In this document: one piece after another, positions 1 through 64,000 of the stretch | How positions within the stretch are numbered: position 1 is the first letter of the stretch | How the letters are laid out: every line of letters begins with the position of its first letter | Source: an uncultured Rikenellaceae bacterium | GTDB taxonomy: Bacteria > Bacteroidota > Bacteroidia > Bacteroidales > VadinHA17 | Length of the DNA: 64,000 nucleotides | Direction of reading: 5' to 3' | Assembly: GCA_964435015.1 (NCBI GenBank) | Contig: CAYSXP010000001.1 | Span: 344-64,343 of the forward strand | Notes under the pieces: generated by a model | What the model was told of the DNA's origin: nothing | Seen by the model: only the letters and a program-made list of their open reading frames with translations | Databases searched by the model: none | Made by a program: the position numbers and the translations under genes

Positions 1-1037
1 ACAATGCACCCGAAGAAAAGGAAAGGGGTATTACCATCAATACATCCCACGTTGAGTATCAGACAGCGAACCGGCACTATGCACATGTTGACTGCCCGGG
101 TCACGCTGACTATATCAAGAACATGGTTACAGGTGCCGCCCAGATGGATGGTGCAATCCTGGTCGTTGCTGCCACTGACGGCCCGATGCCCCAGACCCGT
201 GAGCATATCCTGCTTGCGCGCCAGGTAAATGTGCCCCAGGTTCTTGTTTTTATGAATAAAGTCGATATGGTTGACGATGAAGAACTGCTCGATCTTGTTG
301 AGATGGAAGTGCGCGACCTGCTGAATTTTTACAAGTTCGACGGCGACAATGTTCCCGTGATCCGCGGATCGGCCCTGGGAGCAATGCATGGCGAGGCAAA
401 ATGGGAAGATAAAGTAATGGAACTGATGGATGCAGTTGATACGCATATCCCTGTTCCTCCGCGTGATAACCAGAAGCCTTTCCTCATGCCGGTTGAGGAC
501 GTATTTTCAATTACGGGCCGCGGTACAGTGGCAACGGGCCGTATTGAAACCGGAGTCGTACTTACAGGTGACGAACTTGAAATGATAGGACTCGGCGCAG
601 AAAAACGCAAAACCATATGTACCGGGGTGGAAATGTTCCGCAAGATCCTCGACAGAGGCGAAGCCGGAGACAATGTGGGTCTGCTTCTCCGCGGCGTGGA
701 TAAAAAAGAAATAAAAAGAGGAATGGTTCTTGCAAAACCAGGCTCAATAACACCGCATACCAGATTCAAATCGGAAATTTATGTTCTGAAAAAGGAAGAA
801 GGCGGACGCCATACACCGTTTCATAACAAATACCGTCCGCAGTTTTATATCAGGACACTTGATATCACAGGCGAAATAACTCTTCCCGAAGGAAGGGAAA
901 TGGTCATGCCGGGCGATAATGTTACAATAACCGTGGATCTGATTTATCCGGTTGCCATCAATGTCGGACTGCGTTTTGCAATTCGCGAAGGAGGCAGGAC
1001 GGTTGGAGCCGGTGCTGTAACTGAAATTCTTGAGTAA
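1..1037 (+). CDS. tuf: Elongation factor Tu, 5'-partial (open to window start)
   Basis: Frame 3 from nt 3 reads [55 protein letters not shown]... GTPase motifs DCPGH and NKVD are present. It ends ...AGAVTEILE at the stop at 1035-1037. The supplied ORF (123..1037) is only the Met-initiated part. Confidence 0.97.
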
Positions 1038-1062
1038 GGACTTGAGGATTTGTATGCTGTTG

Positions 1063-1088
1063 CCGGAACGTGATATTCAGCGTTCCGG
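1063..1088 (+). terminator. Hairpin after tuf (CCGGAACG-N10-CGTTCCGG), possible terminator or processing signal before tRNA-Trp
   Basis: Perfect 8-bp inverted repeat at 1063-1070 / 1081-1088, 26 nt after the tuf stop. No U-tract follows, so function is uncertain. Confidence 0.3.
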
Positions 1089-1115
1089 GAATATATTGAA
1101 ATCCATAACTTTTAA

Positions 1116-1188
1116 ACGGGTGTAGCTCAGTTGGTAGAGCACTGGTCTCCAAAACCAGGTGTCGGGAGTTCGAGTCTCTCCTCCCGTG
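1116..1188 (+). tRNA. tRNA-Trp (anticodon CCA)
   Basis: Manual cloverleaf. Acceptor 1116-1122/1181-1187 has one U-U mismatch. D arm is GCTC-AGTTGGTA-GAGC. Anticodon stem is CTGGT/ACCAG with loop CTCCAAA (CCA at 1149-1151). T arm is GGGAG-TTCGAGT-CTCTC. The 3' CCA is not encoded. The position between tuf and secE is classic. Confidence 0.9.
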
Positions 1189-1213
1189 CAAAAAAAAACA
1201 GGACCATTAAACT

Positions 1214-1405
1214 ATGGACATTAAAGGATATTTCAGGGAATCATACACGGAGCTTATTCATAAGGTCACATGGCCAACCTGGGCCGAACTCCAGAACAGC
1301 GGAGTTCTTGTACTGGTGGCAACCCTTATCATTTCAATCATTGTTGCAGCCATGGATTTCAGCTTCAGCCGTATTATGGAATTTATTTACAGTTTGTTAT
1401 TTTAA
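1214..1405 (+). CDS. secE: Preprotein translocase subunit SecE
   Basis: 63 aa with a single C-terminal TM helix ([20 protein letters not shown]), lying between tRNA-Trp and nusG as in the conserved secE-nusG operon. Confidence 0.85.
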
Positions 1406-1422
1406 GCAGGAGATCTGTTCCG

Positions 1423-1971
1423 ATGAGCGAGAATATTAAGAAGTGGTATGTACTTCGGGCTATTGGAGGAAAAGAAAAGAAGGTAAAGGAATACATCGAC
1501 AATGAAGTCGCCCGGCTTAAGCTTGAAGAATATGTTTCTCAGGTTCTTATCCCTACAGAGAAAGTGTATCAGATACGCTCGGGTAAAAAAATAAGCAAGG
1601 AAAGAACATTCTTCCCCGGTTATGTCCTTGTTGAAGCTGTCCTTGTAGGTGAAATACCGCATCTTTTAAGGAATATCCCCAATGTAATCGGATTCCTGGG
1701 ATCCCAGGACGGTGAACCTGTTCCTCTCAGGAAACCGGAGATCAACAGGATCCTTGGAAAAGTTGACGAGCTTAATGCCAGTGACGAGGAACTCAATATA
1801 CCTTTTTTCGTGGGCGAAACGGTGAAAGTTATAGACGGACCCTTCAACAGTTTTACAGGGATCATAGAAGAGGTAAATGAAGAAAAGAAAAAACTCAAGG
1901 TGATGGTTAAGATTTTTGGTCGTAAAACCCCCCTTGAACTTAGTTTTATGCAGGTTGAAAAAGAAAATTAA
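1423..1971 (+). CDS. nusG: Transcription termination/antitermination factor NusG
   Basis: [21 protein letters not shown]... is an NGN-type N-terminus, with a C-terminal KOW-like [27 protein letters not shown] 1423 is chosen because the longer ORF from 1270 overlaps secE in another frame. Confidence 0.95.
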
Positions 1972-1982
1972 CTGAAGATATT

Positions 1983-2020
1983 GACGGTTATAATAATATA
2001 ATGCTTCCTGAGTAACCGTC
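1983..2020 (+). promoter_or_regulatory. Hairpin in the nusG-rplK spacer (GACGGTTA-N22-TAACCGTC)
   Basis: Perfect 8-bp inverted repeat. Its position fits an attenuator or leader of the rplK-rplA operon, but no specific motif was recognised. Confidence 0.25.
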
Positions 2021-2053
2021 AGGCTCTCGCAATAAACACGCAAATTTTAAATT

Positions 2054-2476
2054 ATGGCAAAAGAAGTTGCTGGAATTATCAAGTTACAGATTCGTGGCGG
2101 AGCAGCTAATCCATCTCCTCCTGTGGGCCCTGCATTGGGATCGAAAGGAGTCAATATCATGGATTTCTGCAAGCAATTCAATGCCAGGACCCAGGATAAG
2201 GCTGGAAAAGTAATACCGGTGGTCATTACAGTATATACTGACAAATCATTTGATTTCGTAACCAAAACACCTCCGGTGGCTGTTCAGCTTCTTGATGTAG
2301 CCAAATCCAAAAAAGGTTCCAGGGAACCCAACAGGGAGAAGATTGCATCAGTAACCAGGGACCAGGTAATGACGATTGCACAGGAAAAAATGGAAGACCT
2401 GAACTGTTTCACACTCGAGTCGGCCATTAAGATGGTGACTGGCACCGCCAGAAGTATGGGGATAAACATTAAGTGA
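2054..2476 (+). CDS. rplK: 50S ribosomal protein L11
   Basis: [44 protein letters not shown]... is the canonical L11 N-terminus, in the expected synteny. Confidence 0.97.
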
Positions 2477-2507
2477 GTCCCGTAATTTTATTAATCAATT
2501 AGAAGAA

Positions 2508-3203
2508 ATGACTAAACTTACCAAAAACCAGAAGCTTTCCCTGGAAAAACTGGACAGGAATAAGCTTTACACGTTGACAGAAGCATCCTTGCTGGTTAAG
2601 GAGATCACCAAAACCAAGTTCGATGCATCAGTCGACCTGGACGTAAGGTTAGGTATCGATCCAAGAAAATCCAATCAGATGGTTCGCGGCGTTGTTTCCC
2701 TTCCTCATGGAACGGGCAGGCAAACCCGCGTACTGGTCCTCTGCTCTCCCGACAAGGAGGCAGAAGCAAAGGAGGCAGGTGCCGATTATGTCGGCCTTGA
2801 TGATTTTGTTGAGAAAATCAAAGGTGGCTGGACCGATATAGATGTTATAATAACCATGCCGTCCGTAATGGGTAAAGTAGGTCAGTTAGGCAGGATCCTC
2901 GGTCCGCGCGGACTGATGCCGAATCCCAAAAGTGGAACAGTTACAATGGAAATTGGCAAGGCTGTTAAGGAAGTTAAACAGGGTAAGATTGATTTCAAGG
3001 TTGACAAAAGCGGAATCATTCATGCCTCAATTGGAAAAGTCTCTTTCGAGGCACAAAAAATCGTCGAAAATGCCAGGGAGTTTATCCATACGGTAAACAA
3101 ACTAAAACCCTCGGCTGCCAAAGGAACCTACATACGTAGCCTGTTCCTTTCAAGCACCATGAGCCCTGGCATAAAAGTAGACCCTAAAGGTCTTGATGAT
3201 TAG
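2508..3203 (+). CDS. rplA: 50S ribosomal protein L1
   Basis: 231 aa with typical L1 sequence ([43 protein letters not shown]), directly after rplK. Confidence 0.97.
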
Positions 3204-3229
3204 TTCTTTATGTATTAACTCGAAAAATT

Positions 3230-3748
3230 ATGAGACGCGAAGAAAAAACTGCTATAATAGACAGCCTTGCAGAAAGACTCAAAGAGTACAGCCACTTTTA
3301 CCTGACTGATACTGCTCAGCTTAATGCCGCTGACACAAGCGATCTGCGAAGAAAGTGTTTTGAAAACGACGTTAAGCTAGTCGTCGTCAAAAACACTCTT
3401 CTGAAAAGAGCGCTGGAAATGTCTGAAGGTAACTTCGAAGAACTGTATCCGGTTCTTAAAGGTACCACGTCCGTCATGTTTGCACAAACCGGAAATTTAC
3501 CAGCCAAACTGATAAAGGAATTCCGGAAGAAACATGACAAGCCTGTTCTTAAAGGCGCTTACGTTCAGGAGTCGGTTTATGTCGGAGACAGCATGCTTGA
3601 TGCACTTGTCTCCCTGAAAACCAGGGATGAACTGATCGGAGACATAATTCTTCTCCTTCAGTCTCCTGCCAGGAATGTAATATCAGCCCTGCAGTCAGGC
3701 GGAAATAAAATTCATGGTGTTCTTGAAACACTTTCAAAGAAACAATAG
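3230..3748 (+). CDS. rplJ: 50S ribosomal protein L10
   Basis: 172 aa in the L10 position between rplA and rplL, with a typical N-terminus ([19 protein letters not shown]). Confidence 0.95.
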
Positions 3749-3777
3749 TAAAAAACAAACAATTAAAATTCTATAAA

Positions 3778-4155
3778 ATGGCAGATCTTAAGAAATTTGC
3801 AGAAGAACTGGTTAACCTTTCTGTTAAGGAAGTAAATGAACTGGCAAAGATACTGAAAGAAGAATATGGTATTGAACCCGCTGCTGCAGCTGTTGCAGTA
3901 GCCGGCCCTGCTGCCAGCAATGACGCACCCAAGGCTGAGGAAAAATCCACATTCGACGTTATCCTCAAGTCTCCGGGCGGACAGAAATTACAAATTGTTA
4001 AACTGGTGAAGGATATTACCGGCCTCGGTCTGAAAGAAGCCAAGGCAGTTGTCGATGCTGCTCCCTCACCCGTCAAGGAAGGTGTTTCGAAAGAAGAAGC
4101 AGAAGCTATTAAAGGTCAATTGGTAGACGCAGGAGCTGAAGTTGAACTTAAATAA
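3778..4155 (+). CDS. rplL: 50S ribosomal protein L7/L12
   Basis: 125 aa with an Ala-rich hinge ([14 protein letters not shown]) and a conserved C-terminal domain ([41 protein letters not shown]). Confidence 0.97.
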
Positions 4156-4187
4156 GTCATACCTGTTTAAGGGTCTGTAGGTTTGGT

Positions 4188-4201
4188 CCCGGATATCCGG
4201 G
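4188..4201 (+). promoter_or_regulatory. GC-rich palindrome CCCGGATATCCGGG in the rplL-rpoB spacer (possible attenuator)
   Basis: Perfect 14-nt palindrome 33 nt after the rplL stop. An rplL-rpoB attenuator is known in other bacteria. No clear U-tract is present. Confidence 0.3.
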
Positions 4202-4251
4202 GCCCGACCTTTACGTTCTTTAAATTATAAGTTCACTTAATCCTTTTTTAA

Positions 4252-7200
4252 ATGTCCTCAAAAAATACTGAAAGAATTAGTTTTGCTTCCAGGAAAAATC
4301 AACTGGATTACCCTGATTTTCTGGAAGTTCAGTTAAAATCATTCGGTGAGTTCTTCCAGCTCGGAACCACTCCCGAAAACAGAAAAAAAGAAGGACTCTT
4401 CAAGGTCTTTACAGAGAATTTTCCAATAACCGACACACGAAACAATTTCGTATTGGAGTTTCTGGATTATTACATCGATCCTCCCCGTTATACAATTGAG
4501 GAATGTATTGAACGGGGCCTGACATTCAGCGTCCCTCTTAAGGCAAAGCTCAAACTTTACTGCACCGATCCCGAACATGAGGATTTTGATACCGTGATTC
4601 AGGATGTTTACCTTGGTACGGTCCCCTACATGACTGAAAGAGGAACATTCGTCATCAACGGTGCCGAAAGAGTGGTGGTGTCCCAGCTTCACCGGTCGCC
4701 AGGTGTTTTTTTCGGACAGAGCGTACACGCCAACGGAACCAAGCTGTATTCAGCAAGGATCATCCCTTTCAAGGGGTCGTGGATTGAATTTGCCACTGAC
4801 ATCAACAATGTGATGTATGCATATATCGACAGGAAGAAGAAACTTCCCGTTACCACTCTGTTAAGGGCAATCGGCTTTGAAAGCGACAAGGAGATCCTCG
4901 AAATATTCAACCTGGCTGAAGAGCATAAGGTGTCGAAAACAAATATTAAGAAACTTGTGGGCCGCAAACTTGCCGCAAGGGTCCTTAAAACCTGGACAGA
5001 GGACTTTGTTGATGAGGATACCGGAGAAGTGGTAACCATCGAAAGAAATGAGGTTATTCTTGACCGTGAAACTGTTATCGAGCCTGAACAGGTTGACATG
5101 ATAGTTGACTCGGGGGCCAAGGCCATCCTTCTTCACAGGGATGATACAAGCCTCTCTGATTTCGCCATCATATACAATACACTTCAGAAAGATCCCTGCA
5201 ACTCCGAAAAAGAAGCAGTTATATATATCTACCGCCAGCTCAGGAATGCAGAGCCGCCCGACGAGGCAACGGCCAGGGATGTCATTGAGAAGCTCTTTTT
5301 CTCTGACAAGCGCTATGACCTGGGTGAGGTGGGCCGCTACAGGATAAATACAAAGCTTGGCCTTAACACGGAAATGAGTTTGAAGGTCCTTACCAAGGAA
5401 GATATTATAAAAATAATCGAATATCTGATTGAGCTGATCAACTCGAAGACAGATATAGATGATATCGATCATCTTAGCAACAGGAGAGTCAGAACCGTCG
5501 GCGAACAGCTTTACGCACAGTTTGGCGTCGGTCTGGCCAGAATGGCCAGGACCATCAGGGAGAGGATGAATGTGCGCGACAATGAGGTCTTTACACCTGT
5601 CGATCTTATAAATGCAAAAACCCTGTCGTCGGTGATCAATTCCTTTTTTGGAACCAATCAGCTGTCACAGTTTATGGACCAGACAAATCCCCTTGCTGAG
5701 ATGACGCATAAGCGAAGGATGTCTGCCCTGGGACCGGGCGGTCTTTCGCGCGACCGTGCCGGATTTGAAGTAAGGGATGTCCATTATACCCATTATGGGC
5801 GCCTGTGCCCGATAGAAACACCGGAAGGCCCCAATATCGGCCTTATCTCATCTCTGTGCGTTTATGCAAAGATCAACGATCTTGGATTTATCGAAACACC
5901 TTATCTTCAGGTAAGGGATGCCAGGGTCGACTTCACCCCGGAAGGAATAATATGGCTGAGTGCAGAAGAAGAGGAGGAAAAAATGATTGCTCAGGCCAAT
6001 GCACCCCTTCTCAAGGATGGCCGGTTTGAAAATCCAAGGGCAAAATGCCGGTATGAAGCCGATTACCCTTTTGAGGATGTTACAAAGGTTGACCTTATGG
6101 ACGTTGCTCCCAACCAGATTGCCTCAATAGCCGCTTCACTTATTCCGTTTCTTGAACATGATGACGCCAACAGGGCCCTGATGGGTTCAAACATGATGCG
6201 TCAGGCGGTACCTCTCATAAATCCTGAGTCGCCTGTTGTTGGAACAGGCCTTGAAGGAAAGGTGATAAGGGACAGCAGGATACTCTATGTGGCTGAAGGC
6301 GACGGCATAGTGGAATATGTGGATGCAAACGAAATAGTGATCCGGTATACACGTACGGATGAGGAGAAATTTGTGACATTTGATGACGACATCAAACGTT
6401 ACATACTCCCAAAATACAAGAAAACAAATCAGAATACCTGCATTAACCTTGTTCCTGTAGTCAGGAAGGGTGAGAAAGTCACAACCGGACAGGTTCTTAC
6501 CGAAGGCTTTGGTACAAAGAACGGGGAACTGGCCCTGGGGCGGAATCTCAAGGTGGCATTTATGCCATGGAAGGGCTACAACTTTGAAGACGCCATAGTA
6601 ATATCCGAAAAGGTGGTCCATGAGGAAATGTTTACCTCGGTGCATATTGATGAATACCTTCTTGAGGTGCGCGACACCAAACGCGGCCTGGAAGAGCTGA
6701 CATCGGATATACCGAACGTAAGCGAGGAAGCCACAAAAAACCTCGACGAGAACGGACTGATCAGAATCGGCGCCCATATCCTGCCCGGCGACATACTTAT
6801 CGGAAAGATCACTCCCAAGGGAGAATCCGATCCTTCACCTGAAGAGAAACTCCTGCGTGCCATTTTCGGCGACAAAGCCGGGGATGTTAAGGACGCTTCG
6901 CTCAAGGCGGGCCCTTCACTTGAGGGAGTGGTGATAGATAAAAAACTATTCACCAGGGCAATTAAGGACAGAAAAGCCAAAACGGGCGAAAAACCCATCC
7001 TCGACAAAATAGAGGCAGAATTCAACCGGAGCTCCCAGGAGCTGAAGGAAAGACTGGTTGATAAGCTGTTCATCCTTGTGAACGGTAAAACTTCACAGGG
7101 TGTTAAGGATTATCTGAATGTTGATGTTATCTCCAAGGGTACCAAGTTCACCCTGAAGCAGCTTCAGGAAGTGGATTACCTGAATATCAATCCCAACAAA

Positions 7201-8061
7201 TGGACCACAGACAAGAAGAAGAATGACAGCATAAAGCAGCTTCTTCATAATTACATCATCAAGTACAAGGAGATTGACGGGGTCTACAAGCGCAAAAAAT
7301 ACACCATTACCATTGGCGATGAGCTGCCAGCAGGAATAGTCAGGCTTGCAAAGGTTTACGTTGCAAAGAAACGCAAGGTTAAAGTGGGTGACAAAATGGC
7401 TGGCCGTCATGGCAACAAGGGAATTGTTGCCAGGATCGTTCGCCAGGAAGATATGCCTTTCCTGGAAGACGGCACTCCTGTCGATATAGTTCTCAATCCC
7501 CTGGGCGTTCCTTCAAGGATGAACCTCGGTCAGATATATGAAACCGTCCTTGGCTGGGCCGGACAGAAGCTTGGCCTTCAGTTCGCAACTCCTATTTTCG
7601 ATGGAGCCACCATCGATCAGATTAATGAATACACTGAGAAGGCAGGATTGCCCAAATATGGTAAGACATATCTGTATGACGGAGGAACAGGTGAAAGGTT
7701 CGATCAGCCTGCAACCGTTGGCGTGATATACATGATGAAACTTGGCCACATGGTCGACGACAAAATGCATGCCCGTTCCATCGGGCCATACTCTCTTATC
7801 ACCCAGCAGCCTCTCGGAGGGAAGGCACAGTTCGGGGGACAGAGGTTTGGTGAAATGGAAGTATGGGCCCTAGAGGCATTCGGAGCGGCCCATATCCTTC
7901 AGGAGATACTTACCATCAAGTCGGACGACGTTATCGGAAGGGCCAAAGCCTATGAATCTATTGTAAAAGGAGAACCGCTGCCTCAACCGGGCATTCCGGA
8001 ATCGCTGAACGTGCTGCTGCACGAACTCAGAGGATTGGGCCTTAGTGTTATACTTGATTAA
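4252..8061 (+). CDS. rpoB: DNA-directed RNA polymerase subunit beta
   Basis: 1269 aa with conserved blocks [27 protein letters not shown] and [19 protein letters not shown]. Confidence 0.99.
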
Positions 8062-8109
8062 ACATCATTTATTTGCTGATTACAGGTTTGGATAAAAAAA
8101 ATTCAGTAT

Positions 8110-11100
8110 ATGTCATTCAGAAGAGATAACAAAACCAAAACCAGTTACTCGAAGATATCTATCGGCCTTGCTTCTCCGGAGGAGATCCTCGACAGGTCAA
8201 GCGGAGAAGTACTAAAGCCCGAAACTATCAATTACCGTACTTATAAACCGGAACGCGACGGTCTTTTCTGCGAAAGGATTTTTGGCCCGGTTAAGGACTA
8301 CGAATGCCATTGCGGCAAATACAAAAGGATCCGCTACAAGGGAATCGTTTGTGACAGATGCGGGGTGGAAGTGACTGAGAAAAAGGTCAGGCGCGAAAGG
8401 ATGGGACATATTTCGCTGGTGGTACCAATCGCACATATATGGTATTTCCGGTCGCTGCCCAACAAGATCGGTTACCTTCTGGGTCTTCCGACAAAGAAAC
8501 TCGACTCCATCATCTATTACGAAAGATATGTGGTAATAAATCCTGGTATAAAAGCAGCTGACGGAGTTAAATACCTTGATTTCCTTACTGAGGAGGAGTA
8601 TCTTGAAATAACGGAATTCCTTCCCAAGGAGAATCAGTACCTTGAAGACAATCACCCTGATAAGTTTGTGGCCGATATGGGAGCGGAAGCACTGTACAAG
8701 CTCCTTACGCGTATTGATCTCGATGAATTGTCGTATTCACTTCGCCACAGGGCCAATACGGAGACTTCACAGCAGAGAAAGAATGAAGCTCTGAAACGGC
8801 TTCAGGTTGTGGAGGCATTCAGGGATTCACGGCATGTGAACAAGCCCGAATGGATGATTATCAAGGTTGTGCCTGTCATTCCGCCCGAACTGCGGCCATT
8901 GGTGCCCCTTGATGGCGGAAGATTTGCCACAAGCGACCTGAACGATCTTTACCGGCGCGTTATAATACGTAATAACAGGCTGAAACGGCTTATAGAAATA
9001 AAGGCGCCGGAAGTGATCCTGCGCAACGAAAAAAGAATGCTTCAGGAGGCTGTTGATTCCCTTTTTGACAACTCGAGAAAAGCCAATGCCGTCAAAACGG
9101 ATGCCAACCGGCCCCTGAAATCACTTAGCGACAGCCTGAAAGGCAAACAGGGGCGCTTTCGCCAGAACCTGCTTGGAAAAAGGGTCGATTATTCTGCACG
9201 TTCGGTTATTGTTGTTGGCCCGGAGCTGGATCTCCATGAATGCGGCCTTCCGAAAGATATGGCTGCAGAATTGTACAAGCCTTTTATTATCCGGAAACTG
9301 ATAGAACGCGGAATTGTAAAAACAGTTAAATCAGCGAAGAAAATTGTTGACAGGAAGGATCCCGTCGTATGGGATATTCTTGAAAATGTTCTTAAAGGGC
9401 ACCCTGTGCTCCTGAATCGTGCCCCCACCCTGCACAGGCTCGGCATCCAGGCATTTCAGCCAAAGCTTATCGAAGGTAAGGCTATACAGCTGCATCCTCT
9501 GGTATGTACGGCTTTCAATGCTGACTTCGACGGCGACCAGATGGCAGTTCATCTTCCCCTGGGAAATGGCGCCATCCTGGAAGCACAGATGCTGATGCTT
9601 GCCTCGCACAATATTCTCAATCCCGCAAACGGCGCCCCGATAACGGTTCCTTCACAGGACATGGTTCTGGGTCTCTATTATATCACTAAAGGGAAAAGAA
9701 GCACGGCAACTGAAAAGGTCAGGGGAGAAGGGCTGATTTTCTATTCACCGGAGGAAGTAAACATAGCATACAACGAAGACAAGGTTGACCTTCATGCGTT
9801 CATCAAAGTGAAGGTCAATGACCGGGTTGAAGACAAACTTGTGAACCACCTTATCGAAACCACGGTTGGCAGGGTAATATTCAATCAGTATGTGCCTCAG
9901 GAAGTTGGTTATATTAATGAGATCCTTACAAAAAAATCATTGAGGGATATCATCGGACATGTTCTCAAACTTGCCGGGACGGCAAAAACCGCCGCGTTCC
10001 TTGATGCCATCAAAAACCTTGGATTCTATTCAGCATTCAAGGGAGGCCTTTCTTTCAACCTTGATGACGTGATAATACCTGAGGAGAAGACAAAGTTCGT
10101 TACCGAGGGCTATGAACAGGTTGAGGAGGTACTGAATAACCACAACATGGGGTTTATTACCAACAATGAACGCTACAATCAGATTATCGACATCTGGACC
10201 CATGTCAATGCAAGGCTTACGCAGTCGCTGATGAAACAGCTTTCTGCCGATAAGCAGGGATTCAATTCGGTATACATGATGCTCGACTCCGGAGCGAGGG
10301 GCTCAAAGGAACAGATACGCCAGCTGTCAGGGATGAGGGGGCTTATGGCCAAACCACAGAAGTCAGGGGCGACAGGCTCGGAGATCATTGAAAACCCGAT
10401 CCTTTCAAATTTCAAGGAGGGGCTTTCCGTACTTGAATACTTCATTTCGACACATGGTGCACGCAAAGGGCTGGCTGATACTGCACTTAAGACAGCCGAT
10501 GCCGGTTACCTCACCAGGCGCCTTGTTGATGTTTCACAGGATGTGATTATCAATGAGGAAGACTGTGGGACATTAAGGGGCCTGGTAGCGGTTGCAATAA
10601 AGAAAAATGAGGAGATTGTGGAATCGCTTTATGAGAGGATTTTGGGCCGTACGACCGTACATAATGTATATCATCCTCTTACAGGTGACCTGATTGTGGA
10701 ATCAGGCCAGGAACTTACCGAGGAGCTGGCGAAGAAGATTGAAGACTCACCAATCGAACAGGTGGAGATACGTTCGGTGCTGACATGCGAATCAAAGAGA
10801 GGCGTATGCGCAAAATGTTACGGACGGAACCTGGCAACCGGACGAATGATTCAGAAGGGTGAGGCGGTTGGAGTCATCGCCGCACAAAGTATCGGCGAGC
10901 CCGGTACCCAGCTTACCCTCCGTACCTTCCACGTTGGCGGTACCGCATCGAACATAACCACTGAATCAAGGCTGGTAGCCCGTTACAGTGGAATCGCCGA
11001 GATCGATGAACTGAGAACCGTGCCGAAGAAAGATCCTGACAAAGGAGAGATCGACATTGTTATAGGAAGGCTGGCTGAACTCAGGATAATTGACAAGAAG

Positions 11101-12405
11101 ACAGGCATAGCACTCACAACACATACAGTGCCATATGGTTCTAAACTGTACATCAAAGCCGGGCAGGAGGTGGAAAAGGGAAAACTCATCTGCGAATGGG
11201 ATCCTTTCAATGCTGTAATCATTGCTGAGGTCGCCGGGAAGATTGACTATGATTACCTGATCGAAGGAGTAACGTTCCGGGAGGAATCGGATGAACAGAC
11301 AGGCTTCAAGGAAAAAGTAATCATCGAAAGCAGGGATAAGACCAAGAATCCCGCCATCAGGATAACAACTACGAAGAACCAGGAGCCCAGGGTGTATAAC
11401 CTTCCCGTTGGTGCGCATCTTATTGTTGAAACGAACAGAGTGGTTGAAGCTGGTGAAGTTCTTGCCAAAATTCCCAGGGCAGTTGGTAAATCAGGCGACA
11501 TTACCGGCGGATTGCCCAGGGTGACTGAGTTGTTTGAGGCACGTAATCCTTCCAATCCGGCTATTGTTTCAGAAATTGACGGCGAAGTTACTTTTGGTAA
11601 AATCAAAAGGGGTAACAGGGAGATTTCCATCAGATCAAAAACGGATGAAATTAAAAAATACCTGGTTCCCCTCTCGAAGCAGATTCTGGTTCAGGAGAAT
11701 GATTATGTCAAGGCAGGCATTCCCCTTTCCGACGGCGCAATAACACCTTCCGACATACTTGCCATCAAGGGCCCCACCAAAGTTCAGGAATATATTGTCA
11801 ATGAGATACAGGAGGTGTATCGTCTGCAGGGCGTTAAGATTAATGACAAACACTTCGAGATTATTGTCCGCCAGATGATGCGGAAGGTTGAGATAGTTGA
11901 TCCGGGCGACACTAAGTTTCTTGAGCGCCAGGTTATTGACAAACTGGATTTCATGGATGAAAATGACTGGATCTACGGGAAAAAATATATTGTAGATTCA
12001 GGCGACTCCCAGACCCTGAGGCCCGGCATGATTGTTACTGCCCGCAAACTTAGGGACGAGAACTCAATGCTGAAACGCCGTGATCTGAAGGTTGTTGAGG
12101 CACGGGATGCAGTTCCTGCCACTTCCAACCAGGTACTCCAGGGTATTACCAGGGCAGCGCTTCAGACAAACAGCTTCTTCTCAGCAGCCTCTTTCCAGGA
12201 AACCACCAAAGTGCTGAATGAAGCAGCAATACTTGGAAAGGTAGATAAACTTGAGGGGCTTAAGGAAAACGTAATTGTCGGACACCTTATTCCGGCAGGT
12301 ACCGGCCAGCGCGAATATAACAGCATAATCGTCGGCTCGCTTGAGGAATATGAAAGCTTTACAGGCAGTGTTCCTGTTGAAGCTGAAGCGGAATCACGCA
12401 AATAG
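8110..12405 (+). CDS. rpoC: DNA-directed RNA polymerase subunit beta'
   Basis: 1431 aa with a zinc-finger region [20 protein letters not shown], the catalytic [12 protein letters not shown] and typical trigger-loop/bridge regions. Confidence 0.99.
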
Positions 12406-12422
12406 TAACCAAAAAGCAATTT

Positions 12423-12740
12423 ATGTCAGACCAGAAAAACCCTAATCAGATCAACATTGAGCTGAATGAAGAAACAGCTCAGGGGATATATTCAAATCTT
12501 GCGGTGATAACTCATTCATCTTCAGAATTTGTTATTGATTTCGTAAGGATAATGCCCGGGATACCCAAGGCACAGGTGAAATCGAGGATTATACTGACTC
12601 CCGAACATGCAAAAAGGCTGGTTGCGGCCCTTCAGGACAATATCTCCAAATATGAGGCAGTGCATGGAACAATAAAGGAAGTCAAGGGATCAGCACCGGT
12701 TCTTCCTCTTACATTCGGGGGCCCTACGGCTCAGGCTTGA
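12423..12740 (+). CDS. DUF3467-like small protein
   Basis: 105 aa (GIYSNLAVITHSSSEFVIDFVRIMPG...). It resembles the small conserved protein found right after rpoC in Bacteroidota. The family name is from memory. Confidence 0.75.
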   Translation: MSDQKNPNQINIELNEETAQGIYSNLAVITHSSSEFVIDFVRIMPGIPKAQVKSRIILTPEHAKRLVAALQDNISKYEAVHGTIKEVKGSAPVLPLTFGGPTAQA

Positions 12741-12761
12741 ATTAATTTACACGATAAGCAG

Positions 12762-12793
12762 AGGGTGTCTCACAAGGGCACCTTCATTTTTTT
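12762..12793 (+). terminator. Rho-independent terminator after the rpoBC-DUF3467 operon
   Basis: Stem GGTGTC (12764-12769) / GGCACC (12777-12782) includes one G-U pair, with a 7-nt loop, followed by TTCATTTTTTT. Confidence 0.55.
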
Positions 12794-12820
12794 AAACTAA
12801 TTCCGTATCTGCAGAAAACT

Positions 12821-12886
12821 GATGGAATCCATATAGGGAGAACTATTAATCAGACAAATATTTGATCATCATGCATATGGATTCAC
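12821..12886 (+). repeat. Hairpin repeat, copy A0 (divergent member of the GATGRAAYCC family)
   Basis: GATGGAATCCATAT...(loop containing CAGACAAATA)...ATATGGATTCAC. There is a perfect 10-bp stem GAATCCATAT/ATATGGATTC, and the termini resemble copies A-E. Confidence 0.5.
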
Positions 12887-12937
12887 GGGCCGGCAGGTGA
12901 TCCGGGCATCAGGCCAGTAAAAGAAAAATTCGATACT

Positions 12938-13031
12938 GATGAAACCCGCATGACTGACCAGAAACACAAACACGAATGATTATCGCGTTCAATCATGTGG
13001 GGCTCCCTGTCCGAGGGGTCAGACAGGCATC
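12938..13031 (+). repeat. Hairpin repeat module, copy A (upstream of the DUF2520 gene)
   Basis: GATGAAACCCGCATGACTGA-[CCAGAAACACAAACACGAATGATTATCGCGT]-TCAATCATGTGGGG, then a GC-rich second hairpin and GGGGTCAGACAGGCATC. 12951-13000 matches the reverse complement of 26181-26230 at 47/50 positions (manual ungapped alignment). Confidence 0.8.
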
Positions 13032-13057
13032 AGACCGATAAAATAAATTATATACGT

Positions 13058-13846
13058 ATGAAAAATACAGGGATCTCATTCATCGGAGCCGGTAAGGTAG
13101 CCGCGGCTTTTTGTTCAGAACTTTATAATTCGGGTTATAAGATAGTCAGTATAGTATCGAAAACCGGCGATAGCTGTCGTCAGCTGGCCGGATCATGTAA
13201 GGCCTCATGGTCGGTGGCCACTGAATTTAAGGAAGATACCGGCCTTATACTGATCGCGGTACCCGATGACAGGATCGAAACGGTGGCTGCCGGTATAAAA
13301 TGCAGTGAAAACACAGTTATTGCACATACTGCGGGAAGTGTGGGACTTGATGTATTTCATCACCGCCACAGGCATGTGGGTGTAATATATCCCCTTCAGA
13401 CTTTTTCGGCTGGCAGAAACATCGAATTCAGTAAAATTCCGTTCTTCATTGAGGGAAGTGACAGTGCTGCCACTTCCCTTCTCTGCGGATTGGTTGAGTC
13501 GTTCGGGGCAAAGGCGCACTTCACAGATGCGAAAAACAGGAGGCTGCTGCATTTGTCGGCTGTTTTCGTGAACAACTTCGTAAACCATATGCTGGTTTCA
13601 GGCAAAACCATTGCCTCCATGGCCGGATTTGAATTCGAAGTACTCATTCCGCTGCTCAATGAGACTGTGATGAAAGCTGTCATCAACGGACCGGAGAACT
13701 CACAGACAGGTCCGGCCGTAAGGTCAGATCATGAAACTATCAGAAGTCATATTAAATTATTATCTTTCTCGCCTGATCTGCAAAATATTTACAGGGAAGT
13801 AACAGATTCAATCATGAGTTTTCAAAAAACGAACATAAATGAATAA
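13058..13846 (+). CDS. Rossmann-fold plus DUF2520-like protein (putative oxidoreductase)
   Basis: MKNTGISFIGAGKVAAAF is a GxGxxA dinucleotide fold. The C-terminal part has TGPAVRSDHETI, typical of DUF2520. ATG 13058 is preferred over 12995 because the extension lies inside repeat copy A. Confidence 0.75.
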   Translation: MKNTGISFIGAGKVAAAFCSELYNSGYKIVSIVSKTGDSCRQLAGSCKASWSVATEFKEDTGLILIAVPDDRIETVAAGIKCSENTVIAHTAGSVGLDVFHHRHRHVGVIYPLQTFSAGRNIEFSKIPFFIEGSDSAATSLLCGLVESFGAKAHFTDAKNRRLLHLSAVFVNNFVNHMLVSGKTIASMAGFEFEVLIPLLNETVMKAVINGPENSQTGPAVRSDHETIRSHIKLLSFSPDLQNIYREVTDSIMSFQKTNINE

Positions 13847-14360
13847 TTTCAAGCAGGCCCTGGACCGGATAAAAGCATTTGTTTTTGATATTGATGGCGT
13901 TCTGTCTCTGCAGACAATTGCCCTGAACGTTTTCGGAACACCAAACAGGACTGTTAATCTGCGCGATGGTTATGCACTTCAGCTTGCCGTGAAAAAAGGA
14001 TATTACGTGGGGATCATTTCAGGCAGTAATTCAAAGGAATATCTCAAAAGGCTGAAATATCTGGGCATTACGGATGTCTACCTTAACAGCCGTTCCAAGT
14101 CAGACCATTTCAGGGAATTTCTGAAGAAATACAATCTTCATGAATCGGAAGTTATGTATATGGGGGATGACATTCCCGATCTTAACGTGATGAAAATGGC
14201 AGGAATCCCTGTGTGCCCTTCGGATGCTGATATCGAAATAAAGCAGGTGTCGCTTTATATTTCAGACAGGAAGGGCGGTGAAGGCTGCGTAAGGGATGTG
14301 ATTGAACAGGTGCTGAGACTGCATGATAAATGGCTTGATGCTGACGCTTATACCTGGTAG
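13839..14360 (+). CDS. kdsC: HAD-IIIA phosphatase, KDO 8-phosphate phosphatase-like
   Basis: HAD motifs FDIDGVL and GDDIPDL, tail GGEGCVRDVIEQVL, length 173 aa. It overlaps the upstream gene by 8 nt. Confidence 0.8.
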   Translation: MNNFKQALDRIKAFVFDIDGVLSLQTIALNVFGTPNRTVNLRDGYALQLAVKKGYYVGIISGSNSKEYLKRLKYLGITDVYLNSRSKSDHFREFLKKYNLHESEVMYMGDDIPDLNVMKMAGIPVCPSDADIEIKQVSLYISDRKGGEGCVRDVIEQVLRLHDKWLDADAYTW

Positions 14361-14362
14361 TT

Positions 14363-15346
14363 ATGAAAGCATTCTTTAAGCTGGTAAGATGGCGGAATCT
14401 TCTGCTCATTGCCGTTACAATGGTGCTTATGAGATATGCCGTCATTGAGGCCGTAATAAGCAAACTGACAGTCGTTCCTATTCATGGACCGGAAGCAGAA
14501 GTACCGCTGATGCTTAAGTTCCCATGGTACGACTTTGCAATCCTGGTCATGGCAACCCTGTTGATTACAGCGGGCGGCTATGTAATCAATGACTATTTTG
14601 ACATTAAAACCGACCTGATAAACAGGGGTAAGGTGATTGTGGGCACAGCTGTTCCGCGGAAGAAAGCCATGATGTGGCATAACATACTTAATGCAGCAGG
14701 CGTGGCAGCCGGTTTTTATATCTCCTGGAAAGCCGGGTATTTCTGGCTTGGAACGATATTCCTGATAGTATCGGGCCTGCTGTACTTTTACTCGGCCAGC
14801 TATAAGCGGCAGTTCCTCGTGGGGAATCTGGTTGTCTCAATTCTTACTGCCATGGTCCCGATGCTCGTGGTCTTTTACGAATGGCCCGCACTTTACAGAT
14901 ATTACAGTGTAAATGCCATGGCACCCCCTGACCTTTCAATACTGTTCTTCTGGATCGGAGGCTTTGCCTTATTCGCCTTTGTGACCACTCTTACCCGTGA
15001 GATAATCAAAGATATTGAAGACTTCGAAGGCGATATGGCATATGGGCGCAATACTGTTCCTGTTGTGCTGGGAGTGCTCACTTCCAGAATACTTTCAGTG
15101 TGCCTGATAATAATAACAATCGTTCTTCTTTTCCTTGTATGGTATTTCTTTTTGTCCGATAAGTATACACTGATCTATCTTTCTGCCGCAATTGTGATCC
15201 CGTTATTATATGTGATATACCAGCTGATTGTCAGCAGGGGAAGAAAACAGTTGCATCATGCAAGCACGATGATGAAGGTAATCATGCTGGCCGGAGTTTT
15301 GTACTCTGTGCTTGTAAAATATATAATAACCTGGAACCTGGTCTGA
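14363..15346 (+). CDS. UbiA-family polyprenyltransferase (DGGGP-synthase-like)
   Basis: Polytopic membrane protein with two Asp-rich motifs, NDYFDIKTD and DIEDFEGD. It starts 2 nt after the kdsC stop. Confidence 0.8.
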   Translation: MKAFFKLVRWRNLLLIAVTMVLMRYAVIEAVISKLTVVPIHGPEAEVPLMLKFPWYDFAILVMATLLITAGGYVINDYFDIKTDLINRGKVIVGTAVPRKKAMMWHNILNAAGVAAGFYISWKAGYFWLGTIFLIVSGLLYFYSASYKRQFLVGNLVVSILTAMVPMLVVFYEWPALYRYYSVNAMAPPDLSILFFWIGGFALFAFVTTLTREIIKDIEDFEGDMAYGRNTVPVVLGVLTSRILSVCLIIITIVLLFLVWYFFLSDKYTLIYLSAAIVIPLLYVIYQLIVSRGRKQLHHASTMMKVIMLAGVLYSVLVKYIITWNLV

Positions 15347-15347
15347 T

Positions 15348-15947
15348 ATGGTCCTCAATGAAATCAACCGGTACAGGATAATACTGGCTTCAGGTTCACC
15401 AAGACGCAGGCAGCTGCTTGAGGAGCTTGGAATCAGATTCGAGGTTGTACACCGTGACTGGAACGAGAATTATCCCGACGGGTTACAGGGCGCTGAAATA
15501 GCCCTGTATGTGGCCACAATGAAAGCAGAGACTTTTCGGGGACAGCTGCAGGAAGATGTTATAATAATAACAGCCGACACCATAGTATGGTGCAACGACA
15601 GGATCCTCGACAAGCCTTCAGATGAAGCCGAAGCGGCGGAGATCATCAGTAAGATTTCCGGAAATACCCATGAGGTGATAACCGGCGTCTGTCTGCTTTA
15701 TGCGGGCGGGCTCAGGTCCTTTTATTCGTCGACAAAAGTCACATTTGAAAAACTCACTCCGGCGGAAATCGAATACTATGTCAGTAATTTCAAACCATTT
15801 GACAAAGCCGGGGCATATGGCATTCAGGAATGGATCGGCCTTGCTGCCTGCAGCCGTATTGAAGGTTCCTATTTTAATGTGATGGGACTTCCTGTTGAAA
15901 AAGTTTATCACGAGCTGCTGTCAGTGGTCAGATCTGAAAGGGGATGA
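15348..15947 (+). CDS. maf: Maf-like nucleoside triphosphate pyrophosphatase
   Basis: ILASGSPRRRQLLEELGI at the N-terminus, KAGAYGIQE near the C-terminus, 199 aa. Confidence 0.9.
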   Translation: MVLNEINRYRIILASGSPRRRQLLEELGIRFEVVHRDWNENYPDGLQGAEIALYVATMKAETFRGQLQEDVIIITADTIVWCNDRILDKPSDEAEAAEIISKISGNTHEVITGVCLLYAGGLRSFYSSTKVTFEKLTPAEIEYYVSNFKPFDKAGAYGIQEWIGLAACSRIEGSYFNVMGLPVEKVYHELLSVVRSERG

Positions 15948-16100
15948 ATGTGTGATTATCACGGTTCATGAAGCAGATCACGCAATATCCCTCACGGCGG
16001 GTTGAATGAGGGGCATGGGTATATCCGGTTGCATTAAGCCGGGCTTAACAGTAATACTAAGAGTTTGTTATTTTTAATGATTATTTTCAGAACCTGCAAT

Positions 16101-18263
16101 ATGAGATATCTGTATTTACCGGGAGTTCTGCTGCTCCTGTTGTCGCTGACAGTTCCGGCAAAGCCGGACGAAGGCATGTGGATCCCCATACTGATTGAGA
16201 AATACAACATCAGTCTGATGCGCGAAAAAGGATTCAGGTTAACCGCAGAAGATATATACAGCATTAACAAAGCATCAATGAAAGATGCAGTTGTGAGGTT
16301 TGGCGGCGGATGTACGGCAGAATTTATCTCACCTGAGGGCCTTTTGATAACCAATCATCATTGCGGCTACAATATGATCCAGAGTCATTCCAGCCTTGAG
16401 CACGATTATCTGACCGACGGATTCTGGGCGATGTCAGCACAGGATGAGCTGCCTAATCCCGGTCTTTCAGTTACCGTTTTGAAACGAATGGAAGATGTCA
16501 CAGCCGGGGCTCTTGCCGGTACTTCTGATGAAATGGCAAATGAGGAAAGGGAAAGGATTGTCATGTCAAACATAAAAAAGATTGAAGCTGAAGCCCGGCA
16601 TGATAACAATTACATGGTAAGTGTTAAGCCTTTTTTCATGGGTAATCAGTATTTCCTGTTTGTTGAAGAAATATTCAGGGATGTACGGCTTGTAGGAGCG
16701 CCTCCCTCTTCAATCGGCAGGTTTGGAGGAGACACTGACAACTGGATCTGGCCGCGTCATACTGGTGACTTCTCACTTTTCCGGGTCTATGCCGGCAGGA
16801 ACAACAATCCGTCTGATTATTCACCTGATAATGTTCCTTATAAACCAGGATTCTATTTTCCGATATCCCTGCGTGGTCTGAATGAAGGTGATTTTACAAT
16901 GGTTATTGGTTTTCCCGGCTCAACCAGCCAGTATGTGCCATCATATTATATTGATATGATAAAGAATCATGTCAATCCCGGTCTGATAGATGTCAGGACA
17001 AAAAAGATAGAGGTTATTGATGAAGCGATGGAATCGGACCCGCTCCTGAGGATAAAATACTCTGCAAAGAAGGCAGGCATTTCAAATTCCTGGAAAAAAT
17101 GGACAGGGGAGAATCTTGGACTCGAAAGAATGGGAATAATCGGAAAAAAAAGGGAATTCGAAGCTCTTCTGTCTGAATGGATAAGGGCCGACAGTGCCAG
17201 GAACAGGAGATATGGCCGGATCCTTCCTGCTTACCAGGCGATATATCCCCGGCAAAGTGAGTATTTGCTTGTGAATGGCATAACCGGAGAGGTAATGAAC
17301 GGCATAGAAACAATGGCGCTGGCAAGGAACCTCAAAATTCTTTCGGATCTTGTTGAAAACAAGGGTAATCCCGGGGAGATCGAAAGACTGAAGAAAAGGC
17401 TTATTGAATATTCAGAATCTTTTTTCAGGGATTATGACAGACTGACCGATGAGAAACTTTTCGTCGTTTTGATGAAAACATACGGTGAAACATTAGATGA
17501 AAAATGGCAGATCCCTGAATACCGGAAATTACAGAATTCATGCAAAGGCGATTTTGGGAGCCTTGCCCGGAAATTGTATAAAACTTCGGTTTTTACGGAA
17601 AAAAACGAGTTTGTGAAATTCGTCGGGGGCTTTGATCTGAGCTCTGTCAGAAAGCTCAGGAAAGATTTATTCTTTATCCTTTCAACTGATGCTTCTGAGC
17701 TGATTGCAAAAACAATAAGACCGGACCTGAACAGCTTAAATGCCGAACTGCAAGAGCAGAACAGGTTGTATATGCAGGCTCAGATGGAATTTCAGAATGA
17801 CAGGGTTTTTTATCCCGACGCCAATTCGACTCTCAGGGTTGCCTTTGGAAAGGTTTGCGGTTATTACGCAAGCGACGCGGTTTATTTAAAGCATGAAACC
17901 ACCCTGGGAGGAATCATTGAAAAAGACGATCCTGAAATATATGATTATGCTGTTCCCCGGCGACTTAAGGATTTGTATGAATCCGGGGACTTCGGGCAAT
18001 ATGGACAGGATGGAAAGCTTGGAGTGTGTTTCATAGCAAATAACCACACTACAGGAGGAAATTCCGGAAGTCCTGTTCTTAATGCCAATGGTCATCTGAT
18101 AGGAATTAACTTTGACAGGGGATGGGAAGGCGTTGCCAGCGACATGGCCTTCAATCCCGATCAGAGCCGCAATATAAGCCTTGATATAAGATATGCACTT
18201 TTTATCATTGATAAGTTTGCCGGTGCAGGTTACCTGCTGAGGGAAATGACAATTACAGACTGA
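16101..18263 (+). CDS. S46 family dipeptidyl-peptidase (DPP7/DPP11 type, Arg at the DPP11 specificity position)
   Basis: Signal peptide followed by DEGMWIP, catalytic contexts ITNHHCG and TGGNSGSPV, about 720 aa. ATG 16101 (MRYLYLPGVLLLLLSL) gives a sensible signal peptide. Confidence 0.9.
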   Translation: MRYLYLPGVLLLLLSLTVPAKPDEGMWIPILIEKYNISLMREKGFRLTAEDIYSINKASMKDAVVRFGGGCTAEFISPEGLLITNHHCGYNMIQSHSSLEHDYLTDGFWAMSAQDELPNPGLSVTVLKRMEDVTAGALAGTSDEMANEERERIVMSNIKKIEAEARHDNNYMVSVKPFFMGNQYFLFVEEIFRDVRLVGAPPSSIGRFGGDTDNWIWPRHTGDFSLFRVYAGRNNNPSDYSPDNVPYKPGFYFPISLRGLNEGDFTMVIGFPGSTSQYVPSYYIDMIKNHVNPGLIDVRTKKIEVIDEAMESDPLLRIKYSAKKAGISNSWKKWTGENLGLERMGIIGKKREFEALLSEWIRADSARNRRYGRILPAYQAIYPRQSEYLLVNGITGEVMNGIETMALARNLKILSDLVENKGNPGEIERLKKRLIEYSESFFRDYDRLTDEKLFVVLMKTYGETLDEKWQIPEYRKLQNSCKGDFGSLARKLYKTSVFTEKNEFVKFVGGFDLSSVRKLRKDLFFILSTDASELIAKTIRPDLNSLNAELQEQNRLYMQAQMEFQNDRVFYPDANSTLRVAFGKVCGYYASDAVYLKHETTLGGIIEKDDPEIYDYAVPRRLKDLYESGDFGQYGQDGKLGVCFIANNHTTGGNSGSPVLNANGHLIGINFDRGWEGVASDMAFNPDQSRNISLDIRYALFIIDKFAGAGYLLREMTITD

Positions 18264-18266
18264 TTA

Positions 18267-19169
18267 TCAGTATGATCTTATTTTCCTTAGCTTGTCGTCA
18301 TATTGCTTGTAAACAGCTTCCTGCAGCCTGATCTGATCTTTAACCTTGTCCTGCATCTTTTCATTGCGCGGGATCTCAGCCTCAGCTCTTTCTATGCCGG
18401 ATTTGGCCTTTTTGATTTTTTTCTCCGATGATTCGATGGAATTAACAGCTTTTTTCCGTCTTTTCTCCAGATCCTTTACAGCCTGAGCCTTTTCCTTCTT
18501 CATCGGATTATCTTCTTCCATGGCAATAAGCTCCTGGTTCTGGACATCAAGAGTGCTTGTTACCAGGCTCAGTTCATTTTTCTGTACTGTGATGTTCTCC
18601 TGTTCCCTGAGAATGGAGCTATTCGCAGTCTGAATCGATTTCTGGAGCTTCTTGGATTTTTCTCTCTGAAGTGATGAAAGTTCCTTTTCAAGATCACGAA
18701 GCTTCTTCTGTTCCAGGTCAGCTTCCTGCTTTGCCACGGCGATGTACTGGGTTTTTGAGAACTCTTTCAGGTAGTTGGTGGCTTTTGCATATTCTGCTGC
18801 CCCCCCCCTGCTTTCAACATAGAAATCCTTTTTCAGTTCAAACGAGACCACGAGCTGCAGCATAAGGTCGAATTTTTTCAGTACGCTGTAAACATTCAGG
18901 GGATCTGAACTTACAGCCTTGATCCGCGCTCCAAAGATCGACATTTCCCCATTGTCGGTTACCACTTTTGATTTGGTACCTGTTTGAAGTTCCTTGATCC
19001 ATACTTTCAGAACCTTGTCGTAATCGGCTTCCGGAATTGTAACAGATATTGCCGGCAGATTGCTGTTTCCGATCATAAGGCTGTCATCAAGGACAGTAAT
19101 TGGTGTCTGGGCCCTGATTGCAGAAAAGAGTACTAAAAAAACTAAAATGAAGGTAAATTTTAATCTCAT
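18267..19169 (-). CDS. Secreted hypothetical protein with a long K/E-rich coiled-coil C-terminal half
   Basis: Signal peptide MRLKFTFILVFLVLFSAIRAQ, an N-terminal globular part of about 130 aa, then heptad-like charged sequence (EQKKLRDLEKELSSLQREKSKKLQKS...). No family was recognised. Confidence 0.6.
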   Translation of the reverse strand: MRLKFTFILVFLVLFSAIRAQTPITVLDDSLMIGNSNLPAISVTIPEADYDKVLKVWIKELQTGTKSKVVTDNGEMSIFGARIKAVSSDPLNVYSVLKKFDLMLQLVVSFELKKDFYVESRGGAAEYAKATNYLKEFSKTQYIAVAKQEADLEQKKLRDLEKELSSLQREKSKKLQKSIQTANSSILREQENITVQKNELSLVTSTLDVQNQELIAMEEDNPMKKEKAQAVKDLEKRRKKAVNSIESSEKKIKKAKSGIERAEAEIPRNEKMQDKVKDQIRLQEAVYKQYDDKLRKIRSY

Positions 19170-19525
19170 GGCAAATGGATTTTTAATCTGTTTTGTTTGA
19201 CATAAATATATAAATAATTAATCATTTTTCCTTCGGTCATTAATGTTTAAATGCCAATATCAGCATTAATCCGGTTATGGGAACTCGTCTGTTTAATCCC
19301 CTTCTGAATCTGGTTTTATTCAAAATGCCTGTATTCCTGGCAGGCCGACCGTGTAACTGTCAATGCGCAAGCCGGAAAGATTCCGGATGAATGAATAATT
19401 AGCGGGCCGGCAATCACTGTCAGCGGTATTTTGCATTTATCTTATCCTTTCATAATTTCTTCAGTCTAAAATATTCAGCAGGTTTGTTCCGTTATATCTC
19501 ACAGTGACAAACCATGGAAATTGAA

Positions 19526-19545
19526 AGCCAGGAATATTCCTGGCT
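19526..19545. promoter_or_regulatory. Perfect 20-nt palindrome AGCCAGGAATATTCCTGGCT upstream of pdxB
   Basis: Read directly from the sequence. It ends 22 nt before the pdxB ATG (19568) and could be an operator or a leader hairpin. Confidence 0.35.
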
Positions 19546-19567
19546 GCCAGTATATTCTTAGTATCTG

Positions 19568-20701
19568 ATGATAAGGATAATAGCGGATGACAATATACCT
19601 TTTCTGAAAGGCATTCTTGAACCATTCTCAAGCATTACCTATTTACCCGGAAGTGAGATCACAAACCAGGTGATAAAAACTGCCGATGCACTTCTTATCA
19701 GGACCCGCACGAAGTGCGGTGAAGAACTTCTCAGCGACACCAGCGTGAGATTCATCGGCACTGCAACTATCGGATACGATCATATCGATGCAGGGTACTG
19801 TGAACGGAAAGGGATAAAATGGGTCAGCGCACCCGGATGCAATTCCTTTTCGGTGCAGCAATATATTGCTTCCGCTCTTTTACGGATCTCATCGGAAAAT
19901 AACTTTAGGCTGAAAGAGAAGACTATCGGGATCGTAGGTGTGGGGAATGTGGGCAGCAAGGTTGAAAAGTTTGCCAGGATCATGGGTATGAATGTACTGC
20001 TCAATGACCCGCCCCGTGCCAGGCAGGAAAAAGGTGCCGGGTTTTCTGATCTTCTGACCCTGCTGAAGGAATCAGATATTGTTACCCTTCATGTGCCGCT
20101 CAATATCAAAGGACGCGACAGGACATTTCATTTGTTTTCCGGGGAGATGTTTCAGATGATGAAAAGAGGGAGCTGGTTCATCAATACGTCGAGAGGTGAG
20201 GTTGTTGACACCGAGGCCCTGAAGCAGGCAATAACCAGTGAGGGAATCGGAGGTGCAGTACTCGATGTATGGGAAAACGAACCTGAGCTTGACATACCGC
20301 TGATGCACATGTCATATCTTGCCACTCCTCATATAGCGGGCTATTCAACTGACGGAAAAGCTAATGGAACCGGGGCAGTTGTCAGGGAGCTGAGTTCATT
20401 TTTCGGATTGCCACTGACTGATTGGTCGCCTGAACAGATTCCCCTGCCGGTGATTCAAACGATCGACGTGGATTGTAACGGCAGGGGGAGCGAGGAAATA
20501 ATACGCAGATCAGTGTTACATACATATAACATTGCCGAGGATGATGTGAAGCTCCGTTTTGACCCTTCCCTGTTTGAGAAGATACGGGGTACATATCCGG
20601 TGAGAAGGGAGTTTCCGGCCTATACCGTGAAACTGAGAGGATGCTCCCCCGTAGCAGTCAGCCAGCTTAAAAGCCTGGGTTTTAATCTTATTAATCCGTG
20701 A
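19568..20701 (+). CDS. pdxB: 4-phosphoerythronate dehydrogenase
   Basis: MIRIIADDNIPFLKGILEPF is a PdxB-type N-terminus. A D-2-hydroxyacid dehydrogenase NAD fold (GIVGVGNVGSKV) and a catalytic-region HIAGYS are present. Length is 377 aa. Confidence 0.85.
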   Translation: MIRIIADDNIPFLKGILEPFSSITYLPGSEITNQVIKTADALLIRTRTKCGEELLSDTSVRFIGTATIGYDHIDAGYCERKGIKWVSAPGCNSFSVQQYIASALLRISSENNFRLKEKTIGIVGVGNVGSKVEKFARIMGMNVLLNDPPRARQEKGAGFSDLLTLLKESDIVTLHVPLNIKGRDRTFHLFSGEMFQMMKRGSWFINTSRGEVVDTEALKQAITSEGIGGAVLDVWENEPELDIPLMHMSYLATPHIAGYSTDGKANGTGAVVRELSSFFGLPLTDWSPEQIPLPVIQTIDVDCNGRGSEEIIRRSVLHTYNIAEDDVKLRFDPSLFEKIRGTYPVRREFPAYTVKLRGCSPVAVSQLKSLGFNLINP

Positions 20702-20721
20702 TTGGCTCCGGAAATTTTATT

Positions 20722-23700
20722 TTATCGAACAACCGCCGGTTCAGTTGCGGCAGCGTATTCTTTCACCTGAAAGGCGAAAGCCTGGAGCCTGGTGTCGAGC
20801 GAAACAGTATACTGCCCGTCGTATGCAATGTTGATAAAGGGAATATTGTTAAAGTCTTTTCTGAATGAATCGCTGACGGAGGAAACAAGTGTACCCGGCA
20901 TGCAGGTGAACGGGAGGATTGCCGCAAAGCCTGATACACCCCTGCCTGCGAGAGCCACCGATGATCCGATTGCTATGGGAGGATCGCCATCATAAAACTC
21001 ACTGACATAAAGGTTGCTTAGCCGCAACATATCGTGAAGCGACACATCCTTGCGGTGATCAGTGAATTTTTTGATGCCATTCAGAAGATAGCTCACGATA
21101 ATTTCCTGTCCTGTTGCCTGAATCCTTGATCTGGCAATTCCGCCGCGGTCATTCTTCCATTTGCTGTCGCGGGTGTAGCGATGGGTTGAATAAGTTATCC
21201 ATTCCGAGAACGGACCGATAACGACTTCAAGGCCCAGATCCTCGAGCCTGTTGGCTATGTTCCCGTTGCAGCCTGCATTGTCTCTCATGTAGATCTCGCC
21301 AAGAATGGCAACAACAGGTTTTCTTTTGCTCCTGTCGGCATTCAACGCCATAAAATCTGATGTAATTTCCACAAGCAGGCGTCGGAGGCCTTTAGAGCCT
21401 GATTCTATGCAGCGTTCAATTTTTTTCAGTGATGTTTCATAAAGCTTCTCTGTATCTCCTTTGCTGATCTCATATGGTTTTATTTCACGATAGAGCTTTC
21501 TTAAAAAATCGAAAGCCACGAAACCTTTCCATGCGTTGATCCGGAATTGCTGGCTTTTTTCCCCGGCCAGATCCGCGTATGATGTGTCATTTGAAGGAGT
21601 CATTATAGCTGCCTCACCAAATCCCAGCCTGTCAAAGAGTGTTCTCTGGAAATGATTGTACTGTCCGAAGCGGCAGGGGCCATTGTGATCTGGCATGAAG
21701 AAGCTCATTTTGGACGGATCTGCACCCGGCTCGAAAAGTTTTTTCAGGAAGCTGCCCGTGGTGCAGATCATGGGGAAACATTCCCTTGAGGATGTGTATT
21801 TTCTCCCAAGTGCAATGTCTTCATCGGTCTGTTTAGGCAGAACTTCGGAATGAATGCCCGCACTCCGGGCTGCAGCTGCTATGAGGTATGCCCCGTCGTG
21901 CATGTAGGGAAAATACAGGGTCCGGCCTGCCCGGGGCGATGAGGGTCCGGCATGGGGTCTGAAGACTGCGGCCTCATTCCTGTTATTCAGTTCTGATCCC
22001 CTCAGACTGTCGAGGAAGGCCTCAATCCGGGTAACAATTCCGGCATCGGCTGAATGTTCATCCACTTCAATGTGAAGGAAAGGTTTGGTTTTAAGCTCCT
22101 CACTCACATAATGCCATATGAATGAATCGGGCCCGCACCTGAAATTACTGATATAAACAGCATGGAGGTTATCAGTTTTTGCCACAAGCTGGGCAGCAGC
22201 AATTATTTTCTGGCCATTCGGCCAGTACATATTCCGGTAATTATCGAAGATATTGTATGGTGCCAGGTCGAGCATATCAACAGGAACAGGCATCACGTTC
22301 CGGGCGAGGAGCTTTTCCACCAGGCCCAGGTTCAGGTGCGGGTCAGTGCTGTTGTAGGGCCTTCCAATAAGCACTACGGGCCTGCAGTTTCCGGGGATCT
22401 TCTTCAGGATGTTTTGTCCGTACCTTACCAGGTTCTTCTCAAATTCCACCTGTACAGCATCAGCTTTGTAAACAGCTTCTTTTATGGATTTTTTCCCGAT
22501 ACCGAATTTTTTGTTGAAATACGACGACATCTCCTTTACCAGCGCCCGTTCGAAAAACCGGAAATGAAGCGTGGGGATCAGTAGTTTCGAGTCATCAATT
22601 TTATCCCTGAGTGCGGCCCTGACCATGAATGGATATGACTGGATCCATGGACAGTTGCAGTTAAAGGTTTTGTTGCCTTCGCGAAATCTGGCGTTCACAA
22701 TAAATGGCAGAAATACATAGTCAACCCCTTTGTCCATGAGATCAATAACATGTCCGTGAATCAGCTCAACCGGCAGGCATGTTTCAGTGGTTATAGTCTC
22801 AAGTGAACGGCTTACAAGCGCTTTATCCGATTCCCTTGAAAGGACCACAGTGAATCCAAGTTGTTCAAAGAAAGTCCGCCAGAAAGGGAACTGCTGGTAG
22901 AAGACCATGAGTGCGCGAGGGATACCAATGATTGTTCTGCCGGGTCTTTCTTCTTTTTCGCTGAAACCATTCATCAGCATTTCGAGCCTTTTATGGAAAA
23001 GATTGGGTAAGTCGTTCGCGATCTTCTTCCGCCCGTCGGTTTCATATTTTTCACATCGCCCTCCATAGAAAAGCGGTTTCTTTTCCCCTTCGATCCTCAC
23101 CCTGCGTATCTCACAATGATTTGCACAGCTTTGACATACAAATCTGCTTATCTCATATCCGGCATTTCTTATTCCGAAACCCCTGAATGATGACTTCTGA
23201 CCTTCCTTCATCGATTTCCGGGCAAGAATTGCAGCACCTATGGCGCCTGTAACGTCGAAATGAGGAGGGATTGTTATCTTTTTGCCTGTGACCTGTTCAA
23301 AGGCGGCGACAACAGCCTTGTTATTTGCGACACCTCCCTGGAAGAAGATCCTGTTGCCTATCTTTTTGTCGGCAACTACTTTCTGCAGGTAATTATACAC
23401 TATTGAATAAGCCAGGCCTCCCACCAGGTTGTCGTTTCTTGCTCCCCTTTGCATGAAAGTGTTAAGATCCGATTCCATAAAAACGGTGCATCTGTCGCCA
23501 AGCTTGACCGGGCATTCCGAACCCAGTGCAAGGCACCCGAATTCATTGACAATATTAATATTCAGTTTTTCGGCCTGTTCCTCAAGAAAAGAACCTGTAC
23601 CTGCCGCGCACACCTTGTTCATTTCAAAATCAACTACGACCCCGTTTTCAATGCTGATATACTTTGAGTCCTGGCCGCCAATCTCAAATATTGTATCGAC

Positions 23701-24966
23701 TGTGGGATCGTAATCAATTGCAGCAGCGGCCTGGGCTGTAATTTCATTCTGGATTGTGTCGGCTCCGATAAAATCACCGGTCAGGTAGCGGCCCGATCCG
23801 GTGGTTCCGGCTCCTATTACCTCAACATCTTCACCCGCTTCATCATATATCTCCTTCATCCCGGTCTGGATGGCCTCAAGGGGCTTGCCTGCCGTGGGCA
23901 GGTATCTTCTTGCCAACACCCTGTTTGCCATATCGATAAGCACCACATTTGTGCTGAGGGAGCCAACATCTATTCCAAGGTAAGCCCTTGTCTTTTCTCC
24001 GGGGTTCTTTTGCCAGCTGACGCTTGTATTATAAACAACCTTTGATTCGATCAGGGGGGGGAGGCTGCTGAAAAGAGAAGAATCAGAGGCAAGATATTCC
24101 TCAAGTTTTTCAAGCCCCCGGAAATCATTCATCCCAGGGTTGCTTGTCAGGGCATGGATTACAGCACCAATGGCGCCCATCGATGCATGATATTCCGGTA
24201 TTATCAGTTCGTCTTCCTTCAGGTTAAGTATTTCCCTGAATGCTCTTACCATTCCTGTATTTGCCGCCACGCCACCGGCAAACAGTACCGGTCTTCTGAA
24301 TTCCCTGCTTCTGGCAACGTTGCTCCGGAAATTCCTGGCAAGTGCGAAACACAAACCCGCGACAATGTCGTGCAGGGGAGTGGCAATCTGCTGGTGATGG
24401 ATCATGTCGCTTTTGGCGAAGACGCTGCATCTGCCTGCAATCCTTGGCGGGTCAGCCGATTTTAGGGCCATTTCACCAAACTCCTTTTCAATGGGTACTC
24501 CGATGCGCCTTGCCTGCTGATCGAGGAAAGATCCTGTTCCGGCGGCGCAGATACTGTTCATCTCGAAGTCGACCAGCCTGGAATGACCGTTGGATGGATC
24601 CCTTTCCAGCAGAATGAGCTTTGAATCTTCTCCTCCGATCTCAATAATTGTTTGTGTATCAGGGTATAGCCGGCCCGCAGACGCGGCCTGGGCAATTATC
24701 TCATTAACAAAGATACCTCCTATCAGTCCGGAAGCCAGCTTGCCGCCCGTTCCCGTAAGCGCCGCCCCTGCAATTTCTCCGGCTTTATGTTCCGTTAAAA
24801 TATGGGATAATCTCTCCCTGAGAACCGAGAAAGGCTTACCGTGAACGTAATCGTAGTAGTTCTCAACGACACTGCAGCTTTCATCGATAACAACGGTATT
24901 GAGTGAAACAGATCCTATATCAAGCCCCAGATACAACCTTCCGTTCCGGGAAAACCGCTGGTTCAT
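20722..24966 (-). CDS. Large fusion: two BcrAD/BadFG-type (2-hydroxyacyl-CoA dehydratase activator-like) ATPase domains plus dehydratase-component-like domains
   Basis: 1414 aa. There are two actin-fold ATPase modules (LGLDIGSVSLNTVVID...; LGIDVGSLSTNVVLID...), each with CAAGTGSFL, followed by a long Cys-containing C-terminal region. Confidence 0.8.
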   Translation of the reverse strand: MNQRFSRNGRLYLGLDIGSVSLNTVVIDESCSVVENYYDYVHGKPFSVLRERLSHILTEHKAGEIAGAALTGTGGKLASGLIGGIFVNEIIAQAASAGRLYPDTQTIIEIGGEDSKLILLERDPSNGHSRLVDFEMNSICAAGTGSFLDQQARRIGVPIEKEFGEMALKSADPPRIAGRCSVFAKSDMIHHQQIATPLHDIVAGLCFALARNFRSNVARSREFRRPVLFAGGVAANTGMVRAFREILNLKEDELIIPEYHASMGAIGAVIHALTSNPGMNDFRGLEKLEEYLASDSSLFSSLPPLIESKVVYNTSVSWQKNPGEKTRAYLGIDVGSLSTNVVLIDMANRVLARRYLPTAGKPLEAIQTGMKEIYDEAGEDVEVIGAGTTGSGRYLTGDFIGADTIQNEITAQAAAAIDYDPTVDTIFEIGGQDSKYISIENGVVVDFEMNKVCAAGTGSFLEEQAEKLNINIVNEFGCLALGSECPVKLGDRCTVFMESDLNTFMQRGARNDNLVGGLAYSIVYNYLQKVVADKKIGNRIFFQGGVANNKAVVAAFEQVTGKKITIPPHFDVTGAIGAAILARKSMKEGQKSSFRGFGIRNAGYEISRFVCQSCANHCEIRRVRIEGEKKPLFYGGRCEKYETDGRKKIANDLPNLFHKRLEMLMNGFSEKEERPGRTIIGIPRALMVFYQQFPFWRTFFEQLGFTVVLSRESDKALVSRSLETITTETCLPVELIHGHVIDLMDKGVDYVFLPFIVNARFREGNKTFNCNCPWIQSYPFMVRAALRDKIDDSKLLIPTLHFRFFERALVKEMSSYFNKKFGIGKKSIKEAVYKADAVQVEFEKNLVRYGQNILKKIPGNCRPVVLIGRPYNSTDPHLNLGLVEKLLARNVMPVPVDMLDLAPYNIFDNYRNMYWPNGQKIIAAAQLVAKTDNLHAVYISNFRCGPDSFIWHYVSEELKTKPFLHIEVDEHSADAGIVTRIEAFLDSLRGSELNNRNEAAVFRPHAGPSSPRAGRTLYFPYMHDGAYLIAAAARSAGIHSEVLPKQTDEDIALGRKYTSSRECFPMICTTGSFLKKLFEPGADPSKMSFFMPDHNGPCRFGQYNHFQRTLFDRLGFGEAAIMTPSNDTSYADLAGEKSQQFRINAWKGFVAFDFLRKLYREIKPYEISKGDTEKLYETSLKKIERCIESGSKGLRRLLVEITSDFMALNADRSKRKPVVAILGEIYMRDNAGCNGNIANRLEDLGLEVVIGPFSEWITYSTHRYTRDSKWKNDRGGIARSRIQATGQEIIVSYLLNGIKKFTDHRKDVSLHDMLRLSNLYVSEFYDGDPPIAIGSSVALAGRGVSGFAAILPFTCMPGTLVSSVSDSFRKDFNNIPFINIAYDGQYTVSLDTRLQAFAFQVKEYAAATEPAVVR

Positions 24967-25208
24967 TGCCTGAAATATGATGTTAGTAATGAATGAATCC
25001 CGTCAGGTACTTCAGCCGTCTTACTAAAGTAACAATTTTTATTCAATATCCATTCATACGGTAATGTTTTTAACCTGCCGGCATGCCCGGCAAAGGGTAT
25101 CTGGTCTGATATCCTGACTCCTGAACTTCAATGCCGTCAGCCATTCCGGACTGTCCGGGGCTGAACCGGACGAATCTCTGTTGAATTATCAGGTAAAGGA
25201 AAACCAGC

Positions 25209-26117
25209 CTATACCCACTCCTCACTTATAACATCTCCGGCCAGGCTCACGACAATCTGCTTTACAGGCACCTTTCGCGAGGCCTTCGACATGGCCGCCC
25301 TGGTCATCTGCAGCAGGCCCCCGCAGCAGGGCACTTCCATTCTGAGTACGGTTATTGTATTGATTTTAGCCAGTTCTGCCATCGCGGCCAGCTTTTCCAC
25401 ATAGATATCAAGGCCCTGATCGAGCTTGGGGCATGCAATTGCGAGTGATTTTCCCCTCAGATACCTGCTGTGAAAATTACCCATTGAAAAAGCTGCACAG
25501 TCTGCTGCAAGGAGCAGATCGGATCCTCTGAGATAAGGGGCATTGGGGTTAAGGAGATGCATCTGGACGGGCCATTGCCTGAGCTCCGATGGCTGATCCT
25601 TCAGTGCGGCCATTTCATTGCTTTCATGAGATCTTTCCAGTATCATGGATCGCGATCCCGGACAACCCCCTCCTGATGCATTATGATTGTGCCTTTGACT
25701 GTCAGCCGTATCTGATAATGCTTTTTTGCCATGATTACCGATCTCATCCATGATTTCGGCAAGGCTGAAATCAAGATCAGCCTGATTGTCTTTCAGATAA
25801 TTGTATGCTTCATTGAAGAAACCTTCCTCGCCATGATCTTTCAGATGTTTAAGATGGGCAACAATTGTGTTCTTTCCCCTGGCGGTCATCTGCTCAATAA
25901 CCTTTATTTCATTGTAAGGCTCAGCTTCCCTGGTCTCAATGGTAATTGCTCCCTCCGGACAGTAACCAATACAGGCACCAAGCCCGTCGCACATCAGTTC
26001 ACTTACCAGCCTTGCCTTGCCGTCGATTATCTGAATGGCCCCCTCATGACAGTTAGGGACGCACAAACCGCAGCCATTGCACTTTTCTTCGTCAATATTT
26101 ATAATGTCTCTTTTCAT
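25209..26117 (-). CDS. 4Fe-4S dicluster domain protein with a Cys-rich C-terminal domain
   Basis: From MKRDIINIDEEKCNGCGLCVPNCHEGAI...CDGLGACIGYCPEGAI (2x[4Fe-4S]). The C-terminal part has ACPKLDQG and VPCCGG. ATG 26117 is chosen; the upstream extension to 26186 enters repeat copy B. Confidence 0.75.
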   Translation of the reverse strand: MKRDIINIDEEKCNGCGLCVPNCHEGAIQIIDGKARLVSELMCDGLGACIGYCPEGAITIETREAEPYNEIKVIEQMTARGKNTIVAHLKHLKDHGEEGFFNEAYNYLKDNQADLDFSLAEIMDEIGNHGKKALSDTADSQRHNHNASGGGCPGSRSMILERSHESNEMAALKDQPSELRQWPVQMHLLNPNAPYLRGSDLLLAADCAAFSMGNFHSRYLRGKSLAIACPKLDQGLDIYVEKLAAMAELAKINTITVLRMEVPCCGGLLQMTRAAMSKASRKVPVKQIVVSLAGDVISEEWV

Positions 26118-26147
26118 ACGTAAATGATTTGTTTTTTTATAAAGCCG

Positions 26148-26241
26148 GATGCCTGTCTGACCCCCCCCGGGCAGGCAACCACACATGATTGAACGCGATA
26201 ATTATTCGTGTTTGTGTTTCTGGTCAATCATGCGGATTCAT
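26148..26241 (-). repeat. Hairpin repeat module, copy B (upstream of the 4Fe-4S protein gene)
   Basis: The reverse complement reads ATGAATCCGCATGATTGA-[CCAGAAACACAAACACGAATAATTATCGCGT]-TCAATCATGTGTGG...GGGGTCAGACAGGCATC. It is almost identical to copy A and has the same orientation relative to its downstream gene. Confidence 0.8.
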
Positions 26242-26352
26242 ATTTTCTGTTTTTCCGCTGCAAATCTGGAGAAAATAATGTCAGCAATTGCAAAATATGC
26301 TACATATCGTATATTATACCCGGTTGTTCAGGAGGGTTCCCGGCTGTATTTT

Positions 26353-28416
26353 TCATTGCTCCTGTTCAGGAATGGTGACCGTAAAACAGGTGCCTTCATC
26401 TTCCTTGCTTTCCACTGACAAAGTACCTTTATTCAGCTTAACAAGCTCCTGGCACAGCTTGAGGCCAAGGCCAGTTCCCTTTTCGTTTTCAGTGCCCGGG
26501 GTGCTGACAATCTCAGTTGCAGTGAAAAGATATTTCTGTTTCATCGGAGGGATCCCCACTCCGTTGTCGCAAACTTTAAGCACCGTGCCTTCTCCCGAGA
26601 TGGTCCTGTCTTTTAAAAGGATGCTGATTCTTCCCCCCCTTGGTGTGTATTTTAGGGCATTTGACAGAAGGTTTCTGATTATGATATCGAGCAGATCCTT
26701 GTCAAAAAATGCCTTTGAATTTCCAATCTGGGTAAAGTTCATGGAGATCGCCTTGCTGTCGGCTGCTTCCTTGAAAATGCTCAGATTGGTAAGAATAAGA
26801 TCGGCAAGATCGTAGCGTCCGGGCGAATATTTTATCTTATCCTCCTGTCCTTTACCCCATACAAGCATGTTCTCAAGAAGATTTATGACCTGCTGGGCGT
26901 ACTGTATGCTTAAGTTTGCAAATTCATCATATTTCTCCCTGAATTCATCTTCCTTGAGCAGGTTAAGCATATACAGTATGCTCACAACAGGGCTGCGAAG
27001 GTCGTGTGCAATAACGGAAAAGACCTTGTTTTTAAGCTGGATCGTGTCAGCCATTTGTTGGTTCTGCAGAGCAATTTTCAGGTTTTGCTTTTCGATCTCT
27101 TCTTTCCGGCTGTTTATCTCCTGTGTTCTTTCCTCCACCAGAATCCCGAGATTCCTGTTCATGTACCGGAGTTCACTTTGCAGCATTTCTATTTCGGAAA
27201 AGGCTTTAACCCATTTGTAAAGAATCAGAACAGCCTGGGTGAAAACAAATACAACGAGTATTGATGTCAGTATATAGTCCTGGAATCCTGCTGGTTTACC
27301 CAGTGATACGATCACATCGTGAATAACTCCGTATGAAAGCAGGATAAAAGCTGCAAAATAAACATAGTCTGTAGGATTCTTCCTTACAATGCCGGTCACA
27401 TTCTGTACCATTGTATAAACAATAATTACTGCAAGAGACGGGTAATAAAGGAATGTGCTGTAACTGAATATCTTAACAGGAAGAATCAGGGTAAGGACCG
27501 ATATTACCGGCAACAATATCGTAACTATCCATGCCAGTTTCCTGAAAAATTTTGATGGATAAAGATTTACGGTGAACCAGTACCAGGCTGTTATGACAGA
27601 ATAAAACAGAAGATATTCAGACCTTATGATCCATTCCCATTCAGGTCTTACGAACGAAAGAATCAGGAAGTTGGAGGTGAACAGCGGTCTCAGTGCCAGT
27701 CCTAACACAGCCAGGCTGAAGAACTCTATAAGCCTGTCTCTCGGATAGATAATGAAAAAGCACAGAAAGAACAGGGAAAATCCGGCCAGCAGGCTGACAA
27801 TGGCCCAGTCTTTGGCAATGGAGGATGAATAGCGTTTCCAGGCATATTCCTGTCTGCCCATTTCAACCGGCAGCCAGAATCCGCCCCGGTGGTGGCTGAA
27901 ATTCGCAACATTAATTATAATTTCAAGTGAGTCTGATTCAGTGTCGAAGCGGAAAAAGTTTTTTTCATACCATGGGCTGGTATCTTTTTCAGTCTTCCCG
28001 GGTTTGCCGTTTCCGCCAAGGAATTTTCCGTTTATATAAAGATCGTATGATGAATCAAAGACCGGCATATTGAATCCCAGTGGATGCCTGAATCCCTGGG
28101 GAAGGATAACCGTCAGCCTGTAAGTGGCGTATCCCATCGGCCCCGGCTTTATTTTGTCAGTATGGTAACTGGTCCAGTAGGATGGTACTTTCCCGAACAG
28201 GTCCGGCTCTGCTGTTTCAGAATGAAAATCATCGGGGCGAAGCTGCTTCTCCCAGTAAAACTCCCATTCTCCGTTCAGTTTGGTGATGAAAGCATCATTA
28301 ATTGCAGTGTGCCGGAGGTCCATAACACCCCTGACAGCAACCGGTGATCGTTCGAACGAATGGCATCCAGTCAGGGAAAAAAGGACGACAGAGAGAATTA
28401 AACCGGTTTTTTTCAT
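26353..28416 (-). CDS. Sensor histidine kinase with a 7TMR-DISM-type extracytoplasmic domain and 7 TM helices
   Basis: Lipoprotein-like signal (LFSLTGC), a periplasmic domain, multiple TM helices and a coiled coil. H-box SVIAHDLRSPV, N box LSNALKYTP, G boxes DNGVGI and GTGLGL. No response regulator lies adjacent. Confidence 0.85.
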   Translation of the reverse strand: MKKTGLILSVVLFSLTGCHSFERSPVAVRGVMDLRHTAINDAFITKLNGEWEFYWEKQLRPDDFHSETAEPDLFGKVPSYWTSYHTDKIKPGPMGYATYRLTVILPQGFRHPLGFNMPVFDSSYDLYINGKFLGGNGKPGKTEKDTSPWYEKNFFRFDTESDSLEIIINVANFSHHRGGFWLPVEMGRQEYAWKRYSSSIAKDWAIVSLLAGFSLFFLCFFIIYPRDRLIEFFSLAVLGLALRPLFTSNFLILSFVRPEWEWIIRSEYLLFYSVITAWYWFTVNLYPSKFFRKLAWIVTILLPVISVLTLILPVKIFSYSTFLYYPSLAVIIVYTMVQNVTGIVRKNPTDYVYFAAFILLSYGVIHDVIVSLGKPAGFQDYILTSILVVFVFTQAVLILYKWVKAFSEIEMLQSELRYMNRNLGILVEERTQEINSRKEEIEKQNLKIALQNQQMADTIQLKNKVFSVIAHDLRSPVVSILYMLNLLKEDEFREKYDEFANLSIQYAQQVINLLENMLVWGKGQEDKIKYSPGRYDLADLILTNLSIFKEAADSKAISMNFTQIGNSKAFFDKDLLDIIIRNLLSNALKYTPRGGRISILLKDRTISGEGTVLKVCDNGVGIPPMKQKYLFTATEIVSTPGTENEKGTGLGLKLCQELVKLNKGTLSVESKEDEGTCFTVTIPEQEQ

Positions 28417-28456
28417 TTATGCTGTTTACGAATATGAATTAAAGGCGGTTCCGGCT

Positions 28457-30565
28457 TTATTCCAGGCCCCTGTTTTTCAGGAGGGCGTCTATTCCCGGCT
28501 CTTTTCCCCTGAAAGCCATATACATGTCGAGGGGGTCGCGGGTGCCGCCCCTGGATAGTATTTCCTTCTCAAATCTCGATGCCACATCCCTGTTGAAGAT
28601 GTCACCTGTTTCCCTGAAAGCGAGAAAAGCATCGGCGTCAAGCATTTCGCTCCAGTAGTAGCTGTAGTATCCTGCAGCGTATCCCGAACTCCAGATATGA
28701 TTGAAATAGGTCGATCTGTATCTTGGTTTGATCTCATCCGGCAATCCGTATTTATCCATGGCTTTTTTTTCGAACTGCCTGATATCGATATCGGCTGGCT
28801 CGGTAATTGTGTGGTACTCCATGTCGAGAAGAGCAGCAGCAAGAAACTCGACTGTTGTAAATCCCGTGTTGAATTTGCCTGCCCTGTCGAGTTTTTCCAC
28901 AATTTCTGCAGGAATAACCTCGCCGGTCAGGTAATGCTTTGCATATACCTGCAGCACTTCGGGTTCGAGGACCCAGTGCTCCATAATCTGGGAAGGAAGC
29001 TCTACAAAATCGCGCGGTACGGAAGTGCCCGATACACCCGGATAGGTGGAATTCGAAAGAAGCTGGTGCAGTGCATGTCCGAATTCATGGAACAGTGTAC
29101 TCGCTTCATCGGCAGTGAGCAGTGAAGGTTTGTCAGCCCCGGGTGGTGTTGAGTTGGTGACCATTGTGACAACAGGTGTTATCATTTTACCGTTTATGTC
29201 ACGACTCTGCCCTCTCATGGCCCCGCACCAGGCTCCTGCTCTTTTGGATTCCCTGGGATAGTTGTCGATCATCAGGATGCCCATGTGCTTTCCGTCCCTG
29301 GTTACTTCATAGGTAACAACATCCGGATGGTATACGGGAATATCGTTGCGGACACTGAATGTAAGATTGTACAGCCTCTCAGCAACATAAAACATACCTT
29401 CAATCACATTGTCTATCCTGAAGTAGGGTCTTGTTATCTCGTCATCAAGGTCGTACTTTTCCTTTTTTATCTTTTCGGCATAGTACCACCAGTCCCAGGG
29501 CGCCAGCTTGAATTGTCCGCCTTCTCTGTTGATGATCTCCTGCATGGCCTTAACTTCAGTCTTTGCCGCGGGTATTGCCGCATTCCAGACCTGACCAAGG
29601 AAATCCATGACCCTTTCCGGTGTTTTAGCCATGCTTTTTTCCAGTGCAAAACCGGCATATGTTCTGTATCCCAGGATCTTTGACCTTTCGAGCCTGAGCC
29701 TTGCTATCCGGGCGATGATTGATTTGTTGTCCCTTTCATTGTCATTATCACCTTTCATGAAGTAGGCTGTAAACAGCTTTTCCCTCAGTTTTCGATTTTC
29801 CGCATACTTCAGAAACGGCTCCATTATCGGGTACTGGATTGTAAAAACCCATTTCCCGTCCATATTCATGTTTTTTGCCAGTGCTGCTGCCTGTTCAACA
29901 ATACCATCAGGCAGGCCTGCAAGATCCTCACGCCTGTCAATAACAAGCCTGAATGCATTTGTCTCCGCAAGGAGATTCTGGCCAAACTGAACAGACAGAA
30001 GTGACAGTTCTTCATTTAACTTCCGCAGTTTTGCCTTGTCGTCCTGCGACAGTGCTGCTCCGCTCCTCACAAATCCCCTGTAGGTATCTTCAAGAACCAT
30101 TCTTTCCTCTTCCGTGAGCCCGAACCTGTCGCGGTTCTCATAAACCGTCCTGACTTTCAGAAAAAGAGTGTCATTGAGATTGATATCATCCCTGTGCCTG
30201 GCTGACAGAGGAGCTATTTCCCTGTTTATTGCCTGCAATGAGTCATTTGTATGAGCCGAGTTAAGTGATCCGAAAATCCTGCTCACCCTGGTCAGCAGCT
30301 CTCCGCTGTATTCAAGTGCTTTTATCGTATTCCCGAAATCCGGCTCCACCGGATCGTCAATTATTCTTCTTACGGCCAGTTTCTGTTCCTCAAATCCTTT
30401 TAAAAAAGCAGGCATAAAGTGCCGGGCTTTTATCAGATCGAAAGGCGGCACTTCAAACGGAGTATTAAATTCATTTAACAGGGGATTGTCAGATTTCTCC
30501 GTTTTTTTGCACGATGCAGATATCATAATCATAATTCCAATTAGTAATAAGGCTTTTTTCATCAT
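28457..30565 (-). CDS. dcp: M3 family peptidyl-dipeptidase
   Basis: 702 aa with a lipoprotein-type signal (ISASC), the zinc motif HEFGHALH, and length and sequence typical of Dcp/oligopeptidase A. Confidence 0.88.
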   Translation of the reverse strand: MMKKALLLIGIMIMISASCKKTEKSDNPLLNEFNTPFEVPPFDLIKARHFMPAFLKGFEEQKLAVRRIIDDPVEPDFGNTIKALEYSGELLTRVSRIFGSLNSAHTNDSLQAINREIAPLSARHRDDINLNDTLFLKVRTVYENRDRFGLTEEERMVLEDTYRGFVRSGAALSQDDKAKLRKLNEELSLLSVQFGQNLLAETNAFRLVIDRREDLAGLPDGIVEQAAALAKNMNMDGKWVFTIQYPIMEPFLKYAENRKLREKLFTAYFMKGDNDNERDNKSIIARIARLRLERSKILGYRTYAGFALEKSMAKTPERVMDFLGQVWNAAIPAAKTEVKAMQEIINREGGQFKLAPWDWWYYAEKIKKEKYDLDDEITRPYFRIDNVIEGMFYVAERLYNLTFSVRNDIPVYHPDVVTYEVTRDGKHMGILMIDNYPRESKRAGAWCGAMRGQSRDINGKMITPVVTMVTNSTPPGADKPSLLTADEASTLFHEFGHALHQLLSNSTYPGVSGTSVPRDFVELPSQIMEHWVLEPEVLQVYAKHYLTGEVIPAEIVEKLDRAGKFNTGFTTVEFLAAALLDMEYHTITEPADIDIRQFEKKAMDKYGLPDEIKPRYRSTYFNHIWSSGYAAGYYSYYWSEMLDADAFLAFRETGDIFNRDVASRFEKEILSRGGTRDPLDMYMAFRGKEPGIDALLKNRGLE

Positions 30566-30590
30566 AATATAATTTTGATTTTAACGGTAT

Positions 30591-30660
30591 GATGGAACCC
30601 ACATGTTGATAAAATTATATTTATATGTGTTTGTGTTAGTAATAACATGTGGGTTTCATC
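30591..30660 (-). repeat. Hairpin repeat, copy C (immediately upstream of dcp)
   Basis: The reverse complement reads GATGAAACCCACATGTT-[ATTACTAACACAAACACATATAAATATAATTTTATC]-AACATGTGGGTTCCATC, a 17-bp stem with one mismatch. It ends 25 nt from the dcp ATG. Confidence 0.75.
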
Positions 30661-30685
30661 ATTTTATAATTTTTATTTTAATGGT

Positions 30686-30774
30686 ATGAAGCCTGCCTGA
30701 TTCCCCGTACAGGATACATGCATGTTGAAAATGATAAATTTGCGGTTTGGATTTTGCATACAGGCGGGTTTCAT
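30686..30774 (-). repeat. Hairpin repeat, copy D (tandem to C, divergent stem)
   Basis: The reverse complement reads ATGAAACCCGCCTG-[TATGCAAAATCCAAACCGCAAATTT...]-CAGGCAGGCTTCAT. The termini and CAAAC core match the family, but the CACATG/CATGTG stem segment is replaced by a complementary GCCTG/CAGGC pair. Confidence 0.6.
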
Positions 30775-30787
30775 TTTAAAATGGTTT

Positions 30788-30900
30788 GAGAAAGGTGAAA
30801 GTAAGAAGTAAAAAACAAAAGACAAAGGATAAAAGTCAGAAGACAAAAGTAAAAAGAAACACAGAACCGTAAACAGGAAAACAGAAACGGCTGAGAACCT
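30788..30900 (+). repeat. Low-complexity A/G-rich tract
   Basis: GAGAAAGGTGAAAGTAAGAAGTAAAAAACAAAAGACAAAGGATAAAAGTCAGAAGACAAAAGTAAAAAGAAACACAGAACCGTAAACAGGAAAACAGAAACGG. I count 7 T in 103 nt (30788-30890). Stops occur in all frames. Confidence 0.7.
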
Positions 30901-31425
30901 GCATGAGACCTGTTGTTATAATTAACCCCGATGAGCCGGTATTGCTAATTGACCATATAGAAAAAAGAAAAGGAAAGATAGTTGGGAGTTATCTTTCCTT
31001 CATTAACCTAAACCTGATCGTAGAATTTGGCCGAACGGCCTATAAAGAAATCTTATATATTTTATGTTATTTTTCCTTCCGGAAAATAACCGTAATATCA
31101 AAGAACCTATTTTTCATCTCTCGTTACACCATATAGACGTACGAGACTGCCAAATTGTTGCATAAACCATTGTTAATGTTATGTTAATTTTTGTGATTTA
31201 TTTTCCTGCATCAGCAGAGTCGGTGGTAATTTTTGCATAACTTTCTGCATTATAAGTAATTATGCTTACAGGTATGAGACACCGGTTCATGATGCTGCGG
31301 TTAGGGCGCCATCTTTACTGCTGCCTTATGTTTTATTCCCTGTGATTTGCGGGAAAGACCAGCTGCGTCGCCCCGTTCTGCATCCTTCCTCATTTTTTCT
31401 TCATTCAACCAGTCGTTTGGATTCC

Positions 31426-31806
31426 ATGCGAGGTCTCATTTTCAACATAAAACGCTTTTCAATTCATGATGGTCCGGGTATACGGGTCACCTTCTTCATG
31501 AAGGGATGTCCGCTTTCGTGCCGGTGGTGTCATAATCCGGAAGGACTGTCCGGGAAGGAAGAACTGTTCAATAACAGCAGAAAACTTGACAGTTATGAAT
31601 TTGAGAGCATTGAAAAGGCAGGTGAATATTATGATGTGAGTGAAATTCTGCAGATACCGGATAAAGAACAGGTATTTATCAGGGAGTCGGACGGGAGCGT
31701 TACTTTTTCCGGAGGAGAGCCTTTCATGCAGCCGGGGTTCCTGCTCGGGGCGTTGAAGGCATGCAAGGAAAGCGGATATCATACTGGTTTTTATCTGAAA
31801 GAATAA
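31426..31806 (+). pseudogene. Glycyl-radical enzyme activating enzyme (radical SAM), 3'-truncated remnant
   Basis: MRGLIFNIKRFSIHDGPGIRVTFFMKGCPLSCRWCHNPE (CxxxCxxC) ...VTFSGGEPFMQPGFL...GYHT, then a stop after about 126 aa. Family members are roughly twice as long. Confidence 0.7.
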
Positions 31807-31823
31807 TTTATGAATACTGAAAA

Positions 31824-33095
31824 ATGATTTTATCCGACAGAATAAAGAAGCTGCGTGAGCAGAGCCTTAATGCCGTGGAAACTATTTCAGCCGAGAGGGC
31901 TGAGCTTGTCACGCGTTTTTACAGGAGCGACGGGGCCCGTGAGATTTCCCCTCCCGTAAGAAGGGCAAAGGCATTCGAATACATCCTCAGGCACAAAACC
32001 ATTTGCATAAATGACGGGGAGCTGATAGTCGGTGAACGTGGTCCGGCTCCGAAGTCGGTTCCGACATACCCTGAAATATGTGTCCATTCAATCCCCGACC
32101 TTGAGATACTTGACACGAGGCAGAAGGTCTCTTTCAGGGTCAGCGGGGAGGTGAAAAAGGTATATCGTGAAGAAATAATCCCTTTCTGGCAGGGTAAAAG
32201 CAACCGCGACAGGATAATGGGCCTGATGACTCCCGGATGGTTGGATGCCTATAACGCGGGTATATTCACTGAATTTCTGGAGCAGAGGGCGCCGGGGCAT
32301 ACCGTTGCGGGGTATAAAGTGTTCAGTACCGGATTCAGTCAGCTCAGGAAAGAAATAGATGATGGTCTTGCAGGGCTTGACTTTATAAATGACAGGGATG
32401 CTTTTGCGAAGTCGGAGGAGCTTAAGGGGATGGGCATTGCCTGTGATGCGATTATCATGTATGCCGGGCGCCATGCCGGTGAGCTTGAAAGGCTGGCCCT
32501 GCCGGAACGGGATGAGGTATGGAAGGCCAAACTGCTGGAAATGGCCCGCATCTGCAGGAAGGTGCCGGCTGAAGCTCCCGAAACCGTTCATGAGATGCTT
32601 CAGCATTACTGGTTCATTCACCTGGGGGTTATTACCGAGCTCAATCCCTGGGATTCTTTCAGCCCGGGCCGCCTCGACCAGCATCTTTACAGGGTGTTTA
32701 AAAAAGAAAGGGAAGACGGCAGCCTTTCAGATGAAAAGCTCTTTGATCTCCTCGGGTGCTTCTGGATAAAGTTTAACAACCATCCCACTCCTCCGAAGAT
32801 CGATCATCTGATGACCGGAGGTACCTTGCTGAATCAGAAATTCACGCCGCAGTTCTTCGGGGGTGAGGACAGCTTCCATTGTCTGACTGCCCTTATCAGG
32901 AGCTATTTCAGCCTTGACAGCCACCATATACAGTTCAATGTTGTCGATGCGGCGACCCTGCGTGATGCGCAGAGGCATCCTGAATTATACAGGGATCTGA
33001 TAGTCAGGGTTGCCGGTTACAGCGATTATTTCAATAAGCTTGGAGATGATTTGCAGAATGAAATAATCATGAGGACCGAGCACGGGGATGCATGA
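31824..33095 (+). pseudogene. Glycyl radical enzyme (PFL-like/dehydratase class) with a large in-frame internal deletion
   Basis: 423 aa. About 325 aa of a typical GRE N-terminus (MILSDRIKKLREQ...FWIKFNNHPTPPK) are joined directly to the C-terminal ~95 aa carrying the glycyl radical motif (HHIQFNVVDAATLRDAQRHPELYRDLIVRVAGYSDYF). The catalytic Cys-loop region is absent. Confidence 0.7.
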
Positions 33096-33193
33096 GCCAG
33101 GTTGTAAACTGCCATTTGTCATGTCAGCTGCAGCACTCCGGCAAATTTCCCTCTCAGGGACAGGGATCTGGTACTATTTTAATTGGTGTGAAG

Positions 33194-34150
33194 TTATTTC
33201 TTCTTATCCTTAATCTCATTGAACATGGAGGTGGCGGTTGCAACGATACCGGCCACGTCTGATAGATTTGCAGGGAGAATAATTGTATTATTCTGTTTTG
33301 CCAGGTTAGCGAAGCCGTTAAGATATTGTTCTGCGACGCGGAGGTTGACTGCATTGAGACCGTTTTCTTCAGATATTGCCACTGCGATGGCTCGTAAACC
33401 GTTGGCTGTGGCATTCGCTACCTGTTCAATTTCGGAAGCACGGCCGGCTGCTTCATTTATCCGTTTCTGCTTTTCTCCCTCAGACCTCAGGATGAATTCC
33501 TGCTTGTCGCCGTCGGCAACATTGATTTTAGCCTGTCTTGTTCCCTCTGATTCGGCAATGAGAGCCCTCTTTTCCCTTTCGGCCCTCATCTGTTTTTCCA
33601 TCGCATCCTTTATGCTTTGCGGGGGAAAGATATTTTTCACTTCATATCGCGTTACCTTGACACCCCAGGGCTCACTGGCCTTGTCGACTGCCTCAACGAT
33701 TGTTGCATTGATCGATTCACGTTCCTCGAAGGTGCGGTCAAGTTCAAGCTTGCCAATGACGCTCCTCATGGTTGTCTGTGCGATCTGGATCGATGCAAAC
33801 CTGTAGTTGTCAATACCGTATGATGCCTTCTGGGGATCCAGGACCTGAAGGTAAAGGATGCCGTCAACCTCAATTGCAATGTTGTCTTTGGTGATACAGA
33901 TCTGAGATGCAACGTCAATAGCCTGTTCCTTAAGAGTATGCCGGTATCTGATTTTATCAACAAAAGGGATGAGTATTTGAAAACCTGCCGTGAAAGTCGC
34001 CCGGTATTTTCCAAGTCTTTCTACGATCATGGCTGTCCTTTGGGGAACGACCTTGACCATGGAAGAAATAAGGATGAAAGCAAGTAAAATAACACCAATC
34101 AGTATGAATGTTGTACTCTGTGCGGTTTGCAATGCGATGGCTGCTGTCAT
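33194..34150 (-). CDS. SPFH/band 7 (stomatin-like) membrane protein
   Basis: N-terminal TM helix, then an SPFH core (VVPQRTAMIVERLGKY...LELDRTFEERESINA...) and a charged coiled-coil tail. It pairs with the upstream NfeD gene. Confidence 0.88.
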   Translation of the reverse strand: MTAAIALQTAQSTTFILIGVILLAFILISSMVKVVPQRTAMIVERLGKYRATFTAGFQILIPFVDKIRYRHTLKEQAIDVASQICITKDNIAIEVDGILYLQVLDPQKASYGIDNYRFASIQIAQTTMRSVIGKLELDRTFEERESINATIVEAVDKASEPWGVKVTRYEVKNIFPPQSIKDAMEKQMRAEREKRALIAESEGTRQAKINVADGDKQEFILRSEGEKQKRINEAAGRASEIEQVANATANGLRAIAVAISEENGLNAVNLRVAEQYLNGFANLAKQNNTIILPANLSDVAGIVATATSMFNEIKDKKK

Positions 34151-34611
34151 TTTTGATTGTTTTTTGGTTCAACAAATAGTTTGAAACTTTCTTTGTATAT
34201 TATAGTAACTCTCTGTCCATCAGAGATATCGAATTCAGACTCTGCGCTCCATGTAGTTCCCTTGAAATCTACCTTTCCCGTATCTCCGTGTTTGAAACTG
34301 CCAACTGCCACGGCCTCTTTTCCGGTAAATTCATCTTCAACGCTGTCTGAAAGATCATTGCTCCTGGCAAGGAAAAACCGTTTCTGTATCATTCTTCTCA
34401 AAGCGAGCAGTGAAAGTACAGAAGTAACTGCAAATACAATTACCTGAAGGTTCAGGCCCGGGTTTGCGATAAGGCAGAGGAGTGCCGTGGCCCATGCACC
34501 GACCCCAAAGAAGAATATCACAAAACCCGGCAGGACCAGTTCCAGCAGAAAAAGGGCCAGGCCGATTATGAACCATATTATTTCAGGTCTGGACAGCAGG
34601 TGGGAATCCAT
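34147..34611 (-). CDS. NfeD-family membrane protein
   Basis: 154 aa with three or four TM helices, then a soluble OB-like C-terminus (GKVDFKGTTWSAESEFDISDGQRVTI). It overlaps the SPFH gene start by 4 nt. Confidence 0.85.
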   Translation of the reverse strand: MDSHLLSRPEIIWFIIGLALFLLELVLPGFVIFFFGVGAWATALLCLIANPGLNLQVIVFAVTSVLSLLALRRMIQKRFFLARSNDLSDSVEDEFTGKEAVAVGSFKHGDTGKVDFKGTTWSAESEFDISDGQRVTIIYKESFKLFVEPKNNQK

Positions 34612-34823
34612 AATGAAGGAATTAAATATAATTACCGTTTTTGACTCCGATAAAGATAGAATAAATTAGCAGATTACGAAGAATAAAATATCAGGTTTGA
34701 AAAGTTATATCGTCCTTTCCGGAAGAATTGCAAAAAACTTCTTTATCTCAGTTTTTTTTCTTAACTTTTTCCTTTAATTCCGGGCCGTCAAACGAACAAA
34801 GTCAGCTTAACGAAGTTTATCAG

Positions 34824-34840
34824 ATGTGGATAATCCACAT
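34824..34840. promoter_or_regulatory. Perfect 17-nt palindrome ATGTGGATAATCCACAT upstream of the cytidylate-kinase-like gene
   Basis: Read directly from the sequence; it ends 44 nt before ATG 34885. The CCACATG half-site resembles the arms of the hairpin repeat family. Confidence 0.35.
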
Positions 34841-34884
34841 GTTGCAGAATAGAGGAAAAGTCACAAAAGAAAATTTTCACATTT

Positions 34885-35607
34885 ATGGAAAAATTTTTTG
34901 ATTATTTTGATGAGCGCTACAGGAAATCTGTGTTAAAAGCTCCTTCAGAGAACGATGGTCCTGTTATAACCATATCGAGGCTCACCGGGTGTGATGCCCG
35001 TGAGGTTGCTGCAAAGGTTGTGGAAAACCTTAATGAGAAATCCGGTACTGAAAAGTGGAGGTGGGTCGACAAGGATCTCATTTATTCGATTGCCAGGGAG
35101 CTCAATATCGATACCCAGCGCATTGAGAATTATTATGAAGGCTTTAAACTGTCAGATCTTTCTGAAATGATAATGGCCTTTTCAGGAGGTTTTGTAAGTG
35201 ATCTGAGAGTTAAGAAAGCCATCAGGGAGGTTGTCCTTTCAATCTGCAAGGAGGGTTATATTGTCATTGTTGGGCGGGGGGGAGTTTCCATAGCACATGA
35301 CATAAGGGACTCACTGCATGTGAGGCTGATAGCTCCGTTCTACTGGAGGGTGAATACTATTATGAGGAAGAAGAATATGGGGATTGAGGAAGCTGAGAAG
35401 TTTATCATTGAGACTGATGAGAAAAGGGCAGATCTGATTCAGACCTTTCTTGACAAGAAAATCAAGAATACCGACAGCCTGTTCGATGTGACCCTGAACC
35501 GGTTATCATTCAGCATCGATGATTCAGCTTCTCTGATAGCCGCAATGTACGAGAAGAAAGTGCATCAGCAGATTGCTGAAAGGCTTAAGCAGCGTTCCTT
35601 TACCTAA
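34885..35607 (+). CDS. Cytidylate-kinase-like family protein (P-loop-less AAA/CMP kinase-like)
   Basis: [19 protein letters not shown] at the N-terminus and overall layout are typical of the cytidylate kinase-like family. Length is 240 aa. Confidence 0.65.
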
Positions 35608-36911
35608 TACTCGTTTATTTCCCCGACTTTCCTGATATGCTCCTGTATTCTTTTCTCCAGGTTTCTCTTGTATGCGTCCCAGTCAGTTACCGGCATCCTG
35701 GCCACACCCGAATCCATGGCAGCTTTCGCTACGCATGAGGCCACGCATGAAATAAGCCTGTGATCAAGAGGTTTTGGTATGATGTAGTTTTTTCCGAACG
35801 ACAGTGTTTCAAGATTATAAGCCTTTAAAACAGGCTCTGGCACAGGTTCCTTGGCCAGACATGCAAGGGCTTTCGCAGCTGCAAGTTTCATTTCCTCGTT
35901 TATTGTTGAGGCTCTTACATCGAGTGCACCCCTGAATATGAATGGAAACCCGAGCACATTGTTTATCTGGTTGGGATAATCTGACCTTCCGGTAGCAAAG
36001 ATGAGATCACTCCTGACAGCCATGGCATCCTCGTAGGAGATTTCGGGATCTGGATTGGCCATGGCAAAAACTATCGGATCATCAGCCATTGAGGCAAGCA
36101 TTTCCCTGGTCAGCATATTGGCAGCCGACAAACCGAGAAACATGTCAGCACCCCTTACTGCTTCTTCAAGTGTATTCACATCCAGGCCGGTTACAAATTC
36201 CTGTTTGTATTTGTTCAGGTCTGTTCTTTTTTTGTTCAGAATGCCCTTGCTGTCGGCCATCACGATATTTTCCCTTCTCACCCCCAGGGCAAGGTAAAGC
36301 CTCGAGCAGGAGATCGCTGCGGCCCCTGCACCGCAAACAACCATTTTCAGGTTCTCTGCTTTTCGGCCCGTTATTTCGAGGGAATTGATCAGTCCGGCAG
36401 CCGAGATGATTGCCGTGCCATGCTGATCATCATGAAAAACAGGAATGTCAACCAGGCTTTTCAGCCTTGACTCCACCTCGAAGCACTCAGGTGCTTTAAT
36501 ATCTTCGAGATTGATTCCTCCGAATGTAGGCGAGATCTTTTCACAAATTTCTACAAGCTTCCCGGGGTCTTTTTCATTTACTTCAATATCAAAAACATCA
36601 ATATCGGCAAAAACCTTAAAGAGAAGCCCCTTTCCTTCCATGACCGGTTTCCCGGCCAGTGCCCCGATATCTCCCAGGCCGAGGACCGCCGTTCCGTTTG
36701 AGATAACTGCAACAAGGTTCCCTTTGGCAGTGTAGTTATATGCCTTTTCAGGGTCCTTTTCAATCTCAAGGCATGGATAGGCTACCCCCGGAGTGTATGC
36801 CAGGCTGAGATCAAGCTGTGTGTCATAATGTTTTGTGGGTATTACCTCCACTTTCCCGTGACGCCCCCTGCTGTGATAGAACAATGCGTCTTCCTTTGTA
36901 ACTTTTGGCAT
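35604..36911 (-). CDS. NAD(P)-dependent malic enzyme (short form)
   Basis: [52 protein letters not shown] and VVCGAGAAA are present. At 435 aa it has no PTA domain. Confidence 0.9.
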
Positions 36912-37146
36912 TTGATCCTGGTTTAACTGGTATTGAAATTCCCGGTAGTGTTTGTCTTCAATCAGAAACTCATGAACAGAAAGATAATATCTATCAAAGT
37001 ACGATTAAATAGGGGAAAATAAAAATGAGAAAGATCACATCAGGGTAAAGGCTGGAATTTTTTAGAGATTATTTTTTTTGTATTCCCGACAAAAATCAAT
37101 ATTTTCAGCATCTAAATTTGTTGTATCCCATTCTAAAATAAATTAT

Positions 37147-38082
37147 ATGGAAAATGAAATTGCCATTGGGGCCGACATAGGCGGCAGTCATATAAGCTGT
37201 GCGGCTGTGGGGCTGAGCGACCTCAGAATAATCAGGAGCACCCTGACGGAAAGAGCGGTCGACAACAAGGCATCTGCGGATGAAATCCTGAATATCTGGG
37301 CCGGGGCCCTGTCGGACTCGATCAAAAAGGTTCCGGGTCAGAAAATAAAAGGTATAGGATTTGGGATGCCGGGCCCGTTTGACTATGTAAATGGGATAAG
37401 TTACATAAAAGGTGTGGCCAAGTATGAAAATCTTTACGGGTGTAATGTAAAGGAAGCTGTTTCTGAAAGATTGATGTCTTTTGGCGCATTTCCGGTAAGG
37501 TTCATGAATGATGTTTCCGCTTTTGCCGTCGGCGAGGCACTGGTTGGCAAAGCTTCCCCGGCAGGGCGGTCCATGGCAATAACCCTTGGAACGGGTTTCG
37601 GTTCTGCCTTTATCGACAACAGGATCCCGATATGCGACGGTCCAGAGGTCCCTGAACTTGGATGTGTTTACCACCTCCCGTACGGTGAAAACATTGCCGA
37701 CGATTATTTTTCAACACGATGGTTTCTGGGTTCATATAAAAAACTGACAGGCAGAACGCTGAGCGGGGTCAAGGAATTTGCCGAACTTGCTGCAACAGAC
37801 AAAACCGCAATGGACCTGTTCACTGAATTTGCGAATAACCTGGGCCGGTTCCTTGCTCCATGGCTAATAAAATTCAAGGCAGAAATAATTGTTGTCGGAG
37901 GAAATATCTCGAATGCCTACAACTTCTTTGGAAAGACCTTTGAGGAAAGTCTTGTAAGAGAAGGATGCAGCTGCAGGGTTGCCTTGTCGGAGCTGAAGGA
38001 GGATGCTGCCTTCATCGGCAGTGCTTTTCTTCTCGACGATAATTTCTGGACCGGAATTCAGCATGCCCTTCCCCTGATGTAA
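37147..38082 (+). CDS. ROK-family sugar kinase-like protein
   Basis: MENEIAIGADIGGSHISCAAV is an actin-fold phosphate-1 motif, with LGTGFGSAF further in. The classical ROK CxCGxxGC zinc motif is not visible. ATG 37147 is preferred over the TTG at 37078. Confidence 0.65.
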   Translation: MENEIAIGADIGGSHISCAAVGLSDLRIIRSTLTERAVDNKASADEILNIWAGALSDSIKKVPGQKIKGIGFGMPGPFDYVNGISYIKGVAKYENLYGCNVKEAVSERLMSFGAFPVRFMNDVSAFAVGEALVGKASPAGRSMAITLGTGFGSAFIDNRIPICDGPEVPELGCVYHLPYGENIADDYFSTRWFLGSYKKLTGRTLSGVKEFAELAATDKTAMDLFTEFANNLGRFLAPWLIKFKAEIIVVGGNISNAYNFFGKTFEESLVREGCSCRVALSELKEDAAFIGSAFLLDDNFWTGIQHALPLM

Positions 38083-38160
38083 AAAAACTGCTGCCTGAGG
38101 CCTGCCGCCGGTCACTTATTGTCAGAGATCAACGGAGCCGGAAGGCAGCAAAAAAAGTCA

Positions 38161-38188
38161 ACCCTTAAACCCTTAAACCCTTAAACCC
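38161..38188 (+). repeat. Tandem 8-mer (ACCCTTAA) x3 plus a partial unit, directly upstream of the MFS gene
   Basis: ACCCTTAAACCCTTAAACCCTTAAACCC read directly from the sequence; it ends 8 nt before ATG 38197. Confidence 0.9.
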
Positions 38189-38196
38189 AACTACCC

Positions 38197-39351
38197 ATGA
38201 CTACCCTGAAAATCAACATTTCAAAAATACTGCCTGTTCTGATGGCATTTTTCGTTATGAGCTTTGTCGACCTTGTTGGTATCGGGGTCGACAGGGTCAG
38301 CAAGGATATGAGCCTCAGTGCCACTGTTGCACAGCTTATACCATCAGCGGCTTTTCTCTGGTTCTTTATTCTTTCAGTGCCTGTCGGAGTGCTCCAGTCG
38401 CGGCTCGGCAAAAAGGCGATGCTGAACATAGGTATGGGCGTTACGGCCCTCGGACTTCTGGTTCCGTTTTTCATGTATTCATTTGCAATGGTGCTTTTCG
38501 GTTTTGCACTGCTGGGCATTGGAAACACCATTGTGCAGGTATCGGCCAATCCGTTGCTTGTTGATGTTGTACCCGGAAACAGGGCATCGAGTTTCCTGAG
38601 CTTCTCCCAGTTCATAAAAGCAATAGGATCGATGCTGGGAGCCCCGCTTGCGGGCTTTTTTGCAGCGAAATACGGCGACTGGAAACTCTTGTTCCTGGTG
38701 TTCGGAATAGTTTCCATCCTTGCGGTGCTGTGGCTTGGAACATCAAAGATCAACGAAACCAGGGTTGAAGGTCATAAGGCTACATTCGGGTCTTCCTTTA
38801 AACTCCTGGGAAACAATTTTGTACTGCTGATGGTACTCTCGATTTTTGTGGTAGTAGGGGTGGATGTGGGTTTCAATTCAAACTCCGGCCAGTTTCTGAT
38901 AAAGCAGTTCGGGATTGAACAGACTGCAGCCGAATCGGGTCGCAGTGTTTATTTCTTTGGCCGCATGCTCGGGACATTTGCAGGGGCAATCATGCTGACC
39001 AGGATATCTTCAAGGAGTTTTTTCATGTGGACCAGCATACTTGGGATAATCTGCCTTGCAGCCATTCTGCTGATCAAATCCGGGGCAGCTGCATGGTTCC
39101 TGATATTTTTCATAGGACTTGCAATTGCCAATATATGGCCTCTCGTCTTTTCAATAGCTGTGGAGAAGTATCCCCTGCAGAACAATGAAATATCGGGGCT
39201 TATGATGATGGCAATTTCAGGCGGTGCAGTCATTCCCCTCCTTATAGGGTGGATCAGTGATCTGAGCAGTATCACGCTGGGGATGTCAGTGCTTATTATT
39301 TGCATGATTTACCTTCTGGCTGTTTCCATTTATTGCCTGAAGACCCGATGA
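38197..39351 (+). CDS. MFS sugar transporter (FucP/glucose-galactose type)
   Basis: 384 aa, about 11-12 TM helices, typical MFS loop pattern. It sits between a sugar kinase and sugar-modifying enzymes. Confidence 0.75.
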   Translation: MTTLKINISKILPVLMAFFVMSFVDLVGIGVDRVSKDMSLSATVAQLIPSAAFLWFFILSVPVGVLQSRLGKKAMLNIGMGVTALGLLVPFFMYSFAMVLFGFALLGIGNTIVQVSANPLLVDVVPGNRASSFLSFSQFIKAIGSMLGAPLAGFFAAKYGDWKLLFLVFGIVSILAVLWLGTSKINETRVEGHKATFGSSFKLLGNNFVLLMVLSIFVVVGVDVGFNSNSGQFLIKQFGIEQTAAESGRSVYFFGRMLGTFAGAIMLTRISSRSFFMWTSILGIICLAAILLIKSGAAAWFLIFFIGLAIANIWPLVFSIAVEKYPLQNNEISGLMMMAISGGAVIPLLIGWISDLSSITLGMSVLIICMIYLLAVSIYCLKTR

Positions 39352-39594
39352 TGTCATGCGGATTTGCCGGGGCAGTGGCATCGCGGCGGATTTTCGTCCT
39401 GTCTTTGCATCCGCACTCAATTATAAAATTAAACCGGACATGACGAACGAGGGTTATCAGATTAGCTTATTTGAGATGAAACCCGGATGAGTGTATTTTA
39501 AATGCAGGCACATTAAGGATGAAAATTGTTGTCATTTGCAGTTTCTCCTTTATCTGCAGGGCGGGAGAACAACAAATAAAATCAAAATCATACT

Positions 39595-40866
39595 ATGATG
39601 AAACAGAATGAATTTGGCAGGCGCAGGTTCCTTAAGAAGAGCACGGCTGCCCTTTTTGCTTTTACCATTGTTCCCAGGCATATTCTGGGAGGGACGGGCT
39701 ACACGGCTCCTTCCGACCAGCTCACCAAGGGAATTATCGGAGTTGGCGGCATGGGCCGCGGGCACATTGAATATGAGGGGACGCGGCTTCTTGCAGTCTG
39801 TGATGTGGATAAAAATCATCTGGCCCTGGCAATTGCGCAGGCAGGCGGAAAAGTTGACGCTTACCACGATTTCAGGGAGCTGCTGATGCGGCCTGATATT
39901 GATATAGTGCATATTGCGACGCCTCCGCACTGGCATGGCATTATTGCCAAAATGGCTGCAGAAGCCGGCAAGGACATATGGTGTGAAAAACCGATGACCA
40001 GGACGATAGGCGAGGGGATAAAACTGGTGAAGGCGGTTCAGGAACACGGAAGGATGTTCAGGCTGAACACATGGTTCAGGTTCAAGGACCAGTTCTACGG
40101 CCTGGGATCAACCGTTAAGCCGCTTAAGAAGCTTATTGACAGCGGTGTGCTTGGATGGCCGCTGAAAGTAACCGTCAGCGGTACCACGGGATATGACTGG
40201 AAATTCTTCTGGAGCGGCCTGCACAACCTCACGCCGATGCCTGTTCCTCCCGAGCTTGATTATGATTTCTGGCTCGGCCCCGCACCATATAAGCATTATA
40301 ATCCGGAAAGGGTGCACAACAAGTTCAGGGGATACTGGGACTATGACGGAGGCGGGCTGGGAGACATGGGGCAGCATTATCTCGACCCGGTGCAATACAT
40401 GCTCGGCGAGGATGATACGGGACCGGTATCGGTTGAAATAGATGCTCCCCAGCAGCATTATGATGCAGTGGGATCGTGGAGAAGAATAACCTACACCTAC
40501 GCCGACGGATGCAAAATAATACTCGATGGCGAGAACCGCGATAAGGACGCAGCATACATTGAAGGACCCCATGGTAAAATTTACAGGGGGTTCAGAACCG
40601 ACATAAAAGATGTACACAGGCTGATCGATTCCCTTCCCGATCCTGAACCTCAGATAGTGACGTTTTCCGAATCGGTCAGAACAAGGAAGAAATTTGCCCT
40701 TAACGAAGCCAACGGGCACAGGTCGTGTTCGATAGTCAATCTTGGGATTGTAGCTTTGCGGCTCGGAAGAAACCTGAAATATGATCCTGTGAAGCAGGAG
40801 TTCATTGATGATGAAGGTGCCAACAGGCTGATAAACCAACCCATGAGGGGAGAGTGGAAAATGTGA
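39595..40866 (+). CDS. Gfo/Idh/MocA family oxidoreductase with a twin-arginine signal
   Basis: MMKQNEFGRRRFLKKSTAALFAF is a TAT motif, and GIIGVGGMGRGH is a Rossmann fold. Length is 423 aa. Confidence 0.85.
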   Translation: MMKQNEFGRRRFLKKSTAALFAFTIVPRHILGGTGYTAPSDQLTKGIIGVGGMGRGHIEYEGTRLLAVCDVDKNHLALAIAQAGGKVDAYHDFRELLMRPDIDIVHIATPPHWHGIIAKMAAEAGKDIWCEKPMTRTIGEGIKLVKAVQEHGRMFRLNTWFRFKDQFYGLGSTVKPLKKLIDSGVLGWPLKVTVSGTTGYDWKFFWSGLHNLTPMPVPPELDYDFWLGPAPYKHYNPERVHNKFRGYWDYDGGGLGDMGQHYLDPVQYMLGEDDTGPVSVEIDAPQQHYDAVGSWRRITYTYADGCKIILDGENRDKDAAYIEGPHGKIYRGFRTDIKDVHRLIDSLPDPEPQIVTFSESVRTRKKFALNEANGHRSCSIVNLGIVALRLGRNLKYDPVKQEFIDDEGANRLINQPMRGEWKM

Positions 40867-40906
40867 TCAGGAACTGATGAATTGAATTACCGAAAAAAAT
40901 AAAAAA

Positions 40907-43900
40907 ATGAAAGTATTCAGAATTTTTTCATCCATAATATGTTTTGCAATCCTGTCATCGGGGCTTTATTCCCAGGACAGGAGAACGATCCCAACCAGGG
41001 TCGCGGATATTCTTGCGCAGTTCCCTGCCCGCGACAATCCTACAACCGATAAGCTTATGACTGATCTGCTTTCGCTGGGTGATGAAGGACTCAGGATGGT
41101 CTGCGACCAGATCATTCCGGCGGGGACAGGCGATGATACCCGGGCAAGGTTTGCCATGGAAAGTCTGTCGCGATATCTGTCGCAAGGAGAAAAAGGTGAC
41201 CCGAAATCATCATGGGAGAAAATATGCATATCGTATGTTAACAGCCGGAGGAGCAGCGATGTCAGGGATTTTTTCATGAAGCAGCTTCAGCTTGTGGGAA
41301 GCGATGTGTCGGTGGAGGCTGTCGGGGCTTTGCTGGCTGACAGGGCCCTGTGTGCTCCGGCTCTCGGAGTATTGGAATCCGTGGGAGGGAAGCTGGCGGA
41401 ATCGATTCTTGCCCGGTCACTGTCCGGCCAGGATCTTCCCTGTGCTGACGCCGTGATGAACGCACTGGCGGGAATGGGATCGGACATCGCAGTAAATGAA
41501 TATATAGCACGTGTAAATGACCCTGATCCCAGGATCAGGACTGCTGCCCTGAATGCACTTGCCTGCAGCGGAAGCCCGCTGGCCCTGCCGGTACTGTCGA
41601 AAGCAGCAAAGGATGTCCTTTACAGGTGGGAGCCGGCAGGTGCAACGGAAGCATTGCTGACCTATGCAGGCAATGCCGGATCAAAAGGCGATCTGAAAAC
41701 CATGGATAAGATCTGTAAGCTCTTTATGACCAAGGCCAATGACAGGCTTTCAGTTCAGAACAAAACGCGCGCCCTTGTAATATATGCCGCCTGGCACGGG
41801 ACCGATGCAATGAAGGAGCTTAAAAAGGCTGCTTCCAGCCCTGACAAATCATACAGAAATGCGGCTTTAAGGGCATCGCTTGCAATACCGGGAAATGAGA
41901 TCACAAAACAATGGACAGACTATTTCCCGAAAGCCATTCCCGCTGCAAAACCTGAGATCATTGCCATGCTGGGAGAAAGAGGCGATGAAACTGCCATGCA
42001 GCTTATTACAGCTTCACTGTCATCAAATGACAGGGGGGTGCGAACGGAAGCAGCACATGCCCTGGCTGTGATCAGCGGCGGCAGGGCTGTGCCTGCAATA
42101 ATTGAGTATCTCAGGAAATACCCTGATCAGGAAGATCAGAATGCTGCCAGGGATGCACTGATTTTCATATCGGGCGACAAGGAGACAGAGATGCTTGTAC
42201 CCGTCGTCAGGGAAGGGCCCGGATATGCAAAGGCAACTGCAATCGGACTCCTTGCACGGAGTAAGGTAAATGAGTATTTCAGTCTGGTCAGGCCTTTTAC
42301 TTCATCAGATGATGAGAACGTCAGATCTGCCGCATATAAGGCGCTTGCCGACCTTGCCGGCCCGGTGGATCAGCCGGCCCTTATTGAGCTGATCAGGAAA
42401 ACCGGGAACAGGGATCATATATCCGATGTTCAGGCAGCTCTTGCATCAGCGGCAGCAAAGATCACTGATCCTGAGAAGAGGTCAGATGTGATTCTCAAAG
42501 CGATGGGAAACAATGAAGACAGGGAAAAGCTTATTCCCGTACTTGCAAAGACCGGAGGAAGGACGGCCCTCAAAACCGTGCTGAATGAGTTTGAAAACGG
42601 GAACGCTGGAATGAGGGATATCTGTTTTAACACCCTCACTTCATGGAAGGATTACACTGCTTCATCGGCACTGTATGAAATTTGTTCATCGGGAAATAAA
42701 ACCTTTGAGGAGCCCGCCTTCAGGGCATATGTATCCCAGATAAGGGGTGCAGATATTAACGACGATCAGAAACTTCTTGCTTTCAGGAAAATCATGCCCT
42801 TTGCCCTGAGTGCTGAAAGAAAAAACAGTGTATTGAACCAGGTTGCGGCGCTGAGGACCTATCAGGCTCTTTTCTTTGCCGCAGGCTTTCTTGATGATCC
42901 GTCCACCGCCCCTGCCGCAGCAAGGGCGGCTATGAATATTGCACTTCCTCCTGCAGGAGAAGAGAGCGGTATGTATGGCCGCCTGGTGAGGGAGATCCTT
43001 GAAAAAGCTTCAGGAAAGCTGACTGGTGCAGAAAGTGACTATGAAAGGGAGATGATTGCCAAATATCTTTCCTCCATGCCGCCTGATGAGGGATTCAGAC
43101 CGATGTTCAACGGAAAGGATCTGACGGGCTGGCAGGGGCTTGTTGAGAATCCGATAGTGAGGTCGAAGATGAAAAAGACGGATCTTGCCCGCAGACAGGC
43201 TGAAGCAAACGCCCTTGTACCAGCCAGCTGGAGCGTAAGGGACGGCTGCATCTGGTTCAACGGAAGCGGCGACAATCTTTGCTCGGTTGATGATTACGGT
43301 GATTTTGAGTTGCTTGTCGACTGGAAGATTACCAGGGGAGGAGACAGCGGTATTTATCTCCGCGGATCGCCGCAGGTGCAGATATGGGATACATCCCGTA
43401 CCAATGTCGGAGCCCGGGTGGGTTCGGGCGGATTGTACAACAATCAGGTGAATGCTTCAAAACCGCTTATGGTTGCCGATAATCCCGTGGGAGACTGGAA
43501 CAGCTTCAGAATACTAATGACCGGCGAAAATGTTTCTATATGGCTCAATGGCCTCCTTGTTGTTGACAATGTTGTTCTGGAAAATTACTGGGACCGCAGG
43601 ATACCTATTTTCCCAAGGGGTCCGATTGAACTTCAGGCTCATGGCACCGATCTGGCCTTCAGGGATATATATGTCAGGGAGATCACTGATAAGGACTACA
43701 ATCTCACACCTGAAGAAAAAGCCGAAGGATTTGTATCACTGTTTAACGGGAGGAATCTCGACGGCTGGGTGGGGAACAAGCAGTCGTATGTTGCAGAAGA
43801 TGGCATGATCGTGATCAGGCCGGAATCGGACAGCGGTGGGAACCTTTATACCGAAGGGGAGTATTCAGATTTCATTTTCAGATTTGAGTTTCAGCTTACA

Positions 43901-44311
43901 CCTGCAGCGAATAACGGGCTGGGAATCCGCGCACCCCTGGGGGGCGATGCGGCCTATGCCGGCATGGAACTGCAGATCCTTGACAATACTGCCGGGGTTT
44001 ATTCAAAATTGCAGCCTTACCAGTACCACGGGTCGGTTTACGGAGTGATCCCGGCAAAGCGCGGTTACCTCAAACCCGTTGGGGAATGGAACTATCAGGA
44101 GGTTGTTGCCAAAGGGACCAGGATAAAGGTGGTCCTTAACGGAACCGTGATTCTTGACGGGGATATTGCAGGACCCAGGGACAAGGGGACAATGGATAAA
44201 AATGACCATCCGGGTTTAAGGAATAAAACAGGGCATATCGGTTTTCTCGGGCACGGGTCACTTGTCAGATTCCGGAACATAAGGATCAAAGATCTGGCAG
44301 GACAGGATTGA
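40907..44311 (+). CDS. Secreted HEAT-repeat protein with two C-terminal DUF1080 (3-keto-disaccharide hydrolase-like) domains
   Basis: Signal peptide, then about 700 aa of Ala/Leu-rich HEAT-like repeats. Two jelly-roll modules follow, each starting FNGKDLTGWQG / FNGRNLDGWVG and ending LQAHGTDLAFRDIYVREI / GFLGHGSLVRFRNIRIKDL. Confidence 0.75.
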   Translation: MKVFRIFSSIICFAILSSGLYSQDRRTIPTRVADILAQFPARDNPTTDKLMTDLLSLGDEGLRMVCDQIIPAGTGDDTRARFAMESLSRYLSQGEKGDPKSSWEKICISYVNSRRSSDVRDFFMKQLQLVGSDVSVEAVGALLADRALCAPALGVLESVGGKLAESILARSLSGQDLPCADAVMNALAGMGSDIAVNEYIARVNDPDPRIRTAALNALACSGSPLALPVLSKAAKDVLYRWEPAGATEALLTYAGNAGSKGDLKTMDKICKLFMTKANDRLSVQNKTRALVIYAAWHGTDAMKELKKAASSPDKSYRNAALRASLAIPGNEITKQWTDYFPKAIPAAKPEIIAMLGERGDETAMQLITASLSSNDRGVRTEAAHALAVISGGRAVPAIIEYLRKYPDQEDQNAARDALIFISGDKETEMLVPVVREGPGYAKATAIGLLARSKVNEYFSLVRPFTSSDDENVRSAAYKALADLAGPVDQPALIELIRKTGNRDHISDVQAALASAAAKITDPEKRSDVILKAMGNNEDREKLIPVLAKTGGRTALKTVLNEFENGNAGMRDICFNTLTSWKDYTASSALYEICSSGNKTFEEPAFRAYVSQIRGADINDDQKLLAFRKIMPFALSAERKNSVLNQVAALRTYQALFFAAGFLDDPSTAPAAARAAMNIALPPAGEESGMYGRLVREILEKASGKLTGAESDYEREMIAKYLSSMPPDEGFRPMFNGKDLTGWQGLVENPIVRSKMKKTDLARRQAEANALVPASWSVRDGCIWFNGSGDNLCSVDDYGDFELLVDWKITRGGDSGIYLRGSPQVQIWDTSRTNVGARVGSGGLYNNQVNASKPLMVADNPVGDWNSFRILMTGENVSIWLNGLLVVDNVVLENYWDRRIPIFPRGPIELQAHGTDLAFRDIYVREITDKDYNLTPEEKAEGFVSLFNGRNLDGWVGNKQSYVAEDGMIVIRPESDSGGNLYTEGEYSDFIFRFEFQLTPAANNGLGIRAPLGGDAAYAGMELQILDNTAGVYSKLQPYQYHGSVYGVIPAKRGYLKPVGEWNYQEVVAKGTRIKVVLNGTVILDGDIAGPRDKGTMDKNDHPGLRNKTGHIGFLGHGSLVRFRNIRIKDLAGQD

Positions 44312-44440
44312 ATTGAACAAACCGCAGAGGGATCAGCCGCAGCGGCTACCTGGCTGGATTCATTGGATCCCCGGGGATTTGAATGGAACTTTTTTACAGC
44401 AGGCGTATAGAAAAATAATCAGAATACATATCACTGCCTT

Positions 44441-45886
44441 ATGAAACAGGTTAACACACTGCTTTTTGCTTTTCTGCTGATAACCGGATGTGCAGAAGTT
44501 GCACCTCCCGAACCTTTTGGCCCGCTTCCGTCTGACCGCCAGCTTGCGTGGCATGGGAAGGAGTATTACATGTTTGTACATTTTACTGTTAATACTTTCA
44601 CAGACAAGGAGTGGGGCTACGGCGATGAAAAGGAAGCGGTGTTCAATCCCACGGCGCCCGACTGCCGGCAGTGGGCAAAAACGGCAAGGGACGCAGGCAT
44701 GAAAGGCATAATCATAACCGCAAAGCATCATGACGGGTTTTGCCTGTGGCCCTCGGCATACACAGATCATTCGGTCAGAAACTCACCCTGGAGGAACGGA
44801 AAGGGAGACATTCTGAAAGATCTCAGGCAGGCCTGTGATGAGTTTGGGCTCGAACTCGGGGTTTATCTTTCACCATGGGACAGGAACAGCGCCGTTTACG
44901 GGTCAGCCGAATACCTTACCTATTACAGGAATCAGCTCAGGGAACTGCTTACGGGCTACGGGGATATTTTTGAGGTATGGTTTGACGGGGCCAACGGCGG
45001 CGATGGTTATTACGGAGGCGCAAGGGAAACCCGCCGGATCGACAACAGTACCTATTATGACTGGCCCGTTACCCATTCGATAGTGAGGGAACTGCAGCCG
45101 ATGGCTGTGATGTTCAGCGATGCCGGGCCCGATGTGCGCTGGGTGGGGAATGAAAGCGGCATGGGTAGCCTTACAAACTGGTGCCTTCTTAAAAAGGACG
45201 GGATGTATCCCGGAGGTGATTTTGCCAGGATCCTTGGGGAGGGCCATGAGGACGGAAATTACTGGGTTCCCGCCGAAGTGGATGTTTCAATCCGCCCCGG
45301 ATGGTTTTATCACGAACCGGAGGACTCACTCGTGCGGACCCCTGAAAACCTGATGGAGCTGTATTATTCCTCTGTTGGCCGGAACAGTAACCTGCTGCTT
45401 AATGTGCCACCCGACAGAAGGGGCCTGCTTAATGAGAAAGATGTGAATTCACTTCTTGAGTTCAGGAAGCTGCGTGAAATGGAATTTGCAAACGAGCTGG
45501 CCAGAGGTAAAAAGGCCACCTCTTCCTCCGGCAGGGGAAAAAACTTCAGGGCCGCCCGCGCCATTGATGGCGATCCTGAGACATACTGGACAACCCGTGA
45601 TGATGTTACCTCCGCCAGCATCACAATTGACCTTGGCACTGAAACCGGGGTTAACAGGATCCTCATCCAGGAATACATCAGACTGGGCCAGCGTGTCAAA
45701 CGATACAAGGTTGAAGTATTGCAGGACGATAAATGGATGTCTGTGGCTGAGGGTACAACGGTTGGATACAAGGTGATCCGTAAGTTCCCGGCGGTCAGGA
45801 CAAAAAAAGTACGACTGACAATCCTTGACTCAAAGGCCTGTCCGGTCATATCGAATATTGAACTTTTCCGTTCGCCGGGGGAATAA
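44441..45886 (+). CDS. GH29 alpha-L-fucosidase with a C-terminal F5/8 type C (discoidin) domain
   Basis: Lipoprotein signal (LLITGC), AKHHDGFCLWPS, VWFDGANGG, and C-terminal AIDGDPETYWTT. Confidence 0.88.
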   Translation: MKQVNTLLFAFLLITGCAEVAPPEPFGPLPSDRQLAWHGKEYYMFVHFTVNTFTDKEWGYGDEKEAVFNPTAPDCRQWAKTARDAGMKGIIITAKHHDGFCLWPSAYTDHSVRNSPWRNGKGDILKDLRQACDEFGLELGVYLSPWDRNSAVYGSAEYLTYYRNQLRELLTGYGDIFEVWFDGANGGDGYYGGARETRRIDNSTYYDWPVTHSIVRELQPMAVMFSDAGPDVRWVGNESGMGSLTNWCLLKKDGMYPGGDFARILGEGHEDGNYWVPAEVDVSIRPGWFYHEPEDSLVRTPENLMELYYSSVGRNSNLLLNVPPDRRGLLNEKDVNSLLEFRKLREMEFANELARGKKATSSSGRGKNFRAARAIDGDPETYWTTRDDVTSASITIDLGTETGVNRILIQEYIRLGQRVKRYKVEVLQDDKWMSVAEGTTVGYKVIRKFPAVRTKKVRLTILDSKACPVISNIELFRSPGE

Positions 45887-45908
45887 TACCGGAGGATGTT
45901 CCTGCAGG

Positions 45909-46571
45909 TTATTTTGAAGGAATTCCCACTGTCTGCGACAGCAATATCCTCTGCATGGGCCGCAGGTTCATTTCCTTTGCGAGCCTTTCCTTAGGGATGC
46001 TGCCCCGGATAACACAACCCAGGTTTTCCGATGCGCAGAAAAGATAAATATTCTGTCCGATGAATGCACAGTCGGCATAAGGCATGAAAAGGTCAGAATC
46101 ATTTATCTGGTCGCCCTCCTTTTTTCCGCATTTTGTCAGATCAGCCACATATATCAGGTTGACAGGCGCATCAGCAACAAACCCCTGGGTGCCGCACACC
46201 TTCCTGATGTCCCTGTTGTGTACCTGCCTGAGGAGATTGGATTCAGCGTCATAGATATAGAGGCCTGAAGCCATGGAAACATAAACGTCTGTTTCCTGCC
46301 AGTTTACGGCCGACGGCGCTGTCCTTTTCCCGATGTCGGGGCGGTTGATCCCGAACCCTGCCCAAAGGAGACCGGAGATCTGCTGCAGGGAAAGATCATC
46401 TTTTTTAAAGTCGCGTGTTGTGCTCCTTTCATTCAATGCCTGCATCAGCGGCTTTCCTCCTGTTTTTTGAGGAGAAGGCAGGACAATATCCTGGCCGGAA
46501 AGCCCGGATGACATGTAAATCATCAGGGTCAGGGTGAACAACAGTCTTGGGGATTTGAGATTTTCCATCAT
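45909..46571 (-). CDS. Nitroreductase-family protein with an N-terminal signal peptide
   Basis: LNERSTTRDFKKDDLSLQQISGLLWAGFGINRP is typical of nitroreductase/SagB-like folds. A hydrophobic N-terminal leader is present. Confidence 0.7.
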   Translation of the reverse strand: MMENLKSPRLLFTLTLMIYMSSGLSGQDIVLPSPQKTGGKPLMQALNERSTTRDFKKDDLSLQQISGLLWAGFGINRPDIGKRTAPSAVNWQETDVYVSMASGLYIYDAESNLLRQVHNRDIRKVCGTQGFVADAPVNLIYVADLTKCGKKEGDQINDSDLFMPYADCAFIGQNIYLFCASENLGCVIRGSIPKERLAKEMNLRPMQRILLSQTVGIPSK

Positions 46572-46695
46572 GGTATGTTTTCAGATTAGCAAACAAAGAT
46601 CACAAATAATTCCGGTAAATGTTGCATCATTGGTTTTTTTGGAATGTTAGTTATATCCATTTTAATTATCTTTCGGCAAATAATTTCATTTTCAA

Positions 46696-46740
46696 ATGAC
46701 ATCCGCATGATTTTTCTCAGGAAGGAATACATGAGGATCC
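46696..46740 (+). repeat. Short hairpin repeat, copy E2
   Basis: ATGACATCCGCATGA-[N19]-CATGAGGATCC. The stem ATCCGCATG/CATGAGGAT pairs at 8 of 9 positions. The 5' arm is nearly identical to that of copy B (ATGAATCCGCATGA). Confidence 0.45.
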
Positions 46741-46844
46741 TGTTCATTATCAACCGGGCCCGCCGGGCCGTCGGAGACAGCAACGTGCGGTTTTCCCGTT
46801 TTCCGGGGGGCAGGCGCCCGGCTTTAATAAACACATTATTTACC

Positions 46845-46907
46845 GATGAAACCCACATGATACAAAATCACAAACAAGCATGAAAATAAAATTCATGTGG
46901 GTTCCAT
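46845..46907 (+). repeat. Hairpin repeat, copy E (upstream of proC)
   Basis: GATGAAACCCACATGA-[TACAAAATCACAAACAAGCATGAAAATAAAAT]-TCATGTGGGTTCCAT. The 15-nt 5' terminus and 14-nt 3' terminus are identical to copy C. It ends 42 nt before ATG 46950. Confidence 0.75.
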
Positions 46908-46949
46908 TCGAACCACTTAATCTTCAGTAGTATATTAATTTATTTTCAC

Positions 46950-47777
46950 ATGAAAAACATGAAGATTGCGATTCTTGGCGGAGGAAATATTGGTACTTCA
47001 CTTGCCGGAGGATTGATTAAATCAAAATTATGCGACTATGACAGTATTATGATCACGGATAAGCGGGAGGCAAGGCTCAGTTATCTGGGGGGCAGGGGGT
47101 TCAGGACCTCATCAGACAACAGGGAAGCGGTTGGTTTTGCCGATTGTGTGATACTTTCGGTCAAACCCCAGCAGTTCGAGGGTTTGTCGGAGGAAATAAT
47201 GGATTCCGCCGGCAGGGATAAGATCATTATATCAACCATTACCGGAATTGGGTTCACTGATCTGGAGAAGCGCCTGGGAAAGAGGGAGCTGATCAGGATC
47301 ATGCCCAATACGGCGCTTGAGATATGTGAATCGATGACGTGCATTTCATTCAGGAATACTGACAGGGGTACTGAAGAATCGATAGTCGCACTCTTCGACC
47401 GGCTTGGAAAAACCATGGTGATACCCGAGGATCTTATGAGTGCAGCGACGGTTATAGGCGCTTGCGGGGTGGCATTTGCCCTCAGGTTCATGAGAGCCAT
47501 GTCGCAGGGCGGGATCGAAATAGGTTTCAATTCGGAGGTCTCACAGATTATCACGGCACAAACCGTAAAGGGTGCGGCCCGGCTTATGCTTGAGACCTTA
47601 AATCATCCGGAAAGTGAGATCGACAAGGTAACCACGCCGCAGGGAATAACCATTTCGGGGCTCAATGAGATGGAACACCAGGGCCTCAGTTCTGCCGTTA
47701 TCCGCGGGCTGACAACATCGTTCAACAAACTTGAAAGTATGCTTTCCGGATCCGGGAACCACAATGTCCTGAGATGA
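46950..47777 (+). CDS. proC: Pyrroline-5-carboxylate reductase
   Basis: MKIAILGGGNIGTSLAGGL NAD fold, ILSVKPQQ, and C-terminal VTTPQGITISGL, typical of ProC. Confidence 0.88.
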   Translation: MKNMKIAILGGGNIGTSLAGGLIKSKLCDYDSIMITDKREARLSYLGGRGFRTSSDNREAVGFADCVILSVKPQQFEGLSEEIMDSAGRDKIIISTITGIGFTDLEKRLGKRELIRIMPNTALEICESMTCISFRNTDRGTEESIVALFDRLGKTMVIPEDLMSAATVIGACGVAFALRFMRAMSQGGIEIGFNSEVSQIITAQTVKGAARLMLETLNHPESEIDKVTTPQGITISGLNEMEHQGLSSAVIRGLTTSFNKLESMLSGSGNHNVLR

Positions 47778-47812
47778 AAGCTCCCTGAATATTCATGTTC
47801 AATTAAGCTCCA

Positions 47813-49048
47813 ATGGCATTAAACTATATCTGGATCGCATTTTTTCTCATTGGTTTCACGGTGGCCCTTGTCAAGCTGATCTTTACCGGCAACACACAAA
47901 TCTTCACCGACCTGGTCAATGCCGTGTTTACAAATGCAAAAACAGGCTTTGAGATTTCCATCGGCCTCACGGGAGCCCTTACCCTCTGGATGGGACTTCT
48001 TAAGGTAGGGGAGAAAGGAGGAGTGGTCAGAATTCTTGGGCGTGCCGTGGGCCCGCTTTTCGAAAGGCTTTTTCCCGGCCTCCCCAGGGGGCATCCTGCA
48101 TATGGATCCATAATGCTCAACATAGCAGCCAACATGCTGAACCTCGACAATGCAGCCACTCCGGTCGGACTTAAGGCCATGAAGGAAATGCAGGAAGCAA
48201 ATCCTGAAAAGGATACTGCATCGAATGCGCAGATAATGTTCCTTGTTCTCAATGCATCGGGCCTGACAATAATTCCCGTAAGTGTGATTGTTTACAGGAT
48301 GCAGATGGGGGCAGCCAATCCGGCCGACATTTTCATTCCCATCCTTATCTCCACGTTCTGCGCCCTGATGACCGGGCTTCTGAGCGTGGCAATTATTCAG
48401 AAGATCAATCTTTTCGACAGGGTTGTGCTGGCATATCTGGGCGGACTCACAGCAATTGTTGCAGGCATAATCATTTATTTTACCAGGCTGCCAAAGGATC
48501 AGATCTCAGAAGTCTCGACTTTCTCAGCAAATTTCATCCTTATTTCGGTGATCACCCTTTTCATCGTCCTGGCCCTCATTAAAAAGGTCAATGTATATGA
48601 TGCATTTATTGAGGGAGCAAAGGAGGGTTTCAATATTGCTGTCAGGATAATCCCTTTCCTTGTGGCCATACTTGTTGCAATAGGTATTTTCAGGGCATCG
48701 GGAGCAATGGATTTCATCATTTCCGGCATTGCCGGTTTCTTTGAAATGCTTGGCATTGACACGGAGTTTACCGGGGCCCTGCCGGTTGCCTTCATGAAGC
48801 CGCTCAGCGGCAGCGGGGCCCGCGGCCTGATGGTCGACGCGATGGCCACCTACGGCCCTGATTCATTTACAGGCAGACTCGCCTGTACAATGCAGGGCAC
48901 AACTGATACAACATTCTACATAATAGCTGTTTATTTCGGATCGGTTGGCATTAAAAACACCAGGTATGCAATAGGCTGCGGACTGCTTGCCGACCTGGTG
49001 GGTTTCACCGCAGCGATTCTTATTGCCTATCTGTTTTTCGGACAATGA
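47813..49048 (+). CDS. Nucleoside-recognition domain membrane protein (fused SpmA/SpmB-like)
   Basis: 411 aa polytopic membrane protein. MALNYIWIAFFLIG..., LNLDNAATPVGLKAM and MKPLSGSGARG are typical of the SpmA/SpmB family. Confidence 0.75.
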   Translation: MALNYIWIAFFLIGFTVALVKLIFTGNTQIFTDLVNAVFTNAKTGFEISIGLTGALTLWMGLLKVGEKGGVVRILGRAVGPLFERLFPGLPRGHPAYGSIMLNIAANMLNLDNAATPVGLKAMKEMQEANPEKDTASNAQIMFLVLNASGLTIIPVSVIVYRMQMGAANPADIFIPILISTFCALMTGLLSVAIIQKINLFDRVVLAYLGGLTAIVAGIIIYFTRLPKDQISEVSTFSANFILISVITLFIVLALIKKVNVYDAFIEGAKEGFNIAVRIIPFLVAILVAIGIFRASGAMDFIISGIAGFFEMLGIDTEFTGALPVAFMKPLSGSGARGLMVDAMATYGPDSFTGRLACTMQGTTDTTFYIIAVYFGSVGIKNTRYAIGCGLLADLVGFTAAILIAYLFFGQ

Positions 49049-49081
49049 ATTTCTATGACCATACGCCGGCCTTGAATTTTC

Positions 49082-49099
49082 CTGTTAAGGAATTAACAG
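49082..49099. promoter_or_regulatory. Palindrome CTGTTAAGGAATTAACAG (TGTTAA-N4-TTAACA) upstream of gntP
   Basis: Perfect 7-bp arms with a 4-nt spacer, ending 73 nt before ATG 49173. It has the same half-sites as the palindromes in the hydrogenase promoter region. Confidence 0.4.
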
Positions 49100-49172
49100 T
49101 GAAAAGGGAGATTTTCAATCCCGGCAGGGTTGTTGAATCAGTAAGTGAAATATATTTCTGCATCTGCCGGAC

Positions 49173-50504
49173 ATGAACATAGCCCTGATATCAATATTTG
49201 TGGTGATCAGTATAATAGCAATTATTTTACTGACTTCCTCACTGAAATTGCATGCTTTTGTTGCACTGTTTGTTGTTTCTGTGGTTCTCGCGCTGGCGGT
49301 TCTTCCGGCCGGCTCGATAATCAAAACCATAAAGGAGGGATTCGGAACAACAATGGGATCGATAGGGTTCCTGATTATTTTCGGGGCAATGATCGGTATC
49401 ACTCTCGACAAGACCGGCGCGACCATTAGCATTGCAAAGTTCATCCTTTCCAGGACCGGCGTGAAGCGGAGTGCCGCGGCAATCGGGATCACCGGATTTA
49501 TCACCGGGCTGCCGATATTCTGCGATTCGGGATTCATTATTCTCAGCGGCCTTGCAAAATCTTTCAGCGTCAGGTCGGGGACCGTTATTTCGTTCATGGT
49601 CACCGTGCTTGCAACATCCCTGTATTCCGTGCACTGCCTGATACCGCCTCATCCGGGGGCGCTGGCCGCTGCAGGGATTATCGATGCCAATATCGGATAC
49701 CTTGTGATGACGGGAACTGTTTTTGCAATTCCGGGTGCCCTGGCCGCCTATTTCTGGAGCAGGTTTATTACGAAAGCCGGCCGGGCAGCAGTGGCCGGCA
49801 GGATGGCTGATCATGAACACCGGCCAATGCCGGAACTGCCTCCCGTGCTTCTGTCATTTCTCCCGATTGTTGTGCCGCTGCTGTTAATCACAATCAAATC
49901 GCTGACCGCTATTGGCGACAAGACAGGCGAAAGTGCCTTGTCCCGCATCCTGGCTTTTCCCGGTGAGCCCGTAATAGCCTTGTTCATCGGCGTTCTCCTG
50001 TCGTTGCTCCTGGTTAAAAAGAAGAATATTGAATCACTGAATGCCCTGTTCTCAGAGGCTGTTGTCAAGGCGGGCCCCATACTGATCATAACGGCTGCCG
50101 GCGGCATGTTCGGACTTGTAATCAAATCCACCGGGGTGGGGGAGGCAATGGGGGAAATCCTGTCTGGCAGCAAAGCGGGAATTCTTGTTCCATTCCTTAT
50201 TGCAGCAGTCATGAAGACAGCCCAGGGATCATCTACTGTTGCGATAATTACTGCTGCATCATTTGTTTCACCCATGCTGCCGGGGCTGGGTCTTGACAAT
50301 GAATGGGGAAAGCTTTTTGCCATGCTTGCAATGGGGTCAGGCTCCATGGTCGTATCTCATGCCAACGATTCCTATTTCTGGGTGGTTACAAACTTCGGAG
50401 AGATCAGCGTAAATGACACACTTAAGGTTTATACCTCATCAACCCTGATTATGGGGATCGTGGTTTTCCTTTGTGTATGGCTTTCTTCCGCCATTCTTCT
50501 TTAA
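49173..50504 (+). CDS. GntP-family permease
   Basis: 443 aa, polytopic. GFGTTMGSIGFLIIFGAMIG and TAQGSSTVAIITAA are typical of gluconate/glycerate GntP transporters. Confidence 0.85.
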   Translation: MNIALISIFVVISIIAIILLTSSLKLHAFVALFVVSVVLALAVLPAGSIIKTIKEGFGTTMGSIGFLIIFGAMIGITLDKTGATISIAKFILSRTGVKRSAAAIGITGFITGLPIFCDSGFIILSGLAKSFSVRSGTVISFMVTVLATSLYSVHCLIPPHPGALAAAGIIDANIGYLVMTGTVFAIPGALAAYFWSRFITKAGRAAVAGRMADHEHRPMPELPPVLLSFLPIVVPLLLITIKSLTAIGDKTGESALSRILAFPGEPVIALFIGVLLSLLLVKKKNIESLNALFSEAVVKAGPILIITAAGGMFGLVIKSTGVGEAMGEILSGSKAGILVPFLIAAVMKTAQGSSTVAIITAASFVSPMLPGLGLDNEWGKLFAMLAMGSGSMVVSHANDSYFWVVTNFGEISVNDTLKVYTSSTLIMGIVVFLCVWLSSAILL

Positions 50505-50664
50505 ACTGCTGCAACTGATGGAAAAGAGCCGTTTACAACCGATGAGCGCTGATCAGTGCCAACCTGTTTGTAGTATGGATCCGGAATGTTTCAGAGTCAC
50601 AGGCAACAAGGAGAATGATCAGGGAAAAACTGATTGATGCAATAACCATAAACTACACCTGAAC

Positions 50665-51981
50665 ATGAATAACAGGGATTTGGCCAGGAAGATCTTCATG
50701 GAAGGAGTAAGAAGCGTTCTTCCTGAAAAACTGATAACCGGGAACCTGAGTCTCCAGGGCTCAGTTCTTATGGCCGGGGACCATCAGTTTGATCTCCGGA
50801 GCATAAGGAACATTTATGTAACGGGGGCAGGAAAGGCAAGCGGCGCGATGGGGCATTACGTGGAAACCATTCTCGGCGATCGCATTGCCGCCGGGCATAT
50901 TGTTGTCAGGTACGGGTATGCCTGCAAACTCAAAAGGATAAAGGTAAGCGAGGCGGGTCATCCCATCCCCGATTCAAACAGTTTCAGGGCAGCTGATGCG
51001 ATTGCTGGCATTGCCCGCCAGGCTGAAGAAGGTGACCTGGTGATCTGCCTTCTTTCAGGCGGCGGCTCCGCCCTGCTGACGGACCTTCCCGAAGGGCTCC
51101 TCCCGGAGGAGATCTTCATAGTCAATAATCTGCTCACAAGGTGCGGAGCCACCATACATGAGATAAACAGTGTAAGAAAACATCTGTCGGGGATTAAGGG
51201 AGGACAGCTTGCGGGGATGGTGCATCCGGCCGGACTGATAACCCTGATCATATCAGATGTTATCGGAGATTCACCGGATGTAATTGCCTCCGGCCCGACG
51301 GTTCCTGACTCTTCCACCTTTAGTGATGCCGTTGGTGTGATTGACAAATACGGCCTTGCCGCAGATCTGACCGCAGGCATCATGAAATATCTCGATGAGG
51401 GCAGGCTCGGATTGCGGCCTGAGACACCCAAGCCCGGCGACCCGGCGTTCCGGGGCCAGGTGAATTTAATTTGCGGGACGAACAGGATCGCACTTGAAGC
51501 CGCAAAAAATTATGCTGAGCTTACCGGACTGGAATCTTTTATAGTTGATGATTCACTGCAGGGTGATGTGGAATCGGCTGCTGAAATGATTTTCAACGCG
51601 GCGGTAAGCTGCAGGGCGAACAGGGCGGCCGGAAAACCCGCCTGCCTGATTTTCGGGGGTGAGACCACTGTCAGGGTAACCGGGGGAGGTCTTGGGGGCA
51701 GGAACCAGCACCTGGCCCTTACCCTTGCCATGCGGTTGCGTGACAACCCGGGCATTACGGTTCTGGCAGCAGGAACTGACGGTACCGACGGACCAACGGA
51801 TGCAGCAGGCGCAGTTGTGGATTCGGAAACCCTTGTGCAGGCAGAAAAGCTGATGATCGATCCTGAAAAATACCTGGCCGCACATGATTCCTGGAATTTC
51901 TTTAAAAAAACCGGAGGACATATTATTACAGGTCCTACTTTTACCAATGTTATGGATATGACTATTGTTCTTGTTGAATGA
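50665..51981 (+). CDS. Glycerate 2-kinase (DUF4147/MOFRL family)
   Basis: 438 aa. The N-terminal domain has GAGKASGAM and LSGGGSALL. The C-terminal MOFRL part has FGGETTVRVTGGGLGGRNQH and AAGTDGTDGPTDAAGA. Confidence 0.85.
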   Translation: MNNRDLARKIFMEGVRSVLPEKLITGNLSLQGSVLMAGDHQFDLRSIRNIYVTGAGKASGAMGHYVETILGDRIAAGHIVVRYGYACKLKRIKVSEAGHPIPDSNSFRAADAIAGIARQAEEGDLVICLLSGGGSALLTDLPEGLLPEEIFIVNNLLTRCGATIHEINSVRKHLSGIKGGQLAGMVHPAGLITLIISDVIGDSPDVIASGPTVPDSSTFSDAVGVIDKYGLAADLTAGIMKYLDEGRLGLRPETPKPGDPAFRGQVNLICGTNRIALEAAKNYAELTGLESFIVDDSLQGDVESAAEMIFNAAVSCRANRAAGKPACLIFGGETTVRVTGGGLGGRNQHLALTLAMRLRDNPGITVLAAGTDGTDGPTDAAGAVVDSETLVQAEKLMIDPEKYLAAHDSWNFFKKTGGHIITGPTFTNVMDMTIVLVE

Positions 51982-52060
51982 ACCGGGAATCTTTCCTTCC
52001 TTAGTGAGAATTATTGAAAGCATGCAGTTAATGACAATGGTTAAAACTAAATAAAAAAAT

Positions 52061-53461
52061 ATGAAACTTAAGTTCCTGGGTGCTGCCAGGGAGGTTACAG
52101 GCAGCAAAATCCTTCTTGAAACCGGATCCGGAAAACGGATTCTCTTCGACTGCGGCATGTTTCAGGGAAAAGGCCTGGAGACGGACGCCATGAACAGGGA
52201 TCTCGGATTTGATCCTGTTGAAATAGATCATGTTATCCTGACCCATGCACATATTGATCATTCCGGGCTCATTCCCTATCTGTACAAACTCGGTTTCAGA
52301 GGTTCAGTTATCTGCACCAATGCCACAAGGGATCTGTGTTCAATCATGCTGGCTGATACAGCGTTCATACAGGAGCATGATACCCGGACCTTCAACAAGA
52401 AAAGGGCCAGGAAGGGCCTGCCTCTGGTGACTCCGTTATTCACCCGGGAAGATGCGGAGGAATGCATGCGACTGTTCATTGGCGTTCCGCACGACATGAA
52501 ATTCAGGATAGACGATAACCTGAAACTCAGATTTACAAATACCGGTCACATGCTGGGAAGCGGAGTGGCGAACCTGGAAGTGCGTGAAAACGGAACTATT
52601 CGCAGGATTGCCTGCACAGGCGACATCGGCAGGCCCTCAAACCGGATCCTTAAACCTCCGGCGGCTTTCCCGCAGGCGGATATTCTAATCACCGAGTCGA
52701 CCTATGGCGACAGGCTGCACAAGGACTACTCCTCTGCCGACGATGAATTGCTGCGGACGGTGATCCATACATGCGCCGACAAGGGAGGCAAGCTGATAAT
52801 CCCTTCCTTTAGCGTGGGCAGAACCCAGGAACTGGTATATTCATTCAACAAATTCTTCAATGAGGATAGATTACCCAGGGTGGAGATATTTGTCGACAGC
52901 CCCCTGGCGGTTAATGCAACAACTATTTTCAGCATGCATCCGGAGTGTTTCAACAGGGAGACCATTGCATTAATGCAGACCGATCCCGATCCGTTCGGGT
53001 TCAACCGGCTCAATTATATTATCCGCAGTGAAGACTCGAAGAAGCTCAATGAATACAGGAAGCCCTGCATCATTATCTCTGCATCGGGAATGATGGAAGC
53101 GGGCCGGATAAAGCATCATCTGGCAAACAACATATCAAATCCGCGGAATACGGTTCTTATCGTGGGATACTGCTCCCCTGCCACCCTTGGTGCACGTATT
53201 GCCGGCGGAGCCAGGGAGGTGTCGATTCACGGAACCGTTCACAGTGTCAATGCTGAAATATTAAAGATCGATGCATTCAGCGGACACGGTGATTACCGGG
53301 AAATGATAAGCTTCCTGGGCTGCCAGGATAAAAAAGCTCTGCAGGATATGTTCCTTGTTCACGGCGAATATGAAACCCAGTTAAAATATTCCGGGGAACT
53401 GAAAAAGGACGGATTCAATAATATCCATATACCATCAATGAGGCAGGAGTTCACTGTCTGA
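52061..53461 (+). CDS. MBL-fold beta-CASP RNA-metabolising hydrolase
   Basis: HAHIDHSG metallo-beta-lactamase motif, ESTYGDR, and the beta-CASP C-terminal part (SGHGDY...VHGE). Length is 466 aa. Confidence 0.82.
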   Translation: MKLKFLGAAREVTGSKILLETGSGKRILFDCGMFQGKGLETDAMNRDLGFDPVEIDHVILTHAHIDHSGLIPYLYKLGFRGSVICTNATRDLCSIMLADTAFIQEHDTRTFNKKRARKGLPLVTPLFTREDAEECMRLFIGVPHDMKFRIDDNLKLRFTNTGHMLGSGVANLEVRENGTIRRIACTGDIGRPSNRILKPPAAFPQADILITESTYGDRLHKDYSSADDELLRTVIHTCADKGGKLIIPSFSVGRTQELVYSFNKFFNEDRLPRVEIFVDSPLAVNATTIFSMHPECFNRETIALMQTDPDPFGFNRLNYIIRSEDSKKLNEYRKPCIIISASGMMEAGRIKHHLANNISNPRNTVLIVGYCSPATLGARIAGGAREVSIHGTVHSVNAEILKIDAFSGHGDYREMISFLGCQDKKALQDMFLVHGEYETQLKYSGELKKDGFNNIHIPSMRQEFTV

Positions 53462-53499
53462 TACCTGACCGGGGAGATGATTTAGAAGACATTCGTGTT

Positions 53500-54219
53500 T
53501 CATCTCAAATATTTTTTCAGTTCTGCCCTCATTTTCTTCCATTGCGGATACACTTCGGAAAGGAGTTTGTAATAATCTGCACCGTGATTATGATGGATGA
53601 GATGGCACAACTCATGTGCAATGACATAATCGCTGAATTCCCTGTCGAGCCTTATCAGGTCATAGCTTATCCCTATCATGCCTCCGGAGGAGCAGCTGCC
53701 CCATCTTTTCTTCATCTTCCTTACGGAAAACCCTGCCGGTTTGAATCCAAAGGCAGAATAGCGTGCAAGCAATTCACTGAATCTGGCAGTCAGCTCCCTG
53801 GCTGCAATAAACCTGAACCATGCTTCCAGGACTTCCCTGATCAGCAGGGGGTCATTTTTATGGCGGAATTCAATTTCAATGATCTTTTCATCCCTGAGCC
53901 TGACGTTAAAGCTGCCGGAAGGCACGAGCCTGAGCCGGTGGAACTCGCCAAACAGCATTACCCGGTCGCCGTCATGATATCCGTTAACGCTGTCAATCCT
54001 TTGCAATGAACTGAAACCCTCAAGGCATTTTATTATCCATGGTGATTTTTCGTTTACGAATTTTTCAATGATTCCGGCAGGGGTTCTGTGAGGAGCCTTT
54101 ACTGTTACTCCCTTGTCGGGCGAAACAATGATTGAGAGAGTTCTTCTTCGTGAATACCGGATTCTGTATTCAAAATCCCTGGCTGGCAGTATATGGTCTT
54201 TTCCGGGTGCGGTTTTCAT
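53500..54219 (-). CDS. YgjP-like (DUF45/M48-type) zinc metallohydrolase
   Basis: HELCHLIHHNH zincin motif near the C-terminus, RWGSCS upstream of it, 239 aa. Confidence 0.8.
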   Translation of the reverse strand: MKTAPGKDHILPARDFEYRIRYSRRRTLSIIVSPDKGVTVKAPHRTPAGIIEKFVNEKSPWIIKCLEGFSSLQRIDSVNGYHDGDRVMLFGEFHRLRLVPSGSFNVRLRDEKIIEIEFRHKNDPLLIREVLEAWFRFIAARELTARFSELLARYSAFGFKPAGFSVRKMKKRWGSCSSGGMIGISYDLIRLDREFSDYVIAHELCHLIHHNHGADYYKLLSEVYPQWKKMRAELKKYLR

Positions 54220-54389
54220 TTCTGGATTTCTTTGCTGCAGGGTTGTTTTAACCGTTAAGTCAGCGGGGCGATTGCAATGAGTTTGCAGCGTTTAGCAGTG
54301 AATCTCCCCATTCAGACTCCGCGGTAAACCCCGAAGCTGTTGCGTTTAAATGGTTATTAATCTGACATCTTAGGTTTCAGGCTGTTACT

Positions 54390-55568
54390 TCAATCGGGGT
54401 TCAGTGTGATTATCACTATGTCGGGGGGCATTCCGATACGGAATGGAAATCCCAGGACTCCCAGTCCCCTGCTTACAATAAGGAACTGGTTGTCTTTCCG
54501 GTACAATCCGTTCCATCTGGGATAGAACCAGCTTGCAGGGCTCCAGGCAAATCGTTTTGTGACAATCCCGAACTGCATGCCGTGAGTGTGCCCCGAAAAT
54601 GTTATATCGATGTCTGTTTTACCCGTGACGGACTTCTCCCAGAAATTCGGATCGTGGGCGAGGAGTATTTTAAGGTCGGCGCTGTCGCTTCCCCGCATGG
54701 CTTCAGTCAGATCACCGGAAATTATATCCGGGAAACGGCCCATGGTGGTTATTCCCGACAGGCTGACCCTTGCCCTGCCTATTTCAATCATCGCCGATTC
54801 ATCGTTAAGGACATTGTATCCTGATGAGGATATCAGATTGTTTATCAGCAATACATTGTTTTGCCTGTCGGCCTCAGTGAAATACGGATCATAAGTGCCG
54901 AAATCGTGGTTTCCCATCACCGCGAAGGCCCCGTACCTGCCCCCGGCGGTTCTGAGAATCGTGTCGAACCGGGCAAATTCACGCCAGCCTATTGTAACAA
55001 AGTCACCTGTATTGATCAGCAGGTCAGGGTTGATTTCGTTTATTTCCTTCATCACAGCTGCCAGCTGCCCTGCATGATGGTAAAATGACGACAGGTGCAG
55101 ATCCGAAATCTGTACAATTTTCAATCCTTTAAGGTCAGGGTGCAATCCCCTTATATCAACAGAGATCTTTTCCTTCCTGAAATTGAATCGTTCGAAAAGC
55201 GAACCGGTGAGCGCCGTGGAAAATATTACGGCAGCAATTATCAGCCCGGTGTTTGTAAGGGATCTGATGTGGCCGCCGGTGCGCCTTCTTGCCAATACTC
55301 CCGAAAAGTGGAACATTATCAGAATGAATCTTGGGATCACTACGGCAGCCGTCAGGCCGTTGAGGTTCATTAAGAGCCAGACATTGACAGGATCATCATA
55401 TATTCCCCTGTAGTTTGCCAGCCTGAACCACAGCACCCAGAACCACACACTGACCAGGGTGTTGAAAGTTACAAGAAAGTAGTATCTCAGCCATGACCTG
55501 TCGTAAAGATGCTGCCTTATAACCAGCAGAGTAAGGATTTCTATAATTATCAGAAGGATCGGGAACAT
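54390..55568 (-). CDS. Membrane-anchored calcineurin-like metallophosphoesterase
   Basis: N-terminal TM helices, then the motifs ISDLHL, NTGDF, GNHD and SGHTHG. Confidence 0.82.
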   Translation of the reverse strand: MFPILLIIIEILTLLVIRQHLYDRSWLRYYFLVTFNTLVSVWFWVLWFRLANYRGIYDDPVNVWLLMNLNGLTAAVVIPRFILIMFHFSGVLARRRTGGHIRSLTNTGLIIAAVIFSTALTGSLFERFNFRKEKISVDIRGLHPDLKGLKIVQISDLHLSSFYHHAGQLAAVMKEINEINPDLLINTGDFVTIGWREFARFDTILRTAGGRYGAFAVMGNHDFGTYDPYFTEADRQNNVLLINNLISSSGYNVLNDESAMIEIGRARVSLSGITTMGRFPDIISGDLTEAMRGSDSADLKILLAHDPNFWEKSVTGKTDIDITFSGHTHGMQFGIVTKRFAWSPASWFYPRWNGLYRKDNQFLIVSRGLGVLGFPFRIGMPPDIVIITLNPD

Positions 55569-55647
55569 TGTCCGGAATATTTTTCGGCGTAAAAATACTC
55601 AATATAATTTACCGGCATTTTAATTACTTTTATGCGGCTTAAAAAAG

Positions 55648-56091
55648 ATGACTGAAGTAAGGTTTTATGATCCTTCGTTTTATCCCGGCAAGGGCCTGAC
55701 GTATTCGGTGATTGTATCCAGGTACCGCGGCAGATGGTTGTTTGTCAGGCATCATGGACGGGCTACCTGGGAGATACCGGGGGGGCATATTGAAAATAAT
55801 GAGACCTCCGATGAGGCTGCCCGCCGTGAGCTGAATGAGGAGACCGGGGCAACGGAATTTGAGCTTGAGTGTGTTTCAACCTATTCGGTGACCACGGACG
55901 GGGAGACAGGCTTTGGCAGGCTTTATTTTGCCGAGATTTTCAGCCTCGGCCCCATTCGGGATGTTTCGGAGATAAGTGAAATAAAAACAGACATATTCCG
56001 GCCCGGTGAAAATACCTATCCTGATATACAGTCAGGCATGTTTGAAAGGATACAGGCTTACCTGAAAACCGTAAAGGGAGAAACGGATTAA
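55648..56091 (+). CDS. NUDIX hydrolase
   Basis: Nudix box GGHIENNETSDEAARRELNEETGA, 147 aa. Confidence 0.88.
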   Translation: MTEVRFYDPSFYPGKGLTYSVIVSRYRGRWLFVRHHGRATWEIPGGHIENNETSDEAARRELNEETGATEFELECVSTYSVTTDGETGFGRLYFAEIFSLGPIRDVSEISEIKTDIFRPGENTYPDIQSGMFERIQAYLKTVKGETD

Positions 56092-56094
56092 GTA

Positions 56095-57279
56095 TCAGAT
56101 GTATTCGAAGCTGACTTTTTTTAGCCACTTCTCCTCAAGCAGCCTGGCGATTCGTTTAATGACCGTTCTCCTTATTTCAAGCTCTACCGGGAGGGTGGGA
56201 TCCTGATGTGCGATATTGATCCTTGTTCCGATAATGAAATGGATCTCGTCACTTTCCATAATGAGTCTTACGATCTTGTCTGCCGGCCCTTTCCCGAGCC
56301 TTACGCTGTTATTGTATGATTTGAGTATCTCATTCACTTTCTGCAGCGTCAGGATGCCTTCAGTTACAAGGTCAATGCCATCGATGAAACTTTCGGGGGG
56401 AAGATCGGGATCTTCAAAGATCAGTTCATCTACTATTTTCTTGTTAAGTTCCCTGGCTACAATATCGGCGGTTGTGCCTCCGCAGAGGATGACCCTGCCG
56501 TTGTAGTTTTTAACTTTTTCGGCAAGTTCGCGGTCTTTGTCCTTCTCGTAGGGCGGACCCGAACAGATAATAAGTTTTCTCGGGTCGCGGAAATAAATAG
56601 TGGCACAGCTTATGTCGTCTTTGGCCTTATAACCGTCGTTCTTGTGGGCCATGGTAACTATTTTCCCTGAGAGGGTTATGGCAGAGATTGAGGCTTCTCC
56701 CCTGACAAGCGATGATGCATAGGCTGCAACTTCGTCACGTCCCCAGCCAAACGGGAACAGTTCGCCACCCATACCGCTCTGGGCCACACCGTCGGAACAA
56801 AAGATGATCCTGTCTTCTTTGGAAGGGCTGAATGAACATGTCTTCAGGATTTTACCGGCATTTCTGCCCTTGTTCAGAACCACTTTCTTCCAGGAAGGGT
56901 CAAAGATCTCGGCGCCCTTCAGGATGATTGTGGAGGGATTGTCATATTCCAGGATATTGGTCTTTCCGCTGCTTTCGATATCGATGATGGTAAATGTCGA
57001 ATAGCTGATTTTCCTTTCACTGCAGACGGGCAGGGTGTTCATTATTATCTCGGCAATGGTGTCAACCTCCTTATGCTCTATTGTGAAATTCATTGCCATG
57101 GTTGCAGTGAGGGTGGCGAGGATATTGGCTTTTACGCCATGTCCCATGCCATCGGAGAGTACTGCAATAACCCTGTCCTCTTCCTTTATGTACCTGTAAA
57201 GGAACACATCACCGCTGATCCGTTCGCCATCGTGATTCCTTTGCTGGCTGTTGACTTCTATGTAAAAATCCTTAAACAA
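56095..57279 (-). CDS. PP2C/SpoIIE-family protein phosphatase with an uncharacterised C-terminal domain
   Basis: ISGDVFLY..., AVLSDGMGHGVKANI and FCSDGVAQSG are PP2C metal-binding contexts. A domain of about 160 aa follows. It starts 20 nt after the sensory hydrogenase stop. Confidence 0.8.
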   Translation of the reverse strand: MFKDFYIEVNSQQRNHDGERISGDVFLYRYIKEEDRVIAVLSDGMGHGVKANILATLTATMAMNFTIEHKEVDTIAEIIMNTLPVCSERKISYSTFTIIDIESSGKTNILEYDNPSTIILKGAEIFDPSWKKVVLNKGRNAGKILKTCSFSPSKEDRIIFCSDGVAQSGMGGELFPFGWGRDEVAAYASSLVRGEASISAITLSGKIVTMAHKNDGYKAKDDISCATIYFRDPRKLIICSGPPYEKDKDRELAEKVKNYNGRVILCGGTTADIVARELNKKIVDELIFEDPDLPPESFIDGIDLVTEGILTLQKVNEILKSYNNSVRLGKGPADKIVRLIMESDEIHFIIGTRINIAHQDPTLPVELEIRRTVIKRIARLLEEKWLKKVSFEYI

Positions 57280-57299
57280 GCTCTGTTACTGTGGAAATG

Positions 57300-59171
57300 T
57301 TACCTGGTCACCCTTCTTTTTTTATATGATTCGATGATTGAGTTGAGCATCTGTTCGGTTTCTGAGGCTCCTTCACCCAGCAGGAACCCGATTTTCTGAA
57401 CCATCTCCAGGTTCCTCTCAATCACTTCACTGACCCTGTTTGTGACTTCTTCTCCCTGAACTTCAGGGGAAAACAGGTCGCGGATTATTGCTCCGCATAT
57501 TTTATTCTTCCTGATGGGGAAAATGGAAATATTCAGCATATTGTCCTCGAACCTGATGTCTTTGCTGACAACCGGTTCGTCCTCCTTTAGAACGAAGGTG
57601 AACATGTTGTATACGTTGAAGGGCATAAGGGTTTTAATATCTGCACCCACGAGGCCCGGGATGATATCGGCAATGGATTTTGCATCTTCCCCGATAATGT
57701 TGATAAAGCTGTGGTTTGAGTGCAGGATTTTGAGGTTATTGTCAACAATCACCACGCCGGTAGGAAGTTTTTCAAGCATGTTGTGCATCATATCCGAGGC
57801 GCTTTGGGCCATTTCCTTCTCTCTCATGGCAAGTTCCTCTGAATCCTTGAGGGCTTTTTTAGTCTCGGCAAGCTTCCTGTTGGTTTGTCTCAGGGTTTCA
57901 ATGTATTCCTGTTTGTTGCGGAGGTTGAATGTATGGCACATTTCAGGAACCGCCAGTCCTTTTGCCACAGTCGACGCAAATTCCCTGCACGACTGGTAAC
58001 CGCATGCCCCGCAGTTGAGTTCTTCATCGGGATTATCCTTGCCGATGATTTTCATAACCTCGTTTATTGCCTCGGACGGAGGTTCGGGGATCCTCTGGTC
58101 GTTGGGATTGAATGTCCTGGAAAAGTCGAGCTCCGACCATCTTTCCATATCCTTCTGCCACTGTGCCTTATCCAGCAGTCCGACCCTTTTCTCAGCATAA
58201 ATCCTTACCAGCGCCCTTCTCCTGAACCGCTCTGAATGGCTCTCCATTCCCGGGCCAAGCATGCATCCGTGACAGAAGAACAGGTTGAAGTGGTGATGAA
58301 TGGTATCGATATACTGGCCGAAGTCATTCAGTGCTTCGAAGACCTCTTCCCTGCCTGCTGCGGTAATTACGTTGCTGGTAAAGAAATCGCGTTTGATGCC
58401 TCCGGCCTGAACGATCCCTGCGGGCAGAGGATATAATGCTCCCCAGTTTCCGTAGGGGGGATCGAATTCCGACATTTTAACGGTTCGTTCCTGTATCTCA
58501 AACTCCTCAAACAACTGCCTCAGCTCGATGAAGGTAAGTACGCCGTCAACCAGCTTCCCTCCCTTGTACATATGAGCTTCATCCTTGTTGTCGATGCAGG
58601 GGCCGATGAAAACTGATGCCACGTCGTCGCCATACAGTTCCTTTACAACCATTGCAGTTGCTATCATCGGCGATACCAGAGGCGCAAGATTCGGTACCAG
58701 CCCGGGATGATATTTCTCAATAAGCTTCACAATCGGGGGGCAGTTCGCGGTGATATAGTATTTGCCTTCGGCCTTGCTGACAAGATCGGCATACTCCGCT
58801 GCAATCAGGTCAACGCCAAAGGAATCTTCATGAACATAGTCGAAACCCAGCGCCCGGAGCATGCCGACAAACTTCCTGTAATCGGTTATGTCGACAAATT
58901 CAGGTGCAATGCTTGGCGAAACAAGAGCCGCGGTTTTTCTTTCGGAAGAAAGCAGGCGCTTCACCTCATCCCTCGAATCGCGGAACTCAACCGCACGGGG
59001 GGAACAGTCGATAAAGCATAATCCGCAGCCTATGCACCGGCTTTCAATAATTGTGGGGTGTTCCTTTTGTGCCCTTACTTCAATGGCATTGACCGGACAA
59101 ACCCTTACGCAGGAATAAGTGTTCCTGCATTTCTTTTCATTTATATAAAAAATTGGTTTTCTGTCGTTCAT
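57300..59171 (-). CDS. hydS: Sensory-type [FeFe]-hydrogenase-like protein with a C-terminal PAS domain (HydS/HfsB-like)
   Basis: N-terminal ferredoxin motifs (CRNTYSCVRVCP, CIGCGLCFIDCSP). H-domain motifs are ITANCPP, GPCIDNKDE and FFCHGCMLGPG. An extra CGACGYQSC...C cluster motif, a coiled coil and a PAS-like LEKLPTGVVIVDNNLKILHSNHSFINIIG follow. Confidence 0.8.
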   Translation of the reverse strand: MNDRKPIFYINEKKCRNTYSCVRVCPVNAIEVRAQKEHPTIIESRCIGCGLCFIDCSPRAVEFRDSRDEVKRLLSSERKTAALVSPSIAPEFVDITDYRKFVGMLRALGFDYVHEDSFGVDLIAAEYADLVSKAEGKYYITANCPPIVKLIEKYHPGLVPNLAPLVSPMIATAMVVKELYGDDVASVFIGPCIDNKDEAHMYKGGKLVDGVLTFIELRQLFEEFEIQERTVKMSEFDPPYGNWGALYPLPAGIVQAGGIKRDFFTSNVITAAGREEVFEALNDFGQYIDTIHHHFNLFFCHGCMLGPGMESHSERFRRRALVRIYAEKRVGLLDKAQWQKDMERWSELDFSRTFNPNDQRIPEPPSEAINEVMKIIGKDNPDEELNCGACGYQSCREFASTVAKGLAVPEMCHTFNLRNKQEYIETLRQTNRKLAETKKALKDSEELAMREKEMAQSASDMMHNMLEKLPTGVVIVDNNLKILHSNHSFINIIGEDAKSIADIIPGLVGADIKTLMPFNVYNMFTFVLKEDEPVVSKDIRFEDNMLNISIFPIRKNKICGAIIRDLFSPEVQGEEVTNRVSEVIERNLEMVQKIGFLLGEGASETEQMLNSIIESYKKRRVTR

Positions 59172-59189
59172 CTGGATATACGGGCTTTG

Positions 59190-59444
59190 CTATTTTAAAT
59201 TTCCAAGCTCTTTCTCAAGGATTTCCTCAATTGCCGAAAGAGCAACCCCCTGGATAATTCTGTCATTTATTTTAAGATTCGGGCCATTGTTGCATAATCC
59301 CATGCAGCGGGCCCCCTTGAAGATTATTCTGTCCTCCAGGTGGTTTTTTTTCAGATAATCCCTGATAATCATTACCACCTCCCTGTTTCCCCTTGAAAAA
59401 CAGGAACTGCCGAGGCATATTTGCATCTCAATCCGCTGAGCCAT
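59190..59444 (-). CDS. Small thioredoxin-like [2Fe-2S] ferredoxin
   Basis: 84 aa with the pattern CLGSSC...CMGLCNNGPN (C-x4-C...C-x3-C). It is the first gene of the hydS operon. Confidence 0.8.
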   Translation of the reverse strand: MAQRIEMQICLGSSCFSRGNREVVMIIRDYLKKNHLEDRIIFKGARCMGLCNNGPNLKINDRIIQGVALSAIEEILEKELGNLK

Positions 59445-59694
59445 TATTTCATGAAAGAATTCCCAAAAGTAATAATAATTCCGATCAGTATTTACAAAGG
59501 CATAAAAGCCGGGTGATCTGCCCGGTGACCGGGCCAGCAGTGATTTGACTGATGCCGGTTTTCTGCCGTAGCCGGTGCCGGCTTCTGCTGCCTGTTTAAA
59601 TGCCGGTTCAATTCCTTAAGACAGGCCTGATGCAGGGAAGATCACCGTGATGATTTGTTTGTACAACCGGCATTCGGATTTTGTGACAAAGTAT

Positions 59695-59731
59695 ATTGTT
59701 AATAAATAAACAATGTTATTTTATTAACAAT
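59695..59731. promoter_or_regulatory. Nested palindromic operator in the hydrogenase promoter (ATTGTTAATAAA-N13-TTTATTAACAAT)
   Basis: Perfect 12-nt inverted repeat at 59695-59706 / 59720-59731. It contains two overlapping Rex-like 18-mers, TTGTTAATAAATAAACAA (59696-59713) and ATGTTATTTTATTAACAA (59713-59730). Confidence 0.45.
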
Positions 59732-59739
59732 ATGTTTTT

Positions 59740-59747
59740 TATATTTG
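59740..59747 (+). promoter_or_regulatory. Candidate Bacteroidota -7 promoter element TATATTTG (TAnnTTTG)
   Basis: Matches the TAnnTTTG consensus, ends 21 nt upstream of ATG 59769 and lies immediately downstream of the palindromic operator. Confidence 0.35.
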
Positions 59748-59768
59748 TAATGATATTTTTGGCAAGGC

Positions 59769-60239
59769 ATGACTGAAGATATTGAAAATATAGTAACCCG
59801 GTACAAGCAGGGCAGGCGGGAGGATCTTATTCCGCTTCTGCAGGAGATACAGGATACGCTGGGTCATCTTCCGGAGGAGGCCATAATCAGGGTGGGGAAG
59901 CATCTTGGTTTAAGTACGACGAAAATTTACGGTCTGGCCACCTTTTATGATCAGTTCAGATTTATACCCTGCGGCAGGATTCACATCAGCGTATGTCACG
60001 GTACCTCGTGTTTCATGAATGGTTCCCAGGGCATAATTGAGAAATTCATTGAGGAGTTCAGGACCGCTCCGGGGCAGACGTCACGCAACGGCAATTTCAG
60101 TTTTGATATTGTAAGCTGTATGGGTGGTTGTTATCACGGACCGGTGATTACGGTAAACGATGAATACCACATTCATGTGCGGCAGGATCAGATCCCGGAC
60201 CTGGTCAGGAAGCTTAAGTACATAATTGACAACGACTAG
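59769..60239 (+). CDS. hydC: NuoE-like [2Fe-2S] subunit of an NADH-linked hydrogenase (HydC/HndA-like)
   Basis: 156 aa with the pattern CHGTSCFMNG...CMGGCYHGPV (C-x4-C...C-x3-C). It abuts the NuoF-like gene: stop at 60237-60239, next ATG at 60240. Confidence 0.85.
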   Translation: MTEDIENIVTRYKQGRREDLIPLLQEIQDTLGHLPEEAIIRVGKHLGLSTTKIYGLATFYDQFRFIPCGRIHISVCHGTSCFMNGSQGIIEKFIEEFRTAPGQTSRNGNFSFDIVSCMGGCYHGPVITVNDEYHIHVRQDQIPDLVRKLKYIIDND

Positions 60240-62174
60240 ATGGATGATTTAAAGACATTCCTGATAGAGAAGGTACTGTTATTTGAATCCGATACGCTTT
60301 CTGATGAAGCGGAGAAGGTTTTGTCGCAGATCCGGCGCGTAAAGACCGATGTTCCTGTTGTATATGTTTCTTCAAATACCAGCAGCATCATTGCAGGTTC
60401 TGAGAAGACATACAATGCCCTGAAATTATTTGTGGAAGAGAATGAGCCCGGGACCTCTGTCATACGGGTTGGCTGCACCGGTCCGGCAAATTACGAACCG
60501 GTTATCTGCGTTCAGATGCCCGGGAAGAACAAGTTGTACTTCAGGAACATAACAGAAGAAAAAGTTGAGCCTCTGATGAACGGGGTCTTTCATAATGACA
60601 TTTCGGATGAGGATCTCATCGGTCAGTCGGGGTCAAAGGGTTTTGAGTTATGGCCGGGCATCGGGTTTCTGGAGGACATTCCGTTTTTCGCATTGCAGAG
60701 AAGGCTGGTTCTTGGCAACTGCGGCTGCTATGATCCCGGAAGCATTGAGGAGTATATAGCTGCGGGCGGTTACCGGACCTATCTGAAAACCATACGTCAC
60801 TACACCTACGATGAGGTTTGTGATCTGATAGAAAGGAGCGGGTTGCGGGGTCGCAGCGGCGGGGGCTACCTGACCGGGCTGAAATGGAAGCAGGCTCTCA
60901 ACACGCCAAGCAATGCACGATTCCTTATCTGCAATGCCAAGGAGAGTGACCCGGGTGCCTTCAGCGACCGGCTGATCATGGAGAGTGATCCGCACAGGCT
61001 GATAGAGGGCATGGCTATTGCTGCATATGCCATCGGATCTTCAAATGCCATTCTTTATCTTAAGGCCGGATCTGAACATGCCAGGGCAGGGATTGAGAAA
61101 GCTGTCGGGCAGGCCAGGGAATACGGGCTCCTGGGCCATAATATCTATTCCAGCGGCTACAACCTCGACATTGTGGTCAGAATGGAACCGGGCGCTTTTG
61201 TTTGCGGGGAGGAAACAGCACTGATAAACAGCCTCGAAGGGAAAAGAGGCATGCCTCAGCTGAAACCTCCGTATCCTACAACTGCGGGTCTGGCAGGAAA
61301 GCCAACGGTGATCAACAATGTGGAAACCCTGATGAATGTTCCGCTGATAATGCAGAATGGCCCCGAATGGTATCGTACAATCGGAACCGCCAGCAGTCCC
61401 GGCACGAAAATCTTTGCACTTGCCGGCCGGGGAAGATTCTCGGGTGTTGTGGAAGTTGAAATGGGGACCAGCCTCAGGACGATTGTCGAGGATATTGCCG
61501 ACGGCATAAAGGATGCGCGGGAGTTTAAGGCAATCCAGGTCGGAGGTGCTTCAGGCTCATTCATAACCTCTGACGGGCTTGACACTCCGGTCGACTTTGA
61601 TGCAATGAACATGCAGGGGTTCAGCATGGGTTCGGGAGGATTCGTGGTGATTGACGAAACCTCGTGCATTGTTGATCTTGTCCGCTACTACATGGAGTTT
61701 ATCTGCAAGGAGAGCTGCGGCAAATGCATTCCGTGCCGTGAAGGCACCGGAAGAATGCTCGAGATCCTCGAAAACGTTATCCGGAAACCTGCAAGCGAAG
61801 ATTCAGGCACAACGCTTGAAAGATTCAAGGGGGTTATGCAGCTTGAAACGATCTCAGGTGTCATGAAGGACGCATCGCTTTGCGGGCTGGGGCAGAATGC
61901 GCCCAACCCGTTTGTAAGCGCCCTGAAGAGCTTCAGGGAGGAATTCGAGGAACATATTTTTGACAGGAAATGCCGGGCAAATGTATGCAGGGGGCTGCGC
62001 ACCTTCATTATTAATGTGGAAAAGTGCACCGGGTGCACGGTCTGTGCCGGCAAGTGCCCTGCCAACGCCATTTATGGAACGAGGCTCCAGCCCTACTTCA
62101 TTGTGGAGGATAAATGCATCGGATGCGGAATATGCTATGATGTTTGCAAATTCAGTGCCGTGATTGTTAAGTAG
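60240..62174 (+). CDS. hydB: NuoF-like flavoprotein subunit (HydB/HndC-like) with two C-terminal [4Fe-4S] motifs
   Basis: LRGRSGGGYLTGLKW, ICNAKESDPGAFSDR, VCGEETALINSLEGKRGMPQLKPPYP, SCGKCIPCREG (N3-type cluster), and CTGCTVCAGKCP + CIGCGICYDVC. Confidence 0.85.
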   Translation: MDDLKTFLIEKVLLFESDTLSDEAEKVLSQIRRVKTDVPVVYVSSNTSSIIAGSEKTYNALKLFVEENEPGTSVIRVGCTGPANYEPVICVQMPGKNKLYFRNITEEKVEPLMNGVFHNDISDEDLIGQSGSKGFELWPGIGFLEDIPFFALQRRLVLGNCGCYDPGSIEEYIAAGGYRTYLKTIRHYTYDEVCDLIERSGLRGRSGGGYLTGLKWKQALNTPSNARFLICNAKESDPGAFSDRLIMESDPHRLIEGMAIAAYAIGSSNAILYLKAGSEHARAGIEKAVGQAREYGLLGHNIYSSGYNLDIVVRMEPGAFVCGEETALINSLEGKRGMPQLKPPYPTTAGLAGKPTVINNVETLMNVPLIMQNGPEWYRTIGTASSPGTKIFALAGRGRFSGVVEVEMGTSLRTIVEDIADGIKDAREFKAIQVGGASGSFITSDGLDTPVDFDAMNMQGFSMGSGGFVVIDETSCIVDLVRYYMEFICKESCGKCIPCREGTGRMLEILENVIRKPASEDSGTTLERFKGVMQLETISGVMKDASLCGLGQNAPNPFVSALKSFREEFEEHIFDRKCRANVCRGLRTFIINVEKCTGCTVCAGKCPANAIYGTRLQPYFIVEDKCIGCGICYDVCKFSAVIVK

Positions 62175-62291
62175 GAGGCGGAGCCCCTGCATTTATGGCT
62201 GTGTTTGCAGGCCGGCCGGAATAACCGGAGAAACGCGAAGGCTGCCGGAAGATATGTTGAAGTTCAAGTGATTTAAGCCAGTAACTGAGAG

Positions 62292-64000
62292 ATGCTGTTC
62301 ACAATTCATGTTAACAACAAAAAGATAAAGGCCGAGAAGGGGGAAACCATACTGTCGGCTCTTAACCGCAACGGCATCATCATCCCTACCCTGTGCAGGA
62401 TGAAGGAGTTCACTCCGACCGGGGCATGCAGGATGTGTGTGGTTGAGGTAGAGGGAAAAGAGAGGCTCGTCACTGCCTGTTCCCAGCCTGTTGAGGAATG
62501 GATGAGGATCAGAACCCACTCGCCGAGGGTGATCACCGCCCGTAAAACCATCGTTGAACTCCTTCTTTCCAACCATCCCGACGATTGCCTTTATTGTGAC
62601 AGGAATCTTAACTGTGAACTGCAGAATCTGTCTGAGGAACTCAATATCAGGGAAAGGAGGATCAAGGGAAAAAAGATTAAACCCCGCCTCGACCAGTCGA
62701 GCCCTGCAATTGTAAGGGAGCTGGCAAAATGCATACTCTGCGGCAGGTGCGTAAGGGTATGCGAGGAGGTCATAACCTGCACATCGCTTGACTTTATCAA
62801 CAGGGGAGGAGAAACCCATGTAGGTGCCGCAATGGACAAGGATTTTAATTTCTCCAGCTGCATTCAGTGCGGACAGTGTGCCCTTGTCTGCCCTACCGGG
62901 GCGCTGCACGAAAAATACAATATTGCCGAGGTTCAGGAATATCTTAACAAGCATGATATCGTTAAGGCTATTCAGTATTCCCCCTTTGTTCCTGCCGGCA
63001 TAGCTGAGGAGCTCGGGATCAGGTACAACAGGGATTTTGACAAGAATCTGAATGCGATCCTCCGCAAAATCGGCTTCGACAGGATCTACTCAACAGGTAC
63101 GGGCACAGATTTATGCATATCTGAACTGGCTGACCAGCTCTCGGAAAAACTTGATAATAAAGATGAGAACCCTCTTTATATAACGGCATGCCCGGCCTGG
63201 GTCAAATTTGCGGAGCAGTCGGTGCCGGAAATTATTCCCTGTCTGTCGACGGTTAAGTCGCCGCAGCAGATAGCAGGGATACTGATAAAGACCATTGTTG
63301 CCGATCAGCTGAAAGTTCAGCCCGACAAGATATTCTCGGTTTCCGTATCTCCGTGCATGGCAATGAAGTATGAGGCAAGGCGCGACGGAATGATGAGAAA
63401 GGGTATCAGCGACGTTGATTCGGTGATGACTGTGCGTGAGCTTGCCAGGCTGATCAGGCTTTACGGGATTGATGTATTCAATACTGCCAGGGAGCCGGCT
63501 GACGAACCCCTTGCCGGCAGGAGCTCCCTGGCGGTGCTTGCTGAGCTGTCGGGCGGACTGGCGGAAGGTGTTGTCAGGCTCGTCTCATATCGGCTGACGG
63601 GAAAGGATCCTGACAGGCAGATGCTGAAAAAGCTCAGGGGCTCGGGTTCATTCAGGGATTGCACGGTAAAGGCGGGGGATACGGAGGTGAGGGTCGCTGT
63701 GGTTGACGGCCTTACAGGGCTTGAGAAGCTCAACAATGCATTTCAGGCCGGAGCAAAATATCACCTGGTTGAAGTCATGGCCTGTCCGGGCGGCTGCATT
63801 CACGGCGGCGGGCTCCCGAAGATCGCATCAAGGGAGGATCTGAAAAACAGGGCCAGGCTGATATGGCAGTCCGATGAAACAGAGGCAATATCACTGCCTG
63901 AAAAGTCGCCTTCATTCATAGGCCTCTGCGACAAACTGATAAAGGAAAACAGGGAGATAAGTGACCGAAGAATATTTCATACTCATTTTGAAAAGAAGGA
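62292..64000 (+). CDS. [FeFe]-hydrogenase HydA-like subunit (M3 architecture), 3'-partial, non-canonical active-site pocket
   Basis: Open frame from ATG 62292 to the window end; it is absent from the supplied track because no stop is reached. It reads MLFTIHVNNKKIKAEKGETILSAL...CRMCVVEVEG (2Fe-2S), HPDDCLYCDRNLNC, CILCGRCVRVC, CIQCGQCALVCP, and H-domain motifs ITACPAW, SPCMAMKYE and EVMACPGGCIHGGGLP. Confidence 0.85.
   Translation, partial: MLFTIHVNNKKIKAEKGETILSALNRNGIIIPTLCRMKEFTPTGACRMCVVEVEGKERLVTACSQPVEEWMRIRTHSPRVITARKTIVELLLSNHPDDCLYCDRNLNCELQNLSEELNIRERRIKGKKIKPRLDQSSPAIVRELAKCILCGRCVRVCEEVITCTSLDFINRGGETHVGAAMDKDFNFSSCIQCGQCALVCPTGALHEKYNIAEVQEYLNKHDIVKAIQYSPFVPAGIAEELGIRYNRDFDKNLNAILRKIGFDRIYSTGTGTDLCISELADQLSEKLDNKDENPLYITACPAWVKFAEQSVPEIIPCLSTVKSPQQIAGILIKTIVADQLKVQPDKIFSVSVSPCMAMKYEARRDGMMRKGISDVDSVMTVRELARLIRLYGIDVFNTAREPADEPLAGRSSLAVLAELSGGLAEGVVRLVSYRLTGKDPDRQMLKKLRGSGSFRDCTVKAGDTEVRVAVVDGLTGLEKLNNAFQAGAKYHLVEVMACPGGCIHGGGLPKIASREDLKNRARLIWQSDETEAISLPEKSPSFIGLCDKLIKENREISDRRIFHTHFEKK

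Follow-up and report, generated by a model that had tools for sequence, protein, structure and literature searches.

The DUF2520 gene and the 4Fe-4S protein gene of the 64-kb window (the whole 64,000-nt stretch of DNA analysed here) are preceded by nearly the same sequence, which raises the question of whether the two copies are leaders belonging to these genes or members of a family that moves. The likeness described in the earlier note was confirmed: positions 12951-13000 match the reverse complement of 26181-26230 at 47 of 50 positions, and shifting the alignment by 1-3 bases either way leaves only 10-17 matches. The window contains the 17-mer GGGGTCAGACAGGCATC at the two reported sites, 13015-13031 (+) and 26148-26164 (-), and nowhere else; shuffled sequences contained on average 0.15 matches to it and none of 100 shuffles reached two. 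A 32-nt core was found at the same two sites only, and not at all in shuffles.

Both copies, here named W1 and W2, end in ACGTATGAAAA at the ATG of their genes (13058 for the DUF2520 gene and 26117 for the 4Fe-4S gene), and structure prediction recovered the long stem, G.T pair included, as well as the GC-rich hairpin, both of which had been proposed from inspection of the letters. The downstream proteins are unrelated and the similarity ends 4 nt past the ATG; the exclusion of a gene duplication as the origin of the likeness was correct.

An nhmmer profile search of the window identified nine modules at five gene starts: besides W1 and W2, seven further diverged modules of the same family. 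All nine lie on the strand of the gene that they precede, extending to each of them the orientation rule stated for the first pair. The modules each span from an ATGAA(A) to the ATG(ATG)AAA of the gene, and the true beginnings of W1 and W2 are the upstream ATGAA(A) at 12939 and 26241, respectively. Five of the 16 ATGAA-starting genes in the window bear a module; ATGAAA sites in the window total 113. The coordinates are collected in Table 1.

Table 1. Modules and associated features in the 64-kb window.
Feature	Position	Strand	Remarks
Module X, decayed	12822-12870	+	Begins at ancestral DUF2520-gene start (CTG/ATGGAATCC)
Module Y, decayed	12871-12938	+	GC hairpin, GCATCAG and A-rich tail retained; partial nhmmer match 12865-12944, E=1.2e-8, profile positions 45-125
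Module W1	12939-13057	+	Left ATGAAA; profile match E=4.5e-30
W1 P1	12945-12957 paired with 12989-13001	+	Predicted fold
W1 GC hairpin	13006-13027	+	Followed by guide-like CATCAG, 13028-13033
Regenerated DUF2520-gene start	13058-13063	+	ATGAAA, right end of W1
Module W2	26118-26241	-	Left end ATGAAT; E=3.1e-27
Regenerated 4Fe-4S-gene start	26112-26117	-	ATGAAA
CAGATTTG	26261-26268	-	-7-box-like motif upstream of W2
Module W4a, degenerate	30660-30774	-	Upstream of M3 peptidase gene; E=6e-22; ortholog in L011
Module W4b	30563-30659	-	Gene-proximal; E=1.6e-20; P1 and P2 (CATCAT/ATGATG) intact
Module W5, degenerate	39476-39597	+	Before GFO/MocA oxidoreductase gene; E=0.0034; from ATGAAACCCGGATGA to ACT/ATGATGAAAC
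Module W3a, old	46696-46845	+	GC-rich insert; before proC; E=1.9e-16; ortholog in L132 about 70% identical (by eye, not computed)
Module W3b	46846-46949	+	Adjoins proC start at 46950; profile match

A pattern scan of metagenomes, in which the left flank was unconstrained, retrieved at least 120 loci with at least 126 modules. Among the matches listed, the left flank was ATGAA in 107 of 126 modules, and 65 of 96 non-redundant modules opened an ORF of at least 60 codons, compared with 25% of all ATGAA sites. About one third of the non-redundant modules listed were not located before a gene, and a single one of the 126 listed fell within a gene-length open frame. Copies within a subfamily are related; hence these counts overstate the number of independent events. 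Identical modules recur with differing flanks and the family uses hundreds of dispersed targets. A phage-like contig holds two copies, and one copy sits between the overlapping genes of a toxin-antitoxin pair. Random placement of the copies was what the earlier note expected to speak against a leader; since the copies abut start codons, and their placement is non-random, this objection does not arise.

The elements are 90-125 nt long. They contain one hairpin, P1, with a stem conserved in sequence, ACCCACATG(T) paired with (A)CATGTGGGT, and a loop of about 35 nt with CACAAACA. On the sense strand of the gene, P1 is followed on its 3' side by TTCCAT and a variable triplet, an optional GC-rich hairpin, an A/T-rich stretch of about 23 nt and, finally, a complementary triplet with ATGAAA. 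The A/T-rich run into the ATG to which the earlier note had drawn attention is there (in W1 the right part is an A/T-rich tail ending in ACGT), but the run and, probably, the ATGAAAA are parts of the element itself.

A second helix, P2, is formed between TTCCATNNN and the terminal NNNATGAAA. Its triplet pairs were perfectly complementary in 83 of 102 modules among the matches listed, with five covarying types. In the alignment of the helix 97% of the cells were paired, against 19-54% in slid controls; at the three variable pairs both partners had changed in 12, 21 and 29 sequences, and the observed covariation was reached by none of 500 shuffles. The consensus fold consists of P1 and P2 and has a z of about -4, as RNA and as DNA. 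The wobble pairs are biased on the sense strand, with 30 G.T and 12 A.C pairs.

P2 has been lost in the resident copies W1, W2, W3b, W4a and W5. The covariation that the earlier note had suggested looking for was found in the family, whose P2 is broken in the two copies from which the note started. A hammerhead ribozyme, brought to mind by a CUGAUGA...GAAA resemblance, was rejected because the CUG triplet covaries freely. The suggested comparison with Rfam gave no family: at gathering score nothing was obtained for W1, W2, a young copy, the window modules or 20 loci, and in E-value mode the best models were chance-level miRNA and snoRNA models, far under their gathering scores.

Orthologous loci of related Bacteroidales showed empty sites, another subfamily in the same site or additional gene-proximal copies; the genomes that lack a copy at these sites include GCA_012798035.1, GCA_964611835.1 and GCA_964613785.1. 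The spacer between the DUF3467 and DUF2520 genes is 85 nt long in L006, L008 and L009 and 317 nt long here. In L003 it reaches 418 nt and contains a tandem row of three modules, of which the first begins at the ancestral ATG; the ATG of the three empty-site orthologs aligns to the start of module X. The DUF2520 gene starts with ATGGGA or ATGGTA (Met-Gly or Met-Val) in the empty-site orthologs and with ATGAAA (Met-Lys) in the filled loci, which keep a relic ATGGAA on the left.

The 4Fe-4S site is empty in L012, is occupied by W2 here and carries a different subfamily, at the same nucleotide, in L011, a relative from which W4b is absent. W1 and W2 belong to the same GC-hairpin subfamily; W3b belongs to that of the modules which a related species has in front of its DUF2520 (L003) and 4Fe-4S (L011) genes. 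Estimates made by eye, not computed, put the identity of the W3b orthologs of two species at about 94% and that of the spacer beside them at about 70-75%. The same family precedes the M3 peptidase gene, the GFO/MocA oxidoreductase gene, proC, an antitoxin gene and a phage gene.

Of the alternatives left by the earlier note, a mobile cassette or a structured 5' UTR, mobility is supported, and a gene-specific regulatory leader or riboswitch-like element is not. The family precedes unrelated genes and forms tandem arrays, the orthologous sites of close relatives are empty or held by another subfamily, and the helix that defines the family is broken in precisely the two copies that the earlier note described.

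The motif upstream of W2, CAGATTTG, was conserved in the alignment of both filled and empty orthologous 4Fe-4S loci. It resembles TAnnTTTG, the published consensus of the Bacteroidetes -7 promoter box; with such a box at this position, W2 would fall inside the transcript. This location would also suit a broader regulatory explanation, in which the module is a structured cis-regulatory 5' UTR element controlling a host regulon and mobility is merely its mode of spread. It could act through TTCCAT switching between the old and the new ATG, or through a protein or small-RNA site at the CACAAACA loop. The sense-strand position in the presumed transcript and the preference of that strand for G.T over A.C are in line with this explanation, as is the predicted pairing, in which P2 sequesters the start codon and an alternative extension of P1 sequesters the old ATG; the conservation of the W3b orthologs relative to the spacer might reflect purifying selection at the host level instead of parallel insertion. 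We consider host regulation decidedly unlikely, however: the downstream genes have no function in common, the same genes occur without the element in close relatives, about one third of the copies listed lack a downstream gene, five of the resident copies have lost P2, tandem copies are found as decaying arrays, and Rfam holds no matching family.

No terminal inverted repeats were found across 106 aligned copies: the left terminus, CCCACATG, is not complementary to the right NNNATGAAA, and the right termini read ...TTCTG, ATTATG or TTCAC. There is only one hairpin of the P1 type, the right end being P2, sometimes with an unrelated GC hairpin in addition. The left and right hexamers are identical in about 85% of the copies among the matches listed, and locus L146 has ATAAA on both sides. 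This is what a 5-6-bp duplication of the target ATGAA(A) would give if the element were a classical MITE that depended on a DDE transposase and had inverted repeats too short or too degenerate to be seen; tandem arrays and presence/absence polymorphism would suit any transposon.

In about six loci, however, the left flank is AAGAA and the right end is ATGAAA, and the empty DUF2520 sites read ATGGGA or ATGGTA where the filled ones read ATGAAA, which indicates that the right-hand ATGAAA probably belongs to the element. It also participates in the covarying helix inside the element. Among DDE elements, a target specificity of 5-6 nt as strict as this one is rare. Unlike a classical MITE, the family lacks terminal inverted repeats of at least 10 bp, its left and right hexamers differ in several loci, and the check for IS and MITE termini proposed in the earlier note revealed no known terminus that matches. 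A classical MITE therefore appears unlikely.

If the terminal ATGAAA is shared by element and target, it could also be the crossover core of an attC-like cassette, on whose folded strand a site-specific recombinase would act. The same core is indeed present at both junctions, tandem units are separated by a single core, the structure is conserved with covariation and the same site was hit repeatedly. We regard a cassette of this kind as very improbable, since the core is ATGAAA and the alignment contains neither a GTTRRRY-type core nor the paired R''/L''...L'/R' boxes of integron attC sites, no integrase was found near the modules by Pfam analysis of the window, the targets are hundreds of scattered sites and not one attachment site, and the P1 stem, in contrast to that of attC sites, has a conserved sequence.

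The bias of wobble pairs to the sense strand brings in a further explanation, spread through RNA, by which a 5' UTR module would be reverse-transcribed or reverse-spliced into ATGAAA with TTCCAT as an exon-binding sequence. Introns pair with their exon flanks through EBS-IBS interactions, and the pairing of the internal TTCCAT with the upstream flank resembles these. An element of about 100 nt is nevertheless below the size of any known self-splicing intron, no ribozyme family matched and no reverse transcriptase was seen; RNA-mediated spread is scarcely credible.

We consider it likely that W1 and W2 are aged copies of a large non-autonomous mobile family of the single-strand type, IS200/IS605-like or REP-like, present in uncultured Bacteroidales, which inserts 3' of ATGAA(A) and restores the start codon. 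Insertion would take place in a single orientation, directly 3' of ATGAA(A), and the surviving copies would be those whose target hexamer made up codons 1 and 2 of a gene. The old ATG would be left upstream and the terminal ATGAAA of the element would become the new in-frame Met-Lys start; the 5' UTR would therefore grow by about 100 nt with each copy, and repeated insertion would generate the tandem arrays. We infer that the mobile form is a folded single strand, moved by an enzyme acting in trans. Through base pairing, the internal TTCCAT(NNN) would recognise the target ATGAA as well as NNNATGAAA, the right end of the element, as IS608 guides recognise their cleavage sites.

In IS608 a guide pairs with the cleavage site, insertion occurs 3' of a short target, and no DNA is lost or gained (PMC3201880). 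The family resembles the IS200/IS605 elements (IS608, PATEs) in the lack of terminal inverted repeats and, apparently, of target-site duplication, in its insertion in a fixed orientation 3' of a short sequence that remains as the left flank, in its near-end hairpin, and in a short stretch within the element that pairs with the target as well as with the element's own end. The target being retained, tandem re-insertion is possible.

It differs from them in several respects. Similar subterminal palindromes are not found at both ends: the right end is a helix that includes the terminal nucleotides and is without a P1-like hairpin for protein recognition. In IS608 the guide is on the 5' side of the foot; here TTCCAT is 3' of the P1 foot on the sense strand, which the G.T pairs favour, and would be 5' of it on the opposite strand only. 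The element has a target of 5-6 nt that is identical to its right end, and the family is specialised for start codons. In the window, modules lie on the + strand at 12.9, 39.5 and 46.8 kb and on the - strand at 26.2 and 30.7 kb, and the GC skew is mostly positive; the use of both strands under a near-uniform skew argues against a replication-strand bias like that of IS608 and indicates that orientation tracks the gene.

REP, BIME and REPIN sequences are short, high-copy, non-coding hairpins, the movement of which has been attributed to a HUH nuclease, RAYT (TnpA-REP), that is encoded in single copy and acts in trans (PMC3333891, PMC8266576). The present family is likewise short, non-coding, present in high copy number and provided with a hairpin. 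REPs are GC-rich palindromes of 20-40 nt with a 5' tetranucleotide of the GTAG type and are located mostly after genes, whereas the elements described here are 90-125 nt long, A/T-rich outside P1, have a 35-nt loop and are located at gene starts. The Correia elements of Neisseria and other MITEs are non-autonomous repeats of about 100-150 nt near gene starts, which are co-transcribed and can alter expression. In Correia elements the termini are inverted repeats and a TA is duplicated, and these elements neither sit on a start codon nor supply one; the family is without such repeats, sits on the start codon and supplies a new one. In a large survey of MITEs based on terminal inverted repeats and target-site duplications, the phrase 'start codon' is absent from the main text (PMC11602168). 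Our literature search found no description of the sequence, of MITEs that target start codons or of a matching PATE.

The source of the enzyme was sought in the window and in the collected loci. Pfam identified no transposase domain among the window ORFs, and no full-length parent element was seen in the window or the loci. Neither a Y1 transposase nor TnpB was found there; tblastn of the 836 kb of window and loci, with an approximate IS608 TnpA probe, gave no Y1 match below E=0.6. The consensus had no BLASTN match in plasmids and phages, and the 20-mer of the P1 3' arm produced one chance match, to an alphaproteobacterium, in a collection of genome contigs that apparently does not include the source species. 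In viral contigs, a palindromic pattern for P1 alone returned mostly unrelated 41-nt terminator hairpins beside tRNA genes; the true family members in that search were L030 and L036 only.

The reading frame opened by the old ATG was also analyzed. Among the matches listed, 69 of 93 modules keep this ORF open until 40 nt or less before the new ATG, compared with 15.6 expected from shuffles, and clusters of its stop codons lie at -21/-20, -14 and -2, counted from the new ATG. In many subfamilies the old-ATG ORF would cross the element and stop 2-21 nt before the new ATG or overlapping it. Ribosomes that load at the native initiation region could unfold P1 and P2 on their way and initiate a second time, so that the insertion would cost the host little.

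Other selfish elements persist by limiting the damage to the invaded gene in different ways: Rickettsia palindromic elements do so by keeping the reading frame, IStrons by self-splicing. In the family described here the damage would be limited by its own ATGAAA, put in place of the gene's initial two codons, and, often, by an upstream ORF that ends beside the new start. Two other roles for the upstream ORF were considered and rejected: a leader-peptide attenuator of the His type, as the ORF MTDQKHKHE*/MIDQKHKHE* is found in W1 and W2 only and is not a feature of the family, and a small-protein gene, as the peptide shifts frame between subfamilies (TCGFH versus MWVPS).

It is possible, although we would put it forward only tentatively, that these sequences represent a new class of miniature single-strand elements that home to translation starts, carry TTCCAT as a guide to ATGAA, exchange the two initial codons for their own ATGAAA, are translated through and are served by an enzyme that could be reprogrammed through the guide.

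The modules have a direct effect on annotation, since gene callers extend proteins through them, so that a protein of 262 aa is called as 283 aa and one of 302 aa as 325 aa. About 10% of the genes in these Bacteroidales would have 100-400 nt of extra structured 5' UTR, which must affect translation in a phylum that is not known to depend on Shine-Dalgarno pairing. If the new class were real, about one gene start in ten would be occupied at little cost to the host, and the choice of target by base pairing in an element of about 100 nt would be a natural case outside IS608, possibly a reprogrammable one. A selfish element would then live in a compact genome by replacing the start codon and not by sitting between genes.

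Comparison of W1 and W2, the copies first noticed before the DUF2520 and 4Fe-4S protein genes, confirmed the homology proposed in the earlier note: 47 of 50 positions are identical in the register given there, versus 10-17 at neighbouring offsets. The 17-mer said to be shared is identical in both copies and occurs just twice in the window, as does a 32-nt core, and ACGTATGAAAA closes both copies at the start codon, as had been claimed. The ATGs behind them open the DUF2520/Rossmann-like gene (13058) and the 4Fe-4S protein gene (26117); the likeness stops 4 nt past the ATG. Owing to an indel, the common 17-mer lies in differing reading frames in W1 and W2, so its conservation is not protein-coding.

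A profile made from the first copies was used to search the window for further modules.

Modules and decayed units located in the window
Unit	Position	Strand	Context
X	12822-12870	+	decayed unit in tandem upstream of W1
Y	12871-12938	+	decayed unit in tandem upstream of W1
W1	12939-13057	+	before DUF2520 gene
W2	26118-26241	-	before 4Fe-4S protein gene
W4a	30774-30660	-	before M3 peptidase gene; profile match
W4b	30659-30563	-	before M3 peptidase gene; profile match
W5	39476-39597	+	before GFO/MocA oxidoreductase gene; profile match
W3a	46696-46845	+	before proC; profile match
W3b	46846-46949	+	before proC; profile match

All units in the window share the strand of the gene behind them. Each opens with ATGAA(A)CC(C)RCATG, and next comes the ATG(ATG)AAA of the following unit or gene. 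An ATGAA start is found in 16 of the 45 ORFs of the window, with modules at five of these 16; ATGAAA occurs at 113 sites on both strands. No transposase domain was detected by Pfam in the window ORFs. By database naming, the nearest proteins to those of the window are Bacteroidales MAG proteins. Two ORFs, of 300 aa (18267-19169, -) and 253 aa (62193-62954, -), had no Pfam match; the former is syntenic with unannotated ORFs of the relatives L003, L008 and L009.

The gene order of the window is rpoB-rpoC-DUF3467-DUF2520-HAD-UbiA-Maf. Between DUF3467 and DUF2520, three relatives with 74-76% protein identity (L006, L008, L009) have a spacer of 85 nt with a terminator hairpin and a promoter-like stretch, then CTG directly followed by ATGG. 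The spacer measures 317 nt in the window; that of an 82% relative (L003-L005) reaches 418 nt and contains three diverged modules in tandem. The ancestral DUF2520 ATG is exactly where the first module starts at both filled loci. The 4Fe-4S site, occupied by W2 in the window, is empty in a 78% relative (L012), where GGCAAAA runs directly into ATGAAAAGAGAC, and at the same nucleotide an 87% relative (L011) carries a module of a different subfamily, the one found at proC in the window and at the DUF2520 gene in L003. At the M3 peptidase locus, L011 has the outer module alone and the window an additional intact gene-proximal one; at proC, both modules are also present in the relative L132. These comparisons show a mobile, non-autonomous and oriented module family, which inserts at ATGAA(A), after which the gene starts with ATGAAA. 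The earlier reading of the shared upstream unit as a mobile or regulatory cassette was half right: mobility stood, a dedicated regulator did not.

By eye, the proC-proximal module (46846-46949) is about 94% identical to L132:2071-2174 between the two species; the adjoining module and upstream spacer reach only about 70-75%. This excess could be due to recent insertions in parallel, to conversion from other copies or to constraint. In L006 (1673-5968; GCA_964611835.1) rpoC appears as two ORFs of 410 and 954 aa with a gap between, likely a frameshift or assembly error. At 31342-33095 the window encodes a PFL-like glycyl-radical enzyme of 423 aa and an activase of 126-154 aa, probably decaying pseudogenes; the L012 counterparts have 789 and 266 aa, and in L011 no gene is called there.

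Structure was counted on an alignment of 106 sequences (A3). The conserved hairpin, P1, is a nearly invariant 10-bp stem (ACCCACATGT/ACATGTGGGT); nine of its pairs were fixed by the search pattern, so P1 carries little evidential weight of its own. Of the inner pairs left free, the first is formed in 84 of 94 unique cores. The region 3' of P1 was unconstrained by the pattern and includes a second helix, P2, in which TTCCAT and a triplet are complementary to a right-end triplet and ATG. The triplet types are CAG/CTG, CAT/ATG, GTG/CAC, CCG/CGG and ACG/CGT, with perfect complementarity in 83 of 102 parsed units. In the formal count 97% of cells are in standard pairs; when partners were slid by 1-3 columns as a control, 19-54% were paired. 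Both-sided changes at the three variable pairs occur in 12, 21 and 29 sequences, a covariation reached by none of 500 shuffles. The consensus fold comprises P1 and P2 (z = -4.1 as RNA, z = -4.07 as DNA). On the gene-sense strand there are 30 G.T pairs versus 12 A.C pairs, an excess suggesting that the sense strand is the one that folds, as DNA or mRNA. An alternative partner for TTCCAT is the left ATGAA, which extends P1 with one mismatch (fold of W3b); this pairing and that with the right end are mutually exclusive.

No terminal inverted repeats were found in the 106-sequence alignment. The matching right-hand ATGAAA could be read as half of a 5-6-bp target duplication, but three things argue that it is more probably part of the element: it lies within the covarying helix; about six loci, mostly not gene starts, pair a left AAGAA with a right ATGAAA; and the DUF2520 gene starts with ATGGGA or ATGGTA (Met-Gly or Met-Val) at empty sites and with ATGAAA (Met-Lys) at filled ones. 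The window retains ATGGAA at the old DUF2520 start position.

Metagenome contigs were scanned with a pattern of P1 and the loop motif that specified neither the left flank nor any base 3' of P1; this yielded at least 126 modules in at least 120 loci (772 kb). Those listed stem from many different samples, one labelled activated sludge. Among the 126 modules listed, the five bases left of the pattern are ATGAA in 107 and AAGAA in nine (about six distinct loci), the others being single variants; unit length is mostly 94-96 nt, or 113-119 nt with a GC hairpin; identical units occur with differing flanks; and the median pairwise identity in the commonest subfamily is 93%. One contig with phage-family proteins has two copies directly before a ATGATGAAA gene start. 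In the contig L170, the ORF translations read as a RelE/Gp49-like gene with an HTH partner, a unit lying between the two; the first ORF continues into the module, so the end of the upstream protein was probably rewritten by the insertion. This toxin-antitoxin-like pair, module included (L170:7442-8578), sits within a CRISPR array, with a lone repeat at 7442 on one side and, from 8549, the main repeat run on the other. The family had no match in Rfam or in plasmid and phage records, and no description in the literature searched.

The IMG/VR contigs L013-L051 (e.g. L016:2218-2258) contain a perfect hairpin of 41 nt, AAACCCGCATGA...TCATGCGGGTTT(T), located 3' of apparent tRNA genes, at least six different ones (flanks read by eye); it resembles an intrinsic terminator common to them. 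Over 12-15 nt the hairpin stem matches the P1 5' arm of W1 (AAACCCGCATGACTG) exactly, through either coincidence or common origin.

Position relative to genes was counted in the loci listed for 96 non-redundant units, none with another unit directly behind. Of these, 65 start an ORF that spans 60 codons or more (or reaches the locus end) and 31 only a short ORF; as background, ORFs of 60 codons or more begin at 25% of all ATGAA sites in these loci. Only one of the 126 listed units lies within a long open frame. The element is thus confined to intergenic DNA and is strongly concentrated at gene starts, though some copies lie elsewhere. A target requirement for ATGAA(A) and loss of gene-breaking insertions are enough to explain this position; start regions may also be actively targeted, but such targeting need not be invoked.

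Read from the old ATG, left of the module, frame 0 meets no stop before the last 40 nt ahead of the new ATG, or runs past that ATG, in 79 of the 106 unique units; the other two frames do so in 13 each, copies of one subfamily not being independent. For ATG-starting units alone the figure is 69 of 93, versus 15.6 expected with shuffled interiors. Stops cluster at -21/-20, -14 and -2 from the new ATG, the last being a UGAUG overlap; about a quarter of units, W1, W2 and W3b among them, have a 4-7-codon upstream ORF instead. A protein gene was rejected, as the peptide changes frame between subfamilies. The open frame may reflect selection for read-through and re-initiation.

An ATG in the hairpin 3' arm is in frame with the DUF2520 and 4Fe-4S genes, and gene callers start there. 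The called DUF2520 protein (P0001; window 12995-13846) has 283 aa versus 262 aa from the new ATG and in orthologs, and the called 4Fe-4S protein (P0121; window 25209-26186) 325 aa versus 302 aa from the new ATG and about 300 aa in orthologs. The added N-terminal residues, translated through the module, are therefore annotation artefacts caused by the element.

A putative trans-acting enzyme would move the element in the form of a folded single strand, and TTCCAT(NNN) may read the target as well as the right end by base pairing. In IS608, the cleavage sites base-pair with guide tetranucleotides adjacent to the foot of the hairpin, and insertion occurs 3' of TTAC, the target being retained with no DNA gained or lost (PMC3201880). 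The likeness lies in the internal guide pairing with target and end that we infer for the module family. However, the modules have one hairpin, not two, on the favoured strand their guide flanks the foot on the side opposite to that in IS608, and they show no replication-strand bias. No Y1 transposase was found by tblastn with an approximate probe in the 836 kb of window and loci. Given these real differences, we describe the family as working like such an element and do not file it under IS200/IS605.

W1 and W2 represent a GC-hairpin subfamily, with relatives among the metagenome loci listed that include L098, L101 and L170. The triplets of their guides, CAG and CCG, have lost their match to the common ACGT before the ATG, P2 is not predicted in either, and fold z-scores are just -1.95 and -1.53. 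W1 has a C.A mismatch within P1; the G.T pair of P1 is G-C in the strain variant L001. Both copies look like old residents, probably immobile and today merely the 5' UTRs of their two genes. Promoter-like motifs upstream of the insertion point are conserved across filled and empty loci, so that an inserted element would be transcribed as an added 5' UTR. W1 and W2 belong to a widespread, hitherto undescribed element family, as far as the literature searched goes, with an unusual habit of supplying the start codon.

Follow-up and report, generated by a model that had tools for sequence, protein, structure and literature searches.

Several families of small bacterial repeats lie close to genes. 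The Correia elements of Neisseria and the enterobacterial ERIC/IRU sequences are small, co-transcribed repeats that form RNA hairpins and can alter the expression of their neighbours. They have true terminal inverted repeats and TA duplications, are found in either orientation, and none is known to be tied to a start codon. The mycobacterial MIRUs are minisatellites that stand in tandem between genes, all oriented alike with respect to transcription, with ends that coincide with the stop and start codons of their neighbours. They have no long hairpin, and genome-wide homing to start codons is not known for them. The REP/BIME and REPIN-RAYT sequences are high-copy intergenic palindromes with compensatory structure, probably moved in trans by a single-copy enzyme; REPs are 20-40 nt long, GC-rich, carry GTAG, form inverted pairs and are located mostly 3' of genes. 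The hairpin repeats described here, first seen in the stretch of 64,000 nt analysed in this study (hereafter the window), share some of these features. Like the Correia and ERIC sequences, they are small, near genes, co-transcribed and predicted to form an RNA hairpin. As for a likeness with MIRUs, their type-1 units carry an open frame of 31 codons ending in UGAUG, a frame that is not conserved between subfamilies. They resemble REPs as high-copy intergenic palindromes with compensatory structure that are probably moved in trans. In contrast to REPs, they are AT-rich, about 100 nt long and devoid of GTAG, form direct tandem arrays and adjoin start codons, and no RAYT homologue was seen in the loci.

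Integron attC sites are folded imperfect palindromes with a stem split by the cassette boundary and a core sequence in common with the target, and integron arrays combine members of various origins in one orientation, with the most recent addition at one end. The element described here is similar in all these respects; its units differ from cassettes in that they measure about 100 nt and contain no ORF. The rules established for IS200/IS605 were also used for comparison (PMC3201880, PMC5027513). IS200/IS605 and their non-autonomous derivatives (PATEs), which rely on the Y1 HUH transposase TnpA, likewise lack terminal inverted repeats as well as a classical target duplication, possess an imperfect hairpin with a conserved mismatch and insert in a strictly oriented way beside a short specific sequence. 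The far end of the present element also terminates in a target-like sequence (TTTCAT, on the antisense strand), and its helix P2, made of the hairpin foot and the junction, resembles the pairing between guide and cleavage site (PMC3201880, PMC5027513). Differences are evident too. A hairpin is normally present at each end of IS200/IS605, against one large hairpin (P1) and the weak P2 here; the pairing here comprises 6-9 bp and extends across the junction; insertion is targeted to the start codon of a gene; no TnpA was found in the loci and no replication-strand bias is evident.

The hairpins of the window are probably copies of a non-autonomous, high-copy miniature mobile DNA element that inserts in one orientation at ATGAAA start codons and stacks into arrays. 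This element can be counted, in a broad sense, among the small interspersed repeats that bear a hairpin (REP, PATE, MITE), and it lacks properties that define classical MITEs, REPs or attC sites. As far as can be established, its start-codon homing and its cassette-like arrays are new, and we know of no other small bacterial repeat family with the start codon itself as target.

Copies in the window and anatomy of the unit

The window contains eight hairpin copies, not five as in the earlier note, whose elements A to E are indeed found at their places with the termini it gave. The copies, in what we counted as four arrays or singletons (A0-A, B, D-C, F and E0-E), and the parts of copy C are as follows:

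12822..12938, + strand: A0, degenerate long-form copy, distal member of the A0-A array (nhmmer 12818-12944, E = 2.7e-4)
12939..13057, + strand: A, long form, directly before the ATGAAA (13058) of a DUF2520/Rossmann-like gene
26118..26241, - strand: B, long form, directly before the ATGAAA (26117-26112) of a 4Fe-4S ferredoxin-domain gene
30557..30562, - strand: target hexamer ATGAAA, start of the peptidase M3 gene (dcp)
30563..30659, - strand: C, intact short form, gene-proximal member of the D-C array (E = 1e-23)
30659-30646, - strand: 5' arm of P1 in C, followed by the loop with ACACAAACAC
30605-30591, - strand: 3' arm of P1 in C (CATGTGGGTTCCATC)
30590-30563, - strand: tail of C
30660..30774, - strand: D, decayed long form, distal member of the D-C array (E = 1.3e-8)
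39476..39597, + strand: F, strongly decayed copy, before the ATGAAA (39598) of a GFO/IDH/MocA oxidoreductase gene
46696..46845, + strand: E0, probable decayed B-like long form, distal to E (tentative, read by eye)
46846..46949, + strand: E, member of the E-type subfamily, before the ATGAAA (46950) of proC

A0 and F came to light through the profile search and E0 through comparison with a sister species, nhmmer having not recovered E0. Copies are present on both strands within these 64 kb, with no visible replication-strand bias. Their density, about one per 8 kb, implies hundreds of copies per genome. The sequence GATGAAACCCRCATG occurs 18 times in the window with at most three mismatches, versus 4.6 occurrences expected, and none of 100 shuffles reached 18. 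The ORF finder placed the start of the gene downstream of A at 12995, within the hairpin.

The unit is asymmetric and measures 95-125 nt. Its 5' end is ATGAAACCCACATG, with which the 14-15 bp hairpin P1 begins: ATGAAACCCACATG pairs with ...CATGTGGGTTCCAT, leaving one conserved A.C mismatch, and encloses the conserved ACACAAACAC loop. The 3' part is an A/T-rich tail that ends in NNN directly 5' of the ATGAAA of the next gene or the next unit. When all copies are compared, the consensus can be written ATGAAACCCACATG-(loop with ACACAAACAC ... TATAAT)-CATGTGGGTTCCATCAG-ACCATTAAAATAAAAATTATATACTG, followed at once by ATGAAA. Hairpin arms and loop are strictly conserved in sequence. Conservation sets in sharply at the 5' ATG, the base before it being variable, and stops after the 3' ATGAAA. 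Two of the boundaries proposed earlier have to be moved: the leading G of 'GATG' belongs to the flank and lies outside the element, and the unit does not end at the hairpin, as a conserved tail of 28-54 nt extends to the ATG of the gene. The fixed orientation, the gene-distal position of the ATGAAACCC arm and the CA-rich loop core all hold. The spacing from the 3' arm to the start codon is 28 nt for C, 42 for E, 52 for A and 53 for B. In the census of copies described below it takes discrete values, which are 28, 30 or 33 nt for short forms and 53-54 nt for long ones.

The subfamilies are told apart by loop and tail: type 1, type 2, the E-type with a tail of its own, and long forms, whose TTC^CATC is interrupted by an extra GC hairpin. 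A, B and D are of this last kind. A consists of P1 (ATGAAACCCGCATGA.../...TCATGTGGGG), the extra GC hairpin (CCTGTCCGAGGGGTCAGACAGG), CATCAG and the tail; A and B, on opposite strands and complementary in the window, are 89% alike over 76 nt. The alignment of D with A and B also changes the reading of its GCCTG/CAGGC pairing. It had been taken for a compensatory change in the stem, and is a mis-homology: CAGGCAGGC is part of the extra GC hairpin of the long form and not of the 3' arm of P1. The tail of D (ACCATTAAAATAAAAATTATAAAATG) adjoins the ATG of C. In the same way, A0, with the stem GGAATCCATAT/ATATGGATTC, has a tail (GGCATCAGGCCAGTAAAAGAAAAATTCGATACTG) that adjoins the ATG of A. E has hairpin arms as in the other copies and its own tail TCGAACCACTTAATCTTCAGTAGTATATTAATTTATTTTCAC. 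Two decayed copies are recognised by their remnants: F keeps the 5' arm ATGAAACCCGGATG (one mismatch, 39475) and an intact tail AAATAAAATCAAAATCATACTATG (profile E = 0.007), and E0 keeps the 5' arm ATGACATCCGCATGA (match at 46695, three mismatches) and the tail CAGGCGCCCGGCTTTAATAAACACATTATTTACCG, which resembles that of B. As single strands, C and E fold much better than shuffled sequences (z = -6.15 and -4.36), and z is a moderate -2.65 for A and -1.65 for B; D (z = -0.8) does not fold better than chance, and in F (z = 0.05) the hairpin is no longer present.

Helices P1 and P2

Helix P2 is formed by CAU+NNN of the 3' arm of P1 and NNN+AUG, and thus crosses the 3' junction. In C it reads CAUCAU/AUGAUG, the AUG of dcp being paired with the CAU of the 3' arm. 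Covariation was analysed in a set of 51 diverse units, in which 89% of the P1 cells and 96% of the P2 cells are paired. Shifted registers drop to 22-47% paired, and none of 500 shuffles reached the observed covariation. P2 clearly covaries: pair 83-110 is AU in 42 sequences, CG in 7 and UA in 1, pair 84-109 is GC in 25 and UA in 17, and further states are CAUGUG/CACAUG (E-type) and CAUUC/GAAUG (locus L111). This amounts to at least four independent compensatory events. The arms of P1 are kept mainly in sequence, pairs 16-73 and 17-72 being essentially invariant, and its rare variants are compensated; relative to the consensus, A0 shows two double-compensatory pairs, and the copy at locus L012 also has two double changes. 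Compensatory pairing had been proposed in the earlier note, and with these changes in P1 and at least five pairing states in P2 it is supported. The conserved A.C mismatch, four pairs from the base of the stem, is present in 82 of 105 copies and is seen again in the P2 extension. Among sporadic mismatches in P1, sense-strand G.U (42) exceeds A.C (13), which fits a folded sense strand or RNA better than a reading on the antisense strand.

Could the hairpins be cis-regulatory RNA leaders kept by selection on the host? In such a leader, P1 and P2 would be alternative structures of the 5' UTR: the CAU would pair either with the decoy 5' AUG, leaving the AUG of the gene free, or with the gene's AUG, which is then sequestered, and the choice between them would tune translation in the SD-less Bacteroidales. 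Several observations are in line with this idea. P1 and P2 compete for one CAUC, and the covarying P2 includes the start codon. In the predicted fold of the full-length RNA, P1 forms with the tail and the AUG single-stranded, and P2 forms only if the 5' arm is absent; P2 alone has 6 bp and a loop of about 25 nt. The G.U excess mentioned above points in the same direction. Assembled metatranscriptome contigs, at low depth and without information on 5' ends, span elements, including the dcp 5' end with C and D. Finally, E at proC is 94% identical between two species, compared with about 60% at neutral sites there, which could mean selection at the level of the host. The comparisons between genomes given below nevertheless make a host-maintained leader improbable as the primary nature of the element.

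Insertion at the start codons of unrelated genes

One exact-pattern scan of species-representative genomes gave at least 117 loci. The matches listed come nearly all from uncultured Bacteroidales MAGs (digesters, biofilms, sediments) and represent at least about 30 representative genomes, the few matches in GC-rich Proteobacteria among them being due to chance. Identical master sequences recur across genomes, and dozens of unrelated loci in different genomes have near-identical loops and tails. A profile census that covered the fetched loci and the window resulted in 161 non-redundant copies, 124 of which could be classified: 91 adjoin an ORF of at least 70 codons that starts exactly at the terminal ATG of the unit, 21 adjoin another unit, and 12 neither. 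About 93% of the ORF junctions read ATGAAA. Since the loci were chosen by hairpin arms alone, tail and gene context are unbiased. The orientation is single. Among the 45 genes of the window, 11 start with ATGAAA, and all five element-bearing genes are among these 11. The products of these five genes (DUF2520, ferredoxin-domain protein, peptidase M3, ProC and GFO/IDH/MocA oxidoreductase) are functionally unrelated.

Syntenic regions were available from three relatives, sp2 (about 90% amino-acid identity; loci L118, L200 and L204), sp3 (87%; L205; GCA_964611835.1) and sp4 (84%; L206; GCA_964613785.1). Three gene starts of the window compare as follows:

Ferredoxin gene start: long-form B in the window; a different, E-type unit in sp2; empty in sp3 and sp4, where ...aaaaacagag directly meets ATGAAAAGAGAC
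dcp start: D and C in the window; D alone in sp2; empty in sp3 and sp4, where ...gaatcgaaa directly meets ATGAAAAAAGCA
DUF2520 gene start: A0 and A in the window; A0 and A plus an E-type unit in sp2; beyond the end of the locus in sp3 and sp4

Other lineages provide a filled site (L128) versus empty ones (L124, L129) and five more filled/empty pairs. The junctions are exactly at ATGAAA, and repeat-derived contigs diverge exactly after the dcp hexamer (loose ends 30554-30557). The N-termini of the proteins keep their length, which indicates that insertion is aimed at the gene's own ATGAAA and leaves it in place. No strain-level empty sites or excision joints were found in four DNA metagenomes, all of which carry A0/A and B; their contigs break at C/D.

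The additional E-type unit of sp2 at the DUF2520 gene sits exactly between the tail of A and the ATG of the gene. Of 41 adjacent pairs, 31 have the copy closer to the consensus on the gene-proximal side (p = 5e-5), so new units are added beside the gene. Their predecessors are displaced to distal positions, where they decay neutrally, and this is how arrays of mixed subfamilies arise (L026, L040, L095), which exclude simple local duplication. The decay can be followed between the window and sp2, for which identity at four-fold degenerate sites is 54-67%. Orthologous old copies show neutral-like values of 71% (A), 58% (A0, at L204) and 68% (D), and for F conservation is limited to the tail. The E-type is different in this regard: E and the three sp2 copies at the start codons of the proC, ferredoxin and DUF2520 genes are 90-96% identical to one another. 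Purifying selection on E at proC was considered, and the argument for it is weakened by the fact that paralogous E-type copies at other sites are equally similar.

Taken together, the filled and empty sites, the neutral-like decay and the unrelated downstream genes indicate mobile DNA rather than a gene-specific RNA leader or a MITE with terminal inverted repeats and target-site duplications. The properties expected of a non-autonomous mobile element in general (multiple non-coding copies, presence/absence polymorphism at orthologous sites) are all observed. With regard to the leader proposed in the earlier note, orthologues in sister species carry no element or one of a different subfamily, and the near-identity of loops and tails across unrelated loci is a usual mark of recent transposition, not of regulators that are each maintained independently. 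Distal members of arrays have no possible role at a start codon, no Rfam family matches, and independent recent insertions of an active E-type explain the 94% at proC equally well. An inserted element is necessarily part of the 5' UTR and may therefore have a side effect at the RNA level. The competition of P1 and P2 for the anti-start CAU, together with the G.U excess, and the conservation of E at proC would be compatible with a secondary translational role. The view that the element is primarily a gene-specific regulatory leader finds no support.

A classical MITE, cut and pasted by a DDE transposase in trans with ATGAAA as a 6-bp target-site duplication, would account for the ATGAAA on both sides of every unit and also for small, non-coding, multi-copy sequences that are polymorphic for presence. 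We regard this as very unlikely. If ATGAAA is set aside as the duplication, the ends that are left, CCCACATG... and ...ATATACTG or ...TTTTCAC, do not form inverted repeats. Of the inverted repeat present in the unit, the right arm lies inside, and the 3' end is an unrelated, non-complementary A/T-rich tail of 28-54 nt, so that of the 'TIR-bounded miniature element with insertion polarity' suggested earlier, the miniature element and its strict polarity are retained and the terminal repeats are not. Moreover, the structure of P1 includes the 5' ATGAAA, and where the hexamer on one side deviates (B, L001, L025, L087), the one on the other side never carries the same deviation. There is no target-site duplication beyond the specific ATGAAA, and the 1.5 Mb of fetched loci contained no autonomous copy, that is, no hairpin arms flanking a coding region.

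The direct ATGAAA repeats that bound each unit, and the constant co-orientation and hence co-transcription with the gene, would also suit a spread through RNA or template switching, in which a reverse transcriptase or a replication error copies the leader by means of ATGAAA microhomology. A homology of six bases is very short for this, no reverse transcriptase was present nearby, and the strict conservation of arms and loop suggests recognition by a protein rather than passive copying. We give very little weight to such a mechanism.

A possible mode of insertion and its consequences for host genes

How could an element of this size move? In the mechanism that we propose for the mobile element, the last three bases of the tail and the next ATG(AAA) would pair with CAU+NNN of the P1 3' arm to form P2. 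If the ends of a unit are joined, in a circle or in tandem, P2 becomes a basal extension of P1. The element boundaries then fall inside one long imperfect palindrome, between CTG and ATGAAACCCACATG in CTGATGAAACCCACATG ... CATGTGGGTTCCATCAG; with joined ends it would read CTGATGAAACCCACATG...CATGTGGGTTCCATCAG. P2 covaries and spans the 3' junction, which suggests single-strand insertion that depends on the hairpin. The geometry of the palindrome, the absence of terminal inverted repeats, a target that is short and asymmetric, the conserved stem mismatch and the length of 95-125 nt likewise point to a folded single-strand intermediate. A unit of 95-125 nt is too short for a double-strand circle. 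The folded strand would be processed by an enzyme acting in trans, most likely of the HUH/Y1 (IS200/IS605-like) kind, with an integron-integrase-like recombinase acting on the hairpin as a second candidate. On the antisense strand, TTTCAT is followed by the element, which finishes with ...GGGTTTCAT; the target is thus TTTCAT and the element end is also TTTCAT. This layout would match the rule by which IS200/IS605 insert, 3' of a short target and with a similar right end, a fit that is formal only. Searches of the 1.5 Mb of fetched loci for a RAYT/Y1-like ORF (tblastn, phmmer, E. coli RayT query) gave none, the best match being a chance one inside ilvC.

The second candidate enzyme corresponds to cassette-like insertion by a tyrosine recombinase on the folded hairpin, as for attC, with crossover in the stem at the core ATGAAA and with the ATGAAA of gene starts as secondary target sites. 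Such a mechanism appears to fit the geometry almost as well: the boundaries split one long imperfect palindrome, the conserved mismatch is near the stem base (82/105 copies), and the one-orientation arrays with members of mixed origin have their newest unit at one end. The arms ATGAAAC/GTTCCAT, on the other hand, do not fit the R-box consensus RYYYAAC/GTTRRRY, there are hundreds of dispersed targets at gene starts and not one attI platform, and no integrase gene (IntI) was seen in an unsystematic look at the loci. On balance this mechanism seems unlikely to us.

IS110/IS1111 elements home to repeated palindromes, and an IS110-family (bridge-RNA) recombinase could in principle mobilise or target the unit. 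In a Lentimicrobium MAG, an IS110-family transposase gene is followed, after about 230 nt, by a variant of hairpin and tail, which is inside a larger repeat common to two contigs. This association is seen at 1 of the 117 loci among the matches listed, the hairpin is internal to the IS (in its 3' non-coding part), which ordinary insertion into the IS explains equally well, and a double-strand circle of about 100 bp is implausible. An involvement of IS110 is in our opinion highly improbable.

Concerning the host, the tail of the mobile element may act as a fresh, unstructured A/U-rich leader for the gene, and this would explain why insertions are tolerated. One can ask how a compact genome supports a very high copy number without genes being killed; the answer would appear to be precise insertion between leader and ATG, with a new leader supplied. 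About half of the ATGAAA-start genes in the window are occupied. Combining these points, we tentatively envisage, as a possibility that is still rather doubtful, a new class of start-codon-homing mobile DNA that would recognise ATGAAA by pairing with its own anti-start UUCCAU/CAU, insert as a folded single strand, leave the gene undisrupted and bring along a ready-made translation leader. In this joint reading P1/P2 would serve as a translational switch, sometimes exapted by the host, possibly at proC, and the arrays would be a chronological record of insertions with the newest beside the gene. The pairing at the junction hints at a simple and possibly reprogrammable targeting rule for single-strand insertion.

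Other functions were considered for the unit and rejected. A leader peptide is not general, because in several subfamilies the frame of the 5' ATG reaches a stop within 4-8 codons, and only type-1-like units keep it open. Concerning a portable Bacteroidetes promoter, TAnnTTTG is found on the sense strand in 4 of 142 units, and the antisense TAATTTTG in one tail variant only; the apparent promoter TTGCAG-17-TATAAT of type 1 is not conserved. An invertible promoter (inverton) was discarded too, as the orientation of the loop relative to tail and gene is constant in all copies.

The element does not correspond to a described family in the sources consulted. Rfam gave no match at the gathering threshold for the whole window, and only chance miRNA-like hairpins for the locus at E <= 10. 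No match was found in annotated plasmids and phages, and two only in IMG/VR, which indicates that the element is not phage-borne. In the literature searched we found no paper with the arm sequences and none describing a MITE, Bacteroidetes or start-codon element of this kind; a preprint on hairpin arrays (Minerva) deals with unrelated systems. All real matches among those listed come from uncultured lineages, and this is the probable reason why a description is lacking.

The repeats have practical consequences for genome analysis. MAG assemblies are fragmented by them, with many contigs terminating within a copy. Through them hundreds of genes acquire a structured 5' UTR, and the spurious upstream ATGs that the repeats carry mislead the calling of start codons. 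Finally, their arrays could be used as strain or lineage markers in the Bacteroidales of anaerobic digesters.

Assembly breaks and start-codon calls

The hairpin-and-tail element family is a systematic source of assembly breaks in these Bacteroidales. Many MAG contigs terminate within the element (L005, L006, L018, L029, L045 and L082, all among the fetched loci), and in one metagenomic DNA run (X1) contig depth, followed along window 30228-30878, was up to about 8-fold higher over the tandem copies C and D upstream of dcp. In-frame ATGs of the element can also misdirect start-codon calling. In the stretch 12995-13057 of the window, the mechanical ORF list starts the DUF2520/Rossmann-like gene (gene A) at the ATG at 12995, within the 3' arm of the hairpin, and places the start of the 4Fe-4S ferredoxin-domain gene (gene B) at 26186.

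Signals and variation inside the units

In units of the type-1 subfamily (e.g. L010, 7017-7112), the frame that begins at the 5' ATG runs uninterrupted through 31-33 codons until it meets the TGA in cTGATGaaa, a stop that overlaps the ATG of the gene (UGAUG); the same frame in other subfamilies stops after 4-8 codons. The ...ATCAAAATTATA... tail variant has on its antisense strand the sequence TAATTTTG, which matches the Bacteroidetes -7 promoter box perfectly and is directed into the hairpin and away from the gene. This antisense box was found in 28 of the 142 units in the loci, is exemplified in the window by the tail of C (30566-30590), and is not kept in other subfamilies.

The orthologous units of L031 and L043, whose flanking proteins are 97.6% identical, are near-identical, their sole difference being a 22-nt GC mini-hairpin, TCCCGCTTAGGCGGGACAGGCT (L031, 2255-2276). 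GC mini-hairpins of this kind may represent a second, nested micro-element or the trace of a conversion between short and long forms. Mini-hairpins resembling TCCCGCTTAGGCGGGACAGGCT were also seen in the loops of other copies (L012, about 5380; L116, about 7480-7560).

The E copy at proC

The proC-proximal copy, E (window 46846-46949), is 94% identical to L200 15990-16094 from the sister species sp2. Four-fold degenerate sites of these two species are 54-67% identical, and the adjacent E0 region, as read from the alignment, is only roughly two-thirds identical. The high identity of E may be due to exaptation, or else this start codon may have received recent insertions independently in the two species.

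Neighbouring features

L014 3261-4830 and L056 (Lentimicrobium MAG): IS110-family transposase (PF01548 + PF02371) with a hairpin+tail variant
Window about 30962-31195, minus strand: sRNA-like conserved region upstream of dcp, in the interval that separates D from the radical-SAM gene (31342)
Window 38161-38188: CCCTTAAA repeated three times in tandem, immediately 5' of the MFS transporter gene, whose ATG is at 38197

The Lentimicrobium variant lies about 230 nt downstream of the transposase and is enclosed in a larger repeat common to two contigs, which extends at least 190 nt upstream and at least 330 nt downstream. No family matching the sRNA-like region was found in Rfam. Its sequence reads ...aacattaacaa...gcaaca...cgtctata ... 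GGCCGTTCGGCCAAATTCTACGATCAGGTTTAGGTTAATGAAGGAAAGATAACTCCCAACTATCTTTCC, and the T-run at its end resembles an intrinsic terminator. The 3' part of the region is kept across many dcp loci (L118, L123, L125, L126 and L129-L135).

What the first reader, a model, noticed from the sequence alone, without database searches (positions are those of the whole stretch)
62292..64000. NuoEF-linked HydA-like protein keeps the H-cluster cysteines but lacks the canonical proton-transfer pathway and Lys358
The ORF aligns without gaps to Clostridium pasteurianum CpI numbering, as I recall that sequence.

Conserved positions:
- Cluster ligands C300 (ITAC300PAW), C355, and C498/C502 (EVMACPGGCIHGGGLP).
- S319, P324, Q325 and E361.

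Substituted positions:
- Proton-relay Cys299 is Ala (GCA, 63186-63188).
- Glu279 is Leu, Glu282 is Gln and Arg286 is Lys (...SE278L279AD281Q282LSEK286...).
- Met353 is Ser.
- The CN-ligand-binding Lys358 is Met (ATG, 63363-63365), with a Lys at 359 (SPCMAMKYE versus MPCTSKKFE).

The same one-residue Lys shift is seen in the adjacent PAS-hydrogenase. Loss of C299/E279/E282 is a hallmark of slow, sensory-type hydrogenases. Yet this protein has full M3 catalytic architecture and follows NuoE/NuoF-like genes, as in electron-bifurcating HydABC. It may be a HydABC-like complex with an alternative proton route. Speculatively, it could be a redox/H2-sensing complex rather than a high-turnover enzyme.
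Basis: partly seen in the sequence, partly recalled or inferred. Interest (0 to 1): 0.7.

Follow-up and report, generated by a model that had tools for sequence, protein, structure and literature searches.

The report
HydABC hydrogenase with remodelled active-site pocket
This gene encodes the hydrogen-handling subunit of an NADH-linked iron hydrogenase from an uncultured Bacteroidales bacterium; it keeps the cysteines that hold the metal cluster but replaces the usual proton relay and the lysine that anchors the catalytic iron pair with a different, equally conserved residue set, so it is probably a slow or altered hydrogenase that has not been tested.

Summary
The ORF is 569 of 573 codons and has an M3 HydA architecture. 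It aligns without gaps to CpI over residues 206-430. It carries C299A, K358M, M353S, E279L, E282Q and R286K, and keeps C300, C355, C499 and C503.

This is a lineage trait, not noise:
- All 158 close homologues, from uncultured Bacteroidales, share it.
- They also share invariant non-canonical S230, E418 and H504.
- dN/dS of the H-domain is about 0.07.

The gene sits in a conserved hydrogenase supercluster, part of which lies beyond the window. Upstream and divergent are a small ferredoxin, a PAS-type HydS and a PP2C phosphatase. The operon itself is HydC, HydB, HydA, HydS-histidine kinase, response regulators, Rex, RibF, HydG and HydE.

Orthologous Bacteroidales operons carry a canonical HydA. 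The window's clade belongs to a wider set of non-canonical HydA lineages. In these the H-domain evolves about twice as fast relative to the F-domain as it does in canonical enzymes.

My best reading is a still-functional, sensor-like, low-turnover H-cluster pocket with a different proton and CN-anchoring solution. The main rival is loss of the [2Fe] subsite. I rate it a new variant of a known kind, untested biochemically.

The parts
62292..64000 (+). hydA* : M3-type [FeFe]-hydrogenase large subunit with non-canonical H-domain (569 of 573 codons; last 4 codons lie beyond the window)
   Evidence: P0001, 573 aa, 100% identical. PDB alignments. NCBIfam best hit is NF040763 at 566 bits, below its cutoff of 765.
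62292..62921 (+). F-domain of HydA* (residues 1-210): [2Fe-2S], His-ligated [4Fe-4S] and two [4Fe-4S] motifs, all intact
   Evidence: Pfam domains. All Cys/His ligands are invariant or >=90% conserved (C35) in 34 clade members. 25 of 25 canonical >=90% columns are kept. dN/dS is 0.017.
63186..63191 (+). L1 motif core: A299 (GCA) in place of the proton-relay Cys, followed by cluster ligand C300 (TGC)
   Evidence: A299 occurs in 146 of 158 clade sequences (the rest are T/G/V/I). C300 occurs in 158 of 158.
63348..63374 (+). L2 motif SPCMAMKYE: S353, C355, M358 (in place of the CN-anchoring Lys), K359, E361
   Evidence: M358 occurs in 155 of 158, S/T353 in 158 of 158 and K359 in 158 of 158.
63123..63149 (+). 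Former proton-transfer helix: E278 kept; E279L, E282Q, R286K
   Evidence: Positions 279/282/286 vary within the clade, whereas E278 is invariant.
63540..63545 (+). A417-E418 (canonical F417-G418): invariant clade-specific glutamate, candidate replacement proton relay
   Evidence: E418 occurs in 158 of 158 and A417 in 150 of 158. Canonical representatives have F-G/A here. Position 417 lies next to the adt ligand according to PMC10055695. The role of E418 is inferred, not shown.
62979..62981 (+). S230 (canonical A230), invariant clade-specific hydroxyl near the [2Fe] site
   Evidence: S230 occurs in 157 of 158. Canonical representatives have A.
63777..63815 (+). L3 motif EVMACPGGCIHGGGLP: M496 (= CpI M497), C498/C502 (= CpI C499/C503), H504 and L508 (clade-specific)
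   Evidence: C498/C502 occur in 158 of 158, M496 in 157, H504 in 153 and L508 in 151.
60240..62174 (+). hydB: NuoF-like flavoprotein with C-terminal 2x[4Fe-4S] ferredoxin domain (Bfu type); its N-terminal domain lacks two conserved Cys
   Evidence: Pfam. Full-length PDB matches to NfnB 9n5u (1e-161), HylB/HoxF and HydB of A. woodii, T. kivui and T. maritima. N-terminal Cys comparison.
59769..60239 (+). hydC: NuoE-like thioredoxin-type [2Fe-2S] subunit
   Evidence: PF01257 at 2.3e-41. NCBIfam NuoE family hit.
59696..59730 (.). Two overlapping 18-bp palindromes (TTGTTAAnnnnTTAACAA type) about 40-75 bp upstream of hydC: probable operator, Rex-like
   Evidence: Present at the same place in 46 of 46 related loci, against 4.4% of background 300-nt windows. 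A rex gene lies in the operon of relatives. The assignment to Rex is inferred.
57300..59171 (-). hydS1: PAS-type putative sensory [FeFe]-hydrogenase (N299, G353, N358, K359), divergently transcribed
   Evidence: Pfam Fe_hyd_lg_C plus the FeS PF04060 domain. Motifs.
56095..57279 (-). PP2C/SpoIIE-type phosphatase downstream of hydS1
   Evidence: PF07228. Conserved next to hydS1 in most related loci.
59193..59444 (-). 84-aa thioredoxin-like [2Fe-2S] ferredoxin at the head of the divergent hydS1 operon
   Evidence: PF01257 at 1e-09. Equivalent small genes occur in L056 and L061.

Best explanation
The ORF is the HydA subunit of a three-subunit, NuoE/NuoF-linked (HydABC, Bfu-type) [FeFe]-hydrogenase of an uncultured Bacteroidales bacterium.

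**Shown.**
- The electron-transfer parts (HydC, HydB and the F-domain of HydA) are intact and highly constrained.
- The H-domain keeps the four cysteines that carry the H-cluster.
- Almost the whole second coordination sphere and the inner group-A proton pathway have been exchanged: C299A, K358M, M353S/T, F417A, G418E, A230S, A272T, E279L, E282Q.
- The replacement residues are themselves fixed across the clade.

**Inferred.**
- The protein still receives a [2Fe] subsite from HydEFG and turns over H2. Its kinetics are sensor-like (group C/D-like): slow and probably needing overpotential.
- Protons reach the adt amine by a route different from both group A (Cys299) and group D (Glu at the V423 position). 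The invariant Glu418, together with the added hydroxyls S230, T268, T272 and S/T353, is the candidate.
- The distal CN is held by backbone and Ser contacts instead of Lys358.
- The complex would act as a redox valve (NADH, probably with ferredoxin, to H2). Its transcription would be set by an operon-encoded Rex and by two sensory hydrogenases: a PAS/PP2C branch and a histidine-kinase branch.
For: **Architecture and partners.**

**Substitutions.** They are verified against four solved enzymes.

**The pocket is constrained rather than decaying.**
- In 158 clade sequences, C300, C355, C498, C502, E278, S319, K359 and E418 are 158/158; S230, Q325, E361 and M496 are 157/158; M358 is 155, H504 is 153 and A299 is 146.
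- dN/dS against the 92%-identical L051 is 0.069 for the H-domain, at dS about 0.78.

**Residues still canonical.** P231, P324, Q325, M497 and the GG/GGG glycines remain.

**Similarity to characterised slow hydrogenases.** A299, S353, a hydrophobic 279 and K286 match TamHydS (A137, S191, F119, K126). TamHydS binds an H-cluster and is active without Cys299 (PMC11803613, PMC10407848). TmHydS with Ala at this position is more active than CpI C299A (PMC10055695).

**Genomic logic.**
- The operon is orthologous to Bacteroidales/Tenuifilaceae operons that carry a canonical HydA. Gene order downstream is the same: HydS-HK, two response regulators, Rex, RibF, HydG.
- hydG and hydE are adjacent.
- A conserved Rex-like operator precedes hydC in 46 of 46 loci.
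Against: - In group A enzymes, mutating the residue next to the distal CN to Asn gave an inactive enzyme with no IR or EPR signal of [2Fe]H. This is Knörzer et al. as summarised in PMC11376134. The review calls the residue arginine; I recall it as Lys358 in CpI and Lys228 in CrHydA1. TamHydS apparently keeps this Lys, since the 'active-site' variant needed only three changes. Loss of K358 therefore goes beyond any characterised sensory enzyme.
- The H-domain evolves unusually fast. Within the clade, F-domain identity to the window protein is 75-94% against 44-72% for the H-domain.
- Among 28 non-canonical representatives the median H/F identity ratio is 0.58, against 1.23 among 61 canonical ones.
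- The window protein keeps only 26 of 40 canonical H-domain columns but 25 of 25 F-domain columns.
- Sister lineages carry bulky residues (F, L, H, W, Y) at position 299 and D230/R358 pairs that could fill the [2Fe] pocket.
- The spatial position of E418 could not be checked. The AlphaFold model was poor (pLDDT 60) and no coordinates were available.
- The only tested Bacteroidales 'group A3' HydA (B. thetaiotaomicron) showed 0.22% of CrHydA1 activity after semisynthetic maturation. Its motifs could not be checked.
Confidence: 0.45

Rival explanations
1. **Pseudo-hydrogenase.** The H-domain keeps only the [4Fe-4S]H cubane and no longer binds the [2Fe] subsite, as in eukaryotic Nar1/NARFL. HydA*BC then works as a hydrogenase-derived NADH/ferredoxin redox module, with an unknown acceptor or none. 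H2 chemistry in the locus is left to the HydS-histidine kinase protein (D299, K358 kept) and to other hydrogenases of the cell.
For: - Loss of K358, whose mutation abolishes [2Fe]H in group A.
- Loss of C299, F417, M353 and the inner proton pathway.
- The H-domain specifically has lost its usual constraint in all non-canonical lineages, with an H/F ratio of 0.58 against 1.23.
- Sister lineages have bulky or charged residues at 299, 230 and 358.
- The protein fails every curated hydrogenase HMM cutoff.
- Of the three H-domain proteins in the locus, only HydS2-HK keeps K358, and it does so strictly.
- The B. thetaiotaomicron A3 subunit is almost inactive, barely transcribed and dispensable. Its relation to this clade is untested.
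Against: - Within the window's clade the pocket residues are fixed, not drifting, and omega is 0.07.
- M497, P231, P324 and Q325, which contact only the [2Fe] site, are retained.
- The operon keeps its H2 sensors, Rex and maturase genes exactly as in canonical operons.
- No alternative substrate or acceptor is suggested by any neighbouring gene.
Confidence: 0.27
2. **Sensing complex.** HydA*BC binds an H-cluster but acts as a signal-generating device. It compares H2 with the NADH/ferredoxin pools and feeds the adjacent kinase/phosphatase circuitry, rather than carrying metabolic flux.
For: - Sensor-like residues are present at 299, 353, 279 and 286.
- The gene is flanked by two signalling hydrogenases, a PP2C phosphatase, two response regulators and Rex.
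- hydA* and hydS2 are separated by few bases, or overlap, in related loci.
Against: - There is no signalling domain (PAS, HK or the C-terminal Cx2Cx4Cx16C cluster) on HydA*, HydB or HydC.
- The same regulators surround canonical, presumably catalytic, HydA in orthologous operons, so their presence says nothing special about HydA*.
- A full NADH-FMN module is an expensive input device.
Confidence: 0.13
3. **Ordinary, fast electron-bifurcating hydrogenase.** The substitutions are compensated and make no functional difference.
For: - HydB and HydC are complete, and HydB has the C-terminal ferredoxin domain of bifurcating enzymes.
- Purifying selection is strong.
- The bifurcating flavin site, not the H-cluster, may limit turnover (my inference).
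Against: - Every characterised fast enzyme has Cys (or Asp) at 299 together with K358.
- C299A in CpI/CrHydA1 is nearly inactive.
- All 61 canonical representatives keep AREER/C/M/KK/FGV.
- 14 of 40 near-invariant canonical H-domain columns are changed.
Confidence: 0.1
4. **Artefact.** Either a mis-alignment, a sequencing or assembly error, or a decaying pseudogene.
For: The ORF is cut by the window end. A few related loci (L054, L055) contain frameshifts.
Against: - Alignments to four solved structures are ungapped.
- An identical full-length 573-aa protein exists on a 331-kb contig.
- There are 158 homologues with the same motifs, and omega is 0.02-0.07.
Confidence: 0.02

Closest known systems
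Electron-bifurcating HydABC [FeFe]-hydrogenases (group A3 / Bfu type): Thermoanaerobacter kivui 8A6T, Acetobacterium woodii 7Q4V, Thermotoga maritima 7P5H
   Same: - Same three-gene unit (NuoE-like, NuoF-like with a C-terminal 2x[4Fe-4S] domain, M3 HydA).
- Best structural-database matches for both HydA (7e-120 to 1.5e-97) and HydB.
- All F-cluster ligands and the four H-cluster cysteines are present.
   Different: - Those enzymes have TSCCP or TSCSP, MPCxxKK, E279, E282, R286, F417 and G418. Here the residues are A299, S353, M358, L279, Q282, K286, A417 and E418.
- The protein scores below the curated cutoffs of NF040763 and TIGR02512.
- The HydB N-terminal domain lacks two conserved Cys.
Canonical Bacteroidales/Tenuifilaceae HydABC-HydS(HK) operon (relatives of 'sub-type V BfuABC' of Zheng & Huang 2024, PMC11406978)
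   Same: - Orthologous operon: NuoE, NuoF, HydA, HydS-histidine kinase, response regulator, hybrid RR-HK, Rex, RibF, (MBL), HydG.
- The F-domain is 61-65% and HydB 51-53% identical to the window's proteins.
- The paper already noted two bfuT (hydS) genes flanking bfuCBA in cultured Bacteroidota.
   Different: - Those HydA proteins keep SSCCPxW (or C299D) and MPCxAKKFE.
- Their H-domain is only 38-40% identical to the window's.
- The two canonical loci examined lack the upstream ferredoxin, HydS(PAS) and PP2C unit.
- The paper did not describe loss of C299 or K358.
Putative sensory group D hydrogenase TamHydS (M2e) and group C TmHydS (M2f)
   Same: - Ala at the C299 position.
- Ser or Gly at M353.
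- A hydrophobic residue at E279 and Lys at R286 (TamHydS A137, S191, F119, K126).
- Both enzymes bind an H-cluster and are slow.
   Different: - Those proteins have M2 architecture with a C-terminal four-Cys cluster (plus PAS in group C). They are not NuoEF subunits.
- TamHydS uses E252 at the CpI V423 position, whereas the window has Leu there.
- They keep the H-bonding residues of the [2Fe] site, whereas the window lacks K358.
- The window keeps M497 and S319.
Bacteroides thetaiotaomicron 'group A3' M3 HydA (Welsh et al. 2025, PMC12578642)
   Same: A NuoF-adjacent M3 HydA from Bacteroidales. After semisynthetic maturation it gave only 0.22% of CrHydA1 activity, was transcribed at about 4 TPM, and showed no fitness defect.
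   Different: Its sequence could not be retrieved here. Whether it shares A299/M358 is unknown. It is not among the 120 clusters at least 75% identical to the window protein.
CpI variants C299A (PDB 6GLY) and the Lys358-to-Asn variant of CpI/CrHydA1
   Same: They carry the same single substitutions at the two key positions. 6GLY is in fact the best-scoring CpI entry.
   Different: In group A scaffolds these changes nearly abolish activity (C299A) or prevent [2Fe]H retention. Here they are natural, fixed and accompanied by a dozen other fixed changes.
Eukaryotic Nar1/NARFL hydrogenase-like proteins (from my own knowledge, not tested here)
   Same: An H-domain that keeps the cubane cysteines but has lost the [2Fe]-binding environment.
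   Different: These are eukaryotic cytosolic Fe-S assembly factors. They have no NuoEF partners, no hydEFG and no H2 sensors nearby.
hfs locus of Thermoanaerobacterium saccharolyticum / HydS-PP2C sensory modules (from my own knowledge)
   Same: Small Fe-S protein, PAS-hydrogenase, PP2C phosphatase and a kinase-type hydrogenase next to a hydrogenase operon.
   Different: Here the PAS-hydrogenase also lacks K358, and the controlled HydA is non-canonical.

Membership tests
[FeFe]-hydrogenase group A3 (HydABC / Bfu electron-bifurcating) | M3 HydA: N-terminal [2Fe-2S], His-ligated [4Fe-4S], two [4Fe-4S] and an H-domain | tested here: met
   Pfam domains. All ligands are invariant or >=90% conserved in the clade.
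[FeFe]-hydrogenase group A3 (HydABC / Bfu electron-bifurcating) | Co-operonic NuoE-like HydC and NuoF-like HydB carrying FMN/NADH motifs and a C-terminal 2x[4Fe-4S] domain | tested here: met
   (full-length alignment to NfnB, HylB and HydB structures).
[FeFe]-hydrogenase group A3 (HydABC / Bfu electron-bifurcating) | Four H-cluster cysteine ligands (CpI C300, C355, C499, C503) | tested here: met
   158 of 158 clade sequences.
[FeFe]-hydrogenase group A3 (HydABC / Bfu electron-bifurcating) | L1 motif TSCCPxW with the proton-relay Cys299 | tested here: not met
   The motif is ITACPAW. A299 occurs in 146 of 158 and Cys never occurs.
[FeFe]-hydrogenase group A3 (HydABC / Bfu electron-bifurcating) | L2 motif MPCxxKxxE with Lys358 (H-bond to the distal CN) and Met353 | tested here: not met
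   The motif is SPCMAMKYE. M358 occurs in 155 of 158 and S/T353 in 158 of 158.
[FeFe]-hydrogenase group A3 (HydABC / Bfu electron-bifurcating) | Group-A proton pathway E279, E282, S319, R286 | tested here: not met
   The residues are L279, Q282 and K286. Only S319 is kept, and 279/282/286 vary within the clade.
[FeFe]-hydrogenase group A3 (HydABC / Bfu electron-bifurcating) | Passes curated family HMM thresholds (NCBIfam NF040763 group A6; TIGR02512 group A) | tested here: not met
   566 bits against a cutoff of 765; 343.8 against 405.95.
[FeFe]-hydrogenase group A3 (HydABC / Bfu electron-bifurcating) | NADH- and ferredoxin-coupled H2 turnover | not testable with these tools
   Needs purified enzyme.
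Putative sensory [FeFe]-hydrogenase group C (HydS, M2f) | C299 replaced by a non-relay residue and M353 by a small residue | tested here: met
   A299 and S353. Definition from PMC10055695 and PMC10407848.
Putative sensory [FeFe]-hydrogenase group C (HydS, M2f) | M2 N-terminus, C-terminal Cx2Cx4Cx16C cluster and a PAS (or kinase) domain | tested here: not met
   There is no PF04060, PAS or HATPase hit on HydA*, and the protein ends at residue 573. The neighbouring HydS1 and HydS2 do have these domains.
Putative sensory [FeFe]-hydrogenase group D (M2e, TamHydS) | Ala at 299 and Ser/Thr at 353 | tested here: met
   Definition in PMC8163306.
Putative sensory [FeFe]-hydrogenase group D (M2e, TamHydS) | Group-D proton relay Glu (TamHydS E252, at the CpI V423 column) | tested here: not met
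   The TamHydS sequence context SGGEAF, taken from the published primers, maps to the window's SGGLAE. The residue is L423, and L/M/F/I across the clade.
Putative sensory [FeFe]-hydrogenase group D (M2e, TamHydS) | M2e architecture with a C-terminal four-Cys motif | tested here: not met
   The architecture is M3 with no C-terminal cluster motif.
Hydrogenase-like proteins without [2Fe] subsite (Nar1/NARFL type) | Cubane cysteines kept, [2Fe]-anchoring residues lost, no [2Fe]H bound | tested here: inconclusive
   The cysteines are kept and K358, C299 and F417 are lost. However, M497, P231, P324 and Q325 are kept and the pocket is constrained. Cofactor content cannot be tested here.

The most novel reading that the evidence does not exclude
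The H-domain of this Bacteroidales HydA no longer holds the diiron subsite. Its cubane plus a re-lined, polar and strictly conserved pocket (S230, T268, T272, S/T353, E418, H504) serves a new purpose: another small-molecule chemistry, or redox signalling inside a NuoEF (Bfu) complex. It would then be a bacterial counterpart of Nar1, that is, a hydrogenase-derived protein with a new function. The many sister lineages with fast-evolving H-domains would be independent experiments of the same kind.
Probability: 0.22. Interest if true: 0.8.

Novelty: new variant of a known kind. Interest (0 to 1): 0.6.

Why it matters
**For the chemistry.** [FeFe]-hydrogenase research treats Cys299 and Lys358 as near-universal requirements. 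Cys299 provides fast proton delivery and Lys358 holds the diiron subsite. Here both are missing in a large, naturally selected family: more than 150 sequence clusters from dozens of Bacteroidales species in digesters, soils and sediments. The family sits in the scaffold of a metabolic (HydABC) enzyme, not a sensor.
- If the protein binds an H-cluster, it shows a third natural solution for proton delivery and a Lys-independent way to anchor the CN ligand. That is useful for understanding second-sphere control, and possibly O2/CO tolerance.
- If it does not, it is a bacterial pseudo-hydrogenase inside an electron-bifurcating frame.

**For surveys.** Metagenomic surveys count these genes as 'group A3' H2 producers (JGI names them 'iron-only hydrogenase group A'). 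Motif-filtered surveys discard them instead (PMC6085437). H2 budgets for Bacteroidales-rich anaerobic systems may therefore be misassigned.

Tried and rejected
1. **Structure prediction.** I ran AlphaFold2 on a 34-sequence alignment. Mean pLDDT was 59.9, the L2 and L3 regions were below 50, and no coordinates were accessible. The model was not used, and no fold search was run.
2. **Group-D proton pathway.** I mapped TamHydS E252 and E289 from the published primers. E289 is the universally conserved CpI E495, and E252 falls on the window's L423. The group-D route is therefore rejected.
3. **Canonical Rex box.** The pattern TGTGA-N6-TCACA is not found near the operon. A related TTGTTAA-N4-TTAACAA pair was found instead.
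4. **Literature on Lys358.** Two searches gave nothing useful. I relied on one review passage and my own recollection.
5. **Cultured carriers.** Searches on Tenuifilum, Perlabentimonas and Williamwhitmania gave only the mSystems 2024 paper. The profile search returned mostly canonical Bacteroidales HydA proteins, with no named isolates.
6. **B. thetaiotaomicron A3 HydA sequence.** It is not in the paper's supplements and could not be retrieved.
7. **Other hydrogenases in the same genomes.** This could not be tested, because only +/-10 kb around each hit is readable. No contig length is shared between the list of canonical hits and the list of clade hits. That is weak evidence that the two are alternatives rather than paralogues.
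8. **Solved sensory hydrogenase for comparison.** None is in the PDB copy.

Full report
**What is at the coordinates.** Window 62292-64000 (+) is an ORF of 569 codons that runs off the window end. An identical 573-aa protein (P0001) exists on a 331-kb contig, so only four codons are missing. Pfam finds an N-terminal [2Fe-2S] domain, the NuoG-type His/Cys [4Fe-4S] motif, two ferredoxin-type [4Fe-4S] motifs and the [FeFe]-hydrogenase large-subunit domain at 9.7e-64. This is the M3 architecture. Immediately upstream on the same strand lie a NuoE-like gene (59769-60239) and a 644-aa NuoF-like gene (60240-62174). The NuoF-like protein aligns over its full length with the B subunits of Bfu-type enzymes, including the C-terminal two-cluster ferredoxin domain. 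Those enzymes are NfnB 9n5u, HylB, and HydB of A. woodii, T. kivui and T. maritima.

**Check of the observation.**
- HMMER alignments to T. kivui HydA1 (7e-120), A. woodii HydA1, T. maritima HydA and CpI (about 2e-91) have no gaps between residues 206 and about 430. The ORF's numbering therefore equals CpI numbering in that stretch.
- The DNA shows A299 (GCA, 63186-63188) before C300, S353, C355, M358 (ATG, 63363-63365), K359, E361, L279, Q282 and K286.
- S319, P324, Q325 and E278 are kept, as are M497 and the L3 cysteines (own numbering M496, C498, C502).
- The reference bifurcating enzymes read TSCCP or TSCSP, and MPCxxKK.
- Two corrections apply. After about residue 430 the ORF is one residue behind CpI, so 'C498/C502' are CpI C499/C503. 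And K359 is present in canonical enzymes as well, so K358 is lost rather than shifted.

**It is a lineage trait.**
- The 120 best database clusters are 75-100% identical and almost all 573 aa long. Every one has [ST]-[A/T/G/V/I]-C-P at L1 and [ST]PCxAMK[YF]E at L2.
- A scan of one genome per species found 55 loci. All are in uncultured Bacteroidales or 'Rikenellaceae' MAGs, apart from one 4-kb contig binned as Chloroflexota.
- In 158 aligned clade sequences, C300, C355, C498, C502, E278, S319, K359 and E418 are invariant. S230, Q325, E361 and M496 are 157/158. M358 is 155, H504 is 153, L508 is 151, A417 is 150 and A299 is 146, with the remainder T/G/V/I.
- The former proton-pathway positions 279, 282 and 286 vary freely.
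- Against the 92%-identical L051, dN/dS is 0.017 for the F-domain and 0.069 for the H-domain, at dS about 0.75.
- The H-domain is therefore a working domain with a different, fixed pocket.

**Genomic setting.**
- On the opposite strand lie an 84-aa thioredoxin-like ferredoxin (59193-59444), a 623-aa PAS-type sensory hydrogenase (57300-59171) and a PP2C phosphatase (56095-57279).
- Beyond the window, hydA in relatives is followed by a hydrogenase-histidine kinase fusion, a response regulator, a hybrid RR-kinase and Rex. Next come RibF, HydG, a TM1266-family gene and, on the other strand, a tryptophanase-like lyase and HydE.
- Two overlapping 18-bp palindromes of the type TTGTTAAnnnnTTAACAA sit 40-75 bp upstream of hydC in the window (59696-59730). 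They are present in 46 of 46 related loci, against 4.4% of background windows. They resemble the Rex operator, and I infer Rex control.
- The PAS-hydrogenase also lacks K358: its L2 motif is GPCIDNKDE, and position 358 is N/A/T/S/G among orthologues. The downstream kinase-hydrogenase strictly keeps D299 and K358.

**Wider family.**
- In a search of 50%-identity representatives, the clade collapses to one representative. The next relatives are at most 46% identical.
- Many of these relatives are also non-canonical. They show A/S/N/F/L/H/E at position 299, M/A/R/N/H/G/L/E at 358 and S/T/E/Q at 353, but keep C300, C355, C499, C503, K359 and E361. In a rough neighbour-joining tree they group with the window's clade, apart from the canonical enzymes.
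- Four such relatives were looked up. All four keep NuoE-NuoF-HydA, and the three with readable downstream sequence (P0125-P0127) continue with HydS-HK, RR, RR-HK, Rex and RibF. Two loci also carry the upstream HydS(PAS)-PP2C unit. All are Bacteroidales MAGs.
- A profile search then recovered a large set of 574-aa Bacteroidales/Tenuifilaceae HydA proteins that are canonical (SSCCPxW, MPCxAKKFE) or carry C299D. These sit in the orthologous operon. The two loci examined lack the upstream PAS/PP2C unit.
- The window's gene is therefore an orthologue of a canonical bifurcating-type HydA whose H-domain has been re-lined.

**Pattern of constraint.** The table gives mean pairwise identity among the 50%-identity representatives.

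| Comparison | F-domain identity | H-domain identity | Median H/F ratio |
|---|---|---|---|
| 61 canonical representatives | 35% | 42% | 1.23 |
| 28 representatives lacking both C299 and K358 | 44% | 26% | 0.58 |

- Between orthologous operons, HydB is 46-56%, HydS2 51-60% and the F-domain 54-67% identical. The H-domain is only 29-40% identical whenever a non-canonical member is involved, and 51% between the two canonical-type operons (one fully canonical, one C299D).
- Within the window's clade, identity to the window protein is 75-94% for the F-domain and 44-72% for the H-domain.
- The window protein keeps 25 of 25 F-domain columns that are at least 90% conserved in canonical enzymes. It keeps only 26 of 40 such H-domain columns, and the losses cluster at the [2Fe] site and the inner proton pathway.
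- NCBI's curated models place it below threshold: 566 against 765 bits for 'group A6', and 344 against 406 for 'group A'. This explains names such as 'ferredoxin' in public records.

**Comparison with what is known.**
- Ala at 299 and Ser/Thr/Gly at 353 define the putative sensory groups C and D. Those enzymes bind an H-cluster and are slow. TamHydS has A137, S191, F119 and K126 at the CpI 299, 353, 279 and 286 positions (PMC10407848, PMC8163306, PMC10055695, PMC11803613). The window matches all four.
- It lacks the group-D relay Glu, which lies at the CpI V423 column according to the published primer sequences. It also lacks their domain architecture, and it is a NuoEF subunit.
- Loss of the residue next to the distal CN goes further than any characterised enzyme. 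In group A, its mutation to Asn gave inactive protein without [2Fe]H signals (PMC11376134). The review says arginine; I recall Lys358 in CpI and Lys228 in CrHydA1.
- The mSystems 2024 paper on BfuABC noticed the two flanking hydS genes in cultured Bacteroidota, but not the motif loss.
- Poudel et al. 2018 discarded HytA (HydA-homologous) sequences lacking L1-L3. This may explain why the variant has been overlooked.
- Welsh et al. 2025 found the B. thetaiotaomicron 'A3' M3 subunit almost inactive (0.22% of CrHydA1), barely transcribed and dispensable. I could not obtain its sequence, so the link is only a lead.

**Interpretation.**
- The evidence excludes artefact and pseudogene.
- Two readings remain serious. 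The first, which I prefer (0.45), is that the pocket still houses an H-cluster and works like a sensory-type, low-turnover site inside a metabolic HydABC frame. In support, the pocket residues are fixed, and four residues that touch only the [2Fe] site (P231, P324, Q325, M497) are kept. A299/S353-type enzymes are known to be active, and the operon keeps H2 sensors, Rex and maturases exactly as canonical operons do.
- Under this reading, the invariant E418, next to position 417 that lies against the adt ligand, and the added hydroxyls are the candidate proton route and CN contacts. This is inference, and I could not check geometry.
- The second reading (0.27) is that the [2Fe] subsite is gone. 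It is supported by the loss of K358, the reversal of the usual H>F constraint, and bulky or charged residues at 299/230/358 in sister lineages.
- A dedicated sensing complex (0.13) and a normal fast enzyme (0.10) are less likely.

**Verdict.**
- The feature is a new variant of a known kind.
- It is widespread and conserved, and it can be tested directly by expression, maturation and FTIR.
- Interest is 0.6.

Noticed in passing
window 59696-59730: Two overlapping 18-bp palindromes (TTGTTAATAAATAAACAA and ATGTTATTTTATTAACAA) lie just upstream of hydC. The same pair, at about -75 and -58, occurs in 46 of 46 related loci against 4.4% of background windows. It is probably a Rex-type operator with T/A where the classic box has G/C.
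   Followed up: partly
window 57300-59171 (-); motifs at 58737-58754 and 58578-58604: The PAS-type sensory hydrogenase HydS1 has N299 and also lacks K358 (GPCIDNKDE). Position 358 is N/A/T/S/G among its orthologues. The kinase-fused HydS2 downstream of hydA (outside the window; L051 11824-13782) keeps D299 and K358 in every locus.
   Followed up: partly
window 59193-59444 (-): An 84-aa thioredoxin-like [2Fe-2S] ferredoxin gene heads the divergent hydS1-PP2C operon. The trio resembles hfsABC of Thermoanaerobacterium (resemblance from memory).
   Followed up: partly
window 60240-60740 (+), HydB residues 1-165: The N-terminal thioredoxin-like domain of HydB lacks two of the three conserved cysteines (NTSS where relatives have SCG; GCTGPA where they have GCxGxC). 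The P0125 lineage lacks all three. Operons with canonical HydA keep them. The accessory [2Fe-2S] cluster is probably lost.
   Followed up: partly
L051 11824-21702 (close relative, beyond the window end): A conserved supercluster follows hydA: HydS-histidine kinase, response regulator, hybrid RR-kinase, Rex, RibF, HydG, a CPF_0552/TM1266-family gene, a tryptophanase-like lyase (TPL-like) on the other strand, and HydE. hydF was not seen in the stretch available.
   Followed up: partly
L062, L064 versus L057, L061 and most of L001-L055: The two operons examined with canonical or C299D HydA lack the upstream HydS(PAS)-PP2C unit. Most loci with non-canonical HydA have it, although L006, L007, L013 and L059 do not. 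This may be a correlation between gaining the second sensor and remodelling of HydA. The sample is too small to judge.
   Followed up: no
P0122 (protein from the representative search, not in the window): A 4122-aa protein carries seven tandem H-domains, each with MPCTVKKTE and EIMMCEGGCMNGAGQP. It is a giant multi-hydrogenase polypeptide.
   Followed up: no
PDB 7q4v_A alignment and representatives P0124, P0138, P0142 and others: A. woodii HydA1 and many otherwise canonical HydA proteins read TSCSPGW. They have Cys in the CpI-299 column and Ser in the CpI-300 (cluster-ligand) column. I did not resolve how the cubane is ligated there.
   Followed up: no
representatives P0125, P0128, P0143, P0147 (sister lineages): Asp at position 230 repeatedly co-occurs with Arg at position 358. 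This possible salt bridge would sit where the distal CN would lie. Other lineages have F/L/H/W/Y at position 299.
   Followed up: no
window 55648-56091 (+) and 54390-55568 (-): A NUDIX hydrolase and a membrane-anchored calcineurin-like phosphoesterase flank the PP2C gene. They are syntenic in most related loci ('up147' and 'up392'). No link to the hydrogenase locus is evident.
   Followed up: no
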